Source of the DNA: Candidatus Saccharimonadota bacterium
GTDB lineage: Bacteria > Patescibacteriota > Microgenomatia > UBA1406 > GWC2-37-13
Reading direction: 5' to 3'
Length of the DNA: 32,000 bases
Assembly: GCA_001790095.1 (NCBI GenBank)
Contig: MGBH01000001.1
Span: 1,170,001 to 1,202,000 of the forward strand
The notes under the pieces were generated by a model. It was not told where the DNA came from. It saw only the letters and a list, made by a program, of their open reading frames with translations, and searched no databases. The translations under genes were made by a program, and so were the position numbers. This document shows positions 1 to 32,000 of the stretch, piece by piece; within the stretch, counting starts at the first letter, position 1, and every line of letters starts with the position of its first letter.

Positions 1-845
1 GATACATACACATCGGGGATAAGATAATAGCCTGAAGTACCTTTTGATGATTGTATTATGGATACACCTTCTTTATATTGGTAAAACTGGATCATATATT
101 CTTGTTTTGATTCCACGATCCTAATCGTAAGTATGGGTAGACTGTCCAAGGCATTTCCTGAAGAACCGATGATATCTGATGCGGTAAGGTTTTTGAGGTT
201 GTCCAGGAAATAAGTGACAGGATTTATCAAAGCTTTTTTATCACCTATCATCCAGTCACTTTTCTTTTTGACAAGCAAGACATCTCCCTCATCGCTGTTT
301 ATTGATATGGATTTAATTTGAGATTCATTTTTCAAGAGGTGTGTTTTTAAGTCGCGAAAATCTTCATCTAAAGATATATTTGCTAGTCCATTTCCCAAAA
401 ACACCTCATCTTCATCATTGAGTTTGGCATAACAAATATCACCAGTATGTTCTTTACCGACATAGATCGTATCATTCTTATCTTGAGTCTTTATAACTAT
501 GCTTTGTATTCCAATTCCAAGTTCAATATGTTTATTTATATTTTTTGACACAATGGTTTCTTTCGTGATTCCGTTTAGTGTTTTGATCAAAGCTTGAACT
601 TTTTCCAAATCGGCATTATAGATCTGACCATCTTTTTTTATGGTCCATTTCGTTTTATCCTTTACAACCGTTTGTTTTTTTTGTTCTCCTGTTAGAGTAA
701 GGCTGATGATGTCCTGCTCATTAAGCGTAAAAATGAAAGGCTGTTTGGAGGGAAGAAACAAAGAGGTGTTTGTGCGTATGACAAGTAGCGTAATAATAAA
801 GAGACAGGCAGCAAGCAGAATGAGTCTTTTGCGATTTTTTTCCAT
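1..845 (-). CDS. Membrane-anchored DUF4340-like protein. Partial: the 3' end runs off the window, and it is not in the supplied ORF track.
   Basis: I translated the minus strand by hand from the ATG (complement of 843-845). It stays open for 281 codons down to base 3. The product starts MEKNRKRLILLAACLFIITLLVIRTN (N-terminal TM anchor) and continues ...KDKTKWTIKKDGQIYNADLEKVQALIKTLNGITKE.... This resembles DUF4340 proteins, which usually accompany GldG-type ABC auxiliary proteins. The family assignment is from memory, not a search. Confidence 0.6.
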   Translation of the reverse strand, partial: MEKNRKRLILLAACLFIITLLVIRTNTSLFLPSKQPFIFTLNEQDIISLTLTGEQKKQTVVKDKTKWTIKKDGQIYNADLEKVQALIKTLNGITKETIVSKNINKHIELGIGIQSIVIKTQDKNDTIYVGKEHTGDICYAKLNDEDEVFLGNGLANISLDEDFRDLKTHLLKNESQIKSISINSDEGDVLLVKKKSDWMIGDKKALINPVTYFLDNLKNLTASDIIGSSGNALDSLPILTIRIVESKQEYMIQFYQYKEGVSIIQSSKGTSGYYLIPDVYV

Positions 846-871
846 AAATGATAAAATATTATACTATTCTT

Positions 872-1417
872 ATGCATAGTAATGAAGAAAAGATAATAAA
901 GAAACTTGCAAATCGGGACGAAAGAACTCTCCTTTTGTTTTATCGAACGCATCATAAACTACTTGTTCATTTTTTTGAAAAAAAAATTGGAAAGAAAGAT
1001 GTTGCTGAAGAGTTAGCTCAGGACACATTGATAGACCTTATCGAAAATTTACGTGATTTCCGAGGGGAGTCTTCTCTTAAAACATATTTATTTTCGATAG
1101 CAAGAAATAAGATTGTGGACTACATAAAAAAGAAAAAGCTCAAAACGATCTTTTTTTCAGCTCTTCCTTTTCAAATGGTTGAAAACATAATGACAGTTTT
1201 TATGGATGATGGGATCGAAAGAAAAGAATTATCTCAAAAAATAGAGAGAGTAATTACAAAATTGCCGAATGATTATCAACTTATCATAAGACTAAAGTAT
1301 ATGGATGGGGAAAGAGTAAGAGAAATAGCAAAAAAAATGGCGTTGCCATTCAAAGCCACCGAAAGCCTTTTATTTAGGGCACGAAGGGCATTTATAAAAG
1401 CGTTTGACACAGATTAA
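872..1417 (+). CDS. ECF-type sigma-70 family RNA polymerase sigma factor
   Basis: Region 2-like segment: AEELAQDTLIDLIENLRDFRGESSLKTYLFSIARNKIVDYIKKKK. Region 4-like HTH: LPNDYQLIIRLKYMDGERVREIAKKMALPFKATESLLFRARRAFIKAF. The ORF track starts at 848. I prefer the ATG at 872 because the divergent gene's start codon ends at 845. Confidence 0.8.
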   Translation: MHSNEEKIIKKLANRDERTLLLFYRTHHKLLVHFFEKKIGKKDVAEELAQDTLIDLIENLRDFRGESSLKTYLFSIARNKIVDYIKKKKLKTIFFSALPFQMVENIMTVFMDDGIERKELSQKIERVITKLPNDYQLIIRLKYMDGERVREIAKKMALPFKATESLLFRARRAFIKAFDTD

Positions 1418-1423
1418 TCTCAT

Positions 1424-1657
1424 ATGAAATCAAATTATGCTGGTCTAAGAAATAAGATAAGAGAAGTTTATCTCGTTGAACCAAACGATCTAGGAATACC
1501 TTTGTTGACCTCTCTTTACCGCAAAGTAAACAGATATTTTAAAAAAATGCCATTCGTTATCGTTATCCCGTTGGCTTTTATCCTGGCAATAACGCTTTAT
1601 ATTTTATTTGGATACTTGGTCGTCCGTTTGGCAAGCATGCTCCAATATGGATTCTAA
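1424..1657 (+). CDS. Small single-pass membrane protein, possible anti-sigma factor
   Basis: The 77-aa ORF begins 6 nt after the sigma gene. It has a roughly 40-aa cytoplasmic N-terminus followed by one hydrophobic helix (PFVIVIPLAFILAITLYILFGYLVV). No zinc-binding HxxxCxxC anti-sigma motif is present, so the function rests on position only. Confidence 0.4.
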   Translation: MKSNYAGLRNKIREVYLVEPNDLGIPLLTSLYRKVNRYFKKMPFVIVIPLAFILAITLYILFGYLVVRLASMLQYGF

Positions 1658-2258
1658 AAACGTAGTATTCAATCTATTTGCTTCTTTTATAATCGTACTC
1701 CGGCGCTTTATCTTTCTCATCATAACCCCATATAAAACAATGAGAAAAATTTCAATGTATGGAGACTATTATCAAACAATAACTATTTTTTTAATGGTTT
1801 TTATATATTTCTTATTTGCCCATATGATGCGTGGATCTGTCATATGGGGAGGGTTTGTCTATGGTGTATTTCTCCTTCTCTTTTTCATAACCACACTCTT
1901 TTTTTATCTGTTTTCCCATGCGTTTGGTTCGGATATGAGATACATGAAGTTTATACATGCCTTTAGCTATACTCTTTTACCAACACTTATTTGGTTCATA
2001 ACAAATTTAATTTTATATATAGTACTTCCTCCTCCTCGCACCATGTCGTTTTTAGGAAAAGGATTCAGCATCTTCTTTATTGCATATTCTGTGAGTCTGC
2101 TTGTCTGGAAGCTCATTTTAGTTTATTTTGCTATCCGTTTTTCCTCGCGACTGGGGCTTTACCGAATCATATATATGTTTCTTTTTTATCTTCTTATCTT
2201 TGTTCCTCTTTCTCTTATCTTATATTACTTCAAGCTTTTTCGGGTTCCCTTCATTTGA
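1647..2258 (+). CDS. Polytopic membrane protein (Yip1-like topology), function unknown
   Basis: It has about five hydrophobic helices. The ATG at 1647 overlaps the upstream stop by 11 nt (the track start at 1608 is also possible). The Yip1-like call is a weak impression from the N-terminal ITPYKTMRKI segment plus the TM pattern. Confidence 0.5.
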   Translation: MDSKNVVFNLFASFIIVLRRFIFLIITPYKTMRKISMYGDYYQTITIFLMVFIYFLFAHMMRGSVIWGGFVYGVFLLLFFITTLFFYLFSHAFGSDMRYMKFIHAFSYTLLPTLIWFITNLILYIVLPPPRTMSFLGKGFSIFFIAYSVSLLVWKLILVYFAIRFSSRLGLYRIIYMFLFYLLIFVPLSLILYYFKLFRVPFI

Positions 2259-2298
2259 CGCGCGAATGATTCATAATATTTTCTAGACTACATTAGTA

Positions 2299-3225
2299 AT
2301 GGATATTAAACAAATATATTTAGTATCTCCCAGGGGGTTTTGTGCTGGTGTAAAAAGAGCAGTGGGTATAGTTGAAGCAGTATTAAAAAAATACGGTGCT
2401 CCCATATACATAAGACATCATATCGTACACAACGTGCATGTAGTGAAAGGCTTTGAGAGTCAAGGTGTGATTTTTATCGAAGAGCTAGAAAAAGTACCTG
2501 ATAAATCCGTTGTAGTTTTTAGCTCACATGGTAGTCCACCATCCTTATATACGATGGCAAAGAAAAAAAATCTGATCCTATATGATGCAACATGTCCCTT
2601 GGTAATAAAAGTTCATTTGGAAGCAAAACGATATGCAATGATGGGTTATTTTATTATCTACATTGGACAAAAAAATCATCCCGAAGCAATAGGGGTTTTA
2701 GGAGAAGTATCAAAGGAAAGCATAGTTCTTATTGAAAGGATAGAGGATCTAGATAAAGCTAGGATCCCAAAAAATAAAAAGAAAATTATTCTCACTCAAA
2801 CCACCTTAAGTTTTGATGATACGAAAATTCTTGTGGAACAGATTCAAAAAAAGTATCCACTCGTTATACTTCCACCAGTATTTGATATATGTTTTTCTAC
2901 CCAAAACCGGCAAAATGCAGTAAAAGCATTAGCAAGGAAAACAAAAACGATTATAGTAATTGGATCAAAGGCTAGTTCAAACAGTAATAAACTGAGATAT
3001 GTTGCTGAAAAAGAAGGGGCTAAGGCATACCTTATAGATGATGAAACTGATATTAATATCAAATGGTTTAAAAACATTGAGTCGGTTGGTATTACCGCAG
3101 GGGCATCAGCGCCGGAACAATTGGTAAAACGAGTAACAGCTTTCTTCTCAGGTGATCAAACGATTATTAAAGATATAGAAACTATTCGGGAAACAGTTGC
3201 ATTTCCCTTTCCAAAAAGCATATGA
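2299..3225 (+). CDS. ispH: 4-hydroxy-3-methylbut-2-enyl diphosphate reductase (IspH/LytB)
   Basis: The three cluster-ligand Cys contexts are present: PRGFCAGVKRA, DATCPLVIKVH and DICFSTQNRQ. Length is 308 aa. Confidence 0.93.
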   Translation: MDIKQIYLVSPRGFCAGVKRAVGIVEAVLKKYGAPIYIRHHIVHNVHVVKGFESQGVIFIEELEKVPDKSVVVFSSHGSPPSLYTMAKKKNLILYDATCPLVIKVHLEAKRYAMMGYFIIYIGQKNHPEAIGVLGEVSKESIVLIERIEDLDKARIPKNKKKIILTQTTLSFDDTKILVEQIQKKYPLVILPPVFDICFSTQNRQNAVKALARKTKTIIVIGSKASSNSNKLRYVAEKEGAKAYLIDDETDINIKWFKNIESVGITAGASAPEQLVKRVTAFFSGDQTIIKDIETIRETVAFPFPKSI

Positions 3226-4319
3226 AACATATAGTTGTGTTGGGATCTACGGGAAAAATTGGAAAAGCTGTCTTGGAGATTGTAAGGGCTTATAAAAACG
3301 AATTTAAAATTATTGGTCTCTCGACAAATAAAAATAAAGATTTGCTTAGGGAACAAATTCAAGAATTTAAGCCGCTAGCTGTAGGTGTTGGTGAAAAAGA
3401 TTTAGTTACTTTAGCTTCAATGCAACAAGCCGACATGGTAGTTGTTGCGGTTGTTGGTATGTCTGGGCTTGCTCCAACACTTGCCGCAATAAGGAAGGGT
3501 AAAGACATTGCCCTTGCCACAAAAGAAGTATTAGTTGTTGCAGGAGATCTGGTTATGAAGGAGGCAAGAAAACATAATGCTAATATCGTTCCTATTGATT
3601 CAGAGCATTCGGCACTATTTCAATCGTTACAAAGTGGAAGAAAAAACGAGATAAAACGACTTATTCTTACCATGGGAAAAGGACCGATTGCTAAGATGAA
3701 GAAGAAAGAGTTACGTAACGTAACAATCAAAGACATCCGAAATCGACCAGTATGGGATATGGGAAGCAAAATAATGATAGATAGCGCTACTTGCTTAAAC
3801 AAAAGTTTTGAGGTGATTGAGGCGCGTTGGTTGTTTGAGGTTTCTCCCGAACAAATTTCCATTGTTGTTCATCCTGAATATATTTGTCACTCGCTTGTTG
3901 AGTATAAAGATGGAAGCATTATTACAGAACTAGGTACTCCCGACATGAAACGTTATATTCAGTATGCACTTTTTTATCCTAAGAGGAAAGAGATGAGAGT
4001 TACGAAAGGAATAGACTTAGTTGGGAAAAAACTTAGCTTTGAAAAAGCACCTTTTGAAAAATTTCCCGGATTGCACTTGGGATTTGATGCAATTAAAAAA
4101 GGAGGGACAATGCCTGCAGTACTTCACGGCGCGGATGAAGCCGCTGTTAAATCTTTTTATGATGAAGAGATAGCCTTTGTTGACATACCACAGGTCATAA
4201 AAAACACAATGGATTCTCATGAGGTAACACAAAACCCTACACTAAAAAATATTCTTGAAGCAGAGATATGGGCGCAAACATATGCAAGATCTTTTATATC
4301 ACAAATGAAAAATGAATAA
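3222..4319 (+). CDS. dxr: 1-deoxy-D-xylulose-5-phosphate reductoisomerase
   Basis: N-terminal NADPH-binding motif VLGSTGKIGKAVLEI. PIDSEHSALFQ motif. It overlaps the ispH stop in ATGA. Confidence 0.93.
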   Translation: MKHIVVLGSTGKIGKAVLEIVRAYKNEFKIIGLSTNKNKDLLREQIQEFKPLAVGVGEKDLVTLASMQQADMVVVAVVGMSGLAPTLAAIRKGKDIALATKEVLVVAGDLVMKEARKHNANIVPIDSEHSALFQSLQSGRKNEIKRLILTMGKGPIAKMKKKELRNVTIKDIRNRPVWDMGSKIMIDSATCLNKSFEVIEARWLFEVSPEQISIVVHPEYICHSLVEYKDGSIITELGTPDMKRYIQYALFYPKRKEMRVTKGIDLVGKKLSFEKAPFEKFPGLHLGFDAIKKGGTMPAVLHGADEAAVKSFYDEEIAFVDIPQVIKNTMDSHEVTQNPTLKNILEAEIWAQTYARSFISQMKNE

Positions 4320-4989
4320 AACAATCTCAGTAATATTAACCGCTGCTGGTAATGGGTCAAGAATAGGAGCTCATAAGATTCTTATGTTGATTAAAGGTAA
4401 ACCCTTGATATGGTATACCTTGAAACACTTTAGTAGGGTAGAGAGAGTTGATGAAACTATTGTTGTAGCCAAACAGGAAGACTTTGAGAAACTACATTCC
4501 ATAGCAAAAGACGCTGGTATTTCAATAAAAACAGTTAAAGGAGGAAGTGAAAGGATAATTTCCGAATATAATGGTGTTATGGCTTCAAAGGGTGATTTTA
4601 TTATCACTCATGACGGATGTCGACCTTTCCCCCCCAAAAGAGTAATTGAAAACGTGATTAGTGCGGTCATAAAATATCCAGCAGTGACTGTTGGTGTGCA
4701 TCCAACAACAAGTATCAAATACAGTACTGGATCCTATATTCAAAAATCGCTCACAAGAAAATATACATACATGGGACAGACCCCACAAGGATTTAGGCGA
4801 AATATTATTATCAATGCACTTAAAAAGAATATTAAAAAGAAATTTTACATACCGACAGACGATGCTGAGTTGGTTGCCAATATGGGAATTAAGGTTAGAA
4901 TTGTTCAGGGAGATGAGGTTAATATAAAAGTCACACATCCCAAAGATGTGTTCATCGCAGAAAAAATATTAGAAGTTTATAAAGCATAA
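4312..4989 (+). CDS. ispD: 2-C-methyl-D-erythritol 4-phosphate cytidylyltransferase
   Basis: N-terminal ILTAAGNGSRIG (AAGxGxR P-loop-like motif). Length is 225 aa. It overlaps dxr by 8 nt. Confidence 0.9.
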   Translation: MNKTISVILTAAGNGSRIGAHKILMLIKGKPLIWYTLKHFSRVERVDETIVVAKQEDFEKLHSIAKDAGISIKTVKGGSERIISEYNGVMASKGDFIITHDGCRPFPPKRVIENVISAVIKYPAVTVGVHPTTSIKYSTGSYIQKSLTRKYTYMGQTPQGFRRNIIINALKKNIKKKFYIPTDDAELVANMGIKVRIVQGDEVNIKVTHPKDVFIAEKILEVYKA

Positions 4990-4992
4990 CAT

Positions 4993-5478
4993 ATGTTTAA
5001 AGTTGGAATAGGTCAAGACAGCCATAAAATTCAAAAACATACAAAATCAAAAAAACCTTTGATATTAGGCGGTGTAATCATAGATAAAAACATAGAGGTA
5101 AAGGCCGATTCGGATGGCGATATACTTATCCACAGTTTGTGTAATGCGATAAACACCGCACTAGGTTTGGGATCATTTGATATTTACGCTGGACCTTTAT
5201 GTAGGTCTGGAGTCACAGACAGTAAAGAATATCTCCTTATTGCTTCAAACAAGATTAAACAAGCAGGGTACTTGATTAGCAATATTTCAATCATGATCGA
5301 AGCAGGGTATCCTCGACTTGAAACCTACAGAAAGAAAATAGTTGCATCGCTTTCCGCGATACTACATCTTGATAAAAACAGTATAGGAATTGCCTCAACC
5401 AGCGGTGATGGTTTAACTAGTTTTGCAAAGGGAAAAGGCATCCAATGTTTTTCAATAGTTAGTCTTATGACAAAGTGA
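4993..5478 (+). CDS. ispF: 2-C-methyl-D-erythritol 2,4-cyclodiphosphate synthase
   Basis: VGIGQDSHKI and DSDGDILIHSLCNAI match the IspF metal-binding His/Asp motifs. Length is 161 aa. Confidence 0.9.
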   Translation: MFKVGIGQDSHKIQKHTKSKKPLILGGVIIDKNIEVKADSDGDILIHSLCNAINTALGLGSFDIYAGPLCRSGVTDSKEYLLIASNKIKQAGYLISNISIMIEAGYPRLETYRKKIVASLSAILHLDKNSIGIASTSGDGLTSFAKGKGIQCFSIVSLMTK

Positions 5479-6416
5479 TAAAAGCAAAGGCTTATGCAAA
5501 ATTAAATCTAAATCTTCACGTCCTGCCTGATCAAGAATATAAGCAAAAGACGGGCTATTATCCAATTCGTTTTATTAATTGTAATTTGGAATTGCATGAC
5601 GAACTATATTTTGAAGAGCAAAAAAGAACAATTGATTTTACTTGCGACGATAAAGAGCTTTCAAACGGAGATAATTTTGTCTATAAAACAGCATTTTTTT
5701 TAAAGTCTCTCATCAATGAAAAGGAACGAGGAATCAGAATTTTACTCAAAAAACATATTCCGGTTAAAGCTGGCTTGGGTGGAGGAAGCAGTGATGCAGC
5801 GACAACTTTATATTACTTATCAAGATTATGGAATATAAAATTAAATCAAAATCAAATCCATTTTTTGTTGGAAAAGATAGGAACAGACACTTTCTATTCT
5901 TATAAAGAAGGAGTTTGTGAGGTTGGTGGGTACGGAACTGAAAATACTTGTATTTTTAAAGTAAATAAAAACTGTTTTTTTCATAAAAGAAAATGTTTAT
6001 CGGTTAATAACACTGATAAAACATGCAAGTTGTCTCAAATTCCTCGGATATGGATGATATTAGTAAATCCCGAAAAGCAAAAACAATCAACTGCATGGAT
6101 GTATCATAACTTGAATCTTTCCAAAATAGGAAAGAATCTCGCTATGTATGATGCACTAAAACAAGCCATTCACAAAAAAAATAAGGGCAAGATAGTTAAA
6201 TCCGTATTTAATGATTTTGAACAGCTGGTAAAGGAAGGGGATGAAGAAACTTTGGAGATTGAAAAAAGATTATATAATATGGGAGCTGATAAAGTATTTA
6301 TTGCAGGCTCAGGACCAACTATTGTTGGATTATATTTATCTAAAAAAAAGTCGCTTGAGGCCTCTCAATATTTAAAAATTAAGTATAAACAAACTATATG
6401 GACACACACAAGGTAA
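5475..6416 (+). CDS. ispE: 4-diphosphocytidyl-2-C-methyl-D-erythritol kinase (GHMP family), with an internal insertion
   Basis: N-terminal AYAKLNLNLHV. GHMP motif IPVKAGLGGGSSDAATT. The GTG start overlaps the ispF stop (GTGA). An extra segment of about 26 aa relative to E. coli IspE is described in findings. Confidence 0.85.
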   Translation: MIKAKAYAKLNLNLHVLPDQEYKQKTGYYPIRFINCNLELHDELYFEEQKRTIDFTCDDKELSNGDNFVYKTAFFLKSLINEKERGIRILLKKHIPVKAGLGGGSSDAATTLYYLSRLWNIKLNQNQIHFLLEKIGTDTFYSYKEGVCEVGGYGTENTCIFKVNKNCFFHKRKCLSVNNTDKTCKLSQIPRIWMILVNPEKQKQSTAWMYHNLNLSKIGKNLAMYDALKQAIHKKNKGKIVKSVFNDFEQLVKEGDEETLEIEKRLYNMGADKVFIAGSGPTIVGLYLSKKKSLEASQYLKIKYKQTIWTHTR

Positions 6417-7522
6417 TGACTAGGAAAGAAACAAGGGTAGTTAAAATTGGAAAAATAAAAATTGGAGGAGGTAATTTGGTTTCAGTACAGTCGATGACAC
6501 AGACAAAGACTTATGATGTTGACTCTACTGTTAAACAGATTCATCTTCTTGAAAATGCAGGGTGTGAAATCATTCGAGTGGCAACATCGGACATGCAGTC
6601 TGCTAAAGCAATCGGCGAGATAAAGAAACAGATACATATTCCGCTCGTTGCAGATGTTCAATTTCAATATCTCTGTGCCCTTGAAGCTATAAAACAAGGT
6701 GTTGATAAGATAAGATTCAATCCAGGAAATATTGGTTCAAAGGAAAAAGTTGAAGCGATTGTCAACGCATGTAAAGATAAAAACATTCCCATACGGATTG
6801 GTATAAATATGGGTTCCCTTGAAAAGGATTTATTTGAGAAGTATGGCAAATATGGTGTTCCACGAGTTATGTTGGAGTCGGCTACCAGACACATAAAAAT
6901 ACTTGAAGATCTAAAATTTTATGACATTGTTATATCGCTTAAAGGCTCTGATGTCAATATAACAAAAGAGGCGCATTTGTTATTTGCGAGTAGGTTTAAT
7001 TATCCGTTACATGTGGGTATCACCGAAGCAGGTCCGGTTTGGAGCGGAACGATAAAAAGCGCGGTAGGTATAGGATCGATACTTTCTGAAGGAATTGGAG
7101 ATACAATAAGAGTATCAATCAGTGGCGACCCACAGGAGCAAGTACGGATTGGATGGGAAATATTGAAAACCTTGAAATTAAGACAAAAAGGAGTAGAAAT
7201 TATCTCTTGTCCAACATGTGGAAGAACAGAGATTGATCTCATCGGATTGGCTGCAAAGGTTGATACAATGCTTAAGTTGGTTGATGCCCCGATAAAAGTA
7301 GCCGTTATGGGATGTGTAGTAAACGGACCGGGGGAAGCAAGTTTTGCTGATATCGGATTATGTGGGGGGAAAAAACAAGCGGCGATAATAAAACAGGGTA
7401 GAGTGGTCAAAACCGTTCATGAAAAGGAGATGTTAAGAGTATTCATAGAGGAAATAAAAAAAGTACTCAAAGAAAAAAAATTCGAAAAGGAAATAAAAAA
7501 TATACGCAATAAATATGAATAA
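6416..7522 (+). CDS. ispG: 4-hydroxy-3-methylbut-2-en-1-yl diphosphate synthase (IspG/GcpE)
   Basis: VKIGKIKIGGGNLVSVQSMTQTKT at the N-terminus. C-terminal Cys ligands in ISCPTCGRTE and VMGCVVNGPGE. I prefer the ATG at 6416, which forms TAATG with the ispE stop. The track start at 6398 is the alternative. Confidence 0.92.
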   Translation: MTRKETRVVKIGKIKIGGGNLVSVQSMTQTKTYDVDSTVKQIHLLENAGCEIIRVATSDMQSAKAIGEIKKQIHIPLVADVQFQYLCALEAIKQGVDKIRFNPGNIGSKEKVEAIVNACKDKNIPIRIGINMGSLEKDLFEKYGKYGVPRVMLESATRHIKILEDLKFYDIVISLKGSDVNITKEAHLLFASRFNYPLHVGITEAGPVWSGTIKSAVGIGSILSEGIGDTIRVSISGDPQEQVRIGWEILKTLKLRQKGVEIISCPTCGRTEIDLIGLAAKVDTMLKLVDAPIKVAVMGCVVNGPGEASFADIGLCGGKKQAAIIKQGRVVKTVHEKEMLRVFIEEIKKVLKEKKFEKEIKNIRNKYE

Positions 7523-8432
7523 AGTTAAAGTATCAGCTCCTGGTAAATTATTGTTATTGGGAGATCATGCAGTGGTATATGGATATCCATGTTTGGTCAC
7601 CGCTGTTGATAAAAGACTGTACGTTGAGGCAAGAGTGATTGAGGCAGATAAGGATGATATAGTTACCCCTCAAGTAAAAGAGAGCAGATTTGTTTTGGAG
7701 TCTCTTGCTCATTTCAAAAAGAAATATAACATAGTTTCTTCAATCCGCATAAGAACAAAAGGTGATTTTTCGCATCGGGTCGGTCTTGGATCATCATCGG
7801 CGGTAACGGTCGCAACTTTTAAAGCATTAAGCGTACTTTTTAAGATTGATCTTACGAAAAAAGAGTTGTTTGACATGGCCTATCAAGTCACTCTACTTAT
7901 CCAGGGAGTTGGATCAGGATTTGATATTGCAGCTGCCACGTATGGTGAGACACTATACTATATTCGTGGGGGCAAGACGATTGAAACATTACCTATGAAA
8001 ACTCTTCCTTTAGTGGTTGGTTATTCAGGGATTAAAGCTGACACTCCTTTTTATATAAGGCAAGTTGCAGAGGCCTTTCGATTAAAAAAAGATGAGATGA
8101 AGCGCATATTTACCTCCATGCAGAATATAGTTGAGGAAGCAAGGGGAGCTGTTTTGAGGGGCGATATGAAAAATTTCGGGACCTGCCTTACGGCAAATCA
8201 CATGCTTTTGCAACAGCTAGGAGTGAGTACAAAAAAGCTTGATCTTATGGTGGAGGCTTCTTTAAAAAGCGGTGCTTGGGGAGCAAAACTCTCAGGAGCA
8301 GGGGGGGGAGACTGTATGATTGCGCTTGTCGATGATACTCTAAGGGGAAGCGTTGAGGATGCGATACGGAGTGTTGGTGGAAAGATAATTGAAGTACAAG
8401 TCAATACAAATGGTGTTACTATTGAAACATAA
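7515..8432 (+). CDS. mvk: Mevalonate kinase (GHMP family, archaeal-like)
   Basis: VSAPGKLLLLGDHAVVYG (motif 1). VGLGSSSAVTVA (motif 2). QGVGSGFDIAAA, which contains the catalytic Asp. KLSGAGGGDC (motif 3). It overlaps ispG by 8 nt. Confidence 0.8.
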   Translation: MNKVKVSAPGKLLLLGDHAVVYGYPCLVTAVDKRLYVEARVIEADKDDIVTPQVKESRFVLESLAHFKKKYNIVSSIRIRTKGDFSHRVGLGSSSAVTVATFKALSVLFKIDLTKKELFDMAYQVTLLIQGVGSGFDIAAATYGETLYYIRGGKTIETLPMKTLPLVVGYSGIKADTPFYIRQVAEAFRLKKDEMKRIFTSMQNIVEEARGAVLRGDMKNFGTCLTANHMLLQQLGVSTKKLDLMVEASLKSGAWGAKLSGAGGGDCMIALVDDTLRGSVEDAIRSVGGKIIEVQVNTNGVTIET

Positions 8433-8433
8433 T

Positions 8434-9432
8434 ATGCCAAATCCTAGGATGGATATGAAAAAAACAGCGCAGGCTCCATCCAATATCGCATTCGTAAAAT
8501 ACTGGGGTAAAAAAGATGAAAAATTACGTCTTCCGGCCAATGCAAACATTTCGATGAATTTGAGCAATCTCAATACTGTTACCACAGTGGAGTTTGATCC
8601 TTCATTAAAGACAGATGCAGTCTCTATTACAGACAATCAGGAGGAAAAGGCGATATCAAAAGTTGTACGTCACCTTGATAGGATACGAAACGTTGCTCAT
8701 ATAAGTCTTTATGCAAAAGTGATATCGCGCAATAACTTTCCTTCATCAACAGGACTTTCATCATCAGCCTCAAGCTTTGCAGCGCTTACTCTTGCTGCTT
8801 CTTGTTCTGCAGGATTGTCTCTTAATGAAAAAGAACTTTCCATTATGGCGCGTTTAGGTTCGGGATCCGCATGTCGGTCAATACCTGATGGGTTTACAGA
8901 ATGGTTGGAAGGAGAGGATACAAACAGTTCTTATGCAGTATCTCTTTTGCCCGCAAGTCACTTTGATATAGTTGATATAGTTGCGATTGTAAGCAATGAA
9001 AAGAAAGAGATTCCAACGACCGAAGGTCATGCTCTGGCCCAAACAAGTCCTTTTTACCAGACAAGATTAACACATATAAAGAGTAAAATTATACAGTGTA
9101 AGAAGTTTTTACACAAAAAAAACTTCACAGCACTTGGAGAACTTATCGAAAAAGAAGCTCTTGAGATGCATGCGATTATGATCACCTCATCTCCACCCCT
9201 CATCTATTGGCTTCCAACAACAGTCTCTCTTATGAAGCAGGTGCAAACATGGAGAAAAACGGGACTCGAATGTTATTTCACTATAAATACCGGTCAGGAT
9301 ATTCACATCATCTGTCGCTCAAAAGATAAAGAACGAGTGAAGGAGAAATTACAGAGTATTAAAGAAGTTAAAAGAATAATTGTCAATATTGCATCTAAGG
9401 GAGCCCATCTTATCAGCGATCATCTATTCTAA
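8434..9432 (+). CDS. Diphosphomevalonate decarboxylase family protein (atypical active site)
   Basis: APSNIAFVKYWGKKD, STGLSSSASSFAAL and ARLGSGSACRSI match MVD-family motifs. The ATG at 8434 follows the mvk stop by 1 nt (ATGs at 8449 and 8455 are also possible). The position of the classical catalytic Asp reads Asn (see findings). Confidence 0.8.
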   Translation: MPNPRMDMKKTAQAPSNIAFVKYWGKKDEKLRLPANANISMNLSNLNTVTTVEFDPSLKTDAVSITDNQEEKAISKVVRHLDRIRNVAHISLYAKVISRNNFPSSTGLSSSASSFAALTLAASCSAGLSLNEKELSIMARLGSGSACRSIPDGFTEWLEGEDTNSSYAVSLLPASHFDIVDIVAIVSNEKKEIPTTEGHALAQTSPFYQTRLTHIKSKIIQCKKFLHKKNFTALGELIEKEALEMHAIMITSSPPLIYWLPTTVSLMKQVQTWRKTGLECYFTINTGQDIHIICRSKDKERVKEKLQSIKEVKRIIVNIASKGAHLISDHLF

Positions 9433-9801
9433 TTATGGCGCGGGGGTGATTTGAGGTAATGTAATTTTAAAATCTTTACCAATGCCAAATTTTCCTCCAA
9501 GCACCGTTCCCATCACGAATGAAAAGATGGTAAAAGCAACCACAATCATAAGAAGTCCAATGACCGCATTCATCATTTTACTTTGAGCTTTTTGCAGTTT
9601 TTCTTTTTGACCTTCAGACATGATCCAGTCAAACGCTCCCCATAAAAGATAGATGAGGGTGGCGATCCCCCCGACAAATAAAGATATCTGAATAAAAAAG
9701 GTGATGAGATTACCTACTCCCTGGACCGGATCATTACCGACAAAGCTGCTGCCAGGCGGGGCATTGACTGTGCCAAAGATCTGTCTAACATCGTTATTCA
9801 T
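9433..9801 (-). CDS. TrbC/VirB2-like (type IV secretion pilin-like) small membrane protein
   Basis: 122 aa with two hydrophobic helices flanking LLWGAFDWIMSEGQKEKLQKAQSKM. This is the helix-loop-helix pattern I associate with the TrbC/VirB2-like pilins that are common in CPR genomes. The family call is from memory. Confidence 0.5.
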   Translation of the reverse strand: MNNDVRQIFGTVNAPPGSSFVGNDPVQGVGNLITFFIQISLFVGGIATLIYLLWGAFDWIMSEGQKEKLQKAQSKMMNAVIGLLMIVVAFTIFSFVMGTVLGGKFGIGKDFKITLPQITPAP

Positions 9802-10094
9802 ATAATCATCTCAATATTAAATACATATCCTAATAATTTTACAATAAGATAACTGCACAATACAATCACAAGTCCTATTGCGGCTGATGTCAGGATGCCT
9901 TGTGCTTTTTTCATGTTTTCAGGAGTTCCACCGCTTGTTATCCAAGTGAAAGCGCCTATAACAAGCATCACCAGAAAGACAAGGCCAGCTCCAACCATCA
10001 GAATTGGCGTAAGGACATTTATAATGGAACCAAGATTTGAGATGCCTGCAATAGGATTGACCGTCTTATCTGCGAAGTTAATAGCATATACCAT
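9798..10094 (-). CDS. TrbC/VirB2-like small membrane protein (paralogue of 9433-9801)
   Basis: 98 aa with the same architecture: ...LVMLVIGAFTWITSGGTPENMKKAQGILTSAAIGLVIVL.... It overlaps the downstream paralogue by 4 nt (ATGA). Confidence 0.5.
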   Translation of the reverse strand: MVYAINFADKTVNPIAGISNLGSIINVLTPILMVGAGLVFLVMLVIGAFTWITSGGTPENMKKAQGILTSAAIGLVIVLCSYLIVKLLGYVFNIEMII

Positions 10095-10168
10095 ATGTTA
10101 ACTATATAGAACAGGTATTTTCATGTCAAGAGAGCAGTCTTGCTAAAAGAATTGCTATAATATAAGTT

Positions 10169-10867
10169 ATGGAAAATTCACATGTACCCTTTCATGTTGC
10201 AATAATCCCTGATGGAAATAGAAGATGGGCGAGGGAGCACGGACTACCTACCTTTGAAGGGCATAGAAGAGGATTTGAAAATATCATGAAAGTAAGCAGA
10301 AGAGCGCGTGAGATGGGAGTTCACATATTCACCATCTGGGGTTTTTCAACTGAAAACTGGAAACGTACGGTTGAGGAAGTAGGATATCTTATGAAGTTGT
10401 ATGAACAAATTATTGATACCCAATTAAAAGTAGCTCTAAAGGAGAAAACGCGAATTATTCACATGGGAAGAAAAAATAGAATCCCGAAAACTCTACTTAA
10501 TAAGATCGTAAACGCCGAAGAAAAGACAAAGCATTTTAATGAATATTATTATGCAGTAGCACTTGACTATGGAGGGCGTGATGAGATTCTTCGGGCTGTA
10601 AGCCAACTCTCAAATGTTAAATCTGATAAATTAGTTTTGAAGGAAGAGGATATTTCTCGGTTTTTGGATACAAAAAATCTTCCACAACCAGACCCTGATC
10701 TTATAATTAGAACAAGCGGTGAAGAACGGATGAGTGGATTTATGTTGTGGCAATCTGCATATGCAGAATATATGTTTGTAAAAAAACACTGCCCTGATTT
10801 CAAAGTCGCGGATTTTGAAGAATGTATAAAAGAATATAAGCTTCGGAAACGAAGATTTGGCAAATAA
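10169..10867 (+). CDS. uppS: Undecaprenyl (isoprenyl) diphosphate synthase, cis-prenyltransferase
   Basis: HVAIIPDGNRRWA motif. FSTENWKR. IRTSGEERMSGFMLWQSAYAEY. Length is 232 aa. Confidence 0.92.
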   Translation: MENSHVPFHVAIIPDGNRRWAREHGLPTFEGHRRGFENIMKVSRRAREMGVHIFTIWGFSTENWKRTVEEVGYLMKLYEQIIDTQLKVALKEKTRIIHMGRKNRIPKTLLNKIVNAEEKTKHFNEYYYAVALDYGGRDEILRAVSQLSNVKSDKLVLKEEDISRFLDTKNLPQPDPDLIIRTSGEERMSGFMLWQSAYAEYMFVKKHCPDFKVADFEECIKEYKLRKRRFGK

Positions 10868-10886
10868 CAGATAGGTCTCCTGTATA

Positions 10887-11945
10887 ATGAAAAAAGACAT
10901 GTTTAATCCAGTTTTTAACATAACAAATAAAACTTTAAATCATATAGCGAAGATTGAGGCAGCCGAGGAAGTAATACGTCATTCGCCTCTTCTTCCCCTT
11001 TGGGAAAAGCAATTCAAGGAAGATGCAATCGTTCGTTCGGCCTATCACGGGACTCATATTGAAGGAAACATGTTGCGTCAGGATGAAGCAAAAGATGTGT
11101 TGTTGGGTAAAGATGTTTTGGGAAGACCACGAGACATACAGGAAATCATCAATTATCGAAAAGTGATTGAGTTTATTGATGATGAGGCTCATAAAAAAAT
11201 CGACAAAATCACTGAGCAACTTATACAAAAACTTCATAGGATCATTACGACCAAAATCCTTACCGCCGAACAAACGGGGGAGTATAGGCTTAAACAAGTA
11301 GTTATTCGCAATTCTGCAACAGGAGAGGTTACATTTAAACCACCCGCTCCCATGGAAGTACCATTTTTAATGCGGGAATTTATTTATTGGATCAATAACA
11401 AAACAGATAGTAGCGATATCCATCCAGTCCTGCGTGCTGGTATAGCTCATCATGAGTTGGTACGCATCCACCCCTTTATCGATGGTAATGGAAGGGTTGC
11501 GCGAGTGCTTGCTACCCTCATGCTTCTTTTGGGAGGGTATGATATCAGGCGTTTTTTTTCTCTTGAAGAGCACTATGACAAAGACGCTGTTGTGTATTAT
11601 GAGAACCTAGGTAAAGCAACTACAGGCGACCTTACTGCGTGGCTTGAATATTTTACCTATGGGGCATCAATTGAGTTTTCCAAGACAAAAGACAAGATAC
11701 TTAAGCTTTCAAAAGATGTCAAACTAAAAGAAAAGATGGGTGGTCAGCAGATTTTCTTGACGGAGCGCCAGATTAAAATAGTTGAATATATTCAAGAAGT
11801 GGGCTATCTTCAAAACAAATCCTTTAGCAGTCTTTTTACCGACATATCAGAAGATTCTGTGCTTAGAGATGTTCAGGATCTGATTAAGAAAGGCATCTTG
11901 AAAAAAGTGGGAAGCACAAAATCTGCTCGTTATGTAAGCGTTTAA
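10887..11945 (+). CDS. Fic family protein (probable AMPylase) with C-terminal winged-helix domain
   Basis: Canonical Fic motif HPFIDGNGRVARVL. N-terminal THIEGN inhibitory-helix-like segment. The C-terminal portion, about 90 aa (QIKIVEYIQEVGYLQNKSF...KKGILKKVG), looks like a wHTH. Confidence 0.85.
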   Translation: MKKDMFNPVFNITNKTLNHIAKIEAAEEVIRHSPLLPLWEKQFKEDAIVRSAYHGTHIEGNMLRQDEAKDVLLGKDVLGRPRDIQEIINYRKVIEFIDDEAHKKIDKITEQLIQKLHRIITTKILTAEQTGEYRLKQVVIRNSATGEVTFKPPAPMEVPFLMREFIYWINNKTDSSDIHPVLRAGIAHHELVRIHPFIDGNGRVARVLATLMLLLGGYDIRRFFSLEEHYDKDAVVYYENLGKATTGDLTAWLEYFTYGASIEFSKTKDKILKLSKDVKLKEKMGGQQIFLTERQIKIVEYIQEVGYLQNKSFSSLFTDISEDSVLRDVQDLIKKGILKKVGSTKSARYVSV

Positions 11946-11946
11946 A

Positions 11947-13413
11947 TCATCTTCTTCTCATCAGACGAATTCCTCCATATAGAAAAACTACCAAGGGAAG
12001 GAAAAAAATATTGAGATATCTCATCATTTCTTTTTGACTATCAGACATGTCAGGAAGAGGATAGAAATTGAACGAGCGAGAACGGATACCTGAAAGAGCC
12101 CCTTCTGAGGCGTAATTATTTACAATGTTAAAAATAAAATCAATGTTTCCTGTATCTTTGCTTAAATACCGTCCATCAAGGAAGCGGGATGATGGGATAA
12201 GTAATACGTGACCGTTATCACTTGTTTTGATCTGAACAGCAAGTATATGGTTTTTTAGTTTGGATGCGTTTGGTTCTTCTATCTGTTGAGGTAGAAGCTT
12301 AAATGTATCTTTTTGCTCCCATGATGTGTTTGAAGATAAAACAAGCGTTTGAATATTTTTATTATTTTTTTTATTTAGTGTAATGGAAGAGGTCCAGGGA
12401 TAGGTAGTTTGTCTTACGTTTCCTGTATATTCGTTGTATTGATTTAAATTAAAATTATTTGTTTTGACCCAAAACGGATAAGGAGTAAGGAATTGATAAA
12501 GGTTATTACCAAAATTGACGTACTCTGCAGATGTGGAAAGAATAAGGTTTTTCTGCAAAGTAACTCCCCATTCGTTAAAGAGTGAAAATAGATTATGACC
12601 GGCATCTTCAGTGGTTAAGTCATCTTTAACCCATACACCGTCAACAAAAAAAATCATGTTCCCCCCCTTTTTTATATATTTTTTTATTTTTTCAACTTCA
12701 TCAGTTGTGTATTGCTCCTTGTTTGCGTTGGTGAGAATTACTGTTTTATACGAGTTGTCAATATAACTCTCTGTTTCTGTTGCGAGATTAAGAGGAGTAA
12801 TCTCATATTGTTGAGACAAAATTCCTTTGAAAAAACCATAGGGATCTTCTTGAGGATTTGCGGATATATTATCCATTCCAATTGTTGCGACTTTCCCCAG
12901 TTCTTTTTGAGTAAGGCGATATATGTTGGATGTTATATTATATTCCAAGCTTGTCAGATCAGTTACCTGCGGGAGAGCTTCACTTTTTTCACCGAAAAAT
13001 AGGCCCATTGCAAAATATGCAGTTGCAAGCTGATACTTATCTTTCTCAAGTTGAGAGAATTGGAGCTCAGGTATTTGTAGTGATTTAATCTCATCAAGTG
13101 TCGATTCATCCTTTTTGGGATCAACGACCTTGATGATGACTTTGTTGTTACTTTCTTTTTTATACTCATTCAATAGGTCAATCACCTCTGTTTTTAAGGG
13201 AAGTAGTCGGGATGGAAGATTGGAAGATACATAGAACTTCATGTTTACTACATCATTAAGCGATCTCAATATTTTCTTTGTTGATGGGGAAAGTGTGTAT
13301 GCTTTGTCTCTTGAGAAATCAATTTTTATGGAGAATATACTTACAAGAAGGTTGGTAGTGATAAGAAGGGCAAGGGAGATTGCGACAATGACCGGTTTAT
13401 CAAACTTTTTCAT
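11947..13413 (-). CDS. GldG-like ABC-transporter auxiliary protein
   Basis: 488 aa with an N-terminal TM (PVIVAISLALLITTNLLVSIF), a C-terminal TM (LNIFFLPLVVFLYGGI) and a large extracytoplasmic middle. It lies immediately downstream of the ABC-2 permease and ATPase, which is the classic gldA-gldF-gldG order. Confidence 0.65.
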   Translation of the reverse strand: MKKFDKPVIVAISLALLITTNLLVSIFSIKIDFSRDKAYTLSPSTKKILRSLNDVVNMKFYVSSNLPSRLLPLKTEVIDLLNEYKKESNNKVIIKVVDPKKDESTLDEIKSLQIPELQFSQLEKDKYQLATAYFAMGLFFGEKSEALPQVTDLTSLEYNITSNIYRLTQKELGKVATIGMDNISANPQEDPYGFFKGILSQQYEITPLNLATETESYIDNSYKTVILTNANKEQYTTDEVEKIKKYIKKGGNMIFFVDGVWVKDDLTTEDAGHNLFSLFNEWGVTLQKNLILSTSAEYVNFGNNLYQFLTPYPFWVKTNNFNLNQYNEYTGNVRQTTYPWTSSITLNKKNNKNIQTLVLSSNTSWEQKDTFKLLPQQIEEPNASKLKNHILAVQIKTSDNGHVLLIPSSRFLDGRYLSKDTGNIDFIFNIVNNYASEGALSGIRSRSFNFYPLPDMSDSQKEMMRYLNIFFLPLVVFLYGGIRLMRRR

Positions 13414-13415
13414 AT

Positions 13416-14126
13416 CTAGTCTCTTTTTTCCAAATGAACAACTGTTAAAAACACAAAAAGGAATGTAATGCTTAGAAAAAAGTAAACGGAGCGCAGATCT
13501 ACAATACCTTTTATAAAATTTTGAAAATGATAGATGGGGCTAAAATAAATGAGTATGTCTTGCACCATCTTAGGAAGAAGGGACGATATGAGTTCTGTTG
13601 ATATTCCAAGCAGTATAAAAAGGGTAAACGCTGATGCAAGAAAACTGATGATTTGATTTTTGGTCAGAACAGAAAAATACATTGATACAGAGATAAATGA
13701 AGATGCTAAAAAGAGACAGCCTAGATAACCAATAAGTATCTCAGGTATATAGAGACGAGCAAGAAAAGAAAAAGAAACGGGGAGAGAGAAAGTTAAAAGC
13801 AGACTTGCGAGGACGAGGATAAAATATGAAGCAAATTTTGCAATGACGATTTGAGACTCAGTGAGGGGAAGGGTAAGGAGGACTTCAATGGTATTTTGCT
13901 TTTTTTCCTCTGCAAAGGATCTCATGACAACGGCTGGGATGAAAACAAGGAAAAGCCATGGAATAATTGAAAAAAAGGGCCTTAAAGATGCTGATCCAAC
14001 CACAAATACATCTTTCATAAAGAGAAAATTTGCAAACACGGCAAACAAAATAATGACAATATAACCAAGGACGTTATTTACATAATAATTTAGTTCTTTT
14101 CTAAACAAAGTTAACATTGGTTTCAT
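13416..14126 (-). CDS. ABC-2 type permease (GldF-like)
   Basis: About six TM helices. I prefer the start at the ATG at 14126 (MKPMLTLFRKEL...), 19 nt after the ATPase stop. The track ORF extends to 14177 and would overlap the ATPase gene. Confidence 0.7.
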   Translation of the reverse strand: MKPMLTLFRKELNYYVNNVLGYIVIILFAVFANFLFMKDVFVVGSASLRPFFSIIPWLFLVFIPAVVMRSFAEEKKQNTIEVLLTLPLTESQIVIAKFASYFILVLASLLLTFSLPVSFSFLARLYIPEILIGYLGCLFLASSFISVSMYFSVLTKNQIISFLASAFTLFILLGISTELISSLLPKMVQDILIYFSPIYHFQNFIKGIVDLRSVYFFLSITFLFVFLTVVHLEKRD

Positions 14127-14145
14127 ATTCAAAATATTATATTTA

Positions 14146-14823
14146 TTAGCTGACAACCTTTTTAAACAACTTATCAATTGAACCTTTATTCTTCGGCTTT
14201 ATTCCATCAAAGACTTTTTTTCCTTTATGGATAATGATGACTTTGTGTGCGATTTCTTCGATTTCAGAGAGAATATGTGTTGAAAAGATAATACATTTTT
14301 GCCTAGAAAGCTTTTTAATCAAATCACGAATTTTTTCCTGCTCAATTGGGTCAAGCCCAGAGGTAGGTTCATCTAAGATAAGGATATCAGGATTTCCGCA
14401 AAGTGCACTAGCAAGTCCCACTCTCTGTTTAAAACCGCGAGAAAGTTCTTCGATCTTTACGTTTTTTACTTCCTCAAGTCCTGTCATGTTGAGAATTTGT
14501 TCAGGATGTTTTTCATGTTTTAGCGAAGAAATAAACGAAATATATTCATTCACTTTCATGTCTTGGTAGAGCGGATTATTTTCAGGAAGGTATCCTACAG
14601 TCTTTAGTACCTTTATTCTGTCTTCAATAGGGTTGTATCCGTTTACTCTAACTGTTCCGGAACTTGGGGTGAGATATCCGAGGATAAGCCGCATGGTGGT
14701 TGTTTTTCCTGCTCCGTTTGGTCCTAAAAAGCCTACAATTTCGCCTCTTTTTGCCTCAAATGTTACGTCATTGAGGGCTACTTTATTGTTAAATCTTTTG
14801 GTTATCTTATGAAGAGAAATCAT
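14146..14823 (-). CDS. ABC transporter ATP-binding protein (GldA-like)
   Basis: Walker A GPNGAGKTTT. Signature LSRGFKQRVGLA. Walker B ILILDEPTSGLD. H-loop STHIL. Confidence 0.9.
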   Translation of the reverse strand: MISLHKITKRFNNKVALNDVTFEAKRGEIVGFLGPNGAGKTTTMRLILGYLTPSSGTVRVNGYNPIEDRIKVLKTVGYLPENNPLYQDMKVNEYISFISSLKHEKHPEQILNMTGLEEVKNVKIEELSRGFKQRVGLASALCGNPDILILDEPTSGLDPIEQEKIRDLIKKLSRQKCIIFSTHILSEIEEIAHKVIIIHKGKKVFDGIKPKNKGSIDKLFKKVVS

Positions 14824-14849
14824 AAATACAAGTTATAACATATCGTTCC

Positions 14850-16103
14850 TTAATTGGCAAATGAACATCCTTCTCCTCGGCAGTACTTTGCTTTGCATTC
14901 TGCTCGTTGATCTTGAGAGAGGAACTCATACCAGAAATTAATTGTTTTGATGAAGGTTGGATTTTTTTGACATGACTGGCATCGAATTCCTCCACTGGGG
15001 ATACATTGGGAAAATCCGTATTGATAACTACAGGAAAACTCAACGAAGTCTTTTGGATTAGCTGACCCAACGACAAACAAACATTGCATTTGTGTACATA
15101 TGTCTGAAGGTTTTCCTCGCAATGTCGTCCATGATCCGTTGGCATTTCTCAGATAATCACATCCAAACTGAGTTGCTTTTGTTGCTCCCCCCGCAGCAGA
15201 TTCCTCAATCCACAGCGATATGACGAAAAGCGGATTAAAGTTATATTGTTTTGCCTTTTCTTGAACAAGCTCCCAATGATCAAGAAGCTTAGTGGATGTG
15301 AAATAGGTAGGATAAAATGTCCTCATTTTCTCATATGCTTTTTTGATGACTGTTTCATCGACAGTACAGTTTGGATTACGATAGGGGATGGAGTAGTTCT
15401 TTGTCCCTGTGAAGTCAAATATTTGATTATTTGTACGAGGGGTGTCTAGGTAGGGGTTGGGATAATGAATATTATATTCGGCTAGCTTTTCATCAAGTTC
15501 ACGGCAGTCAGACGGGGGCGGCGGAGTCGGTTCCCCGGTCGTTGTCATCACCGGCGGACGGATCATAAGACCAAACAAGGTAAACAGATCGGTAAGACCT
15601 TGTTCAGGGCTCTTGGTGACATAGGGAGTCTGTACTTCCTCCATGGTCTTATCCGAGATGATGGTGGTCTTGATATTGTCTACAAGGCGAGGATATCCTT
15701 GAGTCTTTGCCCACTTAGCAAATGAGGCATCAGCCTGAGGAGTCTTCCGGGTGACAACAAGCTTAGAGAGGTTGGGAGCATAGTCAAGGATAAAGTCCTC
15801 TTCTTCAAGAGGAAGAGAGAGGGAAGATTGTACTTCCTTCAGTGTTTGTTGTGCTTCCTGTTCTGTTTTCTGTTCTGCCTCTTTCCTTGCCTTCTGTTCT
15901 CTATCCTCCTCTACAAAAGAGGAGTTAGAAGAAGAGGAGGAAGAGAGAGATGAGGAGTATCTCTTATCTACTTGTACAGCTGTTGGAAAGGGAGAGGTTA
16001 TCGAGGAGGACTCAGGCTTACTCTTTAGTAAAGATTGAATAAAAAATATACCTATCACAAGGATAAAGAGTATGGAAAGTGCAATGACAAGGTATTTTTT
16101 CAT
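14850..16103 (-). CDS. Secreted or membrane-anchored modular protein with a Cys-rich C-terminal domain (possible lysozyme/transglycosylase-like fold)
   Basis: N-terminal signal/anchor KKYLVIALSILFILVIGIFFI. Poly-Ser tract SSSLSSSSSSNSS. Charged EQKARKEAEQKTEQEAQQ segment. Pro-rich linker TTGEPTPPPPSD. The C-terminal ~210 aa hold 13 Cys and the segment NPLFVISLWIEESAAGG. The functional assignment is speculative. Confidence 0.55.
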   Translation of the reverse strand: MKKYLVIALSILFILVIGIFFIQSLLKSKPESSSITSPFPTAVQVDKRYSSSLSSSSSSNSSFVEEDREQKARKEAEQKTEQEAQQTLKEVQSSLSLPLEEEDFILDYAPNLSKLVVTRKTPQADASFAKWAKTQGYPRLVDNIKTTIISDKTMEEVQTPYVTKSPEQGLTDLFTLFGLMIRPPVMTTTGEPTPPPPSDCRELDEKLAEYNIHYPNPYLDTPRTNNQIFDFTGTKNYSIPYRNPNCTVDETVIKKAYEKMRTFYPTYFTSTKLLDHWELVQEKAKQYNFNPLFVISLWIEESAAGGATKATQFGCDYLRNANGSWTTLRGKPSDICTQMQCLFVVGSANPKDFVEFSCSYQYGFSQCIPSGGIRCQSCQKNPTFIKTINFWYEFLSQDQRAECKAKYCRGEGCSFAN

Positions 16104-16133
16104 CCTTTTTTCATTATAGAGGAAGCCGCTATC

Positions 16134-16748
16134 TTATGTGTTGGAAACTATATTTTCAAAACTTTTTTCAACTATGGCCCAGTTTACATTTTCAAAGAAA
16201 GCGTCAATATAACCCCCTCTATTTACTCCATAGTCTGAAAAATATGCGTGTTCGTATGTGTCAAGAGCAAGTATGGGTGTAACCCCCCAAGCAAGATAGG
16301 TGTTTTGGGAATCTCCAATATAGTTGAAAAGCCTTTTTTCTCTTGTATTCCATGCTGTCCACACCCATCCACGAGCAGCGATACCTGATGCTCTTAAGTC
16401 TTTTTTATACATCTCAAAAGAACCAAAATCTTTTTCAATTTGTGTACGTAAAGCTTTTCTTGCCAGGTTTCCATCTCCACCAAGGTGGGTAAAATATATC
16501 TCATGATTTATAACTCCTCCCCACGCGAAAGATAGCTCAACTTTTAACTCACGAAGCGTAGAAAAAACCTGATTTGCCTTACCATACTCGTCGTCCCCCA
16601 ATGACGTTAGTTTTTCATTTATTTCATTGTATTTATTTACATAGCCTTGGTAAAGCTTCAGGTGTTCTTCTACTGTTTTTTTGGATATACCATTCATGGA
16701 AAAGATAGCATCATCAAACTGTTTTTGAGCTATAGGTGAATATATCAT
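16134..16748 (-). CDS. Fe/Mn-type superoxide dismutase
   Basis: Metal ligand contexts EEHLKLYQGYV, INHEIYFTHL and LDTYEHAYFSDY (the D-x-x-E-H-A-Y motif). Length is 204 aa. Confidence 0.85.
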   Translation of the reverse strand: MIYSPIAQKQFDDAIFSMNGISKKTVEEHLKLYQGYVNKYNEINEKLTSLGDDEYGKANQVFSTLRELKVELSFAWGGVINHEIYFTHLGGDGNLARKALRTQIEKDFGSFEMYKKDLRASGIAARGWVWTAWNTREKRLFNYIGDSQNTYLAWGVTPILALDTYEHAYFSDYGVNRGGYIDAFFENVNWAIVEKSFENIVSNT

Positions 16749-16809
16749 ATTATTACTAAATTTGTAATAGTTTAATTAAACTCCATCTTCTTGTGAAAGT
16801 CAAGAGGGA

Positions 16810-17499
16810 TTAGAGAAGAAGATCTGGTCTTTTTTTCTTTGTTTGTTTGATGGCTTGTTGATGTCTCCATGTTTCGATCTTTTTGTGATCACCTGACAGA
16901 AGAAGAGAGGGGACTTTTTTTCCATCAAATTTTTCAGGACGCGTATACTGGGGATATTCCAAAAGAGTATATTTACCAATCTTTGAAAAACTCTCTTTTT
17001 GTACTGCCTCCTCTTTTTTTAAGACACCAGGAATAAGACGAGTGATCGAATCAGCGAGTATACAGGCTGGAAGTTCGCCACCGGTTAGAACATAATCTCC
17101 GATAGATATTTCCTCATCGACATAATTAAGTATTCTTTCATCAACTCCCTCGTAATGTCCGGCAATGATGATGATATGATCAAATAGGCTATATTCCTGT
17201 GCCATTTTTTGATGGTATGTTTTTCCTCGAGCACTGGTAAGAATGGTTTTAAGTTTTAAGTCTTTAGATGTAGATTTGAGGTGTTCTAATGCTTTAAAAA
17301 CAACATCAACACGCAAGACCATACCGGCTCCTCCGCCGTATGGTCGGTCATCTACGGTGCCGTAGTCATCTATGGCAAAGTTACGTAGATTAACAACTTC
17401 AATCTCAACTAGTTTTTTTTGCTGTGCACGACGTAAAATGCTTTCATGCAAAAAGCCGCTAATCATGGAAGGGAATAGAGTGATAATAGATATCTTCAT
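16810..17499 (-). CDS. trmD: tRNA (guanine37-N1)-methyltransferase
   Basis: MKISIITLFPSMISGFL...DDRPYGGGAGMVL...GHYEGVDERI...SIGDYVLTGGELPA are typical TrmD motifs. Confidence 0.92.
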   Translation of the reverse strand: MKISIITLFPSMISGFLHESILRRAQQKKLVEIEVVNLRNFAIDDYGTVDDRPYGGGAGMVLRVDVVFKALEHLKSTSKDLKLKTILTSARGKTYHQKMAQEYSLFDHIIIIAGHYEGVDERILNYVDEEISIGDYVLTGGELPACILADSITRLIPGVLKKEEAVQKESFSKIGKYTLLEYPQYTRPEKFDGKKVPSLLLSGDHKKIETWRHQQAIKQTKKKRPDLLL

Positions 17500-17543
17500 A
17501 CTATGATAATATACAATATTGATATGTCTTATTATAACAAGCT

Positions 17544-17783
17544 ATGATAAAAAGATTAATTCTCACTCTTATTCGTCTATATCAGAAAACTTCTTTTTTT
17601 CATGGATATATAGCTAGGGTTTTGTTTATGACAGATAAAGTCTGTCGTTTTACTCCTACGTGCTCGGAGTATTCGTATAAAGCGATTGATACATACGGGT
17701 TAGGAAAGGGTATGTGGTTAAGTATAAGGCGTATAGTCCGATGCCACCCTTGGTCAAAGGGTGGACATGATCCTCTTCAATAG
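17544..17783 (+). CDS. yidD: Membrane protein insertion efficiency factor YidD
   Basis: CRFTPTCSEYSYKAIDTYGLGKGMWLSIRRIVRCHPWSKGGHDP is the conserved YidD core. Length is 79 aa. Confidence 0.88.
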   Translation: MIKRLILTLIRLYQKTSFFHGYIARVLFMTDKVCRFTPTCSEYSYKAIDTYGLGKGMWLSIRRIVRCHPWSKGGHDPLQ

Positions 17784-17844
17784 TATTGACTTTTTTTGGA
17801 ATTGGATTTATAATTAGCAGAATTACTACTTAAGTGCCAATATT

Positions 17845-19986
17845 ATGAATATGCAATATCAGTCACCTGAGGATGAAGGAAATGTACTGGAAAAGTACAC
17901 CATCAATCTTACTTCAAAAGCAAGGGAGGGGAAGATAGATCCAGTAATTGGAAGAAATGAAGAGATCCGTCGTGTCATACAAATACTGTCGCGCCGAACA
18001 AAAAATAATCCAGTACTTTTAGGTGATCCAGGGGTGGGTAAAACTGCAATTGCTGAGGGGCTTGCACAACGCATTGTTGATGGTGATGTGCCAGATACAT
18101 TGAAACATAAAGAGCTTTTGGTCTTGGATATTGCTGGTATATTGGCAGGAGCTGCATATCGGGGAGAGTTTGAGAACAGATTTAAGAAAATCCTTGAAAC
18201 GATAGAAAAAGGTGATGGAAAACACATCCTTTTCATTGACGAACTTCATACCATCGTTGGGGCAGGTGGAGCTGAGGGAGCAATAGATGCAGGCAATATG
18301 TTAAAACCTGCTTTAGCGCGTGGGCTTCTTCATGCAATAGGTGCAACGACGGTCAGAGAATACCGTCAGTATATTGAAAAAGATGCCGCTCTTGAACGAC
18401 GCTTTCAACCGGTTTATATCAATGAACCAAGCATTGAAGATACTGTTGCGATACTACGAGGGATTAAGGAAAAATATGAAGTGCATCACGGTATTAAAAT
18501 ATCAGATAACGCAGTGATTGCAGCGGTTAATCTTTCGGTCAGATATATTACTGATAGATATCTTCCAGACAAGGCAATTGATCTTATTGATGAGGCGGCG
18601 GCATCGGCGAAGATAGAAATAGATTCATTACCCGAGGAGCTTGATGAAATGAAGCGCAGAATCATTCAACTTGATATTGAGCTCGCAGCTTTAAAAAAAG
18701 AAAAAGGACTTGATGTTCGAAAAAAAGTCCTTGAACAAGAGAAAAATAGACTCAAAAGCACATTTGACAAACTTTACAAACAATGGAGTGAAGAAAAGCA
18801 AATCATAAGCGATCTACAGAAACATAGGTTAAAACTTGATGTTTTGAAGGGACAGTTTGAAAAAGCTGAACGCGAGATATTACTTGAAAAAGCAGCAGAA
18901 CTTAAATATGGGAGCATTCCCCAGGAGGAACAAAAAGTAAAGGACTTGGAAAAACAATGGAGAGCTATCTCATCTGATAAGCGCTTATTAAAAGAAGAGG
19001 TAAGGGAAGAAGATATTGCGACCATTGTTGCTCGCTGGTCCCATATACCAGTTACGCGTCTTTTAGAGACGGAATCTAGCAAGCTACAACATCTTGAAAA
19101 AGAATTGATGGCAAAAGTAGTCGGGCAAGATCATGCATTGTCTCAAGTCGCAAGAGCTGTCAGGCGATCTCGTGCTGGACTTTCTGATGAAGACAGGCCT
19201 ATTGGTTCTTTTTTATTTTTGGGACCAACGGGTGTTGGAAAGACTGAAACAGCAAAAGCTCTTGCATACAGCTTGTTCAATGATGAAAAAGCTCTTATTC
19301 GTATTGATATGAGTGAGTATCAAGAATCCCATACGATAGCACGATTCATTGGTGCTCCTCCAGGCTATGTCGGATATGAAGAAGGTGGGCAGCTTACTGA
19401 AGCAGTGCGTAGAAAGCCATACTCTGTAATTCTATTTGATGAAGTGGAGAAAGCTCATCCTCAAGTTTTTAATGCCTTTTTGCAAATACTGGATGAAGGA
19501 AGACTGACTGACGGACGGGGGAGGACTGTTAACTTTAAAAATACGATTCTGATCATGACCTCAAATATTGGTAGTGAGCTATTTCAATCTGGGAAAGAGA
19601 CAGAGACAAGGAATAATAAGATTCTTGAAAGAGTGGGAGCGTTTTTCCGGCCGGAACTTATCAACAGACTTGATTCAATCATCATATTTCACAGTTTAAA
19701 CAAAGAGATGATGAAACAAATTATTCGTATTCAAGAGAGTCATCTGAAAGAGCGCTTTCACAAACAGGGTCTCGCTCTGACTCTAAGTGAAAATATGGAA
19801 AATTATCTCTTATCAGTCGGTTTTGATCCAATATATGGGGCAAGACCTTTAAAGCGGGTGATAAATGAGAGCATTGTTGATGAGATTGCTCTTCGAATAG
19901 TTGAGGGAAAGATTAAGTTAGGAGACAAGATAATAATAGATCATAAACAGAACAAAGTACAGATCTCTATAAAAAAACCAAACTAA
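17845..19986 (+). CDS. clpB: ClpB disaggregase, natively lacking the N-terminal domain
   Basis: It aligns with E. coli ClpB from the N-domain/NBD1 linker onward ([55 protein letters not shown]). A full coiled-coil M-domain is present. The second Walker A is GPTGVGKTE, and the sensor motif GARPLKR is present. Length is 713 aa. Confidence 0.92.
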
Positions 19987-20369
19987 TTAAGCACAGTCTT
20001 TGGCGCAGTCTTTTTACGCCATAATAGTACTGAGACGATGAGACCAAGTATAAACCCGCTTATACCACTAAGAAGTATATATATGGGTACAATTTTTTGT
20101 TTTTCTTGAGCTTTTTTGATGGCGTCTTGAAAGATGGTGTTAGTCTGTTGACAATTCTTAAGAGATACATCTTTTTCTTCACTTTTTTTCTTACATGCAT
20201 CGAGTTCTTTTGTATCTTTTATGGGAATAGTTTTTTGTGGTAGTGTGAAATCATAATTAAGCTGTCCCGGGACTGCATAAACATACTTAAAAGTACATAA
20301 AAAAGTTAAACTGCATAAGAAAACAACAGCACCCCATTTACTACTACACAAAGTCTTTTGGATCAGCAT
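19983..20369 (-). CDS. Hypothetical membrane-anchored protein
   Basis: 128 aa with an N-terminal hydrophobic signal-like segment ([16 protein letters not shown]) and a C-terminal TM ([24 protein letters not shown]). I recognise no family. It overlaps the clpB stop by 4 nt. Confidence 0.45.
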
Positions 20370-20393
20370 ATATTATTATTATAAATAACAATT

Positions 20394-22106
20394 ATGGAAA
20401 AGGCTATGAAGTATGTGGCTATTTTTTTTCTCTTTCTTTTTATATTCAGTATTACCTTTACTAAAGGTAATGATTTTTCTCAAGATTTAGGTAGACATTT
20501 GAAGCTTGGAGAAATGATTGTAGCTCAAAAGGAGATCCCCAAAGTCAACCTCTTTTCATATACCCATTCATCATTTCCTTTTATCAATCATCATTGGCTG
20601 TCTGAGGTAATTTTCTATATGCTTGCCTCATCCTATGGCTTATCATCTCTTGTAATACTTAGAGTTTTTCTTTTCTTGGTAACGATCGGGATCTGCGTGG
20701 ATGGTGCATTTGAAAGAAAAAACCATATCATCGTGCTTAGCATAACGCTTTTGTTTACACCTCTTTTTCTTGATCGGCTTGATATGCGGCCAGAATTATT
20801 TGGGTATGTCTTTTTTTCCTTTTTTCTTTATATGTTATTTTTAAAGCCAAGAAAAAAACTGATCACATATACAGCTCCCATTATTATGCTGTTGTGGGTC
20901 AACTTGCATGTATCGTTTGTATTTGGTTTATTTTTGCTTCTGGTGTATTATATCCAGCAGGTTTTCCAATCAAAAAACATTTCTATTCTTCCTCTTGTTC
21001 TTTCATCTGTAGTTCTTTGTATAAATCCAAACGGTATTTCTGGAGCGCTTTATCCATTTACTATTTTCAACAACTATGGCTATAGCATAGTAGAAAATCA
21101 AAACATCTTTTTTTTAAACTCGATGATATTTAATCCACTCATACATTACTTTTTCATTCTTACACCAATAGTGCTGTTTACTTTTATAGTTTTGTTAATA
21201 AACAGAAAGTTTATATGGTCATTCATACTTTTTGTTTTTTTCGTTTTATCTTTTTGGCAAATACGTCATCTGCCTTTTTTTGTGCTTGTCGTTATTCCAA
21301 CGACTTCATATGCTTTCACGCAGACAGGTTATCTTGTTTTTAAATCATTAAAAAACAAAAAGTATCATTTTACATATGGAATTTACTTTATTTTTTTTGT
21401 TATATGTATTTTTTTCACCTTTTTCTTTATAAACAACCGGTATTATCAGATATTTGATAAACAGCGATCTTTTGGATACGGGTTTATAGATAATTATAAA
21501 GAAGCTACAGATTTTATGTTAAGTTCAAAACTTCCTCCTCATATGTTTAACAACTTTGATATTGGGGGATATCTGATCTATAAGCTATATCCGACATATC
21601 ATGTTTTTGTAGATAACAGGCCAGAGGCATATCCGGCATCATTTTTCCAAAACACGTATATCAAGCTCCAACAAGATCAAGAGGTGAGAAAAAAAGTATT
21701 TAAGCAAAACAACATTCATACCATTTTCTTTGCCCATACAGACATGACGCCGTGGGGGAGAGAGTTTTTGTCACAGATAGTGCAAGATCAGTCGTGGAAA
21801 ATAGTATTTCTTAATGAGTCAATCGTCATCATGACTGACGATAACCAATTTAAAGATATAAGACAGGATAAAGATAAAATAATGTCTCTTATTACTCATG
21901 AGGAAGACTACTTGGACCTTCTTCATCTGGCTTGGATTTTTTCAACATTAGGATATAAAGATTTAAATCAACAAGCAATGATAAAGGTACAAAAAATTAA
22001 TCCTTCATCGTGTATTGTTCAAAGGATACGATATGATACCTTCAAAGATTCCCCCCTTTTTTTTGCGGTTGACGATGTTAGAAAAAGCGCATGGTGGTGC
22101 TTTTGA
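20394..22106 (+). CDS. Large polytopic membrane protein with C-terminal soluble domain (GT-C-like glycosyltransferase is a guess)
   Basis: 570 aa with more than 10 hydrophobic helices over the first ~350 aa. The first external loop is rich in acidic residues (NDFSQDLGRHLKLGE). The soluble tail is about 200 aa. The function is not established. Confidence 0.55.
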   Translation: MEKAMKYVAIFFLFLFIFSITFTKGNDFSQDLGRHLKLGEMIVAQKEIPKVNLFSYTHSSFPFINHHWLSEVIFYMLASSYGLSSLVILRVFLFLVTIGICVDGAFERKNHIIVLSITLLFTPLFLDRLDMRPELFGYVFFSFFLYMLFLKPRKKLITYTAPIIMLLWVNLHVSFVFGLFLLLVYYIQQVFQSKNISILPLVLSSVVLCINPNGISGALYPFTIFNNYGYSIVENQNIFFLNSMIFNPLIHYFFILTPIVLFTFIVLLINRKFIWSFILFVFFVLSFWQIRHLPFFVLVVIPTTSYAFTQTGYLVFKSLKNKKYHFTYGIYFIFFVICIFFTFFFINNRYYQIFDKQRSFGYGFIDNYKEATDFMLSSKLPPHMFNNFDIGGYLIYKLYPTYHVFVDNRPEAYPASFFQNTYIKLQQDQEVRKKVFKQNNIHTIFFAHTDMTPWGREFLSQIVQDQSWKIVFLNESIVIMTDDNQFKDIRQDKDKIMSLITHEEDYLDLLHLAWIFSTLGYKDLNQQAMIKVQKINPSSCIVQRIRYDTFKDSPLFFAVDDVRKSAWWCF

Positions 22107-22196
22107 TAATTTTTTTCAGTCAAAACAAGCTGGAATAGGTATTTTGTAGCATACTGTCCCTTGCGAATTCTCCCCCCGGCTTTTAGCATGGATTGA

Positions 22197-23294
22197 ATGA
22201 ATGAGCACACACTTTGCCATATCGGATTTTCTCACTTTTATGGAATTGGTCCGGTAAAATTCGCCGCATTAAAGAATAGATTTGAGTCAGTAAAACATGC
22301 ATATTATGCCACTACTCATGAATTAGAAACGGTACTTGGATCATTATGGGCGAAGCGATTTGTTGATTTTCGAAATCACATTGATCTAAACAAAAAGTGG
22401 GAAGAGTTCAACAAGAAAAAAATAACTGTTTTGACGATTGATGATGAATTTTACCCAACTTCTCTCAAAAATATTTCCGACGCACCTATTTGTATATATG
22501 TAAAAGGGAATATCAAAACAGTTGATCTAAGAGAGGGGAAATTATTTGGCATTGTGGGTACTCGTAGACCAACTTCATATGGTTGTCAGATTGCTCATAC
22601 TTTTTCCTCAGAACTTGCAGATGCAGGCTTTGTTATTGTCTCTGGCCTTGCAATTGGAGTTGATACTATAGCTCATAAAGCCGCACTTCATGCGGGAAGC
22701 AAGACCATCGCGGTGCTTGGATGTGGGGTAGATATCATTTACCCTCAATCGAATAGTTTCTTATATGAGAAAATTGTAGACAACGGAGGTCTTGTTATGT
22801 CTGAGTTTCCACCTGGTCTTATGGTGAAAAGAGGTTTGTTTATAGCAAGAAATCGTATTATCTCAGGTCTTTCCATGGGTGTTCTTGTTGTTGAGGGTAC
22901 AAAAGACTCTGGAGCGCTTATTACCGCACGTTTTGCAGCACAACAAGGTAGGGAAGTGTTTGCACCACCGGTCCCTCTTACATCTATCATGTCAGAGGCG
23001 CCAAACATATTGCTTAAACAGGGGGCAATATTTGTTACCCAAACGGAGGATATTCTAGATGAATTTGGAATAAAAAAATGGAAAAAAAATGAAGCGATAA
23101 TATCAACGCTTTCTCCTTCAGAAAAAATAGTTGTTGAGATACTTTCCCTTGAACCGAAGTCTGTTGACGAATTATTACTTGAGATAAAAACTCCTATATC
23201 TCATCTTTCCTATACTTTATCGATTCTTGAGATGGAGGGTATCATAAAAAAAGATGCGCAAAGCAAGTATCAACTGGCATCAATGGGTAAGTGA
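22197..23294 (+). CDS. dprA: DNA processing protein DprA (Smf)
   Basis: Rossmann-like DprA core: GIVGTRRPTSYGCQIA...VIVSGLAIGVDTIAHKAAL...TIAVLGCGVDIIYP...RNRIISGLS...GVLVVEG...SGALITARFAAQQGREVFA. A C-terminal wHTH-like tail is present. Confidence 0.9.
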   Translation: MNEHTLCHIGFSHFYGIGPVKFAALKNRFESVKHAYYATTHELETVLGSLWAKRFVDFRNHIDLNKKWEEFNKKKITVLTIDDEFYPTSLKNISDAPICIYVKGNIKTVDLREGKLFGIVGTRRPTSYGCQIAHTFSSELADAGFVIVSGLAIGVDTIAHKAALHAGSKTIAVLGCGVDIIYPQSNSFLYEKIVDNGGLVMSEFPPGLMVKRGLFIARNRIISGLSMGVLVVEGTKDSGALITARFAAQQGREVFAPPVPLTSIMSEAPNILLKQGAIFVTQTEDILDEFGIKKWKKNEAIISTLSPSEKIVVEILSLEPKSVDELLLEIKTPISHLSYTLSILEMEGIIKKDAQSKYQLASMGK

Positions 23295-23732
23295 CATAGT
23301 ATCTAATTCTTCAATCCTTCTTTTGTACTTTTCTTCTTGTTTGGTTTGTGTCTGAAGAAATGCATCGATCAATTCTTTTGTTTCTTCGAAATTAATATAA
23401 TCAGATGGTAATGCTAATACATTGACGTTATCATTTTCTCTTGTGTGGACAACCTGTTCTTTTTGGAATCCAACAGCACATCTAATACCCGGGAATCGAT
23501 TTGCTACGATAGATACTCCGACTCCAGACCCGCATATCACTATTCCTAAATACTCTGTTGTATTTTGCAATACTGCCTGAACTACTTTACGGGCAAAAAT
23601 AGGGTAGTCATCTACGGGATCATACTGGTAGTTACCTAAATCCTCAATACGGATATTTTTTTCCTGAAGATATTCGATGATCTTATTTTTTAGCTCAAAG
23701 CCTCGGTGATCAGAGGCTATGAAAATAGTCAT
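23280..23732 (-). CDS. rpiB: Ribose-5-phosphate isomerase B
   Basis: IFIASDHRGFELKNKIIEYL and GIVICGSGVGVSIVANRFPGIRCA match the RpiB/LacAB family. It overlaps the dprA 3' end by 15 nt (convergent). Confidence 0.88.
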   Translation of the reverse strand: MTIFIASDHRGFELKNKIIEYLQEKNIRIEDLGNYQYDPVDDYPIFARKVVQAVLQNTTEYLGIVICGSGVGVSIVANRFPGIRCAVGFQKEQVVHTRENDNVNVLALPSDYINFEETKELIDAFLQTQTKQEEKYKRRIEELDTMSLTH

Positions 23733-23775
23733 GTTGCAAATAGTATAGCAGATTAAACAAAATAGAGCTGTTTAC

Positions 23776-23815
23776 AAAAAAGCCCGTCCTCGATATGATC
23801 GGGACGGACTTTTTA
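23776..23815 (-). terminator. Rho-independent terminator downstream of the HU gene
   Basis: The minus-strand RNA reads GUCCGUCC-CGAUCAUAUCGA-GGACGGGC followed by UUUUUU. That is an 8-bp GC-rich stem with one G-U pair. An A-tract on the other side gives it a bidirectional look. This is the only clear intrinsic terminator I found in the window. Confidence 0.65.
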
Positions 23816-23823
23816 TACAAAAA

Positions 23824-24096
23824 TCATTTCACCAATCTTTTCAGGCTTTTTCCTGCTGTAAAACCTGGAGTTTTTGTTGCTGGGATTTGAATCTCTGCAC
23901 CAGTTTGAGGATTTCTCCCTTTTCTTGATGCTCTTTTGCGTACCATAAAGGTACCAAAGCCAGTAACAACTACCTTCTCTCCTCTTTTGAGAGCATCAGT
24001 GACTGAACCAAATACTGCATTGACTGCATCTTTGGCTGCTTTTGCGGTAAGTCCTGCTTTTTTTGTTACTTGAGCGACGAGGTCTGCTTTTGTCAT
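23824..24096 (-). CDS. hup: Nucleoid-associated DNA-binding protein HU
   Basis: MTKADLVAQV...GFGTFMVRKRASRKGRNPQTGAEIQIPATKTPGFTAGKSLK is the canonical HU beta-arm sequence. Length is 90 aa. Confidence 0.93.
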   Translation of the reverse strand: MTKADLVAQVTKKAGLTAKAAKDAVNAVFGSVTDALKRGEKVVVTGFGTFMVRKRASRKGRNPQTGAEIQIPATKTPGFTAGKSLKRLVK

Positions 24097-24172
24097 ATGT
24101 TTTTCACCTACCTTTCGTGTTGACTAAAATGTTTAACGTATCCCGAGAGTGTCGGGACAATCAAACACCAAT

Positions 24173-24254
24173 AGCTTAGTAAGTTTAAAGCCTCTTGTCA
24201 ATCTATATTAAGAATATCTTATTATAACAATCTATATCAAATTTAGATTGTTAT
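24173..24254 (-). promoter_or_regulatory. Candidate HU promoter region with an overlapping perfect palindrome
   Basis: Read on the minus strand, there is an extended -10 TGTTATAAT (complement of 24221-24229). A second candidate is TTGACA (24196-24201), a 17-nt spacer, then TAAGCT (24173-24178). A perfect 11-bp inverted repeat ATAACAATCTA/TAGATTGTTAT (24224-24234 and 24244-24254) overlaps the extended -10. Confidence 0.35.
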
Positions 24255-24322
24255 GAAAGGACAACCGTTTTTTTATAAGGTCATTTATCTACTTCTTATT
24301 CTTTAATTTTCTCCAGATGAAT

Positions 24323-25774
24323 TTAAATTTTCGTGCGTTCCTCAGTCCTGAACTCGCGGATGACTGTAATCTTTATTTGTCCGGGGAATACTTCAAATTT
24401 TTCTTCAAGCTCTTGTTTGATTTTAGTTGCAAGCACTGTTGTATCTTCATCAGCTACTTCATCCGGTTTAACGATGACTCGAAGTTCGCGTCCCGCTTGA
24501 AGAGCATATGCTTCCCGCACGCCTTTTTTAGACTTGGCGACATCTTCAATGGTTTTGATACGCTTTAGATATTCTTCAAGATCTTCATGACGGGCTCCAG
24601 GCCTTCCTCCTGATACTGCATCAGCGATGTACACGATGATTCCCTCTATAGAAGTGAAAGGAGTATCTTCATGGTGTGAAGCAATACAGTCAATGACCTT
24701 TTGTGGAAAACGATATTTTTTTGCCAACTCAACTCCTAGGTCAATATGTGAGCCTTCTTTTGTATCGATGACCTTCCCAATATCATGGAGGAGACATCCG
24801 AGTTTGACGACATTTACATCAGAGTTTAATTCATGTGCAAGCGCTACGCCAATTCGTGTTTCTTCAAGCGTATGGATAATCATATTTTGTCCATACGAAT
24901 ATCGATATTTAAATTTACCCAACAACTGTGTGATTTCTGCGGGAAGATTAAATACACCTACTTTATGTGCAAGCTCTTCACCCGCTTTAAAGATTACTTT
25001 TTCTATCTCTTCCCTTGTTTTTAATACGATTTCTTCTATTCGTGCTGGTTGGATGCGCCCATCTTTAATAAGCCGTTCAAGAGCAACCCGAGCGACTTCT
25101 CGTCGAACCGCATCAAATGAGGAGAGCTTAATAACTCCTTCTTCTTCAAGATCAACGTCCACTCCTGTTGCAATCTCAAATGCACGGATATTTCTTCCTT
25201 CCTTTCCAATGATACGTCCTTTATACTCGTCGCTTGGAATATGTACTACAGATAGAGTATATTCGGCAACATAATCAGTAGCGCCATAGCGCATGGCATC
25301 AATAAGGATTTGTTTTGCTTTTTCGTCAGCAACCTGTTTGATTTCCTCTTCAGACTGTTTGATACGTTTGGCAATGTCTGTTTTTAATTTTTCTTCCCAT
25401 CCTTGAAGTAAGAGATTTCTTGCCTGATCTTTGGTAAGTTGTGCGATTTTTTCAAGCTTTTGCAAAACAGTATCACGTTTTTCTTCAAGATCCTTTTTTA
25501 TGTCATTGAGACCCTGTTTATCTCTTTCGATCTGTTGTTTTTCTTTGGTGAAAAATTGTTCTTTTTCAGTATACTGTTCTTCTTTTGAAGCCAGTTTTTT
25601 TTCCAACTCAAGAGCTTCAGCGAGAGTTTTTTGCGCTTCTTGTTTTATGCGAAGTGCCTCTTCATTAGCTTTAAAGGTTATTTCTTTTGCCTGTTGTTCT
25701 ACTTTGGTGAGTTGAGCTGCCTCAGCTTCACGTTGCTTTGTTCCAAACAAAAGATTTTTAATAAAATCAAACAT
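24323..25774 (-). CDS. rny: Ribonuclease Y (KH + HD domains), without an N-terminal transmembrane anchor
   Basis: KH motif GRIIGKEGRNIRAFEIATGVDV. HD motif GCLLHDIGKVID...IASHHED. The N-terminal half is a long Glu/Lys coiled-coil. Length is 483 aa. Confidence 0.92.
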   Translation of the reverse strand: MFDFIKNLLFGTKQREAEAAQLTKVEQQAKEITFKANEEALRIKQEAQKTLAEALELEKKLASKEEQYTEKEQFFTKEKQQIERDKQGLNDIKKDLEEKRDTVLQKLEKIAQLTKDQARNLLLQGWEEKLKTDIAKRIKQSEEEIKQVADEKAKQILIDAMRYGATDYVAEYTLSVVHIPSDEYKGRIIGKEGRNIRAFEIATGVDVDLEEEGVIKLSSFDAVRREVARVALERLIKDGRIQPARIEEIVLKTREEIEKVIFKAGEELAHKVGVFNLPAEITQLLGKFKYRYSYGQNMIIHTLEETRIGVALAHELNSDVNVVKLGCLLHDIGKVIDTKEGSHIDLGVELAKKYRFPQKVIDCIASHHEDTPFTSIEGIIVYIADAVSGGRPGARHEDLEEYLKRIKTIEDVAKSKKGVREAYALQAGRELRVIVKPDEVADEDTTVLATKIKQELEEKFEVFPGQIKITVIREFRTEERTKI

Positions 25775-25892
25775 ATGAACATCTCTTGTAGATGTTCGAG
25801 GAGCGTTATGAATACGCGAGATTAGATCCTTTTATATTTATATATCTCATGGTGACAATTAATAATACTTATTTGTTACCTTGATCTCCTCG

Positions 25893-25943
25893 AAACAATT
25901 GGTAATTGTTTTCTATTATACTCCCTATTATCTAGTCATTCAA
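25893..25943 (-). promoter_or_regulatory. Candidate sigma-70 promoter of rny with a palindrome at the predicted start site
   Basis: Read on the minus strand: TTGAAT (complement of 25938-25943), a 17-nt spacer, then TATAAT (complement of 25915-25920). An inverted repeat AAACAATT-ggt-AATTGTTT at 25893-25911 spans the predicted +1. Confidence 0.45.
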
Positions 25944-25956
25944 TTGTTTTTTTTGA

Positions 25957-26433
25957 TTAAACTGTAAATACTGTCTGATACGCTTTTTTGGCAATATCGT
26001 ATGAGAAGCCTCTTCTTAACAAAAATGATACCGCTTTTTTAAAACGGGTTTTTGAATCAAGAGCAGCATATGTATTGATTCTACGACGAAGTACATCTTC
26101 TGCAAGGGTAAGATCCTCTGTTTGAGAGGTCGAAAAATATTCCTCAATAAGATCTTTTGCTATGCCAAGTTTTGCAAGTTCGTATCTCAAAAGAAATATA
26201 CCCTTTGGTTTTAATAGGATACGGTTTTCTACATACAATTCAACAAATTTTTTATCGTTGATAAATCCCTGTTCTTTTAGCGTTTCGATGGTCGTTTTTA
26301 TGACGACCTCGCTAAAGTGAAAACGTATAGATTTTTTTTCTAAATAACGAACAATTTCTTGTTCGGTACGGGGACGAAATTTGAGATAAAAATAGGCAAG
26401 ACTCAAAGCTTTAGAAATCTGTTGTTGGTTCAT
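25957..26433 (-). CDS. recX: Recombination regulator RecX
   Basis: 158 aa, made of three helical repeats. [16 protein letters not shown]...[20 protein letters not shown]...[15 protein letters not shown] is typical of RecX. It overlaps the recA stop by 4 nt. Confidence 0.85.
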
Positions 26434-27452
26434 TTCTTTACCGCGGTTTTTTCATGCACTGCTTTTGTGATATGATTTTTCAGTTTTTCATCAGATAAGA
26501 GTGTTTCTTTTACCTGTTCTTTACCCTGTCCAAGCATGCGGTCTTCAAAACGAATAAATGATCCACTTTTTGTAAGGACGCCGCTTGCGATAGCCGCATC
26601 GATTATTCCTTCTAATTTGTCAATTCCATCTCCGGTTATAGTAAACTCAGCGTCGCGAAATGGAGGAGCTATTTTATTTTTGACGATCTTTACCCGAACG
26701 CGTGTACCGTAGGGGATGTTGTTTTTTTTGAGTGTTTCAATTTTGCGGACATCCATTCGTACCGATGCATAGAATTTAAGAGCAAGTCCTCCTGAGGTTG
26801 TCTCAGGGTTGCCAAACATAATACCGATTTTCAGTCGAAGCTGATTGGTAAAAATGATGGTAGTTTTTGATTTAGAGACAATACCTGTTAATTTTCGAAG
26901 AGCTTGCGACATCAGTCTAGCTTGTAAACCCATTTGGGCATCTCCCATCTCTCCCTCGATTTCAGCTTGTGGGACAAGGGCGGCGACTGAGTCTACAATG
27001 AGCAAATCTATTCCTCCTGAACGAATGAGTTGTTCAGTGATTTGAAGAGCCTGTTCACCCGTATCAGGCTGTGCAACAAGGAGATTCTCGACCTTTACTC
27101 CGATTTTACGTGCCCAAGCAGGATCAAGCGCGTGTTCGGCGTCAATGAACGCAACTACTCCATCATTTTTTTGTACTTCAGCAATAAGAGATAGACAAAG
27201 AGTTGTTTTTCCTGACGACTCTGGTCCGTAGATCTCAATTATTCTTCCCTTCGGAATACCTCCGACACCAAGGGCAATATCAAGTGGTAAAATACCTGTC
27301 TTGATGACATCTATCGCGACTATGGGGTGATCTCCCAGACGCATGATTGCTCCTTTTCCGAACTGTCTTTGTATTTGGTCAATCGCAAGATTAATTGCTT
27401 CGGTTTTTGGATTTTTTATATCTTTTGAATCGGTTTTTATATCTTTGCTCAT
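26430..27452 (-). CDS. recA: Recombinase RecA
   Basis: Walker [31 protein letters not shown]2 loop region [26 protein letters not shown], containing the NQ(I/L)R signature. I prefer the ATG at 27452 (MSKDIK...). The track ORF begins at a GTG at 27479. Confidence 0.95.
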
Positions 27453-27521
27453 ATAAAGTGATAATGAATTAATACCCACATTGTACTAGGTACTAAAGTA
27501 ATGTCAATTGAAATATATACA

Positions 27522-29054
27522 TTAAAATTCTAACTCTTCTTTTATCCTATATTGTAATGCCTCCGCTATATGAGTTTGCTCGATGCTTTCTTGTTGAGCA
27601 AGATCTGATATGGTTTGGGCAACTTTTATTATTTTAAAATATGACCTTGCAGATAAACATAGTTTAGATATAGCCTGTTTCAATAATTGAGTTGCTTCGT
27701 CTGTTAAGACACATAATTTTTTTATATCTCTTGGAGTCATCTCCCCATTCATCTTTATGCGTGGTGTTTGTAAAAACCGTTTTTTTTGCTGGAGGCGAGC
27801 TCTAAGTACACGATTTCGTATCGTCTCGCTTGACTCTCCGTTGATTTGAGACATGAGTTTTTCCTGTGACACAGGGGGAATATCTATATGGAGATCAATG
27901 CGGTCAAGAAGGGGGCCTGATAATTTTTTTTTGTATTTTAACACCGATCCAGGCATGCAACGACATTTTTTTGTCGGGTGTCCAAGGTATCCGCATTGAC
28001 AAGGATTTGATGCAGCAAGAAGAAGAAATCGGCAAGGAAAAGTGAGGTTGCCTATTGCTCGCGATATTGAAATAGATCCATCCTCGAGCGGTTGTCGAAG
28101 TGACTCAAGCACTGATCTTGGGAATTCAGGAAATTCATCCAAAAAAAGAACTCCTCGGTGGGCAAGCGAGATTTCTCCTGGTCTTGGATTTGTTCCTCCT
28201 CCTATAAGCCCGATACGTGATGTTGTGTGGTGTGGACTCCTGAAGGGTCTTTGAACTATGAATCCGTGATTGCTTACAAGCCCAACGGCTGAGTACATCT
28301 TTGAGACATCCAGTATCTCATCTTTATCCATAGGAGGAAGGATCGATGGGAATGCGCGAGAAAGCATAGTTTTACCGGCTCCGGGTACTCCTTTTAAATG
28401 GAGGTTGTGGAATCCAGCCGCAGCAATTTCAAGAACACGCTTAGCTTGATTTTGTCCTTTTATCTCTTCAAAATCAAACTCCCACATGGTTTGACACGTA
28501 AACGATTCAAGATCAACGTGAGGATGGGGGAGTATTGGTTTCTCCCCGCTTATATGCAGAACCAAATCTTCAATGTTTTTGAGCGGGAATACCGTAAGAT
28601 TATCCATAATTGCGGCTTCTTTTGCATTTAGTGCGGGTACAAAAAGATGAGTGATCCCTTGCTTTTGTGCCATTGCAGCAATAGATATGATTCCAGATAC
28701 TTCTCTTATTTTTCCTTCAAGAGATAGTTCGCCGATAAAAAGGGAATCTTTCAGAATATCTTTTTTAATCATACCCGATGCTGCTAATATGCCTACTGCG
28801 ATTGGTAAGTCAAAACTCGCCCCTTCTTTTGGTATATCTGCTGGAGCCAAATTCACCGTAATACGTGAATCTGGCATCTCAAAGGAGGTATTAATTATTG
28901 CGGTTCTCACCCGGTCTTTTGCTTCTTCTACGGCTTTATTTGGAAGACCGACCAAATTAAAAGTTGGGAATCCGCGGGAAGCTACGTCAACCTCAACTTC
29001 AATCAATACACCATCGAGTCCAATCGTAGTCCCTGACAATATTTTTGCGAGCAT
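27522..29054 (-). CDS. comM: YifB/ComM family Mg-chelatase-like AAA+ ATPase
   Basis: N-terminal Lon-protease-like domain (GLPNKAVEEAKDRVR...). Walker A GVPGAGKTM. Walker B VLFLDEFPEF. Zn-ribbon-like insertion NPCQCGYLGHPTKKCRC. Length is 510 aa. Confidence 0.9.
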   Translation of the reverse strand: MLAKILSGTTIGLDGVLIEVEVDVASRGFPTFNLVGLPNKAVEEAKDRVRTAIINTSFEMPDSRITVNLAPADIPKEGASFDLPIAVGILAASGMIKKDILKDSLFIGELSLEGKIREVSGIISIAAMAQKQGITHLFVPALNAKEAAIMDNLTVFPLKNIEDLVLHISGEKPILPHPHVDLESFTCQTMWEFDFEEIKGQNQAKRVLEIAAAGFHNLHLKGVPGAGKTMLSRAFPSILPPMDKDEILDVSKMYSAVGLVSNHGFIVQRPFRSPHHTTSRIGLIGGGTNPRPGEISLAHRGVLFLDEFPEFPRSVLESLRQPLEDGSISISRAIGNLTFPCRFLLLAASNPCQCGYLGHPTKKCRCMPGSVLKYKKKLSGPLLDRIDLHIDIPPVSQEKLMSQINGESSETIRNRVLRARLQQKKRFLQTPRIKMNGEMTPRDIKKLCVLTDEATQLLKQAISKLCLSARSYFKIIKVAQTISDLAQQESIEQTHIAEALQYRIKEELEF

Positions 29055-29163
29055 GCTTCTTCACTATATGTAAGTTTTCTCTTCAACACCATCGCATATA
29101 TGCTACAAAAAAAGTAATTGGATTGTTATGAAAAAATAAACCAGCATATAGTACAATTAATAA

Positions 29164-30906
29164 ATGAAGTTTGTTGAATTGGCTGCTTATTTTGAAAAGA
29201 TTGAACATGTCTCTTCGCGTTTGACTATTACCTCTCTTCTTGCCGAACTTTTTAATAAACTGTCTCCTGAAGAACTGGAGAAGACTGTGTATTTATTACA
29301 AGGAAAGGTGGTGCCTTCCTTCCAAAAAATTGAGTTTGGAATGGCAGAAAAAACGGTTATTAAGGCGATAGTTTTAGCTCTCAACATCGATAAATCTTAT
29401 TTTGAGAAAGAATCAAAAAAAATGGGTGATTTAGGAAAAGCGGTTGAGTTCTTTAAAAAACAATTTATTTCATTCGAAGAAAAAGCTCTTACTATTCTTG
29501 ATACACACAAAGAGCTGTATAAAATCGCTGTGGCAGGTGGAGACAAATCACAGGAGTATAAAATAAACTCTCTCTCTTTCCTTATTCGTCAACTTGATCC
29601 ATTATCAACAAGATATTTAGTGAGGATTCCGCTTGCTTTGATGCGGTTAGGTTTTTCAGATATGACTGTTCTTGATGCATATTCTTGGATGATTGGGGGT
29701 GATAAGACTTTAAGACCTTTGATAGAACATGCATATCACGTGAGGCCTGATTTAGGATATATAGGGCGAATTTTAAAAGAAAAAGGCATTAAAGAAATGC
29801 AAAAAATTCAACCTGTCATATGTACTCCGATTATTATGATGAGGGCTGAGCGGTTATCATCAGGTAAGGAGATCATTGACCAGATTGGAGAGTGTGCTAT
29901 CGAACCAAAATATGATGGTTTCAGACTCCAAATCCACTATAAAAAAGAAAACAATAAAGCGGAGGTGAGGCTTTTTTCAAGAAGTCTAGAAGATGTAACC
30001 TATATGTATCCGGATGTCATTGAAGGGGTAAAAAAACAGATTATTGCAAAAGAAATAATATTTGAGGGGGAGGCTATTGGATTTGATCCGACAACCGGAA
30101 GTTTTTTACCTTTTCAAGAGACAGTACAACGGAAACGAAAATATGACATCATACAAAAAGCAAAAGAAATACCGCTAAAACTTTTTTCATTTGATCTGCT
30201 TTACCTTAACGGTATAAATTATATTCATGAACCATTTGTTGAAAGAAGAAAGCAGCTGGAAACAGTTATTCAGGCAAAAGGAGACGTCTTAAAAGACATC
30301 GTTGTTCTTGCGCCACACATTCTGATGAAAGACCCTGTAAAAATAGAAAAGAACTTCGATACGGCAATTGCACAAGGACTTGAGGGGATAATCGCCAAAA
30401 AATTAAATGGCACATATCAACCAGGAGCCCGTGGTTGGAATTGGATCAAATTTAAACGTAGTTATTCTTCCAAAATCAATGATACAATCGATTGTTTAGT
30501 CATGGGATATGATTTTGGAAAAGGAAAAAGAACAGATTTTGGTATTGGGGCATTTTTGGTTGGGATATTTGACAAGAGGCAAGAAAAATATGCTACTGTT
30601 GCCAAGATAGGAACAGGTTTAACTGATGAAGAATGGAGAACACTAGAATTAAGAAGTAAGAAATTGGAATCAAAGATAAAACCAGACAATTATTATGTAG
30701 ATAAACAGATGGTATGTGATGTATGGATAAGTCCGTCTATCGTCGTTGAGATACGCGCCGATGAAATAACGAAATCACCAGTTCATACGGCAGGTTTAGC
30801 CTTAAGATTTCCGCGACTTGAACGGTTTCGTGATGATAAAAGAGAGACTGATACTACTACTTTATCAGAACTGAAGAAGATGCTTATTGAGCAAGAAAAG
30901 GTGTGA
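29164..30906 (+). CDS. lig: ATP-dependent DNA ligase, three-domain archaeal/eukaryotic Lig1-like type
   Basis: Motif I EPKYDGFRLQIH (KxDG). Motif III FEGEAIG. Motif IV FSFDLLYLNG. Motif V EGIIAKK. Motif VI LRFPRLERFRDDK. An N-terminal DNA-binding domain of about 230 aa precedes the adenylation domain. Confidence 0.9.
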   Translation: MKFVELAAYFEKIEHVSSRLTITSLLAELFNKLSPEELEKTVYLLQGKVVPSFQKIEFGMAEKTVIKAIVLALNIDKSYFEKESKKMGDLGKAVEFFKKQFISFEEKALTILDTHKELYKIAVAGGDKSQEYKINSLSFLIRQLDPLSTRYLVRIPLALMRLGFSDMTVLDAYSWMIGGDKTLRPLIEHAYHVRPDLGYIGRILKEKGIKEMQKIQPVICTPIIMMRAERLSSGKEIIDQIGECAIEPKYDGFRLQIHYKKENNKAEVRLFSRSLEDVTYMYPDVIEGVKKQIIAKEIIFEGEAIGFDPTTGSFLPFQETVQRKRKYDIIQKAKEIPLKLFSFDLLYLNGINYIHEPFVERRKQLETVIQAKGDVLKDIVVLAPHILMKDPVKIEKNFDTAIAQGLEGIIAKKLNGTYQPGARGWNWIKFKRSYSSKINDTIDCLVMGYDFGKGKRTDFGIGAFLVGIFDKRQEKYATVAKIGTGLTDEEWRTLELRSKKLESKIKPDNYYVDKQMVCDVWISPSIVVEIRADEITKSPVHTAGLALRFPRLERFRDDKRETDTTTLSELKKMLIEQEKV

Positions 30907-31594
30907 TGATATCTTTTTTGTGCCTTGCTAGCGTTTTGATAAAACGTAGCGGATATTCACCAAAAAAAGACATAGGATTTTTTCTTATCCGACGTCCTGA
31001 GACTTGGACAATAAGTTCATCATCTCTCATGATGTGTCCCCCTAGATCGTTGATATGGATTGCTAAATCAATATCTTCGTGTACTTTTTTGTTATCAAGA
31101 CACACATAGGGTTTTACTTTCTTCCACATTTTTTTAGTTATGGCCATATTGGGTCCAACAAGGACTTCATTACCGTTTAGAATTGGTTTAAATATGTCAA
31201 GATATGCTGTGGTAAAAAAAGTTGTTTTGAGTTTTAAATCATAAAAAATAAATGGACCAGTGAGAGCGTCTATTTCGTTTTCTTCAAAATCGTGTTTTAT
31301 CCTATCAATCCAATGAGGCATTAAGTGCACATCAGCATCACAACGAGCTATAATATCACCCTTAGCTTCATCAAAACCCCTATTCCGAGCCTGTATCATG
31401 CCTTGTTTTTTTTCTTGAACAATTCGCACAGGGAACTGTTTGGCGATGGAGATTGTTTTATCTGATGAATTGTTATCGACAATGATGATTTCATCAGGTT
31501 TACGTGTCTGGGTGACAGTGCTTATAAGACAGTTTTTTATGTACCGCTCTTCGTTATATGTAGGTATAATAAGCGATATTTTCACATTTTTCAT
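30884..31594 (-). CDS. Family 2 glycosyltransferase
   Basis: ISLIIPTYNEERYIKNCL...IIIVDNNSSDKT...ARNRGFDEAKGDIIARCDADV is a GT-A fold with DxD-type signatures. It overlaps the ligase 3' end by 23 nt (convergent). Confidence 0.8.
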   Translation of the reverse strand: MKNVKISLIIPTYNEERYIKNCLISTVTQTRKPDEIIIVDNNSSDKTISIAKQFPVRIVQEKKQGMIQARNRGFDEAKGDIIARCDADVHLMPHWIDRIKHDFEENEIDALTGPFIFYDLKLKTTFFTTAYLDIFKPILNGNEVLVGPNMAITKKMWKKVKPYVCLDNKKVHEDIDLAIHINDLGGHIMRDDELIVQVSGRRIRKNPMSFFGEYPLRFIKTLARHKKDIITPFLAQ

Positions 31595-31634
31595 ACTTAT
31601 ATTTTATCAGATGGTATAATCATAGGTACCGTAT

Positions 31635-32000
31635 ATGAAGCCATTTTTCTCAGTGGTGATACCAACATTAAATGAAGAGAGATTTCTTCCCATCATTCTT
31701 TCCCGTCTTGTCCGACAAAAGGCACATAACTTTGAGGTTATTGTCATTGACGGTACTTCAGAAGACAAAACAAAGCAGATTGCTCATCAATTCTCAGGCG
31801 TTTTGCCCTTGAGGTTTTATGAAGTAAAGAAGAGAAATGTTTCCTTTCAGAGGAACTTTGGTAGTCAAAAGGCAAAAGGACAGTATATTATCTTTCTTGA
31901 TGCAGATGCTCAGATATCGATTACATTCACGCAAAAACTAATTTCTTATATCTCTCACACGAAGGGTTTGGTATTTATTCCTGCCATTTCACCGGTTGAG
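31635..32000 (+). CDS. Family 2 glycosyltransferase. Partial: it runs off the window, and it is not in the ORF track.
   Basis: Hand translation from the ATG at 31635 gives MKPFFSVVIPTLNEERFLPIILSRLVRQKAHNFEVIVIDGTSEDKT...QRNFGSQKAKGQYIIFLDADAQ. It is open for 122 codons to the window end. It is divergent from the other GT2 gene. Confidence 0.75.
   Translation, partial: MKPFFSVVIPTLNEERFLPIILSRLVRQKAHNFEVIVIDGTSEDKTKQIAHQFSGVLPLRFYEVKKRNVSFQRNFGSQKAKGQYIIFLDADAQISITFTQKLISYISHTKGLVFIPAISPVE

Follow-up and report, generated by a model that had tools for sequence, protein, structure and literature searches.

How did an operon that encodes the MEP route to IPP come to end in two genes of the mevalonate route? 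The MEP and mevalonate pathways are textbook alternative routes to IPP, and their patchy distribution is usually put down to lateral transfer and loss; to our knowledge, intermediate stages in the replacement of one route by the other are rarely seen. The operon lies in a stretch of 32 000 nucleotides (the window, meaning the whole of the DNA that was analysed). The lineage is Candidatus Roizmanbacteria (CPR/Microgenomates), a small groundwater bacterium with a genome of ∼1.2 Mb. The eight-gene block occupies positions 2299–9432 of the forward strand in the order ispH-dxr-ispD-ispF-ispE-ispG-mvk-mvd, with junctions that overlap or nearly abut. Families were assigned with Pfam and NCBIfam models, and bit scores were compared with the curated cut-offs. 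The operon and its flanks are as follows.

848–1417, + strand: ECF-type sigma-70 factor, conserved upstream flank (Pfam Sigma70_r2/r4_2)
1608–2258, + strand: conserved 216-residue ORF, the final gene ahead of the switch point (orthologues 45–60% identical, same position)
2299–3225, + strand: ispH, HMBPP reductase, opens the MEP cassette (PF02401, E = 3e-87; TIGR00216, 296 bits, cut-off 188)
3222–4319, + strand: dxr, DXP reductoisomerase (TIGR00243, 377 bits, cut-off 316; PDB 6mh4, E = 3e-87)
4312–4989, + strand: ispD, MEP cytidylyltransferase (PF01128, E = 1e-42; TIGR00453, 164 bits, under the cut-off of 181)
4993–5478, + strand: ispF, MEcPP synthase (TIGR00151, 119 bits, cut-off 116)
5475–6416, + strand: ispE, CDP-ME kinase, GHMP family, 313-residue type (TIGR00154, 138.0 bits, borderline to the cut-off of 138.7)
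6398–7522, + strand: ispG, HMBPP synthase, closes the MEP cassette (PF04551, E = 8e-143)
7515–8432, + strand: mvk, mevalonate kinase (TIGR00549, 200 bits, cut-off 163)
8434–9432, + strand: mvd, mevalonate (di)phosphate decarboxylase homologue (TIGR01240, 255 bits, cut-off 171)
9433–9801 and 9798–10094, − strand: two small T4SS-pilin-like genes, downstream flank (PF18895; same position in relatives)
10169–10867, + strand: uppS, undecaprenyl diphosphate synthase, an IPP consumer (PF01255, E = 1e-70; syntenic in relatives)
10887–11945, + strand: Fic-domain protein, downstream flank (PF02661)

The MEP module from DXP to IPP and DMAPP is present in full, with Dxr, IspD, IspE, IspF, IspG and IspH all matching their families. 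The NCBIfam equivalog cut-offs are passed by four of the six proteins, with IspD and IspE just under; IspD passes its Pfam model, and IspE rests on positional orthology, an orthologue occurring at this position in every MEP cassette and the enzyme existing in two divergent types. The alignment of Dxr to PDB 6mh4 comes in two pieces, and its N-terminal NADPH domain is ∼10–20 residues short compared with solved DXRs. Genes overlap by 4, 8, 4, 19 and 8 nt or are separated by gaps of 3 and 1 nt; the 19 nt overlap of ispE and ispG shrinks to 1 nt with an alternative ispG start, the last 8 nt of ispG overlap the start of mvk, and mvd follows mvk after 1 nt if translation begins at the ATG at 8434, the likely start within an ORF spanning 8389–9432. 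These coordinates and family matches bear out the gene identities, order and tight junctions that had been proposed in the sequence-only reading, and all eight genes are probably co-transcribed. The same reading had placed uppS about 0.7 kb downstream, and its start is found 737 nt past mvd, beyond the two pilin-like genes, which are convergent with mvd. The 216-residue ORF matched no Pfam family at E ≤ 0.001; a laxer threshold gave a weak Yip1 match (E = 0.0019), which is below the cut-off.

Pfam searches of all remaining ORFs of 100 residues or more, tblastn with a relative's mevalonate-operon proteins and a DXS/IPK motif scan revealed in the window neither dxs nor a gene for HMGS, HMGR, the second kinase (the presumed phosphomevalonate kinase), IPK or IDI, in agreement with what had been read from the sequence. 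In particular, the HMGR, HMGS, AACT and DUF35 proteins of the relative L023 had no tblastn match in the window. A dxs gene was not found within 10 kb (or to the nearer contig end) of any MEP-type locus fetched, and none of the eight such loci has an upper mevalonate gene within 10 kb.

The mevalonate-type relatives L085, L015 and L023 carry at this locus the sigma factor, an ORF, HMGR-HMGS-AACT-DUF35-kinase2-MVK-IDI-MVD (kinase2 being the second GHMP kinase), the pilin genes, uppS and the Fic gene, followed by ABC, SOD and TrmD genes if the locus extends far enough. In the window, MEP genes stand between these same flanks. At the upstream break point, the ORF of ∼200 residues is followed by HMGR in the mevalonate-type relatives and by ispH in the window; the six MEP genes take up precisely the stretch that runs from HMGR to the second kinase in the relatives, and IDI is missing too. 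The sigma-factor flank is common to mevalonate-type and MEP-type relatives, being syntenic in L006, L011, L015, L023, L029, L085, L088, L091, L172 and L174–L176, and the Fic protein, which is 76–88% identical in L015, L022, L023, L029, L085, L087, L088, L091 and L172, is the best-conserved marker of the locus. The remaining mevalonate genes seem to be missing rather than relocated, and to have been displaced at this locus. The last two genes of the operon are true orthologues of the Microgenomates mevalonate-operon MVK and MVD, and the test by membership of other GHMP subfamilies, which the sequence-only reading had set for its own finding, therefore does not refute that finding. The second GHMP kinase of the mevalonate operon scores as MVK-like (TIGR00549, 152–168 bits) rather than PMK-like.

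A single MEP block had been thought unusual. Within the group it is not: MEP-bearing Microgenomates normally have their MEP genes in a single block, and others among the Microgenomates carry dxr-ispD-ispF-ispE-ispG-ispH-IPPS-uppS together in this way. IspG is 69–84% identical to the 119 other proteins listed, the named ones being from Roizmanbacteria, Curtissbacteria or Patescibacteria, and in GC and GC3 the MEP genes fall inside the range of the window.

The eight MEP-type lineages, counting the window and treating L091 and L173 as one, differ in what they retain of the mevalonate operon.

L171: kinase2-MVK-IDI-MVD
L088: kinase2-MVK-MVD
L091/L173: MVK-IDI-MVD
Window: MVK-MVD
L176: kinase2-IDI
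L172: kinase2 only
L174 and L175: none

MVK and MVD are thus kept together in four lineages and are both missing from the other four; two lineages, the window and L091, have the pair without the second kinase. This cross-lineage comparison shows that mvk and mvd are dispensable, and the occurrence of differing subsets of the lower genes, down to none, argues against a conserved MVK and MVD salvage module. In a tree of the flank genes, concatenated to 909 columns and bootstrapped 300 times, the window pairs with L085, L172 with L023 and L088 with L015, each with 100% bootstrap support, and each pair joins one MEP-type and one mevalonate-type locus, so that the two types are interleaved. The tree of the MEP genes is roughly congruent with that of the flanks. 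The pattern also fits an ancestor that held both cassettes, followed by reciprocal loss, and equally fits switches in the reverse direction, from MEP to mevalonate.

The reading that we prefer, with a probability of roughly 0.7, is that the eight-gene operon is a hybrid that arose when, at one locus, genes of one pathway were displaced by those of a non-homologous one. The ancestral locus would have consisted of the sigma factor, the ORF of ∼200 residues, HMGR-HMGS-AACT-DUF35-second GHMP kinase (presumed PMK)-MVK-IDI-MVD, the pilins, uppS and Fic. In a subgroup of the Roizmanbacteria, a six-gene MEP cassette, in itself the standard block of MEP-using Microgenomates, would have taken the place of HMGR-HMGS-AACT-DUF35; here the second kinase and IDI would have been deleted as well, which would account for the overlap of ispG with mvk and the 1 nt spacing of mvk and mvd. 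One transcript would then specify Dxr, IspD, IspE, IspF, IspG and IspH, which would convert DXP to IPP and DMAPP for the UppS encoded just downstream, and IDI would be unneeded because IspH makes both products. MEP is presumably the working route, with DXP presumably supplied to it. MVK and MVD would be co-expressed holdovers of the displaced operon which, as there are no HMG-CoA enzymes, could not support de novo synthesis and would at most process imported mevalonate. If the pair is such a remnant, the window captures one stage of a pathway replacement, all stages of which are represented among the related genomes. The sequence-only reading had offered salvage, a partial alternative branch or recruitment as explanations; none of these gives the origin of the operon, for which synteny points to a MEP cassette having replaced the upper mevalonate genes in situ.

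The two mevalonate-route enzymes look intact as judged from their sequences. The best PDB match of MVK is the M. mazei MVK (6mde), and the two proteins align at the Lys, His, motif II and Asp positions, which have catalytic roles in MVKs. MVK and MVD are 74% and 65% identical, respectively, to the proteins of the complete operon of L085, and MVD is 60–67% identical to Microgenomates MVDs. MVK is unchanged at ∼37 columns that are invariant in 30 complete-operon orthologues and MVD at ∼39 columns that are invariant in 30–32. By Tajima tests, the two do not evolve significantly faster than their counterparts in L085, the mevalonate-type sister (p = 0.06–0.9), and dN is 0.2–0.3 with dS saturated. 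In the MVD motif FTINTGQD, Asn285 stands where the catalytic Asp (Asp283 of S. epidermidis) normally sits; the same variant occurs in the complete operons of L085 and L015, and SsoDMD, the enzyme of Saccharolobus solfataricus, stays active with the mutation D281N (PMC9254496). The pair does not have the appearance of decaying genes, and some use of it may still be selected, in view of the unchanged invariant columns, the lack of rate excess, the low dN and the joint retention in four of eight lineages.

Such a use might be a working salvage route beside MEP, in which MVK would phosphorylate mevalonate from a host or the environment, a PMD-like MVD would yield isopentenyl phosphate and an unlinked IPK would convert this to IPP; the operon would still have originated by displacement, but the pair would be under selection. 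The solved structure closest to MVD is 6n0x, with 301 bits compared with 219 bits for classical MDD, and 6n0x is the Anaerolinea phosphomevalonate decarboxylase (PMC9254496). In the phosphate site, the Arg at the Ile27 position and the Thr at the Arg193 position are both PMD-like (PMC3857490, Table 4), but an MDD-like Lys occupies the Lys21 position, at which PMDs have Asn or Leu, and the NCBIfam PMD model NF040704 gives 184 bits against a cut-off of 475. The preservation of both enzymes at all family-invariant residues without rate acceleration and their persistence without the second kinase in two lineages would suit salvage, and homologues of IPK reportedly occur in Microgenomates whether or not other mevalonate genes are present (PMC6107057). 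However, no IPK was found by motif scan in the window or in any other Microgenomates locus fetched, or by Pfam adjoining IDI in L013/L025, no mevalonate transporter is evident and half of the MEP-type lineages do without both genes, and we consider salvage unlikely, although not negligibly so. A broader proposal, which we regard as similarly doubtful, is that Roizmanbacteria have, in their isoprenoid-precursor locus, a switch driven by recombination, with the non-homologous upper-mevalonate and MEP cassettes as alternative alleles exchanged repeatedly among related lineages, and with MVK and PMD-like MVD selected in MEP-type genomes as a two-step salvage from mevalonate to isopentenyl phosphate.

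The retained GHMP enzymes might instead have been recruited to a non-mevalonate task, such as isoprenoid-monophosphate recycling or the phosphorylation of another hydroxy acid. Of the lower genes, L172 keeps the second kinase by itself and L176 keeps it together with IDI, and its dN of 0.27 between these two lineages, with saturated dS, points to constraint in the absence of MVK or MVD; the intact state of the window pair is also compatible with a new task. On the other hand, neither window protein has substitutions at invariant or substrate-site positions relative to its complete-operon orthologues, and hence there is no sign of an altered substrate pocket, and the patchy retention is more in keeping with optional genes than with a newly acquired essential role, which makes recruitment very improbable. 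We give slightly less credence still to both routes being complete, with the genes for HMGS, HMGR, thiolase, IDI and the second kinase located at other sites in the genome. The reading covered 32 kb of ∼1.2 Mb, and bacteria with both routes make up 2.4% of the species surveyed (PMC13001223); yet the relatives have these genes exactly where the MEP genes now sit, no MEP-type locus of the eight has an upper gene within 10 kb, and the 120 best matches to the L085 second kinase, among which is that of L171 at 48% identity, include no orthologue from this genome. Fusion of the MEP genes of one organism to the mevalonate genes of another during assembly or binning is conceivable for metagenome assemblies, but is hardly credible here. 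Contigs from independent ENA, JGI and Logan samples, ranging in length from 7 kb to 208 kb, carry 100% identical DNA across the junction, which is therefore not an assembly chimera; the same proteins occur on a 1.2 Mb contig, five other lineages have their own diverged hybrid loci, and ispG and mvk overlap by 8 nt.

Under the displacement reading, a replacement can be read directly from one locus with constant flanks, in which the cassette has been swapped and from four to zero downstream genes of the old route are kept in sister lineages. The locus also indicates that MEP genes can travel as one operon, against a recent general statement (PMC13001223), and the series of leftovers provides a natural set for asking which lower-pathway enzymes serve outside the pathway. 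CPR metabolic reconstructions that score by marker genes (MVK or MVD) would miscall a mevalonate pathway here.

The closest known system is the Microgenomates mevalonate operon (Hoshino & Gaucher, 2018; PMC6107057), which occupies the same locus with the same flanks, including the cis-prenyltransferase uppS, and whose last genes are orthologous to the MVK and MVD of the window; the window lacks its HMGR, HMGS, archaeal-type thiolase, DUF35, second GHMP kinase and IDI and has six MEP genes instead. MEP was reported there to be sparse in CPR, and a joint operon was not described. With the bacterial MEP pathway the window shares all six post-DXS enzymes as family-level matches, but its genes form one tightly packed operon that acts as a replaceable cassette, with dxs unlinked. 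The alternative mevalonate route of haloarchaea and Chloroflexi (MVK, PMD and IPK; Dellas, 2013; PMC3857490) likewise combines MVK with an MVD-family decarboxylase without phosphomevalonate kinase, and the sequence of the window decarboxylase comes nearest to that of the solved PMD from Anaerolinea, the Arg and Thr noted above being shared with PMDs; in contrast, IPK adjoins MVK and PMD in Chloroflexi loci and none is seen in the window, which has the MDD-like Lys, Asn for the catalytic Asp and no upper pathway. Bacteria in which one complete isoprenoid route stands beside a partial second one, such as Listeria with its truncated MEP pathway (PMC13001223), resemble the window. In the window, however, it is the mevalonate route that is fragmentary, and its genes share an operon with those of the presumably complete route; in sister lineages the fragment appears to be lost one gene at a time.

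Eight co-directional genes occupy the plus strand of the window in the order ispH-dxr-ispD-ispF-ispE-ispG-mvk-mvd, as the sequence-only reading had claimed, and both the gene set and the order are borne out by ORF listing and profile searches of each gene:

2299–3225, + strand, ispH
3222–4319, + strand, dxr
4312–4989, + strand, ispD
4993–5478, + strand, ispF
5475–6416, + strand, ispE
6398–7522, + strand, ispG
7515–8432, + strand, mvk (mevalonate kinase)
8434–9432, + strand, mvd (MVD homologue)

The junctions are as tight as had been described, with overlaps of 4, 8, 4, 19 and 8 nt and gaps of 3 and 1 nt, and the 19 nt ispE/ispG overlap shrinks to 1 nt with an alternative ispG start. The mvd ORF has its first start codon (TTG) at 8389, and translation is likely to start at the ATG at 8434, 1 base past the mvk stop. 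The absence of dxs, HMGS, HMGR, the second kinase of the mevalonate operon, IPK and idi from the window was established by Pfam searches of all other ORFs, by tblastn with the mevalonate proteins of a relative and by a motif scan. The uppS gene lies near the 3′ end of the operon as noted (10169–10867), behind two minus-strand pilin-like genes, and is followed by a Fic gene. The original observation is confirmed. A scan for consensus promoters and terminators performed at chance level (31 promoter-like sites versus 30.8 expected) and is uninformative on an internal promoter 5′ of mvk and on co-transcription. An assembly chimera was ruled out, as independent ENA, JGI and Logan contigs carry DNA that is 100% identical; the four other contigs fetched (L001–L004) are likewise 100% identical to the window and offer zero polymorphism for a population test. 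Overall gene content and the pilin-like genes are consistent with a CPR/Microgenomates bacterium. Dxr (3222–4319) comprises 365 residues and aligned to solved DXRs as two pieces, being ∼10–20 residues short in the N-terminal NADPH-binding domain; this short form (∼361–367 residues) is common to Roizmanbacteria cassettes.

The MVD of the window is 60–67% identical to Microgenomates MVDs, and the loci surrounding the latter were fetched and annotated by tblastn and Pfam. The flanking genes of the window are present in three of these loci (L085, L015 and L023), namely a sigma factor and an ORF of ∼200 residues upstream and two pilin-like genes, uppS and Fic downstream (continuing in L085 with ABC transporter genes, SOD, TrmD and Clp). 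Between these flanks, the three loci contain HMGR-HMGS-thiolase-DUF35-(second GHMP kinase)-MVK-IDI-MVD, which is the gene set of the Microgenomates mevalonate operon of Hoshino & Gaucher (PMC6107057). The six MEP genes of the window stand exactly where the relatives have HMGR through to the second kinase, and IDI, which lies between MVK and MVD in the relatives, is missing. Since this position is enclosed by common flanks, mvk and mvd represent the tail of the resident operon and not additions to an MEP operon. The best explanation, to which we assign a probability of about 0.7, is that an MEP cassette displaced the upper mevalonate genes (HMGR, HMGS, thiolase and DUF35) in situ, which would make mvk and mvd holdovers. 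Inspection of the ispG/mvk junction for a fusion scar of a deleted second kinase revealed none beyond three extra IspG codons.

The sequence-only reading had also regarded a single MEP block as unusual. Relatives of IspG are numerous at 69–84% identity, with all named ones from Microgenomates or Patescibacteria, and their contexts show that other Microgenomates hold the MEP genes elsewhere in the genome as one block (dxr-ispD-ispF-ispE-ispG-ispH-IPPS-uppS), so that one undivided MEP operon is the usual arrangement for these bacteria. The proposed survey of relatives for the same gene order identified an ispH-first cassette at the mevalonate locus in eight lineages, which differ in their leftovers.

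Lower mevalonate genes kept at MEP-type loci (second kinase, MVK, IDI and MVD in the complete operon)
L171: second kinase, MVK, IDI, MVD
L088: second kinase, MVK, MVD
L091/L173: MVK, IDI, MVD
Window: MVK, MVD
L176: second kinase, IDI
L172: second kinase only
L174, L175: none

Upper mevalonate genes are retained within 10 kb at none of the eight MEP-type loci (0/8), and the cross-lineage comparison shows that each lower gene is losable. No DXS was found in a motif scan of all loci fetched. Searching metagenomes with IspG by means of low-complexity peptide patterns yielded mostly IspG at ∼54–60% identity, many on human-gut metagenome contigs, and contributed just two useful loci, L091 and L092.

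Several of the loci display further features. A YjbQ/UPF0047 gene, absent from the window, lies inside the MEP cassette after ispH or dxr in four lineages (L088, 6357–6818; L174, 7527–7982; L175, 6351–6812; L176, 6025–6483). In L091/L173, a zinc-finger protein, a 301-residue ORF and a TrwB/VirD4-like coupling protein (∼743–801 residues, minus strand) separate the conserved upstream ORF from ispH (2302–5902); this region is a possible conjugative-element remnant at the switch point. A Roizmanbacteria locus with a complete mevalonate operon (L022, 3499–7520) carries a lone divergent GcpE/IspG homologue (351 residues, 37% identical to IspG of the window) beside a 699-residue methyltransferase-domain protein, both between DUF35 and the second kinase. 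A further MEP/mevalonate juxtaposition, outside CPR, is found on a 4.4 kb contig labelled Pseudobdellovibrionaceae (L042, 255–2386), where dxr is directly 5′ of an MVD homologue that is 46% identical to that of the window. Microgenomates-type mevalonate genes, in most cases the full operon and in some with sigma/ORF/uppS flanks, also occur in several public MAG records titled 'uncultured Gammaproteobacteria bacterium' (L006–L008, L010, L014–L019, L025, L028 and L029), and these labels look wrong.

A neighbour-joining tree of the concatenated sigma, ORF, UppS and Fic proteins (909 columns, 300 bootstraps) contains the sister pairs window + L085, L172 + L023 and L088 + L015, each with 100% support and each consisting of one MEP-type and one mevalonate-type locus. 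The MEP-gene tree, ((window, L171), (L172, L088)), L175, L091, L174, is in no clear conflict with the flank tree, and the upper-mevalonate tree weakly places L085, L015 and L023 together. Two types of MVD occur at the locus across relatives. Similarly, two IspE types that are 40–48% identical are found in otherwise similar cassettes, with 310–313 residues in the window (5475–6416), L088 and L091 and 288 residues in L171 (2165–3031), L172 (9153–10019) and L176, which suggests gene-level mosaicism within the cassette. UppS is 54% identical between the window (10169–10867) and its closest flank relative L085 (11734–12426), with the adjacent Fic 88% identical, suggesting that recombination has exchanged divergent uppS alleles. 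We conclude that cassettes and gene alleles have been repeatedly exchanged or sorted at this locus. Repeated replacement, reverse switches or reciprocal loss from a dual-cassette ancestor may each have led to this pattern; both cassettes together were seen at none of the loci fetched. A trans-prenyl diphosphate synthase lies between uppS and fic in L085 (12423–13424) and L087 (3120–3785). The corresponding gap in the window is only 19 nt (10867–10887); with no such synthase encoded across its 32 kb, the window does not reveal where UppS obtains its allylic primer.

The retained genes display no signs of decay in invariant columns, relative-rate tests or dN. Zero changes were found at the ∼37 (MVK) and ∼39 (MVD) columns that are invariant across 30–32 complete-operon orthologues. 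Relative rates do not differ significantly from those of the mevalonate-type sister L085 (unique changes 21–30 versus 16–21 for MVK and 27–36 versus 23–29 for MVD). The mvk and mvd genes have dN values of 0.20 and 0.29, compared with 0.09 and 0.40 for fic and uppS, respectively, with dS saturated in all pairs, which limits dN/dS to upper bounds of ∼0.1–0.2. The orphan second kinases of L172 (11125–12042) and L176 (10711–11667), both of which have lost MVK and MVD, give a dN of 0.27, again with saturated dS. With intact invariant columns, ordinary rates and low dN against saturated dS, the retained lower genes look constrained or recently orphaned.

A search with the second kinase of L085 returned the L171 orthologue (48% identity) and none from the genome of the window among the matches listed, and the classical MVK–PMK–MVD chain is probably broken; we infer the second kinase to be the PMK, and it scores highest with the MVK model rather than with PMK models (NCBIfam). 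Among solved structures, the MVD of the window comes closest to 6n0x, the phosphomevalonate decarboxylase (PMD) of Anaerolinea (PMC9254496), with 301 bits versus 219 bits for classical MDD. Its phosphate site, compared at the MDD/PMD positions of Dellas et al. (2013; PMC3857490, Table 4), is mixed: Lys21 is Lys (MDD-like), Ile27 is replaced by Arg (PMD-like), Ser139 and Ser141 are unchanged, and Thr replaces both Ser192 and Arg193, the latter as in Anaerolinea PMD. Asn285, in the motif FTINTGQD, stands in place of a catalytic Asp described in the literature as conserved across all decarboxylases of the family. Because this variant is also present in complete operons (L085 and L015) and SsoDMD, the Saccharolobus solfataricus enzyme, retains activity when mutated to D281N (PMC9254496), the MVD of the window is probably active. 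Asn at this position is found in many Microgenomates MVDs (residues 285–289 in the window, at 9286–9300; L085, L087, L015, L005–L012 and others), which have an Asp four residues further on (FTINTGQD versus FTxDAGPN), and complete operons have either motif. A branch from mevalonate to isopentenyl phosphate is possible and would require an IPK; in the motif scan of all loci fetched, IPK turned up only at Chloroflexi loci, beside MVK and PMD, and Pfam identified none among the genes adjoining the additional NUDIX/IDI genes of L013 and L025. We consider continued mevalonate salvage by the pair unlikely.

No description of such a hybrid locus was found in the literature on mevalonate, MEP or remnant pathways in Roizmanbacteria and Patescibacteria. 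Hoshino & Gaucher reported the mevalonate pathway in Microgenomates, with MEP sparse in CPR and the two routes usually mutually exclusive (PMC6107057). Such a direct look at one pathway replacing another is rare; the locus is a variation of these known pathways rather than a new kind of system.

Follow-up and report, generated by a model that had tools for sequence, protein, structure and literature searches.

The role of the conserved aspartate of the mevalonate diphosphate decarboxylase (MVD) family is a matter of continuing debate: it has been regarded as a general base, as a hydroxyl-orienting residue, and as a stabiliser of a carbocation. Chen et al. (2020) proposed that this residue, D283 in the S. 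epidermidis enzyme, orients the 3-OH and is not a general base, and they placed a metal near it (PMC7414129). Aoki et al. (2022) described the Asp, which is D280 in AthPMD, as conserved in DMD, PMD, and also MBD, where the D309N substitution inactivates PtoMBD, and as missing only in the non-decarboxylating mevalonate-3-kinase, M3K (PMC9254496). Mutants of SsoDMD, the S. solfataricus enzyme, have also been described: insofar as they are summarised in PMC9254496, the D281N protein keeps its DMD activity, and the D281T and D281V proteins keep phosphorylation but lose decarboxylation, which turns them into 3-kinases (likewise in summary, PMC9254496, PMC7414129).

The window analysed here, that is, the whole 32-kb stretch of DNA (32,000 nucleotides) from a Roizmanbacteria genome, contains an MVD-family gene in which asparagine occupies this position. 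The gene and its relevant sites are as follows (coordinates are those of the window):

8455-9432, + strand: MVD-family (GHMP superfamily) gene, 325 aa, within the ORF 8389-9432
8434 (ATG) and 8389 (TTG), + strand: alternative upstream starts of this gene, in the same ORF
8497-8511, + strand: KYWGK motif, with Lys19 at the N20 specificity position of AthPMD
8752-8772, + strand: GLSSSAS, the GHMP phosphate-binding loop (P-loop), located by alignment
8857-8880, + strand: GSGSACRS with the invariant Arg141 (8875-8877), aligned to the Arg of S. epidermidis GSGSASRS
9286-9288, + strand: AAT, Asn278, at the catalytic Asp position (AthPMD D280, S. epidermidis D283) in the phmmer alignment
9289-9291, + strand: ACC, Thr279, a second change that co-varies with Asn278 (Asp-type enzymes have Ala), from column comparison
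9298-9300, + strand: GAT, Asp282, where classical DAGPN has Asn; variable within the Asn-type

Translation most likely starts at ATG 8455, since an AGGA lies upstream and the resulting 325 aa match the length of the homologues; this form corresponds to OGK63163.1 at NCBI, where it is named diphosphomevalonate decarboxylase. In profile searches, the protein scores 255.8 bits with TIGR01240, above the cutoff of 171.35, and matches the Pfam families PF22700 (MVD-like_N, 180.6 bits) and PF18376 (MDD_C, 55.8 bits). The top structural match found by Foldseek for its AF2 model (pLDDT 96.9) is 6n0x (TM 0.94, rmsd 1.8 Å, 44-45% identity), and the two-domain GHMP fold is superposable on those of the S. 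epidermidis, S. aureus, and E. faecalis MDDs (TM 0.91-0.94). The KYWGK motif, the GLSSSAS P-loop, and the arginine of CRS, all described as intact in an initial annotation of this DNA, are indeed present, as is the loop lysine of the family (K184). We take Arg141 to be the counterpart of R144, the carboxylate-binding arginine of S. epidermidis. By homology, the protein is a member of the MVD family, though one without the conserved catalytic Asp of (F/M)-D-A-G-P-N, and, as judged from its sequence, its ATP and substrate motifs are intact.

Read in the frame of the ORF 8389-9432, positions 9274-9300 (TAT TTC ACT ATA AAT ACC GGT CAG GAT) encode Y-F-T-I-N-T-G-Q-D. When phmmer was run against PDB sequences, the best hit was the Anaerolinea thermophila enzyme 6n0x (E 8.6e-89), whose YTLDAGPNVH pairs gap-free with this segment, as does FTMDAGPNV of the S. 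aureus (2hk2) and S. epidermidis (3qt5) MDDs. The initial annotation had proposed that the AAT codon lies at the catalytic Asp position; these gap-free alignments to solved decarboxylases bear this out, and the spacing of 137 residues on which it had relied is that between R141 and N278. In the AF2 secondary structure, residues 277-282 form a short loop between two strands. It had been envisaged that a profile or structural alignment might place a conserved Asp at the catalytic position; Asn278 is the residue found there, and Asp282 is not conserved. A sequencing error or a one-off mutation was ruled out: several sources record the identical protein, on 20 or more contigs of up to 1.2176 Mb; the motif departs from the classical one at four of its five residues; and the Asn is kept across the clade. 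The population variants of the protein are all identical, bar one C-terminal chimera.

The initial annotation had asked whether relatives conserve this Asn. Of the 120 closest homologues, 119 have it at position 278, always with Thr as the next residue (N-T-G versus D-A-G). Among 118 related CPR loci, this Asn-type (N-type) accounts for about 106, made up of 30 of the 38 GTDB loci and 76 of the 80 metagenome loci. Among 150 representatives (50% clustering), columns 278 and 279 are the only ones that separate it from the Asp-type (D-type), the pair being D-A in 129, N-T in 11, and D-T in 2. Common to both types are R141, the GSGS motif, K184, E232, H239, and R267 in the 325-aa numbering (the residues other than the motif are R148, K191, E239, H246, and R274 in the 332-aa numbering). 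The nearest relatives of the window protein are at most 67% identical to it. In an NJ tree with 100 bootstraps, backbone support does not exceed 41%, and a D-type protein (from locus L047) is nested among the N-types; the tree thus gives no support for monophyly of the N-type, and D/N switches may have occurred once or several times, in either direction. A literature search found no paper mentioning an Asn variant in CPR.

In the examined stretch of 51 complete mevalonate operons (22 + 29), the MVD family is represented by the N-type alone. These operons have the gene content HMGR-HMGS-AACT-(DUF35)-K2-MVK-MVD, where MVK is the mevalonate kinase and K2 is a second kinase that looks closer to MVK than to PMK; many of them adjoin uppS. 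An example is L015, in which the N-type gene is at 10001-10981. In the examined stretch of the 51 operons, neither a second MVD-family gene nor another candidate decarboxylase was found, and the operons contain no M3K-like gene. Paralogues may exist elsewhere in these genomes. In other CPR (L014, L128, and L130), the slot is filled by a D-type enzyme, and the partner genes are the same. Since both are found in this slot, the D- and N-forms look interchangeable.

The Asn form is most likely a working ATP-dependent decarboxylase, because it is the sole MVD-family gene seen in the examined stretch of the 51 complete operons, and an active enzyme variant is probable because the change is common to essentially all close relatives among the CPR, which are tiny bacteria of groundwater. 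The suggestion that the protein might be a non-catalytic paralogue is, for the family as a whole, unlikely on the same grounds. In the reaction envisaged, ATP would phosphorylate 5-phospho- or 5-diphosphomevalonate at the C3 hydroxyl, after which phosphate elimination and decarboxylation would yield IP or IPP. The carboxamide of the Asn, in place of the carboxylate, may orient the 3-OH and possibly contact a nearby metal, and the hydroxyl of the adjacent Thr may represent a co-adapted second change. It had been supposed that substitutions of the Asp cripple phosphorylation of the 3-OH; this idea is outdated, given that SsoDMD D281T and D281V, as summarised in the papers cited above, still phosphorylate. 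Asn is not, for all that, universally tolerated, since D309N of the P. torridus MBD (PtoMBD) is inactive and yeast D302N reportedly suffers a fall in kcat of about 10^3-fold.

The window differs from the complete operons in that the MVD-family gene lies downstream of genes for the MEP pathway:

2299-7522, + strand: ispH, dxr, ispD, ispF, ispE, and ispG (MEP pathway), from profile searches
7515-8432, + strand: MVK gene (TIGR00549, 200 bits versus a cutoff of 163), whose first 8 nt overlap the end of ispG
10169-10867, + strand: uppS (cis-prenyltransferase), a downstream IPP consumer conserved beside the operon

The MVK of the window aligns to that of M. mazei (6mde) with respect to the Lys, the P-loop, and the Asp of GSGFD (that of ASPTD in M. 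mazei), the last of which is presumably the catalytic residue. The MEP genes fill the slot that in the syntenic loci L015, L006, and L018 is occupied by the genes for HMGR, HMGS, thiolase, DUF35, and the second kinase. The locus lacks the upper MVA genes as well as K2 and the NUDIX (IDI-like) gene; the 1.2176-Mb contig of this organism carries none of the best 120 relatives of the L015 HMGR; and dxs was looked for and not located. At the same locus, the relatives and the window show each stage in the loss of the lower genes: K2-MVK-NUDIX-MVD in L049, K2-MVK-MVD in L044, MVK-NUDIX-MVD in L047, MVK-MVD in the window, K2 only in L046, and none of these genes in L050. MVK and MVD have been kept together in four of the six MEP-type lineages, in which the MEP genes are 55-85% identical. 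The GC content of the MEP block is 31-38%, compared with about 40% for MVK and MVD, and base composition gives no sign of a recent foreign origin of the block. It is likely that a MEP operon displaced the upper half, the second kinase, and the IDI-like NUDIX gene of a mevalonate operon, and that MVK and MVD are left over from it. The pair would then be either an accessory branch, used for example with external mevalonate, or a remnant not yet lost, and this genome might do without the MVD-family gene. A literature search found no paper mentioning MEP-MVA hybrid operons.

How, then, is the Asn to be interpreted? We consider it probable that the gene is a structurally intact member of a CPR-wide Asn-Thr subtype that would carry out the normal two-step, ATP-dependent decarboxylase reaction, and that it is here a remnant of a mevalonate operon. 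Another possibility, which we hold to be real but distinctly less likely, is that the MEP operon supplies both IPP and DMAPP in this genome, that neither MVK nor the MVD homologue, though undecayed, still has a function, and that the Asn is irrelevant to present physiology. Such a reading is consistent with the absences from the locus and from the contig described above, with the reductive series that leads from L049 to L050, and with a mild excess of deviations in the window copy at subtype-conserved columns (5 of 121 versus a mean of 1.7, in the top 5%). On the other hand, the family-wide conserved columns are normal (2 of 47 deviate, and the other copies average 1.8), a relative-rate test reveals no acceleration in comparison with L015, whose MVA operon is complete, and both ORFs are intact and follow ispG in tight packing, with an RBS ahead of them. 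The co-retention of MVK and MVD in four of the six lineages would also be a long survival for useless genes in a genome of about 1.2 Mb. A further reading, which we regard as doubtful, is that the Asn-Thr enzymes are a mechanistically distinct subclass (carboxylate-free decarboxylases or 3-kinases) that, with two MVK-like kinases, would make up a CPR-specific lower mevalonate pathway, and that the MVK-MVD pair retained in the MEP-type Roizmanbacteria would be a functional salvage branch for host or environmental mevalonate.

If the Asn-Thr pair blocked elimination and decarboxylation, the protein would be a 3-kinase of phosphomevalonate or diphosphomevalonate, and another protein or a spontaneous step would have to finish the reaction. 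The conversion of SsoDMD into a 3-kinase by loss of the Asp, in the summaries given by PMC9254496 and PMC7414129, is in keeping with this idea, as are the inability of M3K, the sole natural family member without the Asp, to decarboxylate (PMC9254496) and the presence of a Thr next to the Asn. However, it is specifically D281N that retains decarboxylase activity, insofar as PMC9254496 summarises it, the 51 complete operons offer no other candidate to finish the reaction, D- and N-types share slot and partners, and the M3K model NF040848 gives just 45.2 bits versus a cutoff of 440; we therefore think a kinase of this type unlikely. The initial annotation had also raised the idea that the Asp of GQD, Asp282, at the far end of the hairpin loop, replaces the missing Asp. 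This residue is at the position of the Asn of classical DAGPN, so that the motif resembles a D/N swap, and it is in the same short loop of the AF2 model; yet position 282 is D or N in Microgenomates and N in the whole NTGFN group. About 11 of the 120 closest homologues carry Asn there, as do L015, L006, and L018; these three loci and the NTGFN group all have complete operons. Since enzymes of complete operons have Asn there, N-types do not require a carboxylate at 282, and a relocated carboxylate is very improbable. Least credible of all is an ATP-independent, MBD-like decarboxylase of an already 3-phosphorylated substrate. It has nothing in its favour but the loss of the Asp, for which MBD had been put forward as the precedent; this precedent falls, since MBD keeps the Asp and is killed by D309N, and only M3K is without it (PMC9254496). 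Moreover, where MBD has a degenerate ATP site, the window protein keeps the P-loop, Lys184, and the remaining motifs for ATP, the MBD model NF040847 yields 71.8 bits versus a cutoff of 560, and the operons have no M3K-like gene.

The Asn-Thr enzyme is a natural variant within an established enzyme family. A large natural clade with Asn and Thr in place of the Asp constitutes a ready-made natural test of the ideas about the role of this residue. The locus, in addition, captures the replacement of MVA by MEP at a single chromosomal site, with relatives that keep each intermediate stage of the loss; a switch between these pathways has long been inferred for bacteria, but, to our knowledge, there are few places where it is visible gene by gene. 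At the level of annotation, the CPR proteins named diphosphomevalonate decarboxylase differ at a residue said to be conserved in all decarboxylases (PMC9254496).

The best match to the window protein in both sequence and structure is AthPMD, the mevalonate-5-phosphate decarboxylase of A. thermophila (6n0x, 6n0y, and 6n0z), with which it shares length, fold, P-loop, Arg, and Lys, as well as a His at the H194 specificity position. It differs from AthPMD in having N278-T279 where the latter has D280-A281, and Lys, as in diphosphomevalonate decarboxylases, where the latter has Asn20. At the N20 position, the window protein has Lys and its N-type relatives K, R, or V; at the H194 position, it has His and they have Q, H, or M. 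The signal for MVAP versus MVAPP as the substrate is mixed. An N20K/H194M specificity mutant of AthPMD is known from PDB titles, and decarboxylase specificity can be switched (PMC9254496). The equivalog for PMD, NF040704 (MvaD), a haloarchaeal model, gives 184.7 bits versus a cutoff of 475. The PMD route also involves isopentenyl phosphate kinase (IPK), which Hoshino and Gaucher reported to be present in some CPR, whereas no gene of the amino-acid-kinase family to which it belongs was found in the 32-kb window.

The classical MDDs (3qt5, 2hk2, and 6e2u of E. faecalis) resemble the window protein in the Lys of KYWGK, in a score above the TIGR01240 cutoff, and in TM values of 0.91-0.94, and the CPR operons, with two kinases and this enzyme, resemble the classical route (Hoshino and Gaucher, 2018). 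The differences are Asn-Thr instead of Asp-Ala, a His (Gln in relatives) where the classical enzymes have Met, and a second CPR kinase that is MVK-like rather than a canonical PMK. SsoDMD D281N (Motoyama et al., 2017, as summarised in PMC9254496) has the same carboxamide in place of the carboxylate and retains decarboxylase activity; it is, however, an engineered point mutant that lacks the accompanying change of Ala to Thr. The absence of the Asp is the sole trait shared with the M3K of Thermoplasma and Picrophilus. Both M3K (45 bits, cutoff 440) and MBD (72 bits, cutoff 560) are distant, and the latter has the Asp. M3K acts on free mevalonate in organisms that lack MVK, whereas the enzyme described here is encoded directly downstream of an MVK gene, in a conventional, MVK-based operon context.

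The gene for the protein of the mevalonate (phosphate, diphosphate) decarboxylase (MVD) family closes a stretch of the window, 2299-9432, that consists of a six-gene MEP operon, a mevalonate kinase (MVK) gene and the MVD homologue:

2299-3225, + strand: ispH (profile matches)
after ispH and ending at 7522, + strand: dxr, ispD, ispF, ispE and ispG (profile matches)
7515-8432, + strand: MVK, overlapping the ispG stop and followed by the MVD homologue
8389-9432, + strand: open reading frame of the MVD-family protein (ORF call)
8455, + strand: probable ATG start of this protein, with AGGA just upstream, giving 325 aa

Almost all homologues, and the NCBI protein OGK63163.1, have this length. In this frame, 9274-9300 reads Y-F-T-I-N-T-G-Q-D, and codon 9286-9288 (AAT) encodes Asn278. 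The initial annotation had put this Asn at the position of the catalytic Asp, and both the frame and alignments to enzymes of known structure bear this out: a phmmer search against all PDB sequences matched the segment without gaps to YTLDAGPNVH in the enzyme from Anaerolinea thermophila (6n0x; E 8.6e-89) and to FTMDAGPNV in those from S. aureus and S. epidermidis. The Asp in question is the substrate-contacting Asp280 of A. thermophila PMD (AthPMD; PMC9254496), D283 in S. epidermidis and D282 in E. faecalis (PMC7414129). KYWGK, the GLSSSAS P-loop and GSGSACRS (Arg141) are intact, as first noticed, Lys184 is kept, and the distance from Arg141 to Asn278 is the same 137 residues as first counted. 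An alignment to TIGR01240 had been proposed, and the protein scores 255.8 bits on this profile, above the curated cutoff of 171.35. An AlphaFold2 model from a 90-sequence alignment (mean pLDDT 96.9) superposes on 6n0x, 6n0y and 6n0z with a TM of 0.94 and an rmsd of 1.8 Å, and on Firmicutes MDDs with a TM of 0.91-0.94. Sequence and fold make the protein a member of the MVD family, but it lacks the family's defining Asp.

Asn at 278 characterizes a whole clade and is no accident. At least 20 contigs of up to 1.2176 Mb, labelled Candidatus Roizmanbacteria bacterium RIFOXY*_FULL_38_xx, carry the identical protein. The closest homologues, 120 sequences at 56-67% identity from Levy-, Gottesman- and Roizmanbacteria, have F-T-x-N-T-G-Q-(D/N), with Asn in 119 and Ser in one, which answers the proposed check of orthologues in related genomes. 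Asn-Thr at residues 278-279 (N-type) was found in 76 of 80 metagenome loci, Asp-Ala (D-type) in two, the other two being unread. The 38 GTDB species-representative loci divide into 30 with N-T-G (NTGQ[DN] in Microgenomates, NTGFN in a Paceibacteria-like group, NTGQN in one Peribacteria-labelled locus) and 8 with D-A-G (four Chloroflexi, two Altiarchaeum and two with a CPR-like context). Across 150 representatives clustered at 50% (D-A 129, N-T 11, D-T 2), residues 278 and 279 are the only columns separating the two types, and the Arg, the GSGS motif, the loop Lys and several further residues are kept in both. The Asp four residues downstream, in GQD, had been proposed as a relocated base; since Microgenomates have either Asp or Asn there and the NTGFN group has Asn, this base would not be an invariant one.

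Some of these records are unusual. The N-type genes of loci L095 and L117 have an in-frame stop within the tblastn alignments and may be pseudogenes or sequencing errors. In the long homologues P0121 (646 aa), P0126 (630), P0145 (608) and P0266 (619), the MVD domain is the C-terminal half, and these proteins may be kinase-decarboxylase fusions. P0407, on a JGI contig of 2117 bp, is the same as the window protein up to EVKRII (window ~9380-9432) and then continues with about 56 other residues, which we take to resemble a RelE/ParE-type toxin; it represents either a strain with a 3'-end insertion or an assembly chimera. Many GTDB MAG loci with CPR-type synteny (L003-L005, L008-L012, L014, L016, L017, L019, L029, L030, L033, L035 and L036) bear the titles "uncultured Gammaproteobacteria" or "Pseudomonadales bacterium", which look like mislabels; one isolate name contains "PATE".

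Where the flanks suffice, in 22 GTDB and 29 metagenome loci, the N-type gene is the last of a complete mevalonate operon in the order HMGR, HMGS, archaeal-type thiolase, DUF35/OB protein, a second GHMP kinase (K2), MVK, sometimes an IDI-like NUDIX gene, and the MVD homologue. Many of these operons have uppS next to them, and no second MVD-family gene was seen in the fetched stretch of any of the loci. Hoshino and Gaucher (2018; PMC6107057) described the CPR mevalonate gene set and the sparseness of MEP genes in CPR but did not discuss active-site residues. CPR operons have two MVK-like kinases, K2 scoring 152-181 bits on the MVK model (cutoff 163) and only 31-75 bits on PMK models. K2, called PMVK in the literature and scoring near the MVK cutoff, exists in forms of ~310 and ~350 aa (for example, L015 7657-8595, L007 5787-6842, L044 11118-12050 and L046 10125-11042). 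Three N-type loci on long contigs (L064, L112 and L113) have K2-MVK-MVD only, with no HMGR, HMGS, thiolase or MEP genes within 10 kb, so that the upper pathway is elsewhere in these genomes or absent.

In other CPR (L014, L019, L128 and L130), the same operon slot is filled by Asp-type enzymes. The Asp-type enzyme of L047 (11669-12688; FTIDAGPN) is closest to Asn-type sequences (61% to L001) and, in a neighbour-joining tree, nests among them with 41% bootstrap, a hint that D/N switching was reversed or happened repeatedly, four motif positions changing together; the backbone bootstraps of this tree, at most 41%, are too low for counting the switches. The shared slot and the affinity of L047 make the two forms look interchangeable in evolution.

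How might an enzyme of this family act with Asn? MBD had been cited as a precedent for loss of the Asp. Aoki et al. (2022; PMC9254496), however, reported that DMD, PMD and MBD all keep it and that only mevalonate-3-kinase lacks it. By their account, SsoDMD D281T and D281V became 3-kinases and lost decarboxylation, PtoMBD D309N was inactive and SsoDMD D281N kept DMD activity, so that one enzyme is known to run the full reaction with a carboxamide here. Chen et al. (2020; PMC7414129) argued for a dissociative phosphoryl transfer in which the Asp orients the 3-OH and may stabilize a later carbocation-like state, with a metal nearby. With these mutants, this conservation and this model, MBD fails as a precedent, and the idea that phosphorylation cannot do without the Asp as a base is outdated. 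The Asn-Thr enzymes are best read as competent ATP-dependent decarboxylases, because no MVD-family gene other than the N-type one was found in 51 complete operons and the remaining active site is unchanged. In such an enzyme, Asn278 would position the C3 hydroxyl, and Thr279 would be a compensating change.

The window differs from these operons in its MEP genes. Its flanks (a sigma factor and a 216-aa protein on the left; two small pilin-like genes, uppS and Fic on the right) are those of the syntenic MVA-type relatives L015, L006 and L018, where the slot of the six MEP genes holds HMGR, HMGS, thiolase, DUF35 and K2; a NUDIX gene separates MVK from MVD in L015 and L006 and is missing from L018. 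The pilin-like genes (9433-10094, - strand, convergent, with weak T4SS-pilin Pfam matches) abut the MVD stop codon and are kept there in all Roizmanbacteria-like loci, MVA-type and MEP-type alike. The ispE gene (5475-6416) is borderline on TIGR00154 (138.0 bits; cutoff 138.7) and is the MEP gene most divergent between lineages (40-66% identity). A gene for DXP synthase (dxs), which catalyzes the first step of the MEP pathway, was found neither in the window (1-32000) nor in the 9-10 kb flanking the MEP-type loci examined (L042-L050). The 120 best relatives of the L015 HMGR include none on the organism's 1.2176-Mb contig, which is weak evidence for the loss of HMGR from this genome.

Close ispG relatives at the same locus form a graded series in what follows ispG, covering all steps in the loss of lower mevalonate genes (compared spans in brackets; that of L015 is 4056-10981):

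L049 (1023-7166): K2-MVK-NUDIX-MVD
L044 (5434-13946) and L045: K2-MVK-MVD
L047 (4778-12688): MVK-NUDIX-MVD
window, L042 and L043: MVK-MVD
L046 (4957-11042): K2 only
L050 (4465-10122): none of K2, MVK, NUDIX and MVD

One Curtissbacteria locus has MEP genes only. The MVD is of the Asp type in L044 and L047, of the Asn type in the window and probably also in L049, where the partial MVD shares 84% identity with the N-type L039. Loci of the MEP type and of the MVA type are intermixed even in close relatives (Fic is 88% identical in the window and L015, and 89% in L046 and L006), and ispH is only 53-67% identical between MEP-type lineages, which indicates that the MEP genes are old. The intermixing may stem from an ancestor that had both pathways, one or the other being lost later, or from an exchange of cassettes. 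This pathway replacement at the level of the locus is a second finding, arguably of equal interest.

The reductive series shows that lower mevalonate genes can be lost once MEP genes are present, and the window gene could be such a case, a relic without function in this genome. At 121 N-type-conserved columns, the protein deviates at five (S31N, G107S, A118S, L131M and W170F) against a mean of 1.7, a number reached by only 5% of homologues. Set against this, the MVK and MVD frames are both complete and tightly packed, neither is accelerated in a relative-rate test against L015, the 47 family-wide conserved columns show two deviations (mean of the others, 1.8), and MVK keeps its Lys, its P-loop and an Asp that aligns with the one in the M. 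mazei enzyme. We regard a relic as rather unlikely and consider it reasonably probable that the gene encodes a natural variant that is catalytically competent and, in this genome, accessory or redundant since recently; the small remainder is shared by the kinase-only, relocated-base and MBD-like readings.

In the literature searched, CPR mevalonate genes are described, and neither the Asn substitution nor a hybrid operon of MEP and lower mevalonate genes is. The substitution of Asn for the family-defining Asp would thus be a new natural variant of a known enzyme. With regard to the substrate, which may be phospho- or diphosphomevalonate, the nearest characterized enzyme is a phosphomevalonate decarboxylase, but at the two positions altered in the AthPMD N20K/H194M specificity mutant, which are N20 and H194 in AthPMD itself, the window protein has Lys at the first and His at the second.
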